Shown piece after piece: positions 1 through 57,408 of a stretch of 57,408 nt of DNA. A program made the position numbers and the translations under genes. The notes below the pieces were generated by a model that saw nothing but the letters and a program-made list of their open reading frames with translations, had not been told where the DNA came from and did no database searches. Source of the stretch: Octopus bimaculoides (lineage: Eukaryota). Position 1 is the first letter of the stretch, and every line of letters begins with the position of its first letter. Where the stretch lies: positions 34,042,117-34,099,524 of the forward strand of contig NC_068998.1 in assembly GCF_001194135.2 (NCBI RefSeq). The letters run 5' to 3'.

Positions 1-66
1 ACACAGACAGACACACAGACAGACACACAAACAGACACACAGACAGACACACAGACACACATTCTC

Positions 67-100
<34 letters not shown>
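1..100. repeat. Compound microsatellite (ACAG/AC)n then (AT)n
   Basis: Direct inspection of the sequence. Confidence 0.95.
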
Positions 101-101
<1 letters not shown>

Positions 102-236
102 GTATAAATAATTTACGTATGAAAGAGGTGACCTCAAATTTTAGTGATGCACACATACAGACACACATTCTTAGTTTTATATATAAAGATATATAAGGTA
201 AAGATAATTATGGTTGGTGTATGGGGTTACCCCAGG

Positions 237-354
237 TTTCATGTCTACAGAGCGCTTAGCTTTACACCATCTTTTCAGACCCTAGTGGTTAGGGGCCACT
301 CGTCATTAGGGTCTGAAGAGATGCTGTAAAGCTAAGTGCTTTATGGATGTAAAA
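237..354 (+). ncRNA. Long hairpin, candidate pre-miRNA or fold-back element
   Basis: 251-287 pairs with 304-340 over 37 bp with one C-C mismatch and three G-U pairs; loop 288-303 is 16 nt. The stem extends imperfectly to 237/354. The hairpin is certain; its function is not. Confidence 0.4.
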
Positions 355-450
355 TACAGGATGTTGACCAACTATAATTATCCCTTTCTAATCATTCTAC
401 TGTTCTATATCTTAGAGTGTGCTTCCTTTTCAGATTTATGATTTACTGAC

Positions 451-815
451 TATAGGTTGTGTGGTAAGTAGCTTGCTTACCAACTACATGCTTCCAGGCT
501 TCTGGGTTCAGTCCCAGTGCTTGGCACCTCTATAGCCTCAGGCCAACCAAAGCCTTGTGAATGGATTTGGCTGATGGAAACTGAAAGAAGCCCACCATAT
601 ATATATGCATATGTTTTTGTCTGTATTTGTCTCCCCCAACATTGCTTGACAACTGATGCTGGCGTTTTTACATCCTCCGTAACTTATCAGTTTGGCAAAA
701 GAGACCGATAGAATAAGTACTACGTTTACAAAGAATAAGTCCTGGGGTCCATTTATTTGACTAAAGGTGGTGCTCCAGCATGGTCACAATCAAATGAGTG
801 AAACAAATAAAAGAT
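451..815 (+). mobile_element. tRNA-derived SINE, family A (octopus-type), near full length
   Basis: Head with A-box-like GTTGTGTGG and B-box-like GGTTCAGTCC, internal AT/GT microsatellite, 3' block GGCAAAAGAGACCGATAGAATAAGTAC...GAAACAAATAAAAGA. Homologous copies at 9100, 47215, 54814 and 56590. Confidence 0.9.
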
Positions 816-1249
816 ATATTTATATATATAATTATATAGAGATGATATTAAAATACCATCACAAGTGGTAAGAGAATTATCAGCCATACAGGCAAATTAA
901 TAGAATATATACATACAATATTAGATATGTACATATATGCACAAGGGTACTACATGAGTACTTATATCACTAAAAAATAGAAGTCGAAAAATACTTCTGT
1001 ACCACTGAATAGTCACAAATCTATTACAGACATGATAGGAAAAAATATTAGTGAACAATAATAATGTCTTACCTCTACTGGGTCAGAACAAGTAAATGCT
1101 GGTCAACCTGGTACCGGTTTTGAAATTTTGTGTCAAATAGGTGCCCGATTTCTCATCAGCCAAAGTCTGCCAGCTAAATTACTACTAACATTCTCCCCCC
1201 CCTCCATTCCTGCAAAAGTTCATTATATGTATATATGTATGTATAAAGA

Positions 1250-1284
1250 GAGAGAGATAAATAGACAGATAGATTGAATAGATT

Positions 1285-1339
<55 letters not shown>

Positions 1340-1350
1340 ATTGATAAATA
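1250..1350. repeat. (GA)n/(GATA)n microsatellite
   Basis: Direct inspection. Confidence 0.95.
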
Positions 1351-1499
1351 GATGCTCATTTACATGTATGTGTATGCATTTATGTATGTAAGTATGTATA
1401 GTAACGTTGATGTAGACTGTTGATTGCTTACTGAGAACTTTTATCCTTAATGTTTGCAAAATCAGAATAAATTTCTCTCACCCACTCCCTCTCTTCTTG

Positions 1500-1541
1500 T
1501 ACACATACATATATGAACACACACACAAACACATATCTTAT

Positions 1542-1614
<73 letters not shown>

Positions 1615-1680
1615 TGTATATATGTATATATACACACACATGCATAAATACATCCAGCCATACATACATGTACACACACA
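1500..1680. repeat. Compound (AC)n/(AT)n/(ATGT)n microsatellite
   Basis: Direct inspection; it explains the overlapping low-complexity ORFs in the track. Confidence 0.95.
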
Positions 1681-2384
1681 TGAAAAAGAAATTTCTCCAC
1701 TACTAAATCAACAATTTATTTAGATTTGATTTTCAATTAAAACTCTGGTATTTATTTTGCTAATACACTTGTGATATCTTCAAGAACATTCTTTCTTCAA
1801 AATATACTCTTAATCTTATAAATGTCCTTTATCACAGAAATACAGAGGGTATAAATTAATTTCAAAGAACTTATCAACACTGCAACTACATTTTTCTAAC
1901 ATTTCTTGTCATTTGATTTCATTACAGAAGTTACAATTGAGACAGAGATGTCTGATAGAATAAATTATTGGGTAACCAGCCATGAGTTTACCATTTCTTG
2001 TCATGTTATTGGTGGTCTGAAGACTCCTACTTTTCAGTTAGTTCATAATGCTGAGATAAGTTCTTGCTGTAGATTTAGACCACTAAAAAATGTGTCAATT
2101 AGTTGCAAGCCAATGAGTATTTATGTGGTTATTGCTAGAAATTACAATGAAACTCTTGCTGAATTATACAATTCTATCTGATAAAAGAAAATGCATTGGT
2201 TAAAGTGGTCTGTGGTGCTCCGTTCCTATGAAAAAGTGCCTGATTGAAACTGATTTAAACAACATCAAGCATTAATCATACAAACTTACTTTTAGTTAAT
2301 ATCCCAATGATTACAGGATAAACTAAAATAAAACAAAAAAAAAATCACACACACGCACACCCAAAAGATTCTGTATTGATTTCC

Positions 2385-2570
2385 TTTCTACTATAGACAT
2401 AAGGCCTGGAATTTTGGGGAGAGGAGTGGAATAGTACGTAGATTACATCAAAACCAGCATGCAGCTGGTACAACCCTGAAAGAATAAAAAAGAAAGTCTA
2501 CCTTGGTAGAATTTGAACATAAAGACAGACAAAATGTCACTAAGTATTTTACCCATTGTGCCAACTTGCC
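2385..2570 (-). mobile_element. SINE family C, degraded copy
   Basis: Reverse complement carries GTTCAAATTCTACCAAGGTAGACTTT...TTCAGGGTTG, matching the family C core seen at 15100, 18085, 20100-20760, 38268 and 47619. Confidence 0.6.
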
Positions 2571-2924
2571 ATTTTAAAGAATATGTATATATTTCAACAG
2601 TGTGAACTTACCACATGTGATGATTATTTACAATTAGGAAAATTTGGCCATTGAGTGTTAAGTACCTTGGGCAATGAACACAATGTAATATTGTTGAGGG
2701 GCATATGAAACAGTAATCATTCAGTTAAAAGTTCAGAAGCAACAAACAGAAAAAGAACAATTAGCATGTATTTCATTTTTTTTTTAAGTATTGCACTGAT
2801 TGGTTACTATTTATGTCCTTTATATTGAAAATTAATAAATGGATAAATAAAAGTATTTTCTGTCTCATGCACAATAGTGCACATTTTGAAAGAGACAACT
2901 GCTAATTATAGCAATCCATGTCTT

Positions 2925-3070
2925 AGCTATTACTTTATTTTAACAGCCATAGGAGATTGAATGGCAAAGTTAATTAAGGTTTGATTTCAATTCAGGACAT
3001 GCAGAAATGTAATGAATTGCTGCAAGGCATTTTGTCTGTCACTCATATAGATTTTGCCAAACCACCACCC
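2925..3070 (-). mobile_element. SINE family C, 5' part, degraded
   Basis: Minus strand GGTTTGGCAAAATC...ACAAAATGCCTTGCAGCAATT...CTTTGCCATTCAATC resembles the family C head and core. Confidence 0.5.
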
Positions 3071-5095
3071 TAAAATAAATCAAATATATATGATAAATAA
3101 GTTTTTTTTCAGTATTTTCGTGATTTCATTTAATTTCTTTAAAATAATTCTATCACTCCTCAAGATGGTGTAATATATAGATCCACACTGGATAATTAAC
3201 TAAATTAGTATTACCACCAGGCATTACTCACCGATGGGCTAGCTATTGTTAACAATCTGCTTCCAACAATCTGGTTTCATTTGATGGCACACACACTGTC
3301 TAAAAAGAGGGGGAAAATACACTTACACATACACACACACACACTAGAAAATTTACAAAACACGAAAGATATTAGTACATTCTAAAGTGACAATAATGCA
3401 AATTGAATTCTGTCTCATTTTCAGAAGTTTACTAAAGAAATTAAATTTCAAATACAGACTGAAGATGTATTTTGAAAAGATAACGTTGCCAAAATTCTGA
3501 ATTAAACCAAATCAAGTTTTAAAAAAAGCTTTCACATTTTTTTGAAGTAATGGTATAGTTATTCTTTATCATCTCTTTAACTCATAGTGAAAGTATTTTT
3601 AATATAATGCTTTAGTTTTGAGTGAGAGCTCAATAAATACTTATGAAGGATTTATCAAAATGCATATATGAAATGCAAAAATAAGTACCACTAAGTTATG
3701 TAAGGCAGAATTCTAGTGAAGGTGGATTGATGTAGAAATAAAAGCCATAGGTAGTTAAGGTGCTAAATGATAGAATATTATTTCATGGTCCATATTCCTT
3801 CATCAGCTTTGTACTCACTCTATCCAAATTCCTAAAGAAATTCCTCTCATTCTTCTCCCAACACACTAACATAGATGTTTTCCAATGCAAAACTACAAAT
3901 AGATGTCTGATATTTTGTAATTATATTTTCAGGATGAAGGCAAGATTAGGTGAATGGATATCATCAGATAAGCTTCTAATTAATAAGTCAGTACTCTGTA
4001 TGCCTAACATGATAAATTGGCACAGTCCTTAGCTTCAAATCCTGCTAAGGTCAACCCCACCTTCCATTCATGCATGGGCAATAACTATATTACTACCCAA
4101 AGTTATGGATTGTCAGAATTATGAGGATGTCAAGCCAGGTGTGTCTTATGGCTCTATGCTCTCTGATTTCAACATCCTACCTAAACCTCCATTGTAGTGA
4201 AGGAGACTCTTATAGATAGATTAATAAAGCAGGAAAATGAATAAATAAATATAATAAAAATACCAGACTCAAAAAAGTTTATATCTTTATTGAGTAGGGA
4301 TGGTCTAATGACACAATAGTACCTAATAGATAACTATGAGGTTGATGATATCAACAGATTTTATTGTAGCCATGCTGAAACAATAAAATCTCAAATGGCT
4401 TTACAATGAAAATAAGTAGAACAAAGTAAAACCAGGTTATTTCTGTAAGCAAAAGCTGCACTATAAATTCAACATTCTGCCTCAATAAACATGTGACTAT
4501 AGCTTAGAAAGGCAGAGACACTACCAAGCTGACTGACTGCCACTCACTATACTATAAAAGGACATTTGAGTTTTAGAAATAATACAAAAGAGTAAATAAA
4601 TAAAATAAAACTTATTGATTGCAAAGAGGGACAGAAGATTTTGTGATAGTTTACCATGTTAATAGAACAGCTTTTATAATATGTTTAGAATGGCTACAGA
4701 ATTCATAGAAAAATAATTTTCAATTACTATATTAATTTGAGAGCCAACCATAAAATACATGAATGATTTCTGCTTCTCCAGCTCCATATAATATTGCAAC
4801 ATTCACTATCTTTGATATGCATTGATCTCCAGTCTATTGATTTCCAAGTGCTACTGCCTAGCTATACGTATTTTAAACAGATGGACCATGTTGCAATTGT
4901 TTTTTACATTTTTTCATATTAAATCAAATTTTTTTTTATTCAGTTTTGGGAACAAACGTAACACCTAATACCATTTCAAAACTGATAACTCAGATACAAA
5001 CTATGCAAGAAAACCATACAACACAAAAGTTATTTGGTAATGTGTATGTATATATATACATAAATATACGTATATATATATATATATATATATAT

Positions 5096-5396
5096 NNNNN
5101 NNNNNNNNNNNNNNNNNNNNNNNNNNNNNNNNNNNNNNNNNNNNNNNNNNNNNNNNNNNNNNNNNNNNNNNNNNNNNNNNNNNNNNNNNNNNNNNNNNNN
5201 NNNNNNNNNNNNNNNNNNNNNNNNNNNNNNNNNNNNNNNNNNNNNNNNNNNNNNNNNNNNNNNNNNNNNNNNNNNNNNNNNNNNNNNNNNNNNNNNNNNN
5301 NNNNNNNNNNNNNNNNNNNNNNNNNNNNNNNNNNNNNNNNNNNNNNNNNNNNNNNNNNNNNNNNNNNNNNNNNNNNNNNNNNNNNNNNNNNNNNNN
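5096..5396. other. Assembly gap (301 N)
   Basis: N-run flanked by (AT)n. Confidence 1.
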
Positions 5397-5399
5397 AAT

Positions 5400-5720
5400 A
5401 ACATAAATAGTATATAATTATATGTATATATCCAAACATATATGTACATACCGACATCTATATGTATACATACAAGCATATATGGGTACAGGACATCACA
5501 AAAAATGTTAAACACAATGAGATACAAAAACATAAAGACGAAGACAGAAAATGAACTTTTTTTCGAACAACGAAAAAACAGAGAAATGAGACATGCAACA
5601 TAAAGAATATTTCCCTTCTTCAGTTGTCCCTGCTCCATCTACTCCGCGTTTTGAAGGCAAGGACAATATGCGACTTCATTGGAGCAGTCCTTCTTGCAAG
5701 CAAATTAACTAAATTTAGAA
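5400..5720 (+). repeat. Dispersed repeat family E (unclassified), subfamily copy
   Basis: GTACATACCGACATCTATATGTATACAT...GGGTACAGGACATCAC is shared with 6350-6575 and, inverted, with 30405-30680. Confidence 0.7.
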
Positions 5721-5749
5721 ATTTTTGTGGAGGGTGAAAGTGTAAACAA

Positions 5750-5808
5750 GAACAGGACAGTGAGAACAAGACAGAACAGTGAGAACAAGACAGAACAGTG
5801 AGAACAAA
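5750..5808. repeat. 19-bp minisatellite (ACAGTGAGAACAAGACAGA) x about 3
   Basis: CAGTGAG recurs at 5758, 5777 and 5796 (period 19). Confidence 0.95.
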
Positions 5809-6189
5809 CGGTAAGAGCTGTTAGGCCAAGACGATAGAAAAATTATTTTGAAGGCTAGTTTGAGAGTGAAAAAATTTGTGTCTTCTCTATAGGCAGGCAG
5901 ACACAAACATACACTTATGTGCTTGTGTGTATGTGTGAGTGTGTGTGTGTAATGTCATAAATGACAGAGAAACAGTGTGATGAAATTTTTTATTTTGCTG
6001 TAAGAAATTCTAATAGCATGACAGATTGTTTCATAACTTAAAAACATGTAAATAACTTACATTATTAAATTTAATAAGTAAATTACTTACATGCCTGCAT
6101 TAATGCAACGTGAAAAATAATAATGCAATATTTAAGCTTTTTTTATGAGTACTACCAGATTACTTAAATCCATATGTTGTGACTTGAAT

Positions 6190-6196
6190 ATATATT

Positions 6197-6232
<36 letters not shown>

Positions 6233-6238
6233 TACATA

Positions 6239-6330
<92 letters not shown>

Positions 6331-6345
6331 AATTTATGTGTATAT
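6190..6345. repeat. (AT)n microsatellite
   Basis: Direct inspection. Confidence 0.95.
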
Positions 6346-6349
6346 ATAT

Positions 6350-6575
6350 GTATGTATATATAATAATACAAATGGTATGTGCGTGTATGCATATATATAC
6401 ATACATATATGTACATACCTACATCTACATGTATATATAGATGCATATCCGGGTACAGAACATCAAAAAAACATGGACAAAATAGGAACGAGAACATAAA
6501 CAAGGCACAAAAATAAACGAACATTTTTTACGGACAACAGAATGAACACATAGGAAAACAGACAAGCCACATATG
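6350..6575 (+). repeat. Dispersed repeat family E copy
   Basis: Near-identical to the reverse complement of about 30450-30680 (CATACCTACATCTACATG...GGACAACAGAATGAACAC...GACAAGCCACATATGGAACTTT). Confidence 0.85.
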
Positions 6576-6949
6576 GAACTTTATGCATGCATACACACAT
6601 ATTTGTGCAGAAATATATAGAAAAGAACAATAAGACACAATAATTAAAACAAGATTTAATTTAAAGGAATATGAAAGATTTTGTGGCCTGCTTGGATTGG
6701 GTCGTCTATGACACTCCTTAACCATTTCTCAAACGGTATTCCAGTGTAACCAAATACATATTTTGAGACACATGGAGTTGAAAACGTCAACATTTTCAGA
6801 ATATACTTTTTTAAAAGTTCATTGTTAGTTCTTAATTTAAAATTCACTAATAACGTTACTGTTTATATTCTGTATGTAGCTATTTCCGCATCGTAACTTC
6901 TTCACAGAGTTGAATGCAGCAAAGATTGCTTTGGTTGATTTTCAAAGAA

Positions 6950-7900
6950 TGCTGAATCTTAGTTCATCTCTGTTTTCTGCATTTTCTGCCTTATTTTTAT
7001 GAGGAGGGATTTTATAGTCATTTGGAAGTAATTGTTCTTCCTCTGTTTTTATTGCTCCATATTCAGTTTTCTTTATTAGAGATTTTTCTCCTTTGTTCTT
7101 TTCATATTTTAATCTGCTTTTGTTTCTTCCTCATTACATAAAGAAAATATGGTTCTGCAGTTTGGTAGCATTAGAAGGAAAGGTATTTGCTCATCTATTT
7201 GTGATACTTCACATGAAGATATTTCCTTTGCTATCTGCAGGTGGTGTTCTGGAAACAGGTTTAGAGTTCTATTTATTGTTGCTGTTGATTTGCATTATTT
7301 TCATTTTCCTTGTTTCTGCTTAATTTTTCCAGTTCTTCAAGGCATCCATGAATAAAGTGACAAATGATGTTTTTATACCCTATAACATCAAACTTGTGCT
7401 TTTGTCTTGGTGCCTTCTCCTTGGAATAGTTACAGTATGGATTTGTAGCTTTCGAGTGTCATTAGGACTTGCAAATCCATTTTGATACTTTCTGGCCACA
7501 GTTCATCTTTCATTAAACCTGCTTAAATTAATTCTCCATATCACAACATAAAAGTCCCTGTGAGCCATAGGTCGATGTTGTCTTCAATGTATTTTATTGT
7601 GACTCTTGTGTGTCTTTCACCCATGTCAAACATAAATGTATAATTTGAGGTGTACCCAGTGTTGAACTTCTGTTTTCAATTTTGAAAGTAAAGCAAATAG
7701 ACCTAAAACTTTTGCTTTTATTAGTTGCAATGATTTCTCCCTTAATGTCTTGGACAGTTTGTTGTACTACTTGGCATGAAGGGAAATTAATCTGCCATCT
7801 TCCATCTTTGCAATTTCCTGGATTATCTCCAGCAGTAAAGAAATGCAGTTGGGTTATACAAAATTCTACCATCTACATTTCATTTTCTTGTAACTGAGGT
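6950..7900 (-). pseudogene. Degenerate coding remnant, possibly LINE ORF1/gag-like
   Basis: Minus-strand frames with scattered stops give KDGRWQINFPSCQVVQQTVQDIKGEII, RVTIKYIEDNIDLWLTGTFML*YGELI*AGLMKDELWPESIKMDLQVLMTLESYKSI and a possible broken Cys/His knuckle. The family assignment is inference. Confidence 0.3.
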
Positions 7901-8404
7901 AGGTTAAAAACTTTGTTCACATAGAATGGAACTGAAACAAGGTTTGTCTTCTCAAAGCTAGTATATGAATGAGCAATATTATCTGGAATTGCGTAAGAGT
8001 TGCTGGTGTTTTGGTGTTGTTGCAGTCTTTGAAATTTCTTTTATGAATACTTAAAGCATTTTCTTCTTTTAATTGTTCTTTTCTTCTCTTCCTTTGAACT
8101 TAGCTCTGTGTTTTGATTTTGTTTGTATTTTAGCCACTGTAGTGTTTTGCTGTGCATCATAAATGTGTGTAGTCGCTGTTTTGGATGTAAAAAGGTAATA
8201 TGCATAAATAGAATTCTAAAAGTTTTCAAAATAAACCTTTTTTTTTTTTCTGTTGTCAAACTGCTGAGTATCAAAAGACGTGACTTCTTGTGGAATTATA
8301 GAGCTTTTAGAAGTTCTCTTCAGAAAATTTCATTTGGTAATACTTAAATAAAATGCATTTTGAAGGGAGAATGAAAAAAAAGGAAGTCTTAACACTGAAG
8401 GAGT

Positions 8405-8555
8405 TATTATGATGAAGATTATGATAATGATGATAATAATGACGATGGTAATGATGATGATGATAGTGATGACGATGACAATGACAATGACGATGATGAT
8501 GATAATGATGATGATGATGATGATGGTGACAATGGTGTGGTAGTGATGGCAGTGA
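8405..8555. repeat. Degenerate (GAT)n microsatellite
   Basis: Direct inspection. Confidence 0.9.
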
Positions 8556-9018
8556 AAGTTTTGTCACAGTTATTGTTTACAGAGTCTGGTTTATCTGTGA
8601 GGCTAGGCCTATAAAAGTTATTTGAACAAGGATGTACTCTATGTAGGAATAAATATGCTACATACTGTATCATATTAAAATATAGAAAGCATTTTCGCAA
8701 TACAGGTTTTGTTATTTAACCCTTGGTCAGTGCTTTCCAAACAGATTTATAATTCAAAATAAGCATTCTACTAGTGATCATTTCATTTTTCTTGGACTGC
8801 CCTTTCTTAGTAGGGTTTACAGTATTTTGCATTGGCATTGAAAAGGCTTTGTTCCCATGATGTTTCCATGATGGATAATATTTCCCATATTATTTCCCAC
8901 TATTTCCCATATTATTGAGAGGAAGCTGGAATTTATGGATGAATATTTTACTAGCTTGTTTCTAAATGTTACAATTACAATGAATCTGCTTCTGAAGAGA
9001 GCCAACAGAAAATGTAAC

Positions 9019-9074
9019 AATATGCTAACTTACTTACCAAGGTAATAATATGCTAACTTACTTACCAAGGTAAT
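9019..9074. repeat. Perfect 28-bp tandem duplication
   Basis: AATATGCTAACTTACTTACCAAGGTAAT at 9019-9046 and 9047-9074. Confidence 0.95.
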
Positions 9075-9099
9075 GATATCATTTTCAAATATGAATAGG

Positions 9100-9495
9100 T
9101 GCAGGCATGGCTGTGCAGTAAGAAATTTGCTTTCCATGTGGTTCCAGGTTCTGTCCTACTGCATGGCACCTTGAGCAAGTGTCTTCTACTATAACCCTGG
9201 GCTGACCAAAACCTTGTGAGTGTATTTCGCAGACAGAAACTGAAAGAAGCCCATTATATATATATATGTGTGTGTGTGTGTTTGTGTCTGTGGTTGTTCA
9301 CCACTGCTGCTTTAGAACTAGTGTTGGTGTGTTTACATCTCTTTAACTAAACAATTTGGCAAAAGAGATTGATAGAATAAGTACCAGGCTTAAAAAGAAG
9401 TACTAAAATACTAAAATGTGACTAAAACACTTCAAGGCAGTACCCCAGCATGGCCACAGTCTAATGACTGAAACAAGTAAAAGATAAAAGAAAAG
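9100..9495 (+). mobile_element. tRNA-derived SINE family A, full length
   Basis: GCAGGCATGGCTGTGCAG head, GGTTCTGTCC B-box-like motif, internal (AT)/(GT)n, 3' CAGCATGGCCACAGTCTAATGACTGAAACAAGTAAAAGATAAAAG. Confidence 0.9.
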
Positions 9496-9674
9496 TGGTT
9501 CTTATGCCATGATGGAGATGTTGATTCTAACATTTAAAGTAAGGCTGCTCTACAAAGAAATAGGACATTTCTCATTTTCTCCAAAGATAGGAACTGCTTG
9601 AAATGTTAGAATTCATATTTCTGTTCTGGCACACAAACTAATTTATAATGAGCCAATAAGGGTACCTTTTTGAG

Positions 9675-9840
9675 GGCAACCAGATCACCCTCAAACTATT
9701 TAGAAAAAAACAAACACATTGGATAAATATATTATGTATGAAAAAGACTTGATGGTCATGGTTGAAATGCCCTTGATAAAAAGCTTGCTTGATCAGCACT
9801 CGTGTGGGTTATACAAGAGCAAAACTAATAACAGCAGCAA
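9675..9840 (+). repeat. Dispersed repeat family F (CAA-type tail), degraded
   Basis: GATGGTCATGGTTGAAATGCCCTTGAT...GCTTGATCAG shares motifs with 27810-27985 and 39860-40065. Confidence 0.4.
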
Positions 9841-10370
9841 TCATTTCATAACTGCCATAGACCTTCTCTAGTTCTCTCAGTCTCAAATATTATCTATACT
9901 AACATTCTCTTGAACATATCTAAATGATATAAACTGCAGAATATAACAAATTATTCATCAGAAAAATGCTGTAAAAGGAATAATGATTATGAAACATTAC
10001 TATTATAAAAACTGCTTAAAGAATTTATTAATATATTTGGCAGCCATTAAATAGCTGTCACTTGTTGCTGCTAATTCTTTAAAGTGTCTGGAATTCTTTC
10101 AACAAATGTCACGTAACAATTGTGATATATTCTACTCAATATTATAGTTCTCTTTAAGGGCATCTTATCATGAATAGTAAGTGTGCAATTTCAAATCTAC
10201 CTCTTCCTGTCTAGTTCTGTTCATTCTGTGCCAAATGTGAATGCTTCTGTCCATTTCAGTATCTACTGAAGAATAAAGCTAATAAGATGAACCGATTTTC
10301 TTACACTCTGTCGCCACAATAATGAATGGAACCAAATGACTACATTACCAGCAACATCTATTCGCACACA

Positions 10371-10379
<9 letters not shown>

Positions 10380-10412
<33 letters not shown>

Positions 10413-10445
10413 AACACACACACACACACATACATACATACACAC
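10380..10445. repeat. (AC)n microsatellite
   Basis: Direct inspection. Confidence 0.95.
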
Positions 10446-10665
10446 AAGACAACTTTAAACTTCTCCCTTATTGCCATGCAAAATCATTCTCATTTCCATA
10501 ATAAAACAAATAACCATTCCTTTTTCAAAGTAGCTGTGGGAAATGTTTGACTATAATTATTGTACTATTCATACACACATACATGCATGCATACTTACAT
10601 ACATACTTACACACAAACACACACACTTATACATACACACATACATGCACATACATGCATACATA

Positions 10666-10714
10666 NNNNNNNNNNNNNNNNNNNNNNNNNNNNNNNNNNN
10701 NNNNNNNNNNNNNN
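10666..10714. other. Assembly gap (49 N)
   Basis: N-run. Confidence 1.
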
Positions 10715-10914
10715 TTAATTAATAAATCAATTAATAATTAATAATTTTTACCAAGCCCATCGGTATGAAAGCACCATTATTGGTGGAGAACTTATTCAAA
10801 AGTTCATATATTTATAAATATATGAACTTTTGAATAAGTTCTCCACCAATAATGGTGCTTTCATACCGATGGGCTTGGTAAAAATTATTAATTATTAATT
10901 GATTTATTAATTAA
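10715..10914. repeat. Perfect 200-bp spacerless palindrome abutting a gap
   Basis: Centre between 10814 and 10815 (TTTA|TAAA). Positions sum to 21629 and pair from the centre out to the gap edge; each arm is exactly 100 bp. Confidence 0.9.
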
Positions 10915-10968
10915 TAAATTGATAATCCTTTACCCTTTTAATTTGTAATATATATATAGATAGATGTT

Positions 10969-11353
10969 GGAAGTGCAATGGCCCAGTGGTTAGGGCAGTG
11001 GACTTGTGATCGTGGGATAACTGTTTCGATTTCCAGACCGGGCATTGTGAAGTATTTACTGAGCGAAAACACCTAAAGTTCCACGAGGCTCTGGCAAGGG
11101 GTGGTGGCAAACCCTGCTTTACTCTTTCACCACAACTTTCTCTCACTCTTTCTTCCTGTTTCTGTTGTGCCTGTATTTCAAAGAGCCAGCCTTGTCACAC
11201 CCTGTGTCACGCTGAATTACCCCGAAACTATGTTAAGAGTACATGTGTCTGTGGAGTGCTCAGCCACTTACACGTTAATTTTACAAGCAGGCTGTTCCAC
11301 TGATCGGATAAACTGGAACCCTTGTCGTCATAACCGACAGAGTGCCACAACAA
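10969..11353 (+). mobile_element. tRNA-derived SINE family B (octopus-type), full length
   Basis: A box TGGCCCAGTGG (10979-10989), B-box-like GTTTCGATTTCC (11023-11034), about 385 bp ending in GAGTGCCACAACAA. Recognised from memory; single copy in the window. Confidence 0.8.
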
Positions 11354-11379
11354 TATATAAATAGATGAGTAAATAAATG

Positions 11380-11457
11380 CATATGTATATGCATATACAT
11401 AAACATATATGCATATGTATATATATGTACATGTATGTGTATACACATGTATATATG

Positions 11458-11529
<72 letters not shown>

Positions 11530-11700
11530 TATATATATATATATAATGTATGATGTATGTATGACTATACATATATGCAAATGTGTATATATACATACGT
11601 AATATGTGGATATATATGAGTATGTATAGATATATATGTGCACATACATGTGTGTGTGCATGTGTATGTGGATGTGTGTAACAGACACACACATGCATAA
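11380..11700. repeat. Compound (AT)n/(ATAC/ATGT)n low-complexity tract
   Basis: Direct inspection. Confidence 0.9.
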
Positions 11701-12411
11701 TCATATATCTTACAATATCAAGCAGACTCAAAGTCTGCTTAATATTCTTTTTATCATTTTTAATCATTCCATGTAGAGAGAGAATTACTATGCCAGCCAA
11801 ACTTATATTATCCATACCATTTAACCTTCATTTATTGCTTTCATTGTATAAGTGTTCTATTTGTTCCTATTGATATTTTTTTTATTTTCATGTTCAGTAT
11901 TTGAACCTCCCTATCATGAATTTCTTTCTTTTTATCTCCCATCAGAGATTAATTCTTGTCTTTATTTATATTCCTCTTCTAAAATAAATGAACTTAACAT
12001 ATTTATCAGACTATATTCAAATGATTATTTTAAAAGCTGACTACTTTAAATACTAACGGCCAGGCATGATTGCATTGTTAAGAAGTTTATTTCATAGCCA
12101 CATAGGACTTGGTTTGATACTACTGAGTGACAATTAAAGAATGTGTCTTCTAGAAAAACCTATGGATTCTGTAGGTGGGAAATTCCTCTCCCAGTTACAG
12201 TTCTGGCTAATGTTTCTTCTGTAAAAGACAAGCTGTTAACCATGCAGGCAATTCACTATTCATACCTTTTATAATAACTAAGAGAAAAGCAAGACCAATA
12301 TTATTTGACACAAGTGTTCATGCAGGTGTTGTGTTAAAATGCTGAAGCAAGTGCAAGACATCCCATCTAGTACTCTAACTTCCATTATTCATGGCTCAGG
12401 ATTAACAATTC

Positions 12412-14273
12412 TATTATTATTATTATTATTATTCAGTAATTTTATTTTTATAGCGTGCTTTCACTTCACTACCGAGTGCAGCTCTGTGTGCCTTGGCTAT
12501 GTGCTGTGGTTTGCTGTGATGCTCTTATGGTTACTGCATTGAAAGTGTTTTGTATAAGATGTGTGCAGTGCCCAGTAGGGTAATTTTCTGTATGTTATAT
12601 ATATTTGTAAGTCCTGGTGTTTTTGTTATGTATTTGTCGATAGGAATTGTTTCTGCTTTTAGATTCCACATTCGAGTTACCTCTATTTCCAGGTCTTTCT
12701 ATTTTTAAAGTTTTCCCATTTCTTTTAGAGAGCCGTTGTCATCTGCTGGTATTGATACATCAATTAGAAAGTATTTTTTTCTTCATGATCTCTGACAACT
12801 ATATCCGGCCTATTGGCCTTAATTTCTCTGTCTGTGTATATTGGCATATCCCAGAGTATGGTTGCTTTCTCGTTTTCTGTGACCTTTTCTGGCGTGTGTT
12901 TATACCATCTTTTTTCTGTTGTTATTCCATAGTGTTGGCATAGCTTCCAGTGTATATAGGTCCCAGCTCTGTCGTGTCTGTGAATATATTCCTTCTTAGC
13001 CAGGACTGGGCAGCCAGAGATAATATGATTTANNNNNNNNNNNNNNNNNNNNNNNNNNNNNNNNNNNNNNNNNNNNNNNNNNNNNNNNNNNNNNNNNNNN
13101 NNNNNNNNNNNNNNNNNNNNNNNNNNNNNNNNNNNNNNNNNNNNNNNNNNNNNNNNNNNNNNNNNNNNNNNNNNNNNNNNNNNNNNNNNNNNNNNNNNNN
13201 NNNNNNNNNNNNNNNNNNNNNNNNNNNNNNNNNNNNNNNNNNNNNNNNNNNNNNNNNNNNNNNNNNNNNNNNNNNNNNNNNNNNNNNNNNNNNNNNNNNN
13301 NNNNNNNNNNNNNNNNNNNNNNNNNNNNNNNNNNNNNNNNNNNNNNNNNNNNNNNNNNNNNNNNNNNNNNNNNNNNNNNNNNNNNNNNNNNNNNNNNNNN
13401 NNNNNNNNNNNNNNNNNNNNNNNNNNNNNNNNNNNNNNNNNNNNNNNNNNNNNNNNNNNNNNNNNNNNNNNNNNNNNNNNNNNNNNNNNNNNNNNNNNNN
13501 NNNNNNNNNNNNNNNNNNNNNNNNNNNNNNNNNNNNNNNNNNNNNNNNNNNNNNNNNNNNNNNNNNNNNNNNNNNNNNNNNNNNNNNNNNNNNNNNNNNN
13601 NNNNNNNNNNNNNNNNNNNNNNNNNNNNNNNNNNNNNNNNNNNNNNNNNNNNNNNNNNNNNNNNNNNNNNNNNNNNNNNNNNNNNNNNNNNNNNNNNNNN
13701 NNNNNNNNNNNNNNNNNNNNNNNNNNNNNNNNNNNNNNNNNNNNNNNNNNNNNNNNNNNNNNNNNNNNNNNNNNNNNNNNNNNNNNNNNNNNNNNNNNNN
13801 NNNNNNNNNNNNNNNNNNNNNNNNNNNNNNNNNNNNNNNNNNNNNNNNNNNNNNNNNNNNNNNNNNNNNNNNNNNNNNNNNNGAGCTGTTTTCAGTATTG
13901 ATCTAAGTCATCTATAGTATTCTTTCTTCATTTTCTCTTTCATTTGTGTGTGTTGTATCATATCTAGTTCATTGATTCCTAAGTATCTGTATGTCCGGCT
14001 TTGGTCTAATTCTCTTATTTCATTGGCTTTATCTAGTGTAATGTTGCTACTCTTAACTAGTTTTCCTCTTTTCAGGGTTGCTTTGGCACATTTTTCTAAT
14101 CCAAATTTCATATCTATTTCCCTGGTAAATCCATGTACTGTCTGTAGTGGTGTTTCCAGCTGTATATCATTTGTTGCATATAGTTTTAGGTCATCCATAT
14201 ATAAAAGGTGGCTGATTGTTTTGCTGTAACATTTGTATCGGCATCCAGTTCTATTTAGTATGTCAGATAAAGG

Positions 14274-14276
<3 letters not shown>
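12412..14276 (-). mobile_element. R4/Dong-like non-LTR retrotransposon, 5'-truncated, subfamily 1 (spans the gap)
   Basis: RT motif LLYMDDLKLY...FGLEKCAKATLKRGK...YRYLGI (ORF 13908-14198), C-terminal RLE with PD motif (RPDIVVRDHEEK) near 12780-12810, 3' UTR and (TAA)n tail at 12412-12433. Confidence 0.9.
13033..13882. other. Assembly gap (850 N) inside the LINE
   Basis: N-run; both flanks align to the copy at 32580-34320. Confidence 1.
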
Positions 14277-14307
<31 letters not shown>

Positions 14308-14855
14308 TCATCTTATTTTTATCACGTGCTTTCGCTGCACTACCCACCGCAGCTCTGTGTGCTTTGGGTATCTGCTGTAGTTTGTTATGATGTTTTTATT
14401 TTTACTGTATTGAAAGTGTTTTACGTAGGATGTGTGTGGTGCCTAGTAGTACTATTTTCTCTATGTTATATATACTTGTTAGTCCTAGTGTTTTTGTTAT
14501 GTATTTGTCTGAATATTTTTTATCATACCTAATGTGCCTACTATGGTAAGAATCGTTTCTGTTTTTAGACTCCACATTCGAGTTACCTCTATTTCCAGAT
14601 CTTTGTATTTTGAAAGTTTCTCCATTTCTTTTAGAGAAACATTGTCATCTGCGGGTTTTGATACTTCGATTAGAAAGCATTTCTTTTTCTTGATGATCTC
14701 TGACAACTATATCTGGCCTATGGCCTTAATTTTTCTATCTGTGTGTATTGGCATATCTCAGAGTATGGCTGGTTTCTCATTTTCTGTGATCTATTCTGGT
14801 GTGTGCCTATGCCATCTTTTTTCTGTTGTTATTCCATAGTGTTAGCCTAGCTTTA
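14277..14855 (-). mobile_element. R4/Dong-like LINE 3' end, subfamily 1
   Basis: ORF 14497-14706 CFLIEVSKPADDNVSLKEMEKLSKYKDLEIEVTRMWSLK (RLE); same 3' UTR as the neighbouring copy; (TAA)n tail at 14277-14304. Confidence 0.9.
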
Positions 14856-15099
14856 TAAATATACGATGCCCAGTATACTCATCATGACTACCCGCCTGAT
14901 AAGGGTACACCAGGCACATGCATCACAACCACATGTAAATGGTGATCTCATATCATGATAAATAGCACGTGACCATGCAGGTGAGGCCAGTTAGAATTTT
15001 CTTCAGATTGAGTTGCCCATCCCACTTAAAAGGTCCTTGAATAAGTTTTGTTTAAGGATGTTGAAAAAAACACCCAGGTTTCCAGAAATTAATATTATG

Positions 15100-15250
15100 G
15101 TTGTTTTCACATTCTGAGTTCAAATTCTGCTGTTGTCAACTTTGCCATCCATCCTTTGGGTTGATAAAATAAGTACTAGTTGACTACTGGGGTTGATGTA
15201 AAACTTTCAGGCCTTGTGCCTTTAGCAGAAATGATTACTATTACTACTAC
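15100..15250 (+). mobile_element. SINE family C, partial
   Basis: CTGAGTTCAAATTCTGCTGTTGTCAACTTTGCC...TTGATAAAATAAGTACTAGTTG...CTGGGGTTGATGT and a (TAC)n tail. Confidence 0.75.
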
Positions 15251-15517
15251 TATACAGTGAATCAGTGATTAGCCTAAAGGTAACTTGTAACCAATAATTC
15301 TATTGTTTACTGAATGTGAAATAAAATACTTAAAATACATACTAAATCTACTATGCTTTTCTAAACATACTGGGTTTCATTAGCTCTCTTGTGGGCAGCC
15401 TATATAAAAAGGAACCTCTACTGAGCTGCTTAATTAGTAAGAAATAGTGATCATATCTCTTTGAAATTACACACTACCACCTTAATAAAGGAAAGATACA
15501 TTGAATAATATAGTTTT

Positions 15518-15643
15518 TTGTGTGTGTGTGTCCGTGTGTGTGTGTCCGTGTGTGTGTGTGTTGTGTGTGTGTGTGTGTGTGTATGTGTGTGTATCCGTGT
15601 GTATGTGTGTGTGTGTGTGTGTTGTGTGTGTGTGTCTGTGTGT

Positions 15644-15694
<51 letters not shown>

Positions 15695-15695
15695 T
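15518..15695. repeat. (GT)n microsatellite
   Basis: Direct inspection. Confidence 0.95.
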
Positions 15696-18084
15696 GCGAG
15701 CATGCATGGGCATGTAAAAAAGATTAGATAGTCGGGATTGAGACACCTTTGATTACAGATCGTTCAGCCAACATTTACTGGGTCTAAACAATAGTAACAA
15801 CAAAAAAATCCCACTTATTTGTCATATAGTCAAAGTTATATCAGGAAGGTTCAGTTTCCTTTTCAGGATTAGAAATTAACTCCACTTTATAAGATGCTAA
15901 CCATATTCCTGACGTCTAACTCCAAATAAAAACTGGCTGATTAGAAAAATCTTCACTCACCAACTACAGTCTCTTGCTTGCAAACAGTATTTTCTCTTCT
16001 TCTCTTTTTCAGCTATAGTGGCAACAGGTGTCACTCCTCTAAGTTTATTTACTGTGTAAAAATCCTGCTCATCTCTTCCCTTTTATGCTCACTAGTTTCA
16101 TACTCCTTAGATCTTGCAGTTAGCCCAAAGATTTTCCTTTCCAACATTGTATCTACTGGCAATAAAGACCTTCAGTACATTTTCTCTTAGCTGCTGACTA
16201 TGAAATGTTGAAAATTAGAATTAGCTATAACTTTAAACAAATAACAACACTTTAATAAATATATTCACCCATACTTAACTGTTGTTTCTCATGTGAATGA
16301 CATTGCTGAGAAATTAATCTCAGTGTTATTTATTTCTAAAAATATAACTTTCAACATCTTTTTTCACATCAAGTCCTACTTTGTGATTGTTTTTCCCTAT
16401 GTTTGTTGAAATGGTTAACACAACTGTAATCATTAAGCTAATATTTCTCCTCTCTTCATCACATTAATATTTCTCATTAGATATCATTACATTTTTCCTA
16501 GAAGCTTATCACTGCTTCTTAGTGCAGTGATCAACTTTATTTAATTGTTATAGCTTACCAAACTTCTTTTCATCACCATTCGAGGAAGCAAGGAAAACTT
16601 CCTATCACTCCACAAGTAAACAAAAACTTTTATTAATTTAATGTGTTATCACAGCTAGCAGTGGTCAATCAACACACTGGTATCTGTTTACAATTGGCTG
16701 AACTGTATGATACAGATGTCAGCAACAAGAAATGGCAAACTTCCACACGTCTAAGAAAGGTGAAATAAGATTGCACTTTTTTGTTAATGGCATTGATAAT
16801 AGAAATGAAGAGAAAGAGTTAATACGTTCAGGATTTGAAAGCTGGTCACAAACAGATCAGCTGTATCAGACTTGTATGTACACATCAAACTATTTGCCTC
16901 AAAGCACCTATCAAGCACAAAACAAATTTTTAAGGAAAGAGTATAACTGATCAAATGAATTTCAGAATATTACTGGTATTTTTTTTATTGACTCTTAATA
17001 TCAAAGATCATACCAACTCTTCAAATTGTAGTTAAGAATGTACAAAGTTCTTCTTAGAATGTACAAAGATCAGACCAAATACTTGAGGTGTGTCATTTCT
17101 CTCAGTACACTTCCCCAAGCTTATTAAATATATTGGTTTCTTGCACTGAGACAAAGTCTCAAATTTAGAGGGAAAGGTAAATTTGATGATATAGTGCACA
17201 GCATATAAATGGTATTTATTTCATTGATCTCAGTGGGCTGAAACTTAATAATTACCAAAAGCATTTCTAAATTCCTGAGCATATTACTTCAATGGTATTC
17301 AATATTAACTTCTTTGATTTTTAAATTAATGGTTTTTACAGTTTCCTTGGCATCTATTACTGAATTAAGCCTTTTTATGCTTCAAGATGGTGTATTTCAA
17401 TGTGTGTAGTTTACATTTCCATGATGTCATTAGCTCTCTATGCATAATAAATTGGTTAAGAAGTCAATCTTATTAGTAAAGCAGTTTCACCATCTAAAAA
17501 TACATAGACATCTTACTTATTTTCAAAGCCATTGACTATCATTACAAGATATATGAGAGAAAGTATTAATTCTAGTTTTAAATTGAGTTTCACATAGATT
17601 GTCTTCAATTACTGCCATATTTCCCTATCTTTTCCAATGAAAATATTAATCTTACTTGAAGATAAGTATAGTGGAAGGAACATGATGATTTTAACTTTGA
17701 AGTAGTCGTATTGCTATAAATTTCATCTTATCTGTCTCACAAGCCTACTTGATAATAATATGAAGAAGTAAGTCATGTTTGTAAATTCAATTTTTAACCT
17801 GATACATTACCATTGTCACTATCAACTCTATTACTGCTGTTATCATCTACGGCACCAACAGACCATCGTTATCATTATCATCATCATCATCATCATTGAA
17901 ATGAAGACAAAAATCTTGGTGGACATGTTCAATGCTTTGTTGAGCAAAATTGTATAGTTTCAGTTCAGTTCTATATAGTGTAGTTTGACAACTTTCCTGT
18001 GCAACATGACAATAGATAAGTTATTTGGTCAACAAAATAGTATAAATGAGTATTACTTGATAATATGCAAACACACAAATCAAC

Positions 18085-18312
18085 ATTAATATTGGTTTCA
18101 AATTTTGGCACAAGACCAGCAATTACAGAGGATGGGGTAATTTGATTACTTTGATCCTAGTGCTCAATTGGTGCTTATTTTACCAACTCTGAAAGAATGA
18201 AAGGCAAAGTTGATACTAGCAGCGTTTGAACTCAGAATGTAAAGTTGGAAGAAATGCCACAAAGCATTTTGTTTGGTGTGCTAACGATTCTACCAGCTTC
18301 AGAGCCTTCAAA
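18085..18312 (-). mobile_element. SINE family C, near full length
   Basis: Minus strand GCTGGTAGAATCGTTAGCACACC...CTGAGTTCAAACGCTGC...CTTTGCCTTTCATTCTTTCAGAGTTGGTAAAATAAGCACC. Confidence 0.8.
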
Positions 18313-18339
18313 TTAACAATCATAATACCATTGTATTAC

Positions 18340-18500
18340 CTCCTCCTCCTCCTCTTCTTCTTCTTCTTCTTCTTCTTCTTCCCCCTCCTCCTCCTCCTCC
18401 TCCCCACCACCACCACCCTCATCTGAATCACCATCTGAATCATCATCTGAATCACTATCTAAATCAGAATCAGAACCATCATCAGCATCTTTTCTATAGT
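18340..18500. repeat. (CCT/TTC)n plus 12-bp ATCTGAATCACC-like low-complexity tract
   Basis: Direct inspection; it encodes a D/S/E-rich stretch on the minus strand (see findings). Confidence 0.85.
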
Positions 18501-20099
18501 TTGAAATTTTGTTATGGTTCTTGTCATTTTTTCCATCATGTCTAAGTTGATTTGATACTGATGTCTCTGCATGACTTCTATTCATTGCATTTTCCAAACT
18601 CTTAATACATGAAACAAAACAATACATTATAAAATATTTCATTCAAGAATGTACTCTTACTGTCTTTTAAACTGAATTTTTATTTTAATGGAAAGTTCAT
18701 TCACAGACTGCATTGAAACTTTTATGGTAGTTTTGGAGTTACTGTGATGTTATGGACTTCAAAAATTGGCACTGTGTTTGCTTTTAATTTCTCGTTATTT
18801 CAAATTTATTATTTTGGTACTTTGAAAAATATTTTCTGTTGTCCTTTAAAAAGATTCTCGCAGTGATATACTTTGATTAGTTTATTATCTGGCATGTAGC
18901 TAGATTTTGAATCACTAATTTTGTTCTAATTTTTGGAATATTAGGAAAATTCTGTTACATCATGTCAATCATGACAATGAATTCATTCTTTATAAAAGGT
19001 TATTTCTATTTTCACTCGAAGACAATTTGTGACTTATAACTCTTTGAAACAAGTGTAGATTTGTGATCAGTGCTAAAGTCTCAATCAGATCTATGAAAGT
19101 TGGGACTCATAAAAGAAAGCATACACAATAAAGTTGCAAAGGAGAAGGGGAAACTTGTGCTCACATGATAAAATTTGATGTTAAAGCAATCGAGAAGATA
19201 GTGGTGCAGTCATCAAAGCTCATTTAAAAAGTTTTAAACATCATATGTTTAGTATAACTTCTTTTTCAACTGATAATAGAAGGAAATATTTATCAGAGAT
19301 AGGCTAGGAAAAAACAATTTTTTTTTTATGATCGGTACCAATGTATAGCCAATATTTTATGTTAGCTGTTTTATTGAATATTTAATGCAAAAGTTTATAT
19401 CACCTGTTTCATTGTATATTTGGTGTAAGAAGTTTATATCATTTATTCTGTTTGATATTTGCTGCAATGATTTGTATTGACTGTGCTATTGGTTATCTGC
19501 TTAACACTAAAAGGCAGGGACAGAAAATGAGATAATAATGAGTCTGCGATTAACATAGACATCTTTCCTGAATCCATTTTTTCTGTAAATGATTGAAACT
19601 TTCAAATTCTGTGGAAATTAATGGTAGCTGTATTAATGATCACACTTCAATCGCAGATGTAATTTGTTTGCTATTGAAATCAGATAATCTCCATTTCAAG
19701 ATTTCTTGAGTTATTAAATAACTCCTTTTTGCACTGGACCTATGCCAAACTATAATTGGAAAAATTAAAATGATCCAGCTGTTAGTAGTACATCTAAAGA
19801 GACTGAATCAATGAATAATTCCATGCCCCCATAGCCCTTTTGAACTGCTGAACTTTATGACACACATATTGATATTTTGGATATGGAATGCATTTTGTAT
19901 TCTATGTTTATAATTCTTTTATATGACAGGATTAAGAATTATCAGTTTAAATGATTTCCCTCAATATGTATGTAAGAATTCACCACTTTCAGCTGTTTTT
20001 GCTTGAATTGGTTTTCATTCTTAAAATTTTTAAATATTGTATTAAGGACAATTGTCTTTCTGTATATACAGTCAAGATTTCAGTAACACCACTGAGTAG

Positions 20100-20267
20100 A
20101 GCTAACATTGGTGTTGCTTTGCCTTTCATTCTTTTGGAGTTGATAAAATAAAGTAAGAGTCAAGTACTGGAGGTAATGTAATGGACTTACTCTCTCCTTA
20201 AATCTGATGGCCTTGTGCAAAAATTAAAAAGAACTACTACTACTACTACCACCACCACCACCACCAT

Positions 20268-20302
<35 letters not shown>

Positions 20303-20760
20303 TAAAAGGCAGCAATCAGGCCGGAGTATTTGAATGTCAAATAGAATATTTTGCAGTATTTGTATTGAATCTCTCTGCACTTCATCAGGTTCAAACCCTG
20401 CTGGCATTGACTTTTCCTTTCATCCTTTTGGTTTCAGTTAAATAAAAATAAAAAAACAATCAAGAACTGGGGTTGATGTTATCAAGTAAACCTTCCCTCA
20501 CTCCTAAATTTTGCTTGCTTAAATTAGAAACAATTATTAGAGTGATAGATCATCCAAATCCTTAGTTTGTCAGACAAACATTTCTTCCAGCTCTTTATGT
20601 ATTCAGATGCTGCCAAGGTTGACTTTGCCTTCCATTCTTTCAGGTTTGATAAAATAAATACCAGTTGAGCAGTGGGGTTGATGTAATCAACTATCACCAC
20701 AAAAAGTTACTGGTCAAAATTAGAAAGAATTATTATTATTGTCGTTGTTGTTCTTGCTGC
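20100..20760 (+). mobile_element. Three tandem SINE family C copies separated by triplet tails
   Basis: Core CTTTGCCTTTCATTCTTT...TTGATAAAATAA...CTGG(A/G)GG recurs at about 20115, 20410 and 20620; (TAC/CAC)n at 20232-20300 and (TTA/TTG)n at about 20730. Confidence 0.75.
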
Positions 20761-21192
20761 TGTTTTTGACACACTCAGCTTGCTAGAAGTGTCATTAATC
20801 TACCAGCTATTCATTTCTCATGAATCAAGGTGGCATATTCTTTGCAAGCCTCAAGGGCCTTGTGGAAACTCCTTGCGCTAATAAGTAATGCTGTTTTCTG
20901 TATGTGCTCTATTTTCATTTTTATACCTATTTTCCCTCATTATACCTAGGGCATCTTCAATTATTAACATAATAAACACTCTTTCATGGACCATCGCATT
21001 TTGATTTCTATCTTCAGAGTTCCAGATCTTGTCAGTTTTTCTCTTTCTTTTTTGATGTTTCTGTCAGTGGCCTGAGAACGAAATTTGCTAAGTGGGTACA
21101 AACCCAGGTCCCAATTTTTTAATGGAAAATGTGAATATTTTTCAATATTAATATCAAAACAAATGCGAGTATAATAATAAATTTTATTGTTA

Positions 21193-21656
21193 TGGGGGGG
21201 GGGGCTGAAATGTTCGTAGGCTGAGCAAGACACTCTCTTGGAATGTGACCAAATGAAGTTCATTTTTTAATATAGTTCCTCTTATTGTCCACACACTTCC
21301 ATTAGTGTTGCAATGCTTGGAGAGCATTGATGAAGAAGCTATCTTATTGGCCAAAAAAGTCATCAACAGCAGATAAGATGCAATACCAGCACCCTGCTAG
21401 ATGTTTTTCCATGTTGGGAAATAGATGATAATCAAATGGAACCAAATCACTAAAACAGGGAGGGTGATCAACCAGTTCAAAGCTAGTCACACACAGCCAT
21501 TGAAACCAAGGACTTGTTTTGCTGAAGCATTTGTCCTAATGAAAGAAGACCTCCTTCATCAGTTTTTCTGGGCGTTTGGTCTTGATAGTCTTTCGTAAGT
21601 GCCCGGACAATTTGGCATAGAACTCCCATTGATGGTGTGATCATTTTCAAGTGGTT
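21193..21656 (-). mobile_element. Mariner (Tc1/mariner) transposase 3' remnant with one TIR
   Basis: Minus strand reads LRKTIKTKRPEKLMKEVFFH*DK, FELVDHPPCFSDLVPFDYHLFPNMEKHLAG (YSPDLAP-DY-like motif) and a C-terminal KCVDNKGNYIKK-like segment. TIR-like GGGGGCTGAAATGTTCGTAGGCTG is preceded by TA. Confidence 0.85.
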
Positions 21657-21833
21657 ATGGTAGTAGCATGGTAATGATGATGATAATGGGTCAGTTGTGG
21701 TATTCAGAGAAAATCAAGAATGTAGATAGCTGGACAGTGAATGGCTTTTCATTGTGGACTTTAATAAGTCATCAGTTGTGCTAATTCAAAGGAGTGGCCA
21801 TGGCTGCTGATCATGTTGTTGTTGTTGTTGCTG

Positions 21834-22172
21834 CTCCTGACTGGCTGCCATGCTGGTGACATGTAAAAAGCACCATCCAAACATGGCTGATACCAGTGTC
21901 TCCTGACTGGTTCCCATGCCGATGGCACATAAAAAGCACTATTTGAACGTGACCAATGCCAGGCCCACCAAACTGGTTCCTGTGCTGGTAGCATGTAAAA
22001 AGCACCCACTACATTCTCGGAGTGGCTAGCATTAGGAAGGGCATCCAGACTTAGAAATATCGCCATATCAGACTGGAGCCTGGTGCTTCCAGACTTCAGT
22101 CAAACCATCTAACCCATGCCAGCATGGAAGACGGACATTAAATGATGATAATGATGATGATGATGATGATGA

Positions 22173-22176
<4 letters not shown>
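21834..22176 (+). mobile_element. Family D retroposon 3' part: 66-bp internal repeats plus RTE-type tail with (GAT)n
   Basis: AAAAAGCAC recurs at 21865, 21931 and 21997 (period 66); tail AGGAAGGGCATCC...CCATGCCAGCATGGAAGACGGACATTAAATGATGAT; inverted homolog at 34641-35005. Confidence 0.8.
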
Positions 22177-22219
<43 letters not shown>

Positions 22220-22510
22220 ATTTTGATGTTGACGATGCATTAGATCAGTCTTATATCTTTCTAGAAAACTCCCTTCAGAATTTTATAACCAGCTTCATCA
22301 GTAAACGTTTTGGACTTTTTAATATTTATTTTTGTCCTTTGCTCTTGTTTTGAGAAGAAACCTAACTTCAAGTAATATTTTAGAGATCAATTTTTAGATA
22401 CTATTTTCTAAACTTGGTAAAGAATGTTGGGGGAGTTAAAATTTTGAGTTTTCACCCCCAAAAACTTTAGGGGGTGTAAGTGCACCACCTGCCCCCATGT
22501 TCCTAGGCCC

Positions 22511-22985
22511 TTGGATTCTGTTGTCCCTTAGGCACATGTTGTTTATGATAAGGGATGTCTTTTCTTCCTTGTCTACCAGCACTTTATTAGGTGTCCAATG
22601 TTTTGATTCCATCATCACACTAGATTACAAAATATCAAAGTATTTTTGCTGTGTCATTTTCTACTAAACCCTTTCACTCATGTTCACACCACTTTCTTGC
22701 ACAAACTTGTTACATAGTTCCCAGAAAATAAGTCTGACATTGTTATGCCTTCTCTTGTATTCTCCCTGGGCCACATTGATGCATTTACTTAGAATATGTC
22801 ACACTTTCTCTCCAGTTTCACTACACATTCTGTATTTGGGAGATTCTGCAGAATGGTCAATGATTCTGTGCTTGATATAGTTTGTTCTCAACACTGGTCC
22901 TTGTGCTGTGAATATCAAGGTGTCTGCTTGAGGTTTCAGGTTATCTTTTTGTGATCAAATCCATCTCTAATCTGGATCTGTTCCT
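22511..22985 (-). mobile_element. Older R4/Dong-like LINE fragment (zinc knuckle to RLE)
   Basis: Minus strand LKPQADTLIFTAQGPVLRTNYIKHRI...SPKYRMCSETGEKV*HILSKCINVAQGEYKRRHNNV, then VLVDKEEKTSLIINNMCLRDNRI. Confidence 0.75.
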
Positions 22986-23061
22986 GGGTATCTTTCTCAA
23001 GAACTGGCCATGCATCTCCTTATCTTTCCAATAGTTTTCCCTCTAAATTTCTGCCCATTTT

Positions 23062-23405
23062 TATATGTATGTAAATATGTCCGCATGTGTGTTTGTGTGT
23101 GTGTGTACCCTTGTCTTGATATCAGGTGATGTCTGTAAGTGAGTTTCACCATCATATAAGCAATGTCATTCATTTCTAGCTTTATGCGAAAAACATTTCT
23201 GGCCATGAGGAAAATATTACTTTGCTTTGAAACAGGTGAGAAAGGGCTTCCAGCTGTAGAAAATCTGCCTCAACAAATTCCATATGAGGCATGCAAGCAT
23301 AGAAAAGTGGATGTTAAATGATGATGGTGGTGATGATGGTGGTGATGATGATGGTGATGATGATAATGATGATGGTGGTGGCGGTGGTGATGATGATGAA
23401 GATGG
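23062..23405 (+). mobile_element. SINE 3' half with RTE-type (GAT)n tail
   Basis: GT-rich microsatellite, then a unique segment, then GGGCTTCCAGCTGTAGAAAATCTG...GCATGCAAGCATAGAAAAGTGGATGTTAAATGATGATG, which matches the family D tail. Confidence 0.65.
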
Positions 23406-24664
23406 TTTATTGGCTTATACCTTAACATTTATCTGTATCCTTTGTTTAACCTCAAAAATCTATACTTCTAAAACAGGCTTCAATATTCCATTGATAGAAC
23501 AAATATGTGGGGTGATATTTGTCAATACCGATTTTCAAAACTTGGAATACGAAAATGATTTGAAGAAGATTTCAATTCAAAATCAAGGAACAAAAGCAAA
23601 TATCAGTAATATTTATTGTTCTTCTTCAATATTCAGAGCACTGAATGCATGCACAGCTCAACTAACATGATGCTCTGTTGTAATTGGACAGCTGGAATTG
23701 GATCAGTATTATATATTTCTGCCAACTTGTTACCAGTTTCAACATATCATGGGAATAACATCCAGTTAAGAACAATCTCTGCTAATTGACTTAATACTAG
23801 TTTATGGCTATAAACTAGTATTACAAGAATATAATCTATTTTAATTTTCAGCAGACTTTTGACTAAATTGAAGATGGAATAATGTTTGTCCTTGATTTTT
23901 CAATTACAGTTCCTTATATTTGTATTTGTTTAATGAGAGAAAGATACATAATAAGAAAGAAATTTATCGTTCAGTCTTGATAGATTCAATTGTAATCTCT
24001 TAATTCCCATATTATTAAATCTCATTGTGACAACTAAATTTGGCAAGCAAACAAATCTTCAAATTGCTAATGTTAATTAAGAAGACAAAAATCACCCAAG
24101 GTTAGAAGGTTACGTGTGAAACATCTATTAAGCAATATCACAGGATATGAACAATCTTACATAAACTTGCTAAGATGATAAATATATTTGCTAGAAATAA
24201 GATAAGTTGTGTTGACGGTTTATTTTTAGGATATAGTGGGTGGTGTAAGCTGGGGAAAGGAAATGTTGAAGTCCACAGAGTATTTAGGTTTGTCATTTCA
24301 TAGATTCTGACCTGTAATTGCACTGGCAGTATAGGCAAATAGAATTTCATCATCATAATCAACATCACCACCACTAATCTCATTGTCACTAACACACCAC
24401 CAGTATCACTGCTTTCACCACCATCACTGCCATCATAGATCTACTCAATCAGAACCAAAATTTAGATGTACCTAAACAACAACAATAACAAGTTATGAAA
24501 ATAGCACAATGAAAACGCACTGTGTACTCTGAGAACAACAGAAGTACAGGAATACAAAACACTGCATAAATGTCAAAACACTTGTAGCTGTACTCGTTTG
24601 ATCGATAAAAGACAATAACAATATGACAAATACAATGATAAAAATGAAAATAATGCTTCTAAGA

Positions 24665-24817
24665 TAAGCACTAGGCTTGAAATTTGAAGGAGGAAATTAG
24701 TCAATAAAATTGATTTGTGTTTTATCAACCCTGGAGAAATGAAAGAGGAAATAGGCCCTGGTAGGATTTGAATACCACAAGACATTTTGTCAAATGCTCT
24801 AATGATTCTGCCAAACC
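24665..24817 (-). mobile_element. SINE family C, internally deleted
   Basis: Minus strand GGTTTGGCAGAATCATTAGAGCATTTGACAAAATG...TTTCATTTCTCCAGGGTTGATAAAA; its 5' end abuts (TAA)n at 24818-24881. Confidence 0.7.
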
Positions 24818-24860
<43 letters not shown>

Positions 24861-24881
24861 TTAATAATAATAATAATAATA

Positions 24882-25310
24882 AAGATCAGTAAATATAAAG
24901 ACTTGCTAATAGAAATTGAAAAAATGTGGCACCTCAAGGCGACTTACCATACCAGTGATTGTAGGATCTCTAGGAATGATAAAAAAAGGTACTGAAACCT
25001 ATTTGAAAATGATACCAGGCTTACCATCCCTACAGGAAGTGCAAAAAATCATGCTAACTGGAACAACTCATGTACTGAGAAGAGCATTATCGCTGTGAAA
25101 ACAACATCCATTCATGAATTTTTTTTTTTTTGTTTTTTGTTCTTAAATACATGTTTTACCTGTGAATTTGTGTGTGTAAACTGGGAATGCATACAACGAG
25201 TTTCTCTGCCTTAGGTGTACGGAAAACACTCGGCGAGAAATGGAAGAAAATTTGAAGAAAGAAGAAAAATAACAACATAATAATAATAATAATAATTATA
25301 ATAATAATAA
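24882..25310 (+). mobile_element. R4/Dong-like LINE 3' end, subfamily 2
   Basis: KISKYKDLLIEIEKMWHLK / TIPVIVGSLGMIKKG...MLTGTTHVLRRALSL* with one frameshift; distinct 3' UTR; (TAA)n on both sides. Confidence 0.85.
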
Positions 25311-25411
25311 ATGCCCTGATGCAGTACCAGGCAGTGGCTCTCATGGCTTCTGAACTTAATTGATTGGGAGTGTTATCATGTACATTGTTTTGTCCTGGTA
25401 TAAAAGATGGG

Positions 25412-25850
25412 CTGGATATAGTCGTCAGAGATCATGAAGAAAAAAATACTTTCTATTTGATGTATCAATACCAGCAGATGACAATGTTTCTCAAAAGGAA
25501 ATGGAGAAATTTTCAAGATACAAAGATCTGGAAATGGAGGTAACTCAAATGTGGAATCTAAAAGCAAAAAACACTTCTAATTGTAGTAGGCACATTAGGT
25601 ATGATAAAAAATATTCAGATAAATACAGAACAAAAACTTCAGGACTAATAAGTATATATAACATACAGAACATAGCACTACTAGGCACCACACACATCCT
25701 ACGTAAAATACTTTCAATACAGTATAAATAAGAACATCACAACAAACCACAGCACATACCCAAGGCACACAGAGCTGCACTCGGTAGTGCAGTGAAAGCA
25801 CGTGATAAAAATAAGACTACTGAATAATCATAATAATAATAATAATAATA
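25412..25850 (+). mobile_element. R4/Dong-like LINE 3' end, subfamily 1
   Basis: DIVVRDHEEK...SIPADDNVSQKEMEKFSRYKDLEMEVTQMWNLK...ALLGTTHILRKILSIQ; 3' UTR matches 12434, 14305 and 32647; (TAA)n tail. Confidence 0.9.
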
Positions 25851-27197
25851 TCTTGCTTAGAGAAATGAAAGACAAGGTCATCACTGCATGTTTGAAGTGA
25901 CTCAAATTTCTCTTGAAATCAAAACTCAAATCAAGGAACCTTGTGACTGCCTTCAACATATGAGCTGTTGCTCTAGTCTGCTATTATGCACCCATTCTGA
26001 AATGAACACGAGTGGAGATTAACCAACTTGATTACACTACCCCTGAGACAATGACAATGCATGGTATCCTCCACCCGAAGGTGAACATACACAGGTTCTA
26101 TATGAAGAGGTGCAAAGGTGGATGTGGGCTGATTAGCATACGGGAGTGTGTCAACAGTGAAAGAAGAAACATGACAGAATATTTGGTTAACAGCAAACAA
26201 GACCTGCTACAATATGCTACTAATGCAGAAGGATTTACCAAAAATGGACTTGAGAGTGCTAATTAATTCCGATCATGAATAGCCAATGAGAGAGAAGAAA
26301 CTCTTCTCTGCATGGAATTACATGGTCAGTTCCACCACGAAGCTAATAATTTTAAAATACCAGGAAGCATCATAGAGGTGGTTCAGTAAGGGTGACATAA
26401 AAAAATGAAGACTGAAAACCCAATCATCACTACCCAGGATCAGGCATTGAATACCAACTCAGTGAAAAAGGATATATTCTACATAAGTGCAACAAACTTC
26501 TGCAGAATGTGTGGTAAGAGGGTCTAAAGGGTCTAAAGTGTGACTCAAATTATTAGTATTTGTGAAAGTCTTGCGCAGAAAGAGTACAAGTGCAGAAACG
26601 ACAAGGTAGCCCAAAACCTTCACTGTTTGCTGTGCTGGAAGTATGGAGATGAGGTAACAGGTGCTTGGTACCAACATACATTGGAAATGGTAATGGACAA
26701 AAAGGGGAAGGTAAAAATCGTCTGGAACTTTGACTTCCAGACAGACAAGGTGTTAGAGCACCAAAAGACAGATATAGTAACTTTAAAGAGGAAAAAGCAA
26801 GAGTGCCTAAAAATCGATGTGGCAATGCCAGGAGATCAACATATTATCATGAAAGAAAGAGAAAAGATTGATAAATATGAAGCCCCGGGAATTGATAGTG
26901 CTAAGATGTGGCAACTATGAGAGTCAAACATAAAGGTTGTCTCTGTTGCCATTGGAGAATTGGGTTCAATACCACCCAACCTGAAGAAACATCTGGAAAC
27001 TTTAGAAATACCCTACAATCTAGGTGTATTACAAAAAGTGGCATTACTTGAAACTGCATGCATATTGCATAAAGTAATGTCCATCTAAGGTCCTTGTTGT
27101 GACTTGACAGACAGTGGAAATCCCTGGTAGACACAATACCTTCAATCACGATATTGAATACTGTGCAATGTCTTAAATAATGATGATTATAACAACA
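25851..27197 (+). mobile_element. R4/Dong-like LINE 3' 1.35 kb, subfamily 3
   Basis: MHGILHPKVNIHRFYMKRCKGGCGLISI, CRMCGK...TQIISICESLAQKEYKCRNDKVA (knuckle), IVWNFDFQTDKVLEHQKTDIV...KIDVAMPGD, GVLQKVALLETACILHKVMSI*. Confidence 0.9.
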
Positions 27198-27237
27198 AGG
27201 ATTTCAACATTCAGCATTATTAAGTGATTGAGGCAAG

Positions 27238-27515
27238 AAGAGCAACCTATTATTGTTATGAAAATAATGACACCTCACTATAATTGATATAGCATCTCAA
27301 AATGATAGAAGAGTATAAGAGAAGAAAAGCAAGAGACAGAAAAATAAAAATCCGAAAAGATAAGTTACAAGAGTATAGATCAAAAATAAAGAATTGATAT
27401 TGTGCCCATGATGATAGGCACCAACTTGGTATATTCATGAAAAAATTAGATCGTATTTGGAGAAGCTTGGAATTGAGGAACCTTAAAGATTCTTAGAAAA
27501 GCGCTTGGAGATTTT
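27238..27515 (+). mobile_element. Highly degraded RLE-LINE 3' end
   Basis: TIIDIASQNDRRV*EK, RIDIVPMMIG and GTLKILRKAL in shifting frames. Confidence 0.6.
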
Positions 27516-27809
27516 TACATGTTCAAATGAAAGATACCCAAGATGATCACTAAATTTTCATTCACCAATATCTATGTTAATGAGCTGACTAAATCTACTT
27601 AACAACAACAACAACAGCAAAAAATAGCTTTAAACATTGATGAGACACAGGAAGAAAGACTTACTTGGACCAATTACAGAGGATCTAGAAAAGTGACTCT
27701 ACATAAACCAGTAAGAGCGCCTCCACAAGAAGCAATGTGAGAGCTTCTCCATGAAGCAAAGAAATTTTAGATAAGCCATCTGAGAAGGTTTTAATTTGCT
27801 GTTTATTCT

Positions 27810-27985
27810 ACTGTAAATAGCAGCCCATCAAATCTCACCTTCCTATTTAAAAAAAAAAAGACACAATAATGATGCAGTTCTCAATAAACTATGCCTATAA
27901 AAAAAAGAGAGAATGGGCATGGTTGGGGTTTTATTGATCATAGGTCTGCTCAACCACGACTGACCTGAGACTATGCAGCAACAAT
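27810..27985 (+). repeat. Dispersed repeat family F
   Basis: AAATAGCAGCCCATCAAATCTCACC...TTGATCATAGGTCTGCTCAACCACGACTGACCTG...CAACAA. Confidence 0.5.
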
Positions 27986-28042
27986 ACGTTGGATTCATCT
28001 ATGATATGTGGCAGTTTACATTAATTTTATAATAATGAGATG

Positions 28043-28044
<2 letters not shown>

Positions 28045-28078
<34 letters not shown>

Positions 28079-28080
28079 GT
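28045..28080. repeat. (ATT)n microsatellite
   Basis: Direct inspection. Confidence 0.95.
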
Positions 28081-28321
28081 ACAATGTATACACATAAACA
28101 CTCAAAAGTACACACACACACTTATATGTAGTATTTATTCATCTTCATTTGATATACAAGATAACTGATATTATGATAACACAATTTTATTATTGCTTTC
28201 TAGTTTATTTCTTGTTTATTTAAAATCCAACTGCATGGTTTAATTTATCAATCTCATTCATGTATATGCGTATAATAGGTTTATCCATATATAATACTCA
28301 AATGATCTACTAATATCAAAC

Positions 28322-28374
<53 letters not shown>

Positions 28375-28655
28375 TGTATACACATGCACCCACATGCATA
28401 TACATGCACATGCATGTGTGCATATGTATATAAGTACATGGACCAAAGAAAAGTAGTATTTCATACATGTAGTAGAATTTATTTATTCATTTATTCAAAT
28501 AGACATCTTCTCTCTATTAATATTCACATTTTCCCATTCCATAGAAATTTGCCTAGGCAACATATCTAAGGAAAAAACTACTTGGAGCAGCTGCAGAATG
28601 AATCTTTAGTTTCTAATATACACTCACCATACATGCACAGATGCATATGAGTGTG

Positions 28656-28704
<49 letters not shown>

Positions 28705-28769
28705 GTGTCGACAATTGCTTAGCTGGCTGAAACTTTGAAGTCACTGTCAACAACATTCTTGTTTAAGAA

Positions 28770-28870
28770 TATATATGTATGTGTGTATGTATGTGTATAT
28801 ATGTGTGTGTGTATATATTTGTCTATCTATCTATCTATTTATCTGTCTCTCCTCTCTCTCTCTCTTTCTC

Positions 28871-28914
<44 letters not shown>

Positions 28915-28965
28915 NNNNNNNNNNNNNNNNNNNNNNNNNNNNNNNNNNNNNNNNNNNNNNNNNNN

Positions 28966-29005
<40 letters not shown>
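28770..29005. repeat. Compound (GT/AT)(CTAT)(CT)n and (AT)n tract around an assembly gap (28915-28965, 51 N)
   Basis: Direct inspection. Confidence 0.95.
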
Positions 29006-29008
<3 letters not shown>

Positions 29009-30404
29009 GATGTAATTACAAAGAATCAGGAGATTAATACAAGTGAATATTTTTCATTTTTGCAGTCCATTGTACAGCATACTTGATTTAAGTGTGTCCA
29101 TCGAACGTTTCTCCTGCGTAGACATCTCGCATATTGCATATGCACCAATGGAGGCAAGCAGTGGAAGGAAGGCATCGATTACGAATCCTAACTTAACAGG
29201 ATCAGAAACAGTAACAGTAGACGAGGTTAAGTCAGATGGAATTTTGCAATTTTATAATTGGGGCATGCTTGCTGAATTTCAAGCTGAGATTGGCAAATCT
29301 TTTAGCTTTGTTTAGAAATAGAAAATGCATAGCACGAGCTCAAGTGTGTTTATCTTGTCCCTAAAGAGAATAATCATGGAAAAAAGATGCAATTTATGCA
29401 TAGAAGAAACATTCTATATTTTCACGTCTAAACACCAGTTGCTTAATAGTAGGTAGGAACAGACCCTAAGATGTATGTACCTTTCCAGAAGGGTATTCAA
29501 AAACTTCCATAGAAAGGATTTGTAATTAAGTAATATATCTTGTTTGTCTATATCAGGCAGTAATCAGTAATCTCCATAAGTAAAACTACATATTTGAAAA
29601 TTCTTGCTACACATATAAAATGTCGAAATTAGATGTAAATTAAAACTTGATTTATATTAGGTAAGATTCTGGTTGGCCTCACAAGTCAGTTCTACATATC
29701 TAATAAATTTAAATTATATTTGAATTAGTGACCAGTAATTGTAGCCAATATCTCTGAAACCCATTAATTCCTAATTCAACTAAGACTAATGGCCAAAAAA
29801 TTATTCTCTCACCTAATTTAAGTTCTAGCATTCTTGATTTGAAATACAAAATAGGACCATTTTAGGGTCAACGTGACACCAGTTTTTATAACCATATCAA
29901 CTTTGCAAGTCTTCCTTTCACACTCTTTTCCCTCAAAATTTATAGTCACTACCACATATAAGCCTAAATAAAGGGTTTAGTTAAGCCTAAATACCCTCAG
30001 TTTGCATCAGACCATGTAAGAGGATGGATACTGAATAAAGTTGCATAGACCAGATGAATATAATAGGATGCAAATGCAAATGTGAGTCAGACACATTTAA
30101 ATCAAATATGCAGTATAACTGACTGTAGAAATAAAAAAAATTGCAGATGTATTCATTTTAATTGTCTTGGATATACACAGTAAACTATTTATAATCCAGA
30201 AAAGCGAACAAGGATTTACCCATCGGATGAAATACAATGAGACTGCCTATTCCAAGTAATCCTAGGTGCTCGTTACCATTGGATGTAGTTAGCTGCAACT
30301 TGGATTATAACTGAGTGGTTGAATGGTACCCACCTTGATAATTTATCCCTATCTACTCACTACATACACACACATATACATACATACATACACACATACA
30401 TACA

Positions 30405-30680
30405 TCTTCGAAATGCCTAGTTTAGAATAGAGGCAGCTGATGAAGGAAAAGTTCCATATGTGGCTTGTCTGTTTTCCTAAGTGTTCATTCTGTTGTCCGT
30501 AAAAAAAGTTCGTTTATTTTTGTGCTTTGTTTATGTTCCCGTTCTTTTTTTATCCACGTTTTTTTTTTTACGTCCTGTACCCAGATATGCATCTATATAT
30601 ATACATGTAGATGTAGGTATGTACATATATGTATGTATATGTGCATATGCTCACATATCATTTGTATTATTATATATATA
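30405..30680 (-). repeat. Dispersed repeat family E, inverted and longer copy
   Basis: Reverse complement of 6350-6575, extending a further 45 bp or so to ...GGCATTTCGAAG. Confidence 0.85.
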
Positions 30681-31227
30681 TACATGGAGAGAAGTGTATT
30701 CCCACGCAGGGAAAAATATAGGAAAATTTGTTTTGGTGTTTGAAAATGCACCTGAATCTCCAAACATGTAGTCGTTTTTAAATTTTGTAATAGATTTATT
30801 CAAATACGAAGCTGGTTTTTTTGCTTAACAATGGGGAATATAAATAAATGAATAAATTAAGGGTTTAGGAGAGTTTAAAGTTACAAAGTAAAATTCGTAA
30901 AAACATGTTTAAACGATCAAATGTTCATAGAAATTTCAATGAGACTCACAGTGATAGACAGTAAAAGTTTGAATGTTCAGTGAAGATCATAACAAATATA
31001 CATGAGTGAAAGTTCCGTCGAATTGACTTTTTATTAAAAAAGAAAAAGCGGAGGAGAAAGAGAAAAAGATGGAGAGAAAGTTTTGTTTACAATTTCTGTC
31101 GTAGTGCATGAAGGAGTTCTTTTCTCAATTTCAGTCGTAGTACATGAGTTGCTTCATGTTGTTCACTTGTTTGAGTTGGAGATATTATAAGTAAAGTGCG
31201 CTTGATATAAATGTTTTTATGGTTAAA

Positions 31228-31535
31228 GATCAAGTTTTGATTAGTTGTGATGTTGACAACGTGCGTTGTTTTTCACGTGGGTATTTTTGCGTTGGCAAAA
31301 TCCAGCATTCTGGTTGGTTGACTGCCTGGTGACATCACTTATTTGTCAAACGTTTTCATTCCTTGTTGACCATGGCAAAGGATCAAGTTCTGATTGATTG
31401 TAAAGTTTAGTGAAGTCGTTTGTTTTGGTCAAATATTTTCGTTTTAGTGAAAATATTCAGCATTCTAGTAGGTTGACTTCCTGGTGAGAACTTGGTTTTT
31501 ATCTGGTTATCATCTAGCGTTCCAGTTCGTTGGTT
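31228..31535. repeat. Diverged tandem duplication of about 154 bp in a CpG-richer segment
   Basis: GATCAAGTT at 31228 and 31381; CAGCATTCT(G/A)GT(T/A)GGTTGACT(G/T)CCTGGTGA at 31303 and 31458. Confidence 0.7.
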
Positions 31536-31667
31536 CCCTTATGAAACCACTGGTTCAGTCGACTCAATATTTTGTTTTTGCTTGAGTGTCTGGTTTTGAC
31601 CTGAACAAATCTCATTGGTTTAGTGTGAGGTGATGTCAGTAAGTGGTGTTTGAAAAAGTGTAAGTTG

Positions 31668-32404
31668 GGATCCATTTTAAAACGAGGGCGCCAGTTTTCA
31701 TTTATGTTTTATGTAGTGTTTTTGGTACGGAAAGACTTTCAAACTTCGTATACTTATCTATTTTGTGTTATAGAACAGAAAAATATTTTTGTATTCGAAT
31801 TTATTTCATGTAAAAAATTGTCTTATTTCGATAATTTCTACTAATCACTGATGTCTATTCAGTTGAAAACAGTTAGCGCTGTAACGGTGTATATCGTATT
31901 AATCCCATAACCCTAACCCTAACTAGACTGTTAACCGTAACCCTAACCCTAAAACTAACCCTAACTCTAGAATCCGAACTCTAAAATTGTTACACACATA
32001 GATACGCACAGCGTAATTTATTATATAAACAATATATGCGTATAAATTACGATTAAACCGAATGAAATATGTCACAGGGAATAACATTTTTATGACTCTA
32101 TTGAGCTGAATAGACGTCAGTGATTGGTTGAAATTACAGAAATACGACAACTTTAACATGGAATAACTTGCGAATTCCTTTTTTTTTTTTNNNNNNNNNN
32201 NNNNNNNNNNNNNNNNNNNNNNNNNNNNNNNNNNNNNNNNNNNNNNNNNNNNNNNNNNNNNNNNNNNNNNNNNNNNTTTTTTGTTAAGAAGACTAAGAGT
32301 AAAAGATGTTTTATGTGACACATTCTACCAGTGTCCCAAGTTTCAAAGTGTTTCGTTAGTGTTTCGTTAAGAAAATACTGGCGCCCCCGTTTTAAAATAG
32401 ATCC
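31668..32404. mobile_element. Complete non-autonomous DNA transposon (Merlin-like MITE); contains gap 32191-32276
   Basis: TIRs GGATC(C/T)ATTTTAAAACG(A/G)GGGCGCCAGT at both ends; perfect 8-bp TSD GTAAGTTG (31660-31667 and 32405-32412); internal inverted repeat 31843-31864/32104-32125; (TAACCC)-like repeats at 31907-31965. Confidence 0.85.
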
Positions 32405-32579
32405 GTAAGTTGTTATTGTACAATAATTTGGAGTTGGGCTTTCGAATCCTCGAGGAACTCTGTTACTTAAACTTTTCGATTTATATTTGTTCTCTCAGTT
32501 GCTTTCCATGAATAAATTGTGGGTGTTTTCTCTTTGTGTGTTATTATCGGATATTTAATTGTGATTCATATACGTGTGT

Positions 32580-32590
32580 TGTTGTTGTTG

Positions 32591-32649
<59 letters not shown>

Positions 32650-34320
32650 TAGTCTTATTTCTATCACGTGTTTTCACTGTATTACCGAGCGCAGCTGTGT
32701 GTGCCTTGGGTATGTGCTGTGGTTTGTTGTGATGCTCTTATTTTTACTGTATTGAAAGTGTTTCATGTAGGATGTGTGCAGTTCCTAGTAGTGCTATTTA
32801 CTGTATGTTATATATACTTGTTAGTCCTGGTGTTTTTGTTATGTAGTTGTCTGAATATTTTTATATCATACCTAATGTGCTTACTACAATAGGAATTGTT
32901 TCTGTTTTTAGACTCCAAATTCGAGTTACCTCTGTTTCCAGATTTTTGTATTTTGGTAATTTCTCCATTTCTTTTTGAGAAACATTGTCATCTGCTGGTA
33001 TTGATGCATCGATTAAAAAGCATTTCTTCTTTTTGATGATCTCTCACAACTTTATCGAACCATAGTGTTAGCACTGCTTCCAGTGTATATAGATCCCAAT
33101 TCTGGCATGTCTGTGAATGTATTCCTTCTTAGCTAGGATTGGGCAGCCAGAGACAATATGATTCATTGTTTCTTGTCCATCTCTACATATTCTACAGTTA
33201 CTTGTATTTCTTTTCATTACATGTTTTTGGAAATTTCTCCAGAGAAGGCTTTGATCTTGTGCTACAATTAAAAATCCTTCAGTCTCTGCTTTGAATCCTG
33301 AGTTTCTCAGCCATTGTTGGGATTTTGCTTTGTCTATTTCTTTTCTGTTTAGTTTAACCCAGTATTTGCCATGAAGGGGCTTTTCTTGCCATCGTTTTAT
33401 CATGATCCATTGCTGTTCCAGTTTTGGTTTTGATTTCAGTTGTTTTACAGCTTTTGGTGTTTCCTCTTTTTCTTCATAGTTGTTAGGTACTATGACTTCT
33501 TGTTTGTATTTGTCAGCTTCCTTAAAGACTGAAAACAGTTTTTTGTTTTGTTCATGCTTTGTGGCTGTTTGTATTAGTTTTCCTTGCTTTTGAAGTAGGT
33601 ATTTCTGTAGTCCTATGGTGGTTATTTTGTAATAGTTTTCTAGATATATAAGGTCTCTACCACCTTCCATATGTCGTAAATATAACCTTTCTATGTCAGA
33701 TTTTGGGTGGCGCATCCTAAATCCTATGATTTTTTTTGTTGTTTTACTGTCTACTTTGATTGGTTCAATTAGTGTCCAGTTGAGAATATTGTAGCTGTAA
33801 CTGGAATGGCTAGTGTGTTGATACATATTATCATGTTTTTTTGCATTGAACTCTGTTTTCAGTATTAATCTAACTTGTCTATAGTATTCTTTTCTTATCT
33901 TCTCTTTCATTTGTGTGTGTTGTATCATATCCAGTTAATTGATCCCTAAACATTTGTATGTCCGGATTTGGTCTAATTCTTTTATTTCATTTGCTTTATC
34001 TAGTGTGATGTTGCTATTCTTAACTAGATTTCTTCATTTCAAGGTTGCTTTGGCACATTTTTGTAAGCCAAATTCCATGTTTATTTCTTTGGTAAATCCA
34101 TGTACTGTCTGTAGTGGTGTTTCCAGCTGTTTATCATTTGTACCATACAGTTTTAGATTGTCCATATATAAGAGGTTGCTGATTGTTTTGCTGTAACAGA
34201 TGTATCCACATCCAGTTCTGATTAGCATGTCAGATAAAGGTGTCAGTGTCAAGCAGAAAAGGAGTGGCGAGAGTGTGTCTCCCTGGAATATTCCTCTTTA
34301 TTTTTGTTTGCAGGGCATTG
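32580..34320 (-). mobile_element. R4/Dong-like LINE, subfamily 1, 5'-truncated in RT
   Basis: GIFQGDTLSPLLFCL...LLYMDNLKLY (RT), HPKSDIERLYL...GGRDL, CRICRDGQETMNHIVSGC (CCHC knuckle), RHARIGIYIHW; (GTT)n/(ATT)n tail at 32580-32646; deletion of about 120 bp at 33056-33061. Confidence 0.95.
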
Positions 34321-34439
34321 ATCTAAGTGTTTACTTAATGAATCTTCTTGGTGGTGAGGTCCCAAATCTGTTTCTTGTGCACCATCAGTCTGTCCCTCAA
34401 GGTCAAGCTCATTTGACCTACATACACACACACACACAC

Positions 34440-34478
34440 ATATATGTATGAGTGTGCATGTGTGTATACATATATATG

Positions 34479-34521
<43 letters not shown>

Positions 34522-34640
34522 NNNNNNNNNNNNNNNNNNNNNNNNNNNNNNNNNNNNNNNNNNNNNNNNNNNNNNNNNNNNNNNNNNNNNNNNNNNNNNN
34601 NNNNNNNNNNNNNNNNNNNNNNNNNATATATATGTATGTA
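34440..34640. repeat. (AC)/(AT)n tract with an assembly gap (34522-34625, 104 N)
   Basis: Direct inspection. Confidence 0.95.
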
Positions 34641-35005
34641 TCATCATCATCATCATCGTCATTTAACGTCCGCTTTCCATGCTAGCATGGCTTGGATGAT
34701 TTGATTGAGGATTGGTGAACCAGATGGCTACACCAGGCTCCAATCTGATTTGGCAAAGTTTCTACAGCTGTATGCCCTTCCTAACGCCAACTACTCTGAG
34801 AGTGTAGTGGGTGCTTTTACGTGCTACCGGCATGAAGGCCAGTCAGGCGGTACTGGCAACAGCCATGCTCAAAATGGTGTATTTTACGTGCCATCTGCAC
34901 AGGAGCCAGTTTGGCGGCACTGGCAACAATCTCGCTCGAATGTCTTTGTACGTGCCATCCGGCACAAGTGCCAGGAAGGCGATGCTGGGCACAGGTGCCA
35001 TTGAT
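34641..35005 (-). mobile_element. Family D retroposon (RTE-type tail, internal repeats of about 65 bp)
   Basis: (CAT)n then TTTAACGTCCGCTTTCCATGCTAGCATGG...GGATGCCCTTCC-like block; TACGTGC recurs with period 64-67; inverted homolog of 21834-22176. Confidence 0.85.
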
Positions 35006-35014
35006 GGTACACAC

Positions 35015-35037
35015 ACAGATATATATATATACATATG

Positions 35038-35080
<43 letters not shown>

Positions 35081-35240
35081 ATATCTATATATATATGTAT
35101 ATATATAATATATGTGTATATATATATACATATATATATTTATATATATGTGTATATATATATATGTATTTATATGTGTGTGTATATATGTGTGTGTGTG
35201 TGTGTATGCATGTGTGTGTGTGTGTGTATGTGTGTGTATA
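35015..35240. repeat. (AT)n/(GT)n compound microsatellite
   Basis: Direct inspection. Confidence 0.95.
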
Positions 35241-37766
35241 CTGTAAAAGTTTCTTTCCATCTTTCTACCATTTCAAAATATCCTCCCTGTATCAGGCCTC
35301 ACCCCTTCCCATCCTTGACTGTTTTGCTTGGAAATTCCAATAAGATTTTTTCTTTTTGTTTTATGGCACTATACGCTTTTCAAGAGTTATTATGGTAGTG
35401 ACCCTCTTCTACCCTCTATATTGTCCCTCCAGCCATGAGGTTCTGCCCTCCTTGGCTTGGCATTAACATACTCTGTAAATCTCTTTGTCTGTTTGAATTT
35501 CTGATCATTCATCTCCTCTGAAGAATAATGTGCAGCTAGATAGACAGAAAATGACATTGATAAAGATGAAGATTGAAAAATAACATCAATGACCAAACAA
35601 AGAAGATCCTATTTGAATGTATGGCTGTTGCACAAAACTGCAGAGTATAGAAATTAGTGGTGGTTGTGTCTAAGGTCCCTAATCCTTGTCCATGGTGTTG
35701 GTATATTCATTCATTCATTCATTTAATATTTAGAAAGTTCACAGAGGAGAAACATTTCTAAATGTGTCTATTTTCATCAATTTCTCTGATGTATATTCCA
35801 ATGTTTAACTTTTTTGAAGTGGTCTAAAGTCTTCTTTGGTTTTACTACTGAATCATGTATATCATTATACAATATATGTTTCATGTTCACTTCTGGAAGT
35901 AATACAAGAGGTGAACTTTAGAAATAACAGCAAATCTTTATTCCTATATAAAGTAGTACAGTGGATCAAGAAAGAAACCTCATGATTTCTGGTGGTTGTA
36001 GTTCATTCATCATTGGGATAATTCAACTTTGGTTGTCATTGGTTACAAGTGCTCCATAATATTAATTTTGCTCTGGAGAATAACAGCAGGAAATCAACAT
36101 AGCTTGCCTTCAAGAAAATCACTCACTCCTCTTCTCATGGATAAATTCTCACAGTAATTTATAGAAAAAAGAGGAGGCTCCAGAGCACATACAGATTAGT
36201 TGTTTGAGAATATACTATGTGCAACATGATTGGACCTTTGATCCAAATCCTGCACAATACTCAGCCAATGTTCAAAGCTCACATGATAGGTAAAACGACC
36301 AATCATTACAGGTTAATGCATTGAGCCTATATCAGTTTAATGTATTCAATACACCATAACAGAATTGGTTTCACTACAGACTACTTGATGAACTAATTCC
36401 TCATTGTGTTTGTATGTCAGTGGCAGAATATTCCACATACATGTATATCCTTATTAAATTTTTTAGGGTGAATCATCATGACATTCTGTGGAACAAAATA
36501 ATGATAGGGATTATTATTATAAAATATTGATGGGATTCCATTATTATGAAGTAAATTCTTAACCATTCCTCCATACATGCATGTTCACACACACACACAT
36601 ACACACACACAAACATGGGGCTGAGTATGAATATTTATTCTAAGCCCTATTGCTTTGTTTGGTCTTTGTTTGGGTTGCATCGTCATCTGATATATTTCTA
36701 TTTAGCACCGTATCATAATGTTCAAGAAGGTGGTGATGGTGGTGAAAGAGGAGGTGGGGATGGGACAGTGACGATGGGGGTGATTCCACCTTGTTGTTTT
36801 GTTGTGTCTATAAAACTCATATCTATGTATCTGAACAAAGGCATACAGTAATGGATATTTATTCTAAATCTCCGATAAATTCCTTCAATAGCTATTTCAT
36901 CTAAATCTTGGATAAACCATCATTACATGTTAGTTGTTGTCTTTCTCTTTTTTTCCTGCTTTTCTTCCCAGTTTTTTTTTTTTTTTTTCAATGTGACCAA
37001 TTTATAAAAGATATCTGTAGAAGTTCTGCTTCAACAAGACTTCAGTGCATTCAATTTTGTTTATGGTTGTCATTTTTGTTGTTGTTGTTGATGTACTTGT
37101 TTTCCTTATCAGGTTTCTCATAATTTTTTTTTTATTTTCACCAAAATATATCTGGAAGAGTTATATCTACTATTTCCCTTCTTGGTTTTTTTCTATTTTA
37201 GTTTGTATTTTTCCCCCTCTTCACTTATCTTTATTGTTGTTGTTATTGATAATATCTATATTATAATTCACGCTATTTTGCAGTATATTGTGTATGTCTT
37301 ATTGCATCATCTATCTCAGCTCCATGTGCTGCGGGTGTATACAGTTTTGCTCAAACTTTGTTTTCATGTGTGCGTTAACACACACACACACACATACACG
37401 CACACATATTGTTTCTTTTTTTATGCATATCTTTATTATGTATTTTACTAGTATGGTTAGAAGTTTCTTCTGTGTACTGTGTATGACTGCACCATTCATA
37501 TTTTGGTATGTGTCATTAGGGTAATCTTGACATAATGTGCCTATTTCTGTGTATCTTTATTATTATCTGCTACTGTTAGTAATGTTCTGAATTTGTTCCA
37601 TCAACCATCAACTTTATATTGCAGATATTTTCCAGTCTAAGTTATATGTATTTTACAGCCTTTTTATTTATTCATTTTCAGTATTCTGTGATAGATATTT
37701 TCCCCCAGTGGGATTGTACCATCTATTAGCATGTATCATCATCATCATCATCATCATCATAATAAT

Positions 37767-37812
37767 TGCGCTCGGTAGTGAAGTGAATGCACGTTATAAA
37801 AATAAAAGTATG

Positions 37813-37849
<37 letters not shown>
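37767..37849 (+). mobile_element. Ultra-short 3' tip of R4/Dong-like subfamily 1
   Basis: GCGCTCGGTAGTGAAGTGAATGCACGTTATAAAAATAAAA matches the last 45 nt or so of the 3' UTR at about 25775-25822; (CAT/TAA)n upstream and (TAA)n downstream. Confidence 0.8.
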
Positions 37850-37851
<2 letters not shown>

Positions 37852-38267
37852 CAAAAACAAAAACAACAGTATGTGGGCAAGTCTTCTGTCCTGAATAAGA
37901 AGTAAATTGAAAAAGGAAAGAAGGAAAACAGGAGAGCTGTGGAGAGCAGTAGAGAGATGCAATGAAATCAGTGATGTTGAAGACTACAACTGCTGTATCC
38001 ACAGTACCACCAGTCATAGCTCCAAGAGTAGCCTGGGTGGAGTCTCCTAATTTTCAGTGATACCAGCACCAGGGATTTATGAGGTTGGGTACCATGAAGC
38101 CAAGGCTGTCTCTTCTTCCAGCACAGTACGTACTTTTACCTAATTGTCTTGCAATAATGGGCAAGAAATGCAGCCAAGAGTAGAGTGGGAAAAGTTCTAA
38201 TTATATATATTCAAAAAAAACTTTACCTATGTTTTTTTTTACCCTTGCAATATTTACACATTGTAGT

Positions 38268-38412
38268 ATGGCTAGCTGGCAGAATCATTAGCATGCCAAG
38301 CAAAATGCTTTTGTCTGTCTTTATTGTCTGAGTTCAAATTCTGCTGAGGTCGATTTTGCTTTTCACTTTTTCAGTGTTGATAAAATAAGTACCAGTTGAA
38401 CACTGGGGTCAA
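38268..38412 (+). mobile_element. SINE family C, 5' part
   Basis: GCTGGCAGAATCATTAGCATGCC...CTGAGTTCAAATTCTGCTGAGGTCGATTTTGC...TTGATAAAATAAGTACCAGTTGAACACTGGGGTC. Confidence 0.8.
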
Positions 38413-39859
38413 AATTTGGAATCAGTTTTTAAACATTGCAAGATTGTTGTTTTTAAAGTAGCTAGAAGAGGTGTTTGTCACACTGGTGGTAGCACCAACA
38501 AATATAGCCCTAACGATCAATTAAACAGGCAAAAAACTTAGTCACTTCTACATGAACAATAGAAGACATGAAAAGAATCATGTTAGAAAGAAAAGTAGTT
38601 TAAATCTTTAAATGTTTAAAGAAAAGCAGTTTAAATGAAAATATATAAAAAAAAAAATTTTTTAAAATTAAAATGGACAGCGTCATCAACAACAAACCAA
38701 CTCTCTACAATCATTTTCTAACAGAGTAGAAAAAAAGAGAGCAACTAGATTTGAGCAAGATCAAGGAAAAGAAAAAGAAGTGTATAAAGCATATCACAAT
38801 ATAGAGTACAGGCATGTATCATTGTTTTTTTATCAAAACAAAGAAGCTTTCATATTTTCTCGAATGTAGAGTCAGAGAAAGCTCTCATAGATGTGTTTTA
38901 CATCAGCCATGAAGCACATATAGAAATGTACCTAAAGTTTTTCTTTTTTAACCAAGGCCAAAATAAGAGGATAGGTGAAATTGTTGCGTCACATGCCTGC
39001 TATTGTGACTAAGAAATTCCAGAATTACAATCAGAGACAGCATAAATTCCAGTCCTTGACTTATCAACTTAGTGCAAACGATATACAAATAGTGAGTACA
39101 ACAGTGATCTGCATCAATTTATGTTAAGGTGGGGTTGTCTGTATGGCATCCACCTCCTGTTGACCCTTGAAGACCACTTAGCTATCTTGGTACTGTAACC
39201 CACCAATGGAGTAACAGCTAGGTCAGGAAGACTATTGATGTAGAGCAGAAGACCCAGTACTAGAGAGAAAGAAAGAGAGAGAGAGAGTGCATGTGTGCGT
39301 GTGCATGCATGCACATATGTGTAAAGAAAGAACATGCCTAATTTGGTTTATTAGGTCACTGGGGCACAGCTAAATCGTATGTCTTTATGTAACTTTGTGA
39401 CAGCCATTCATTGTAAGATACGTGCTTATAGAATATATGTGTACCAATAGATATCACATAAAATGGATCAAATACATTTCCATAATGAACTTTTCACATA
39501 CTTAAAATTGTATGGAATTGGTCAACCATTATGTCTTTCAAAACCAATAATACCTCAGGTTGCCATTAATAATATGTGCTATTCTATAAGATAAATAATC
39601 TGTAGAATCTTAGGAGACCTCCTGAACAAGTCATAAAAATTCGTTTGCCACCCGACCATTACACAAAAATCACTCAATTTTGTGAATATTTATTTGATAA
39701 CAAACTATTAGTTGGTTATAACAAGAACATTTAGTGCATGTAGTAGTTGAAGTAAAATGCTTCATACTAAAATCAAAATTAGATCACAGACTGAGCTCAG
39801 TGAGAACTTAACACTTTGTGGTATTTACACTAGTCAACAAGAGAGCCTTTTCATAGGTG

Positions 39860-40065
39860 CTTCACTTGCTAGAAATAGTGACTAAAGCTCGCTTAAATTA
39901 CTCCCTTCTGTCTTAAAAATATAAGAATTTGTTAGATAATTTTAGTCCTAGATATACTCGGCTTGAAAAAAAGGGAAAAAGACAGAATAGTCAGAGTTTG
40001 AATACCTATGACACCACAAGTTATTTCACTCAGAGCTGAGCTGGAGTTTGAGAATCACAACTTAT
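39860..40065 (+). repeat. Dispersed repeat family F, degraded
   Basis: CTTGCTAGAAATAGTGACTAAAGCTC...TCTGTCTTAAAAA...TAGTCCTAGATATAC; inverted relatives at about 43790-43900, 45340-45440 and 48205-48360. Confidence 0.45.
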
Positions 40066-40379
40066 GAATTCACATGCATTATATGGTGTCACTGTATCTA
40101 TATGAAGATATTTTCCTTTTGAAAAAATGTTTGTAATTTTAAAAAAATCTTTATAGGTGTATTTTAAATGTTTAAACTAGAAGTTATCAGTTTTGAAACT
40201 GAACTGGAGATCACATTTCCCATAGAAAGTAAAAAAACACTGGTAAATTTCACTTGAAAACTTTTAAAAGAAGTTTAAAGTTAAAACATTAGAAAAAGTT
40301 GAGAACTGTTTCTTCCATTGTTTTTCAAGATACTCAGGTATTAGCTGGGATTTTCTAAAGCTTTAGATTATATTTGCTA

Positions 40380-41130
40380 TTCTTTTTCTGTTCTCTCTTT
40401 TGCTGGTATATTTACTTTCCTTAAATATATACATGGCCAGGTATTCAAATAATCGAGAGTTGTTTATTATTTTATAACAAATAATTATTTATTATCAGAA
40501 AAACACATACTCAGTTTCTTTAATCCAATTTCTTTTTTTTTTTTATTGAAATAGTTGAAGGTTTGATAAACTATCAGTAAGAAAATACTTTTTACATGGT
40601 ATCTATTTGAGAGAATCCAATGATATTATCATTCTCCACCACAGTGCATCAAATGTTATAAAATCATAATGTAATCTGAAGCTCAAATTTGTATTATTAC
40701 TTTGAAAGGTTTAAATAGTCCCACACCCAATCTTGTTATCTGAATGTAATCCATCTGTATAACTGATCCACTTGTTAAGACAGCTCATTGTATAATGCTG
40801 TGGTATTGTTTTGTTTCTTCTGTGGTATTGATTTATATTCATTATTTTTCAAATTCTTTTAACCATGGAGGCAGCCAAATATCATACTGCTTTCTTTTCT
40901 GTTTAAACTGATCAGTTAACAATTTATGCTTTCTAGATTCTTCTGTTAACATTTCAGTAGGGGTCAACTCTGCTTCATGTAAAAATAACTGTTTTGGTAA
41001 ACAACCCAATAGAGTTTTTCTTATTTGAGTACATGTTTTTATAACTTGAAGAGTGATGGTGCTCATATCTCCCCTTAATTGAGTATTGATAACTCTCTTG
41101 TTATACAACCTCAAGTGTTTATAATTAGAC
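40380..41130 (-). mobile_element. Decayed LINE with RNase H domain (I-group-like)
   Basis: Minus-strand motifs in RNase H order: YTDGLHSDNKIGCG (40720-40761), FLTDSLSNLQ (40564-40584), *IPGHVYI*GK (40430-40447, compare WIPGHVGIxGNE). Confidence 0.65.
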
Positions 41131-43299
41131 AATGGTATTTTTGTCTATATAACTTTAATAATGTTGTCATCTTGAGGTCATTTTTCTCTCCATTAAAAAC
41201 TAGAAATGAGAGTCCCATTTCAAATCAGGTTAAAACCAAATCCTGAGAATCTTTTAGTTTACTTTTTTTCCTGCGATTTTGATTGCTAGTTCATTAAACA
41301 TGTTTTAAGACATTAATAATTGATATATTTTGGTTTATAGATATGTATCAGTTTTGTTTTATAGGGATCATATTGTTGACCAATTTTCGTTTGCTCTTTT
41401 ATATGTTAATAGGATTATACCCTTCCAAAGTGTTAAGGTTTTATCCTTAGAGTGTATATTTATATTTACACAATACATTCCAGTCAATTTGATTGTGGAT
41501 TATCTTCAGGTGTCCATTGTTCCAGGCTTGATTCAAAGTAACTTTTATTCCTTAACTGCATACTCATTCAAGAATAAGACACCTGGTAACAAGTGAGATC
41601 TAACTGATCAAAACATTGTAGATGTGATCATTGTAATTACATACCCTAAAGATGCAATGAATTGACATTTTCTTTTCTTTATATATCTTTAAAAGTTTGC
41701 TAAAGTCTATAAAGTGAGACAAATATGAGTTTATGCATCACAAAATGATGTTATGGTTTAACAGATTTTGAAATACATTTATTGAATATTTGGCAACTAC
41801 ATTTTCACATGAAACCATGCAGAAACCATTCACATACTTTTACAGCAGACTATTCTTAATAAACACGTATCTATTTGTGGAGTGAATCTCATTCGGTTTA
41901 CAATGAAATGAGTCTGATTTTCAGTATAGTAATTGATAACTCTATACAAACTCATTTTGTTGATCATGAAGGCAAATCTAACCTCAATGTAATTTGAACA
42001 CGGATTAATTTTGAGGTATGAATATGGTCTTGTGGAGCATTTATTTACTTAGGCTTTCACAGCACCAACTTTACTATACAATCAGTGAAGATATATCCTT
42101 AAATTATAGGTAACATGTTATAACAGTATTTTCATATGAAAAATTGCTTTGTATTCTGATGCATAAATATTATACGTGGATATGGATGTTATTTCTTTTT
42201 TCTTTTCTTTTTCATATCTCCCCCACTGGAAATAACCAATTTTAGGTAAGTAGATGAACATCTTTTCAAATATGATATTGTCTTCCATTACATCACAATA
42301 TTCTTTGCTGCATCATAAACTTATTACTTTTTATCAATTTGTTGGTTATTGTTATATGATATCTAAAATTTGATAAAGAATGTATTAGGCCAATATTATA
42401 TGATGTATCATTCCTGTTCACAACATGTATCATTCATTGTTATAAATTATTTCATTCATTATTTCCAACAATATCATAATAACACTATTAACATGTTATT
42501 GAAAAACATATAGCTATGGTACTGAATGTACATCATTTAAAATTTTTTGTATTATTTCTTATTGAAATTATTTAGGCATATTTGTTCAGGCACTTAAAAT
42601 AATTCTTTATTCATCACAAAGATTTGCTACCATTTTTTTTTTTTTTTGTATATAAAGCAATAACTACTGCTAGAACATATTTAGCAAAATACACCACCTT
42701 ACATAATAAACTTATTTCATCAATATTATCTCTATGAGACTTTTAGAAATAACATTTTACCCACTTTTTTCAAATATTTGCTAAAATAATCTCAATAATT
42801 ACATTTATGTGCTTTGTATAAGACATGATGCCTGAAAGGCTAAGATACTGGACAACTGGCCATGCTGTTGTAAATTCAAATCTTATTAATGCAACAAAAG
42901 AAAATAACTAAAATCTAAGGAATCTAATGATGGCATGCATTGGAAACAAATACTAAAGAAAATGGTTGGGAAAGGTAAAAATTAGATGAATGCAGCTTGT
43001 AAAATAAACTTGTGTACTGCAAGGAGACATATTTTGAAGGGGATCCTTTTTCTGAATTCTCTTCATCTCATAAAAACCCTTAAAATTTAACCTGTTTTAT
43101 GAATTTCATTTACTAGAGCAGCAATTTTTAATCTGTGATTATGCTTATGTATAATTAGTAATTATTCTTAATCACTGATTTAATTCAATTTTGACTGACT
43201 GATATAAACAACTTTCACTTGTACTTCATTGTTCAAGGATTTATGATTGATTTAGTATTTAATGAAGCTTATCCAGCAGAAATGATAAATGGGATAATA

Positions 43300-43520
43300 A
43301 TATGTAAACATCCACTTAAGTTGGAAGATAAACATTGGTGCAAAATAGCAAAGGAAAGAAATGTCCGGCAAACTATCTGTATTGAAGTGCCTAGAGAACA
43401 TAAAATGAATAACCAAGATAATTAAATGTGATTTGGGCACATCTAGAGATGATTCATGGAAATTGCTAAGCTGAGAGTATACAAAGCATATGATAACTTG
43501 ATGTGTGAGTTGTTCGAGTG
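43300..43520 (+). mobile_element. Possible very old RTE-like LINE 3' remnant
   Basis: KIAKERNVRQTICIEV...*FGHI*R resembles the RLxWFGHVxR tail of RTE ORF2; weak. Confidence 0.3.
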
Positions 43521-46500
43521 TCGAGGGTTTATGATGTCATTTTGATCTCTTGTAACACAAAGTTTCTGTATTTTGGTATTGTTGATGTGACTAGGGTGAT
43601 ACCGGAAAATGTAATTAGTGTAGGTAATATGAAGCATAAAGGCTTTGAAATTAGTGTCAGGCAGTAATTTAAGTTCACAGTTGTCGGAGTGTAGAGTTTA
43701 CTTATTTCTCTTGTTTAACCCCAAGTTAGCTATGATCATGCAAGCCTATGTTCATAGTTGTTCCACTTATGATGAACCTGTCATTTGTATATCTCGAACA
43801 ACATAATTATTTCTGTTTTTTATAAGGATCTAATCTGAGAGGGATTTCGCTGCTAGTTCTAGCAAGTCAAATAACTGCATTAGGGATTCCTTATTTGATT
43901 TAGGCAGTAAATGAGTATGGCCAGTAACAAATGAAAAAGCTTAATACAGTAGGTTTTATTTTAGCACAAAATATAGGAAAGCTTTCTTCACAACCATACA
44001 GTTATAAAATAACCAAACTTACATTTTGAAGGCTAGGTATCCTCTTATGAGTATATCTGCAGGTATGCACATCTATATCATAATCAGGAGAAATTTGTGT
44101 TCTAGTAAGTCACACAAATTACTAAACTCTTCTTCACATTCATGTGTTCATCAAGCTCTAATGACAATACTTCTTCCTTTAACTGTAGATATTTGATGGC
44201 TAAAGCGTCCTCTGGTGGTGGGGGTGAAGGTGGTAATAGGAGAATTTCTACTCATTCTTTTCAACTGTCTTTTCTATCTCCAGTATCTAAAATTTGTCTC
44301 CACACAGCTGCTGCAAAATAATGCAGTAAACAATAACATCCTCAAGATTTTCAGGTGTGATTTTTGTACTCCTTCAGAATGCTCTTCATTTGATTTGTAT
44401 AGTCCTTCTTTGACTCTGCAGCTGAACGTTGATCATAGTATAGCCAGTTGATACTATTCTGTAGGGAACCAACATGAGAACATCTTTATTATGTGCTGAT
44501 GCTGGGTGATTATGGTCTCAACACATTAACAGTCTTCATAGGTATTTTAGTATGAAATGCTGGAGACAAAAGCTCTGGCAGCACTCCATAAGCTTTATGT
44601 GATGACTGCAGGTGCTATCAAGGAGAGTGATGATACAGTCCACTTAGTATTTGATAACTGCTGTGGGAGAATGAAGGCTCTTATTTTGTACGACTGTGTT
44701 GATATCGCTCAAAGGCTACTAATTTCAATATATAAAAATGCAAGTTTACTCAATACTTAGATATCAGTGAATGTTTATTAGGTGAAAATATTGGAAAGTC
44801 CTTATATTTAGTAAACATTTCCACTTGCCTCTGTATTTTGTCTCACAAAAGTCATAGAATATTTTACTCAACCAACCACAATTTTATATTCCATGTAATA
44901 TGTAATTACCAACATTTACCACTGAAATTCTTACATTATGATATTAGTTAAATTTCAGGAAATATTGCTCTTGCAGTTATGGAAAGCAGAACGTGAATGG
45001 CATACTGTTTCAAATGATTGATTTACAAATTTTTTGCTTTAAAATTCCCAGTCTTTCTGCTCAGCATACTGAGAATATGTTAATCTGTGTTTTAAAGGAT
45101 TCAGAATTCCCTATAAAATTATTATAGGATTTTATATGTGCATAGGAATCCTAAAGGAATAATTTCTCTGAAAGTACTGCCATTTTGAGATGCAGTTTGC
45201 TCTAATATCATAATATCCCTTCAGATTTATTGCTTTTTTCTGCAAGAGATTTAAATTTGTTCTTGTTTTTGTTTAGCTCAAGTTTAATCTTGATGAGCAA
45301 TGTCCCAACCATGACCACTTGTATTATTTTCTGCATAGTATATCTAGGACTATATTGTGCCCTTTTTTCTTAAGATAGTTGGATGTTGTTTGAAGAAGAT
45401 TTGGCTGCTATTTCTTACTACTTAGAAGCCTCTCTGTATCTCATAAAAGTGAAACAAAACTTCAGGGATCATATTTTTCCCAACAGTATTATGACAAGAA
45501 ATGGAAGTAAAATGAATTTTTGACTGTATATAGGAAACAAGACTTAGTTTTGATACAATTCACTTAGTACTTACTCTCCACTATCACAGCCACCAATATC
45601 ACTGGCAACGTCAATGGCAGAAGTATACTGGAAGTATATTTTTAGTCCCCAATAATACATGGAAGAGTTTTATGCCAACACTATCAGCTAACACACTGCA
45701 CCTGCTCAACCGCAATACTGAAAAGTATCTTTTCATTGTAGTTATATTTTATTGATAGTGGAACTTTTATAGCATGAGATATGTAGATACAATACCAGAT
45801 AGAGGACAGAAGTATTAATTTACACAGTTTGAATAGTTATATAAGACCTAAAGAACATCATATCTTATATGCACCAATGACATTTTTGATATGCAAGCCA
45901 TATAACTGACTGTTGAAGTAATAACAGATTCTAAGTCAATCAAACTTATTAGAACAAAAGGGAAATTGATATATTTCTAGTCCTCTTTATCTAGTATTAC
46001 TGTTTAAGACTATACTTTACCATTGAAGAAGTTTAATAAAGCTAAAATATGCCTAGAGTCGTAACCTTACTGACAAGATCAATCTGAGTCACTGCTGTAT
46101 TGCCTTCATAATAATTAGTATATCAAGTTTGCTCCCCTTGTCTTTTTTTGACTGTGAAAAATTAATATTCTGATGATTATTTTTTTCACCACAAATGTAA
46201 TTTGAATCACTAAATAAGACTTTATTCACTACACTAAGTATTTTAGTACTACCTGCCTTTAACAATTCAAGTTTACAATTATATACCAATCTTTAATCCT
46301 CTACAGTTTTTGTTTACTATTAAACACTTTCACTTCACCATTCTCCAGTCATTTACGACAGACAAAATAATGACAGGTATAACAAGTAAATTTAGTTAAA
46401 TGTGTCAACTAATAATGAAAGCTCTATCTGAAACATACTTTACCAAGATATTATCAACATTCTAAGCTATTTACCTAAATGAAAATATGATAGATATATT

Positions 46501-47212
46501 AATTGAATCTTCATGTAATGGATTGCTGGAAAGTTAATCTAATGAAGCCAGTTTTTCTCTGGATTGTTGGAGCTGTTTAGCTTTAGATCAACCCTGAAAG
46601 ATGTTCCAACTTTGACTATTTCCACTTTTCTATGTGTAAATCAGGGAGTATAATGTTCAATATATTCTTTAAAATGTGAAAGTGTAACTTGTGGAAGATG
46701 TTACTGCCATCTCTAGCAGATCTACCAGCCACACAAAGATTTCCTAATTGACTTGTTTCTTCACCATGTTATTTATTATAAATGGAATTTAATGGTGTAA
46801 AGATCAGATGACGTGAATTAACTCATCTGAATGTCATTTGTTTATTGGAAGAATTCAGTTTGCCAAGAGATTATTCCATATTTATGGCTCTTGTGTCAAC
46901 TTAAGTTTACACAATTGTAAATAATCAAATAATCTCATTCAGTAATGGCAAAAATCACAGCTGACTGGGTATATTGTTTGTTAGTCTCTTGGCTGAAAGA
47001 TTGACAATTTGTATCCTATTTATGACTGTGTTGTGTCTCTGACTAAGAATGTTACTGCTCTATATTCTAACAAAATATGATTATAAACAGAATCCTGTGC
47101 AGGTACATCTCTTTGACATAATTGGGCAGTACACCACATACTGACTGGTTTAACAACACCAGGCTTTGAGTACTTTCCTTGGAGTTCATTCTGTTATAAA
47201 ATTCAGACCAGA

Positions 47213-47575
47213 TCTGTCTTTTACATGTTCCAATCGCTGGACTGTAGCCATGCTGGGACACACTGTGAAGTGTTTCTGCCAAGTAAAATCGATCCCAGTA
47301 CTTCTTTTTTTTTAAAGTCTGTTACTTAGTGTATTAATCACTTTTGCTAAACTGCTAAGTTGTTAGTACATAAAGAAACCATCAGATGACAAGCAGGGGA
47401 TGGATAAACACACACACATGCAAACATACAATAGGTTTCCACACAGTTTCTGCCTTCTAAATTCATTCACAAGGCAATGGTTGACCTGGGATTATTGAAG
47501 GCAATTGCTTAAGGTGCTATGCAGTAGGACTGAACCTGAATTCATGTGGCTGCAAGCAAGCTTCTTAAGTGGACA
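47213..47575 (-). mobile_element. tRNA-derived SINE family A, full length, diverged
   Basis: GGACTGAACC (reverse B box) at about 47527, ATTCACAAGGC, GCCATGCTGG and TCTTTTAC tail; colinear with the reverse complement of 451-815. Confidence 0.8.
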
Positions 47576-47618
47576 AAATCATTAGAGTTTTGTGGTAATT
47601 ATTCTGGCTTCTTGTCTT

Positions 47619-47886
47619 CTGAATCCAAATCCCTCCAAGGACAACTTAGTCTTTCATCCTTTCGGGGTCAATATTTCTAGCATTTTAGGTGACAAGTTTG
47701 CAGAATCATTGCACACAGGAAAAAATGCTTTGCAGCATTTCATCCATCTTTACATTCTGAGTTCAAATTTTGCCATGGTTGACTTTGCTTTTACATCCTT
47801 TTGGGATGAGCACTGGGATCAATGTAATTGACTTACCTCTTCTCCCAGAATTACTGGCTTTGTGTCAAAATTTGAAACCAATATTT
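47619..47886 (+). mobile_element. SINE family C: short fragment followed by a second copy
   Basis: CTTTCATCCTTTCGGGGTC at about 47650, then TTTGCAGAATCATT...CTGAGTTCAAATTTTGCCATGGTTGACTTTGC...CACTGGGATCAATGTAATTGAC. Confidence 0.7.
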
Positions 47887-49899
47887 GTAGTATTTGTCCC
47901 AGTTTCTTATGTCATGATTTCAAATCCAACTGTGGTTAATTTAACAGCAGGTATAATCCATCTCCTGGATTAATACCATTATCTGTCATTTTTGAATGTT
48001 TTTAGCAAAGACCACTCCATTACAAGCATTTGGGCTTGGCGTCCAGTTTGTAGTTACTTCCCTTCCATGTTCTTTTCAGAGGCTCTATAGTCATGGGTAC
48101 CGTCTTTCTTTCTTGATTAAGCAATAACAAACAATCAGTCTCTCCACTATTATGGAAAGTGTCAAAACAACAACAACAGCATCTGCCATAAATAAAGCAT
48201 GGCTATTGTTGTTGTTGCTATTGTTTAGCCTTGGGTAAGCCTGTGATTTATGTTGTGATTATGATGTCCTGTTATCAGGAAGAATATCTAAGACTGCATT
48301 TATAAAGTACTTTGTTTTTCAGTCAAGTGAGGGAGATTCAACTGCTATTTGAAACACTGCATAACTATTCAAAGCAGTGTTAGAAAACCCTTCACCTGCA
48401 TTAAAATTTGAAATTGCCAGCTAAAATTTGAAACTCCACTTCTTTACAGTTAGTGTTAAATTAGTGGTGAATTATTTGTTAGGTTTTATTTCTCTTTCTA
48501 TAACTTGCCAGCAAAGTAAAATTATAGAAAGACCAGTTTGCAATGTACAGATCCTTTCTGCTAAATGGAATCAATTCCTTCCATCTACACATCTCACTAA
48601 CAGATTGCTAATGTTTTTCAATAGTAATAGCTTTATTACAACACCTGTTACTTCAAATCAATGTTTTCCCATTGGTTCAAATGACCATTTGTTATTTAAA
48701 AGTGGTAAATCAAACTTTTGGTAGGTAAAGTTTCACTAAGGTTTCACAGAAGTTATCTTCAGTGTATCTAAAGCACATTAACTTATTGGAACTGAAGCTA
48801 GAATCATTAAAGAATTTTAACTGAGCCCTGAAAGCCAGTAATTGTCTCATCAATTCTACAACGAGGAAATTTGAAGGACTCATTAATTCTGTGGTATTTA
48901 TATGCAGCAGTGTGGACTGGGCCATTGATAATCAGGAGTCCCAGCCAAGGACACAGAGCAGCATCAGTATTCGAATGGTGCATAATAAAATCACTTCATT
49001 TTAGCTTGAAAGATTTGCAATTGCAATTCTGCTTTTATAGTTCCATAAAATTGGAATTGCCTCTTCAATAGTTAGTTTCAATATTCAAATAAAACTGTTC
49101 ACAACATTCATGAAAGAAAAAAAATTATCCTGCCAGCATTCCATCCTGGTTTTAATTTAGAGAATTATTTTTGTGCTTGTTTTCTATTTAGATTCTTGTA
49201 GTTACCGAAATATTGATTGAAATGGCATGATTACCAGAAATTTGCATATCTACACAGATGCTCACACAAAAACGCCTCTTACAGGTAGTTTGATGAAACA
49301 ATCTCTGCATTCTGTCTTCTATTGATCTTCTATAATTTCTATTGAAATCAAATAATTAACCTCTTCATCATCATCATCATCATCATCATCATCTAATATA
49401 CTACTACTGTTGCTGCCTTTCTCTCACCCTATCTAACTCCATATCATTGTCGTCGTCATCATCATCATCACCACCACCATCACCACCACCATCATTTTTA
49501 TTATCAACATCAAGGTTCCTAATAGAATTTCAAAATGTGGGGCTATCAAATTAAACATGTTATCATATATTTATTCTATTTTATTCCTGGTCCAGCCTCA
49601 TAAGTGTTTGCATGTGATAGTAATATTAGAATATTAAGCAGGGAGCACGTGGATGAGCAGTTACAGTGGTCATCCAGTATCTACAAAGGGGAAAATGTAG
49701 ATCTTCCTGCGACCATTCTGCATTTTGTTACAACTAATATATTTACTGAGGTAATATATTACAATAATTTTTATGATTAAATAATTATTATCCTAAAATG
49801 CAAGTGTACCCAGTGGCCATCCTTCCATCAGAGTTGTCAGCAGGGTCTAACTTAGTCTGGAGGAAGTGGTAGTACCCACGATCATTGCAGGCCCTATGA

Positions 49900-50609
49900 A
49901 AGTGGTGAGATTGTGGGGTCTGAGTAGTTCAAATCAGTATGCTGTGTCTGGAAGAAGCCCAAAATCACCCTATGGGCCAAGATCCATCTTTTCTGCATAC
50001 TGATTCTGCCTGCCCTCCTCTGCAGCACTGAGATCTGGACCATCCTCAAACAGGACCTGAACAAGCTTGAGGTGTTCCAAATGTGGTGACTTCAATGTAT
50101 CTTTGGTGTCTCTCTACATGACTGAACCCCAACAACAACATCCGAGAACAACGCTAGCAGCAGCCAACCATTGAAAACCAAGTCCAGCAGTAAAAGCTAG
50201 TGGTTTGGCTGCATCTGCAGAATGAGCACCAGAAGACTACCACACTGACTTTTGTGGTGTCAGTGACCCATGCACTGGAGAATTCAGTGCAGCACACCAA
50301 AGATCATATGGGCGAAACAAATTGAGGAAGACCTGAAGTCACAGTGCCTCAACCACGAGCATGCTAAAGCCAGCACCATGGATCAGATAGCATGGAATAA
50401 TATCATCACCAGAGTCCATCTTCCAGTGGCATCCATAGCAGTGTATTGGTTGAGAGGACAGCCCCCTCACTTTAGTTGCCAGCTAGAGATTAAAGAAGAA
50501 GAAGAAGAAGGAGAAGAAGAAGAAGAAGAAGAAGAAGAAGAAGAAGAAGAAGAAGAAGAAGAAGAAGAAGAAAAAGAAAAAGAAGAAGAAGAAGAAGAAG
50601 AAGAAGAAG
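49900..50609 (+). mobile_element. RTE-clade LINE 3' end with (GAA)n tail
   Basis: VWKKPKITLWAKIHLFCILILPALLCSTEIWTILKQDLNKLEVFQMW*LQCIFGVSLHD (from 49946), then PKIIWAKQIEEDLK...MDQIAWNNII; (GAA)n at 50494-50609. Confidence 0.85.
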
Positions 50610-51259
50610 GGTGATGAGAGAAGTGTCCTAGTGAATGTGGTATGAGACAAGACAGCTCCAAAGACCAGAGGCCATTGTAATAGGGATAAGAAAGAGAAAG
50701 AGACAGCATGCTTTACAGACCAGTAGTTTGAGCAATCAGACCAATCCGGCAAGTGATTTTTTCATGGAAGTGGCCTAGGATGTGTGTGCAGTAGTAGTAT
50801 TATACAACATGTGGGGTAATAGTCTATTGTGAAACATACAATAGTAACACTGAACTACAATATATGACTAAATTCTTCTTTGGCAATTTTCAGTTTGGTT
50901 GGAATAAGGCATTTAGGTTGAGCAGAAACAGGTGGTCTACTCATAACAATATAATGTATTGATGAATGTAACAGATTTTTGTTGTTAAAAACTGAACAAG
51001 TAATGGAATGTTAGATGTAGAAGCTGGAATTGAAATATCAACAATACAACCAGTCTTCATTCATTTAATACAATGAATCTACAGATTAGTTGCAGTATAA
51101 ATTAATTTTTCATTTTTAAATCTACCACAAGGACAAAACAGATGAAGAAAACCAGCATTGAGAATTCGATATGGAAGATTTGCTATGATGTAAATCTATT
51201 TGAAAGCACAATGTAAATTCAAGTTTACTGGCAGAAATTTTTCTCCATAAGAGAATTAT

Positions 51260-51700
51260 TCAAAATAATTCACTATTTGCAAAGTAATCTGTGTTGGCTG
51301 TGTATCTCGTATGAAACTATAAGACCAAATATTGCATTCTGCACCAGTATCTACTAGAAGGCAAGCATTCAAAGAGTAATAAAGACCATAATAAGCAACA
51401 TAGTAGGGGTTTTGTTGCTTAGAAATATTGAAAAGAACACGGTAGTATACTGCACTGAGCATTTGAAACAAATCTGTAGTGATGCTAACATTGTGAAGAC
51501 TTTCTCCTACCAGACGTAGGAGTGCCAAATTCCAAGTCTGTAAACCTGAATGCATAGAGAAATGAGATCTTTCCAGGAGCTCCATTTTTTGTATGAGTTC
51601 CTAGATTTTGTCTTCCTTGGACTTACAGAATATTGCAAGCTTGGAAGATATTGAAGAAATATAAGAAATATAATTGGAATTAAAACTACCAATTGGTTCA
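51260..51700 (-). mobile_element. Gypsy-type LTR retrotransposon gag-protease remnant
   Basis: LLVDTGAECNIW aspartic-protease motif (DTGA at 51340-51351), followed by TQITLQIVN; upstream IFLQYLPS resembles gag LFLQRLP. No LTRs seen. Confidence 0.55.
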
Positions 51701-54539
51701 CAAAGTTGCAGTGTCTTCTGTCCATAGTAGTGGGGCAGAAAAAGCTATCACCACTTGTAAGGCTGGAGATAGAATATCAGGAAATGGAGGCAACATGGCA
51801 AGAAAAATAACCTTTTTATATTAATTATTTACACTGTGACAGGAATGAATGATTTAAAAACACACAGTAAAAATAACATAAGATGCATATGCAGAAAAAA
51901 ATATTTCATACAGACATATCAGACCATGGTGAGCCAGCAGGAAACAGCAGCCAAAAGCCATTAACAGGATTATATGTATAGAAAGACATTGTGTGCAGAA
52001 TCCATTGTGCAGTACTTAGTATGTATAGCCAGTTTAGTTGTGTTATTGTTGTTTAGAGTTTCCTTCTTTTCTTCAACAGATCACTTCAGCCACATCACCA
52101 ATCTTTAGAGAAGTATTCTCTCATCTAGGGTCATCAATTTTAGTGTGATCATTAGTCATATATGTTTCTTAGGGTGGGCTCAAGTTAGGAAGGTTTTGTG
52201 TGTAGGCAATGACCACACTGAAGTTTGAGGTTTTAAATATTTTATTAACCTGCATCATTATATTGACAAATGTACATTCAATAAATCAATGTTCAATGAA
52301 CATAATGGTTAAGAATCTTCTGCATATAACTTGTTGGATAGTGTAATGAAGTGCAAGGAAATTAATCACTGCATATAATTAATATGTGTTACTGGACATG
52401 TCAAGTAAAGGTTAGTGCCTTTTATTGACTACGACATAGGCATGTTACTTGAAAGTGAAAGATAGCAAGAGAGACTGACTCAATGAGACAAACGATATAG
52501 ATTCCCCTAGATAGCTTCACAACTCTTTGATCAAATTGAATTTGCCAAGTCGTTTTATAGCTCTTAACCATCCTTCTACAATCTTTAGCCAAACCGTTTG
52601 GTGGGAAATCTTGCACACTTCTTTCAAAGATTGCTGTCTCAAACAAACTAAGTTGGTTAGTGCTAATTAGTTGAACTATATCTGCATAAGTGTTCATACA
52701 TTTTATGGTGACACTTTCTTTATATGGAAAAATATATTAGTTCATGGATATGGACTGGAAAAATTTGAGAGCTTTCATTCAAATCTAAGCTGGAGTCTCA
52801 CTACATTGTAGATAGAGAAGACAGCAGCAATTTGTAAAAGACTTCTGTGTATCTGTTTAGAATTAGTCATGTTCTTTTTCCAAGAGCATTAGAGGAATAA
52901 GAGATTAAATATTGTTTCAACAAGGAACATTGTAGTAGTGTCTTGTCAGATTACCAACTAATACAACTTACTAATCACTGAACATCATATTATTCATGAG
53001 TGTAACGTTGAGGTAACAAAAGCTTTGGGTTTGTTACATCTTATGTAACAAGCGTTACTTTGCTATGAAACAATCATAGTCCATGTTTTACCTGTTGCAC
53101 TCTTTGCATTTTGTATGCACACACACACTAATATTGAGCAGTAAAAATGAGTGACCAACATCACGTCGGTGGATAAATTTTTCTTTTGGCAGGGGATTAA
53201 CAAGGCAACTAATAGCTCCATATGAAATTATTTTCTCAGGTACTCAAACACACATGAAAGTGTTGGTACTCATCTCCATTTTGGATGAGAATACATAAGT
53301 TACATGAAACTGAATGGGATTTCATAATAAATACACTAATCATGAGAGGTAACTTATAAGAATATCTTAATTTTTATCTCCCTTGCAAAATTTTTGCAAG
53401 AAATTGCATTCATCATAGATTAATTAACTCTCACATAAGATTTTGCAAAAATCCAAGATGGTAGCAATCTGGATATTGAACATAGCTATTTCCCTAATGG
53501 CGACAGAATCTCATCTCCTTTCCTGCTAATTTATTTTTACTTTTGTTAGGTTTCTCTAAGGCTTCCTCACTGGAAATTACTTCTTTAATTTTTCAACATA
53601 TTCATCAGCAAGCATTCCCACAAGTCAGCTTTAAACTCTTCTGTTATGACCTTGAAGATGCTGAGTACTGAGCCCTGATGACATATATCTTCATGCTAAA
53701 TTTCTCACTGAACTCATTGCCAATTCTTACCTTGCTGATATTATCTAAATAGACGACTTGCATGCTCTCACAAAACATTCATTTATGCCTGTTTATTTTA
53801 GTAACTACTCTTTTACAATCAAATTCTAATGGTGGCTGCTTAGTTTTCAATCTTCAATAATGCATTACATAAGTACCAGTCATTCCCTTGGGTGTTACCA
53901 ATTGCTAGCACTATATTAACAACTAATATATGGCCTTGAACCAGTGTAAATATTCTTATTCCCATAATACTACAAACAGACTTCCTGCAGAAGTGTTTCT
54001 ATATTTCACATTCTCTTCACTGCTAGACATATAACATTGCTATACAAACATGTGACAAATATCATAAACACACTTCATAAAGATTCAGATGTTAATTAAA
54101 GATTGATACAGTTTCTAAGAGATAAGGAAAACATTTTATCAAATTAGAATGGAGCCACAATATTAGTGTTACTGCATTTAAGAACCAGGTGTTTCCTATA
54201 TGCATTCTTTTATTAGCAAAGAGACAGATATAACAGGCAATTATCTGCAGAAAGAGAACTTTTGTTCTTTTGAAAGAGAAAGACATATTTCTTTTTCCTA
54301 ATCTGATTCTTCTAAGAAAAAAAAAAAATTAATAAATAAAAATAAAGTAAACCTGATTGTTACTAAATGTGTTACTAGGTTAAACTGAAGTACAGTAGAG
54401 AAGCAAGTGAAAAATCAGTTTTGGCATGCAATGATATTTTTTATGATTTCTCTGGCTTTATTTGTATTTTTATTTTTTTGGTTCCTTTAAAAGTTTTCTG
54501 TGAAATAAAGGATTATATACCTTGTATTTACATTCAATT

Positions 54540-54550
54540 TCCCTTTCTCC

Positions 54551-54590
<40 letters not shown>

Positions 54591-54593
54591 TTA

Positions 54594-54635
<42 letters not shown>
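54540..54635. repeat. (CT)n microsatellite
   Basis: Direct inspection. Confidence 0.95.
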
Positions 54636-54813
54636 CCTGTTGCACACTCTCACTATCATTTTCTTTTAAGTGGGAAATCAAATTTTGTGGATGTTAGTTC
54701 AAATTAACTGTGAAAAAATTTAGTCCTATATGCTACAAAACACACGCACACTCATACATATATACATCTGTTGACTCACTAGAAGTGATAAATTACAGGA
54801 CTCAACACAAAGT

Positions 54814-55060
54814 ATCTTTTATCTTTCATCTTTTACTTGTTTCAGTTATGAGAATGTGGTCATACTGAGGCACCACCTTGAAGAAATTTTAGTTGAACAA
54901 ATTGATCCCAGTACATTTAAAAAAATTTTGTTAAGCCTGATACTTATTTCATTGGTCTCTTTTGCCAAACCACTAAGTTACAGGGACATAAGCATATCAA
55001 CACCAGTTCTCAAGCGATGGTGGGGGACCAACACATACATGAAGTCACACACACACATTA
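54814..55060 (-). mobile_element. SINE family A, 3' half only
   Basis: TCTTTTACTTGTTTCAGT...GGTCTCTTTTGCCAAACCACTAAGTTACAGGGAC...CAAGCGATGGTGGGGGAC; ends at the internal (AC)n. Confidence 0.85.
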
Positions 55061-55099
55061 AAACATATATCATAAAAGGATTAATTAAAGATTTTGGAA

Positions 55100-56095
55100 A
55101 ACAACTTTTTTTCTGTCATGTGCATACAAGGCATTAACTGTTCATTTCTTTTGTTCCAACTATCAATGCCTTGAGTCAAACTTCTCAGTTTTTCACTCAA
55201 ACAAACGTTACACCACATCTTTGATTTAAAGTTCTCTATCCTGTAAGTTCTGTTGTCTACAATATACCAGGTAATTTTGAATTCATTAGGACTTGTATCA
55301 TGCAAAAATCATATAAACGCTGATGCACATTTTCTGTCGAGGCCAAGAAATGAATGTTTCTGCTTGTAATAATGGTTTTTGAGTGTGCACCAAAATGTTT
55401 TAGATTGATCACTGCTGTTTGATACAACCTTTTCATTGTATACTATCAACTTTGCCAGACAGTTACTGTCTAGTGGACACTTCTTGTGGATTCTGAGGTT
55501 GCATGATCTTTGTTGGTTAGCTGTTTGCATCTCTCTTTTATTCATCTTTGTAGCATTATAACCTCTGATATAATACAAAATTTTTCCAAGCTAAATAGCT
55601 AACCTTAACACAATTCCTATTCAAGATTTTTCTATACTTATGCCCCTGCAGAAAATGGTGATCTATTAAATCAAGAAATTCACTAGGTTAAATACTGGGT
55701 TGTACCATAAAATATTCCTTTTCTTTCTACTACTATTCTTATGTTGTGTATTTCCAGTGTTTTTATGTATCTAATCTTATCAGAGAACCCACTATTTCTA
55801 TGCACTTCATTATAATACCCAGCTGCACCCATAAAAGCATCTTCATTAGAATATAATGAAAATATATTTTTTACTAATTTTGTTAACCAAGTTCCTCAGT
55901 ACACAAGGTGGGTGATTCGATTGTCTATGCATATACAGTAACTTCTCATTTGGGTTGTGATATGGTCTGAAACTATCATAGTCCAGTCTTAACTTTGCAT
56001 CAAGAAAATTAAGAGCAATAAGGCTTCTATATATAGTAATGTTAAGTCCTATTTCCTGAAATATTTTAATCAAGTCTTTCCTAAATCTATCTAAC
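55100..56095 (-). mobile_element. Penelope-like element remnant (RT thumb, linker, GIY-YIG), Naiad-type
   Basis: NFLDAKLRL...RPYHNPNEKLLYMHRQSNHPP, a RNILWYNP-like segment, ILNRNCVKVSY, CNLR...CPLDSNCL...IVY, KITW.I, CNVCLSEK, NKRNE...CMH; several frameshifts. Confidence 0.85.
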
Positions 56096-56505
56096 TTATG
56101 ATTTCACTAACCTAGGCTCCATCATATGCTCCCATGGACACACTGAATAATTCGTTCCCACTTTTCTTAGCCCATATGTTGTTATTGAAAACCAGGAGTG
56201 ATTTTCTTGACTGCATATGTGTGTGTGTGTGTGTGTGTGTATTATGTAGTCTTTTATGATTGCATCAAATAAATAAAATTCTACCAAAACAGCTGTTGTA
56301 AATTTTAGATGCCATTTGTTTATTTTACATACATGCATCACACCAAGGACCCCCTCTGATTTGGATCTATGGTTTAAATTGGACTTGGTGCTTACATATT
56401 TATAGTATCCAATGAATGCTTGAGGTATTCAATGATGTTTATTTCAATGGCAGCTCTATGTTAATGTACCTCTCTATTTCTGGTATCCTACAGGCTGATT
56501 CTTAT

Positions 56506-56507
<2 letters not shown>

Positions 56508-56580
<73 letters not shown>

Positions 56581-56589
56581 CGTGTGTGT
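56508..56589. repeat. (CT)n(AT)n microsatellite
   Basis: Direct inspection. Confidence 0.95.
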
Positions 56590-56815
56590 ATATGTTTGCG
56601 TGTCTATGTTTGTCCCCCCAACATACATCACTTGACAACCGATGCTTGTGTGTTTACGTCCCTGTAAATTAGCAGCTCGGCAAAAGAGACTGATAGAATA
56701 GGTACTAGGTTTACAAAGAATAAGTCCTGGGGTCAGTTTGCTTGACTAAAGGCAGTGCACCACCATGGGTGCAGTCAAAAGACTGAAACAAGTAAAAAAA
56801 AAATAAAAAGAAAGA

Positions 56816-56817
<2 letters not shown>
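56590..56817 (+). mobile_element. SINE family A, 3' half only
   Basis: TTTGTCCCCCAAC...CTTGACAACCGATGC...GGCAAAAGAGACTGATAGAATAGGTACTAGG...GACTGAAACAAGTAAAA. Confidence 0.9.
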
Positions 56818-56852
<35 letters not shown>

Positions 56853-57372
56853 TATCAAAGGAGAATTCACAAAAAAAACAACAGAAAACGAAGACAGGTG
56901 GTGTACACAACAAACAGATGTATTAGTTTAACGCTCGGGAAATATATATATATATATAGAGAGAGAGAGTGAGTAAACAGATGAGATCAAGAGATTCTCA
57001 TCACAGAAAACACCTAGTAGTGCTCAAATGATTTCAACTCACACTCCAAAACCTCTACTGAAAGCCATGACTATCAGAGGAATCTAGGTGAGCAGATATG
57101 GCGATAATGATGCAAATGAACAAATAAAACTATTTGGCTTAGATATACAAAATATATATACATGTATACAGAGAAAAAGCAAAGACTGAAGACATTCAGT
57201 AACATCTGTCGAACTTGTGACACCATAACTTCTTTTCTTCCTTTTAATTTTCTACGACGAGGCAGTCCCATGGCTTTCTAAACTTTTAATTTTCTCTGTC
57301 TCTGTTTCTCTGTGCAAGTTTGTTCTGTTAATATATAAATATCTATTTATTTATTCTTGAATATTTATCATC

Positions 57373-57408
<36 letters not shown>

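What the first reader, a model, noticed from the sequence alone, without database searches (positions are those of the whole stretch)
237..354. Strand-biased long hairpin of pre-miRNA size in otherwise unique DNA
Seen: 251-287 pairs with 304-340 (37 bp, one C-C mismatch, three G-U pairs, 16-nt loop) and the stem extends to 237/354. Across the whole stem, 7 of 10 non-Watson-Crick positions are G-U on the + strand and would be A-C mismatches on the - strand. No other copy is visible in the window. A small GGGG-TTA-CCCC hairpin sits just upstream (222-234). Known: octopods carry a large lineage-specific miRNA expansion and extensive ADAR editing of dsRNA. Inference: this may be an RNA structure selected on the + strand (novel miRNA or editing substrate) rather than a neutrally decaying inverted repeat.
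Basis: partly seen in the sequence, partly recalled or inferred. Interest (0 to 1): 0.7.

Follow-up and report, generated by a model that had tools for sequence, protein, structure and literature searches.

The report
Decayed 180-bp DNA palindrome, not shown miRNA
The long hairpin is real, but it is the core of a roughly 180-base imperfect DNA palindrome whose shape fits a decaying inverted repeat or small transposon relic better than a microRNA gene, and nothing available here could test expression, copy number or conservation.

Summary
Window 241-350 folds into a 46-bp main stem over 48 stacked positions. It has two 1x1 mismatches and a 14-nt apical loop. MFE is -70.6 kcal/mol on + and -55.5 on -, and no shuffle comes close. 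Of the non-Watson-Crick positions in the main stem, 8 are G-U on +, 1 is A-C type and 1 is C-C.

The hairpin is only the centre of a larger inverted repeat, 203-382. Each arm is about 90 nt with a 6-nt indel, and the outermost 16 bp pair almost perfectly. This points to a DNA-level palindrome, either a foldback or MITE-like relic or a local inverted duplication.

The stem is about 13 bp longer and much more perfect than a canonical Drosha substrate. The basal UG and a correctly placed CNNC are absent. Rfam gives only sub-threshold generic hairpin hits.

There is no second copy in the 57 kb. Every public collection I could scan lacks the host's DNA, as SINE and LINE controls showed. Copy number, orthologues and expression are therefore untested.

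The G-U excess is nominally significant (p about 0.02-0.04) but weakened by how the hairpin was ascertained. If transcribed, the duplex would be a good ADAR or Dicer substrate. A selected function is not shown. Interest is low.

The parts
203..218 (.). Outer left segment of the palindrome (GATAATTATGGTTGGT)
   Evidence: It pairs with 367-382 at 15 of 16 Watson-Crick positions, and the exception is G212-U373. It lies in the register i+j=585, which is 6 nt offset from the core.
219..240 (.). Diverged left segment that contains the GGGG-TTA-CCCC mini-hairpin (222-234)
   Evidence: The arm-to-arm alignment shows a 6-nt indel and low identity here. The mini-hairpin forms in the MFE on both strands.
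241..288 (+). 5' arm of the main stem
   Evidence: It forms 46 bp with 303-350, interrupted by C248/A343 and C267/C324.
289..302 (+). Apical loop (14 nt) with an optional 3-bp mini-helix, 292-294 with 299-301
   Evidence: MFE structure.
303..350 (+). 3' arm of the main stem
   Evidence: Across 241-250/341-350, all six differences from a perfect complement are transitions.
351..366 (.). Diverged right segment, the counterpart of 219-240
   Evidence: alignment. It is mostly unpaired in the MFE.
367..382 (.). Outer right segment of the palindrome (ACCAACTATAATTATC)
   Evidence: It pairs with 203-218.

Best explanation
The feature is a roughly 180-bp imperfect DNA palindrome at 203-382. It has two arms of about 90 nt around a 14-16-nt spacer. 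It arose at the DNA level and has since decayed, mostly by transitions. The flagged hairpin is simply its best-preserved centre.

The most likely origin is either a non-autonomous foldback or MITE-like DNA-transposon relic, or a one-off local inverted duplication.

It is not a dedicated small-RNA gene. If the region is transcribed, in either direction, the RNA would form a near-perfect duplex of about 46-48 bp. Such a duplex is expected to be promiscuously deaminated by ADAR and could be diced into siRNA-like products, as a by-product rather than a selected function.

- Shown: the anatomy, the strength of the fold, the strand asymmetry, single copy within 57 kb, and the poor fit to canonical pri-miRNA geometry.
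- Inferred: the origin, the neutrality, and what the RNA would do.
For: - **Extent.** Self-complementarity runs over 203-382, not just 237-354: BLAST self-inverted match, fold of 195-392 at -98.1 kcal/mol, z = -10.8, and arm-to-arm alignment with one 6-nt indel.
- **Both strands fold.** Both fold far better than shuffles, as expected for a DNA inverted repeat.
- **Substitution pattern.** In the ungapped register 241-290, differences between the arms are 10 transitions against 2 transversions. That fits mutational decay of an originally exact repeat.
- **Poor fit to a Drosha substrate.** The stem spans 48 positions with only two 1x1 mismatches. Microprocessor recognises a ~35-bp stem with a mismatched GHG, basal UG, apical UGUG and downstream CNNC (PMC6298569). 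Here there is no UG at the basal junction, and the first CNNC downstream is at 369-372, about 30 nt from the predicted cut (sequence).
- **No family match.** No Rfam family reaches its threshold.
- **Context.** The surroundings are repeat-rich and show no coding evidence beyond retroelement fragments.
- **Precedent.** Palindromic MITEs that fold into stable hairpins are documented: Made1 has two 37-bp TIRs around 6 bp (PMC1784062). MITEs and Tc1-Mariner elements are annotated in Octopus vulgaris (PMC13282606).
- **Element ends.** They are TA-flanked in two possible registers. The left end, TTATGGTTGGTG, resembles the Hsmar1/Made1 end TTAGGTTGGTG. This is a lead only.
Against: - **Strand bias.** G-U outnumbers A-C-type mismatches 8:1 in the main stem and 9:1 with the outer helix (p = 0.039 and 0.021 two-sided). 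Strictly strand-symmetric neutral decay does not predict this. Local G+T excess on the + strand is absent, so transcription-associated mutational skew is not evident.
- **Uneven decay.** The inner 37 bp differ at 4 of 37 positions and the next 14 at 6 of 14 (Fisher p = 0.018). The outermost 16 bp are again nearly perfect.
- **MITE evidence lacking.** No second copy lies in the 57 kb. No unambiguous target-site duplication exists, because the TA lies inside the palindromic ATAATTAT. The MITE version therefore has no positive copy-number evidence.
- **TIR resemblance weak.** It is in the top 0.9% of windows for one arm and 12% for the other, and it was chosen post hoc.
Confidence: 0.6

Rival explanations
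1. It is a + strand RNA structure kept by selection inside a longer transcript (intron, UTR or lncRNA). It would act, for example, as an ADAR-recruiting or editing-inducing duplex, or as another structured regulatory element. Wobble pairs are tolerated on the transcribed strand, while A-C mismatches are purged.
For: - The + strand is 15 kcal/mol more stable than the - strand.
- G-U to A-C is 8-9:1.
- Local base composition does not explain the bias.
- The inner core is better preserved than the region around it.
- In octopus most A-to-I editing lies in introns and 3'UTRs, where hairpins are enriched (PMC9699675).
Against: - The p-values are modest, uncorrected and subject to ascertainment. The outer part alone is 6:1.
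- There is no evidence of transcription, no gene or exon in the window, and no orthologue to show covariation.
- The 5' neighbours of the wobble Gs are U or A in 7 of 10 cases. That roughly matches what the window's overall base composition (~32% G+C) would give anyway, so there is no ADAR-context signal.
Confidence: 0.15
2. It is a young, lineage-specific small-RNA locus: a miRNA or a hairpin endo-siRNA (hpRNA) precursor. It may have been born from the palindrome in the way mir-548 arose from Made1.
For: - It is a stable hairpin on the + strand.
- Generic miRNA covariance models align end to end, with mir-3473 at E = 1.6e-4 and mir-586 at E = 2.2e-4.
- A GUG sits at the apical junction (285-287).
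- There is precedent for MITE-derived miRNAs (PMC1784062).
- Octopus has 90 novel miRNA families, and the authors consider that count an underestimate (PMC9699675).
Against: - All Rfam scores are far below gathering thresholds.
- The stem is about 13 bp too long and too perfect. The basal UG is missing and CNNC is not at the canonical position.
- A predicted Drosha product would be about 87 nt.
- Only ~162-164 curated miRNA genes exist per octopus genome, against what must be very many inverted repeats. The prior is therefore low.
- The sequence was not found in the papers or the held supplements.
Confidence: 0.07
3. It is an assembly artefact: a chimeric fold-back join, like the perfect palindrome at 10715-10914 next to an N gap.
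For: The same window contains a 100% perfect 200-bp palindrome that starts exactly at a gap edge. Fold-back artefacts may therefore exist in this assembly.
Against: - The arms here differ at 12 of 50 core positions, carry a 6-nt indel, and have a 14-nt unique spacer.
- No gap is nearby; the first N is at 5096.
- An artefactual fold-back would be exact.
Confidence: 0.02

Closest known systems
Palindromic MITEs of the Tc1/mariner superfamily (Made1-type, Stowaway-like)
   Same: - It is a short, non-coding, nearly palindromic element whose RNA folds into a very stable hairpin. The inner arms are 37 nt, as in Made1.
- The ends are TA-flanked.
- The left end resembles the Hsmar1/Made1 end.
   Different: - It is about 180 bp rather than 80 bp.
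- The TA cannot be separated from the palindrome itself.
- No second copy was seen, and family copy number is untestable here.
- The right-end resemblance is not above background.
Canonical bilaterian pri-miRNA hairpins (MirGeneDB-type, including the octopus novel families)
   Same: - It is a single stem-loop of pre-miRNA-like overall size.
- The arms share more than 16 complementary nucleotides.
- The loop is longer than 8 nt.
- An apical GUG is present.
   Different: - The stem has 48 stacked positions against ~35 bp.
- It is almost free of bulges.
- There is no basal UG, and CNNC is misplaced.
- Complementarity resumes beyond the basal junction (16-bp outer helix).
- There is no read evidence and no family match.
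Long inverted-repeat dsRNA substrates of ADAR (hyper-edited hairpins in introns and 3'UTRs)
   Same: It is a near-perfect intramolecular duplex of more than 40 bp formed by an inverted repeat with a short spacer. Hairpins in introns and 3'UTRs are described as the ADAR substrates in octopus.
   Different: Transcription and editing of this locus are unknown. Classical examples are pairs of separate repeat copies, whereas this is a single compact palindrome.
Hairpin-RNA (hpRNA) endo-siRNA loci of Drosophila
   Same: It is a long, nearly perfect inverted repeat that could be diced (my own knowledge of the class).
   Different: Known hpRNAs usually have much longer arms, and they are defined by 21-nt phased reads and targets. 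None of that is available here.

Membership tests
Animal miRNA gene (MirGeneDB/Microprocessor criteria) | Reads of 20-26 nt from both arms with 2-nt offsets and homogeneous 5' ends | not testable with these tools
   No small-RNA data are accessible. The sequence is absent from the text and held supplements of PMC9699675, but the precursor file is not held.
Animal miRNA gene (MirGeneDB/Microprocessor criteria) | Stem of about 35 bp between the basal and apical junctions | tested here: not met
   The main stem spans 48 positions (46 bp plus two 1x1 mismatches). The criterion comes from PMC6298569.
Animal miRNA gene (MirGeneDB/Microprocessor criteria) | Sequence motifs: basal UG, apical UGU/GUG, CNNC 16-18 nt downstream of the 3' cut | tested here: inconclusive
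   - The basal junction reads UUUC, with no UG.
- A GUG is present at 285-287, next to the loop.
- The first downstream CNNC is CAAC at 369-372, about 30 nt from the predicted cut (sequence).
- These motifs are facultative, and their use in molluscs is not established.
Animal miRNA gene (MirGeneDB/Microprocessor criteria) | Match to a described miRNA family | tested here: not met
   The best Rfam hits are 32.6, 31.5, 30.7 and 30.7 bits against gathering scores of 71.8, 89, 330 and 93. Rfam may not contain the octopus-specific families.
MITE (non-autonomous TIR DNA transposon) | Terminal inverted repeats | tested here: met
   The outermost 16 bp, 203-218 with 367-382, pair at 15 of 16 Watson-Crick positions, and the whole element is an inverted repeat. 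This is trivially true of any palindrome.
MITE (non-autonomous TIR DNA transposon) | Target-site duplication flanking the element | tested here: inconclusive
   TA is present on both sides in two registers (205-206 with 379-380, and 209-210 with 375-376). It lies inside the self-complementary ATAATTAT, so it is not diagnostic. No longer direct repeat flanks 203/382.
MITE (non-autonomous TIR DNA transposon) | Many dispersed copies in the genome | not testable with these tools
   - The window holds one copy.
- Scans of the metagenome, viral and prokaryote collections found none.
- The host's own SINE is also absent from those collections. Searches found nothing, and the single hit is a chance 20-mer.
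- A host LINE ORF has only 6 relatives in the protein collection.
- The hairpin ORF search found nothing, which for the same reason is uninformative.
MITE (non-autonomous TIR DNA transposon) | Ends related to an autonomous element | tested here: inconclusive
   The left end matches the Hsmar1 end at 11 of 11 positions with one inserted base. That score is in the top 0.9% of windows. The right end is at 12%. No autonomous relative was identified in the window.
ADAR hyper-editing substrate | Long, nearly perfect intramolecular dsRNA | tested here: met
   A 46-bp stem at -70.6 kcal/mol on + and -55.5 kcal/mol on -.
ADAR hyper-editing substrate | The locus is transcribed and shows A-to-G mismatches in RNA reads | not testable with these tools
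   No transcriptome data are accessible, and no gene or exon was detected in the window.

The most novel reading that the evidence does not exclude
The palindrome is a young, lineage-specific small-RNA or editing-related locus expressed from the + strand. It could be a proto-miRNA or hpRNA born from an inverted duplication or MITE, or a duplex retained to recruit ADAR. The G-U over A-C excess would then be a footprint of RNA-level purifying selection.
Probability: 0.1. Interest if true: 0.5.

Novelty: new member of a known kind. Interest (0 to 1): 0.2.

Why it matters
If it is just a decaying palindrome, it is one of many such repeats in a repeat-rich animal genome and matters little. It does illustrate how easily inverted repeats mimic pre-miRNAs.

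If the + strand bias proved to reflect selection, the locus would be a snapshot of a small-RNA gene or editing-inducing structure being born from a DNA palindrome. That would be relevant to how the cephalopod miRNA and editing repertoires expanded. The source of the novel miRNA loci is stated to be unknown in PMC9699675.

Tried and rejected
- **Rfam.** A permissive scan of 1-1500 gave only sub-threshold generic miRNA hairpin matches on both strands.
- **Literature, hairpin sequence.** Full-text searches for ten 15-mers from both arms, in both DNA and RNA alphabets, found nothing. A search of the held supplements of the octopus miRNA paper with 12-14-mers also found nothing. The held Data S2 is a k-mer table rather than precursor sequences.
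- **Copy number via spurious ORFs.** A word and HMMER search with the 40-aa translation across the hairpin returned no candidate. It is uninformative, because a certainly multi-copy LINE ORF from the window has only 6 relatives at 39-80% identity.
- **DNA scans.** Exact-pattern scans of the metagenome, viral and prokaryote-genome collections found no hairpin. The host SINE control also found nothing, apart from one chance 20-mer in a cyanobacterial MAG.
- **Exact protein look-ups.** Five window ORFs around the hairpin and elsewhere are not on record.
- **Organism identification.** The 'octopod' origin is therefore unverified. It rests on my recollection of the SINE.
- **Synteny anchor.** Pfam on all 112 ORFs of at least 60 aa gave only RVT_1 and zf-RVT.
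- **tRNA-like origin of the loop.** CTAGTGGTTAGG resembles a tRNA D-arm, but ARAGORN found nothing.
- **Transcription-associated skew.** No local G+T excess on the + strand exists to explain the G-U bias.
- **ADAR neighbour preference.** The wobble Gs show no signal beyond base composition.
- **TIR comparison inside the window.** Comparing the hairpin ends with a putative mariner relic at 21.2-21.7 kb gave no similarity, and Pfam does not support that relic.

Full report

Yes. The + strand RNA of 237-354 folds at -70.6 kcal/mol. Dinucleotide shuffles average -28.2 kcal/mol (sd 3.2), giving z = -13.4, and 0 of 200 shuffles fold as well.

The MFE has a main stem of 46 bp:
- 241-247 with 344-350
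- 249-266 with 325-342
- 268-288 with 303-323

Two 1x1 mismatches interrupt it, C248/A343 and C267/C324. The apical loop is 14 nt and can form a 3-bp mini-helix.

The - strand folds at -55.5 kcal/mol, z = -10.6. Both strands therefore make a long hairpin, and the + strand is 15 kcal/mol better.

Pattern search with 3 mismatches, BLAST with 7-nt words, and nhmmer --max with a profile of the two arms all find only the two arms themselves in the 57,408 bases.

In a sliding 120-nt fold of the whole window this is the best hairpin in complex sequence. The only stronger one is a perfect palindrome at 10715-10914 that touches an N gap. The other strong folders are microsatellites.

**2.

The inverted repeat does not stop at 237/354.
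- A self-inverted BLAST match covers 203-382.
- Folding 195-392 gives -98.1 kcal/mol, z = -10.8. It adds an outer 16-bp helix, 203-218 with 367-382. That helix has 15 Watson-Crick pairs and one G-U (G212/U373).
- Aligning the left arm with the reverse complement of the right arm shows homology over about 90 nt. There is one 6-nt indel and a poorly conserved stretch, 219-240 against 351-366, which holds the mini-hairpin.

The object is therefore a roughly 180-bp imperfect DNA palindrome. The flagged hairpin is its best-preserved centre.

In the ungapped register 241-290, differences between the arms are 10 transitions and 2 transversions. In 241-250/341-350 all six differences are transitions. 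That confirms true homology in the outer stem and a mutational origin of the mismatches.

**3. The strand bias**

| Region counted | G-U on + | A-C type | Other | Two-sided binomial p |
|---|---|---|---|---|
| MFE main stem | 8 | 1 (C248/A343) | 1 C-C | 0.039 |
| Main stem plus outer helix | 9 | 1 | 1 C-C | 0.021 |
| More inclusive counts | 9-10 | 2 | | 0.065 (9:2) or 0.039 (10:2) |

Every transition in a perfect stem yields either G-U or A-C on a given strand with equal probability if mutation is strand-symmetric. The excess is therefore nominally significant.

I looked for the obvious mutational explanation, a G+T excess on the + strand as left by transcription-associated asymmetry. I found none. 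After masking simple repeats, the first 5 kb have (G+T)-(A+C) = -0.013.

Two cautions weaken the inference.
A palindrome that decayed the other way would have looked shorter and less remarkable.
- Conditioning on the inner 37 bp, which would have been flagged anyway, the remaining stem gives 6:1. That is not significant.

Decay is also uneven. The inner 37 bp differ at 4 of 37 positions and the next 14 at 6 of 14 (Fisher p = 0.018). The outermost 16 bp are again nearly perfect.

**4. Is it a miRNA?**

The geometry argues against a canonical one. Microprocessor recognises a ~35-bp stem with a mismatched GHG, a basal UG, an apical UGUG and a downstream CNNC. It cuts 11 bp from the basal junction (PMC6298569).

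Here:
- The stem has 48 stacked positions with only two single mismatches.
- The basal junction reads UUUC.
- The nearest downstream CNNC is at 369-372, about 30 nt from the predicted 3' cut.
- Only an apical GUG (285-287) fits.
- A Drosha cut 11 bp above the base would give a precursor of about 87 nt.
- Complementarity resumes beyond the basal junction, which is typical of DNA inverted repeats.

Rfam gives only generic hairpin alignments on both strands, far below threshold:

| Family | Bits | Gathering score |
|---|---|---|
| mir-3473 | 32.6 | 71.8 |
| mir-586 | 31.5 | 89 |
| MIR869 | 30.7 | 330 |
| mir-1597 | 30.7 | 93 |

The sequence does not occur in the searchable literature or in the held supplements of the octopus miRNA study. 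That study's precursor file is not held, so this negative is weak.

The same paper reports only 162-164 curated miRNA genes per octopus genome. One hairpin of this quality per 57 kb would extrapolate to tens of thousands genome-wide, so the prior for a miRNA is low. This is a crude extrapolation from n = 1 and from my own figure for genome size.

**5. Is it a transposon relic?**

The form fits palindromic MITEs. Made1 consists of two 37-bp TIRs around 6 bp, folds into a very stable hairpin, and gave rise to mir-548 (PMC1784062). MITEs and abundant Tc1-Mariner elements are annotated in Octopus vulgaris (PMC13282606).

The ends can be read as TA-flanked. However, the TA lies inside the self-complementary ATAATTAT, so it is not diagnostic.

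The left end, TTATGGTTGGTG, resembles the Hsmar1/Made1 end TTAGGTTGGTG (sequence from PMC5714172). That alignment score is in the top 0.9% of 41-nt windows of this window. The right end reaches only the top 12%, and the comparison was chosen post hoc. I treat it as a lead.

The defining test is copy number, and it could not be run. The hairpin pattern is absent from the metagenome, viral and prokaryote-genome collections. The host's own high-copy SINE is absent too, and the single hit is a chance 20-mer. A LINE ORF from the window has only six relatives among 5.8 billion protein clusters, and none could be tied to a named organism. All these negatives, including the ORF-based search, say nothing about copy number in the host.

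**6. Context**

- The window is about 32% G+C, rich in microsatellites, and scaffolded with six N gaps.
- It carries three + strand copies of a tRNA-derived SINE-like repeat. One begins about 65 nt downstream of the palindrome.
- It carries non-LTR reverse-transcriptase fragments.
- No Pfam domain other than RVT_1 and zf-RVT was found in any ORF of at least 60 aa.

The hairpin is therefore intergenic or deep-intronic as far as can be seen. No exon was available to anchor a synteny search.

I recognise the SINE as octopus-like from memory, but no tool confirmed the organism.

**7. Verdict**

The best-supported reading (about 0.6) is a decaying DNA-level palindrome, either a MITE-like or foldback relic or a local inverted duplication. 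Its RNA, if made, would be an incidental but very good ADAR or Dicer substrate.

The rivals are:
- A + strand structure under selection (about 0.15). It is kept alive by the G-U excess and the uneven decay.
- A young miRNA or hpRNA (about 0.07).
- An assembly artefact (about 0.02). It is excluded in practice by the 12 core differences, the indel and the unique spacer.

The remaining probability covers origins not considered here.

The finding is a real but ordinary kind of feature. Its miRNA component is disfavoured.

Noticed in passing
window 10666-10914: A 100% perfect palindrome with two 100-nt arms and no spacer (10715-10814 with 10815-10914) begins exactly at the end of an N gap (10666-10714). 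This looks like a fold-back assembly artefact rather than biology.
   Followed up: partly
window ~447-800, ~9100-9400, ~56450-56800: Three + strand copies of a tRNA-derived SINE-like repeat. The conserved block AAAGAGACCGATAGAATAAGTACTA occurs with 0, 3 and 2 mismatches. I recall it as an octopus SINE, but no tool or paper search confirmed the organism.
   Followed up: partly
window 13911-14303 (-) and 33068-34200 (-): Fragments of non-LTR retrotransposon ORF2. Pfam gives RVT_1 at E = 1.2e-5 and 3.8e-8, and zf-RVT at E = 2e-4. Related short ORFs recur near 12.5, 14.4-14.7, 25 and 32 kb. The 286-aa ORF has only 6 database relatives, at 39-80% identity.
   Followed up: partly
window 21764-22099 (-) and ~34700-35070: Two copies of a repeat with an internal periodicity of about 60 nt. 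The ORFs share LQSD..LPNA.HSE.VVGAF, followed by repeated P(S)A.EPV motifs. The region folds strongly (-50 kcal/mol per 120 nt at 34951-35070).
   Followed up: no
window 21193-21713 (-): ORF pieces carry a motif that looks by eye like the C-terminal part of a mariner transposase (DHPPCFSDLVPFDYHLFPNMEKHLAG). Pfam found nothing even at E up to 1, and no end resembling the hairpin was seen nearby.
   Followed up: partly
window 55084-56103 (-): A run of ORFs (for example NHKLDRFRKDLIKIFQEIGLNITIY...FLDAKL...YMHRQSNHPP) looks like a degraded retroelement or Penelope-like coding region by eye. Pfam gave no significant hit.
   Followed up: partly
window 1-205 and many other sites: Dense microsatellites: (ACAGACAC)n at 1-60, (AT)n at 70-100, and long TA/CA/TG tracts at 1.4-1.7, 6.1-6.4, 11.3-11.7, 28.3-28.4 and 35.0-35.2 kb. 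They account for most of the 268 inverted-repeat pairs reported in the window.
   Followed up: no
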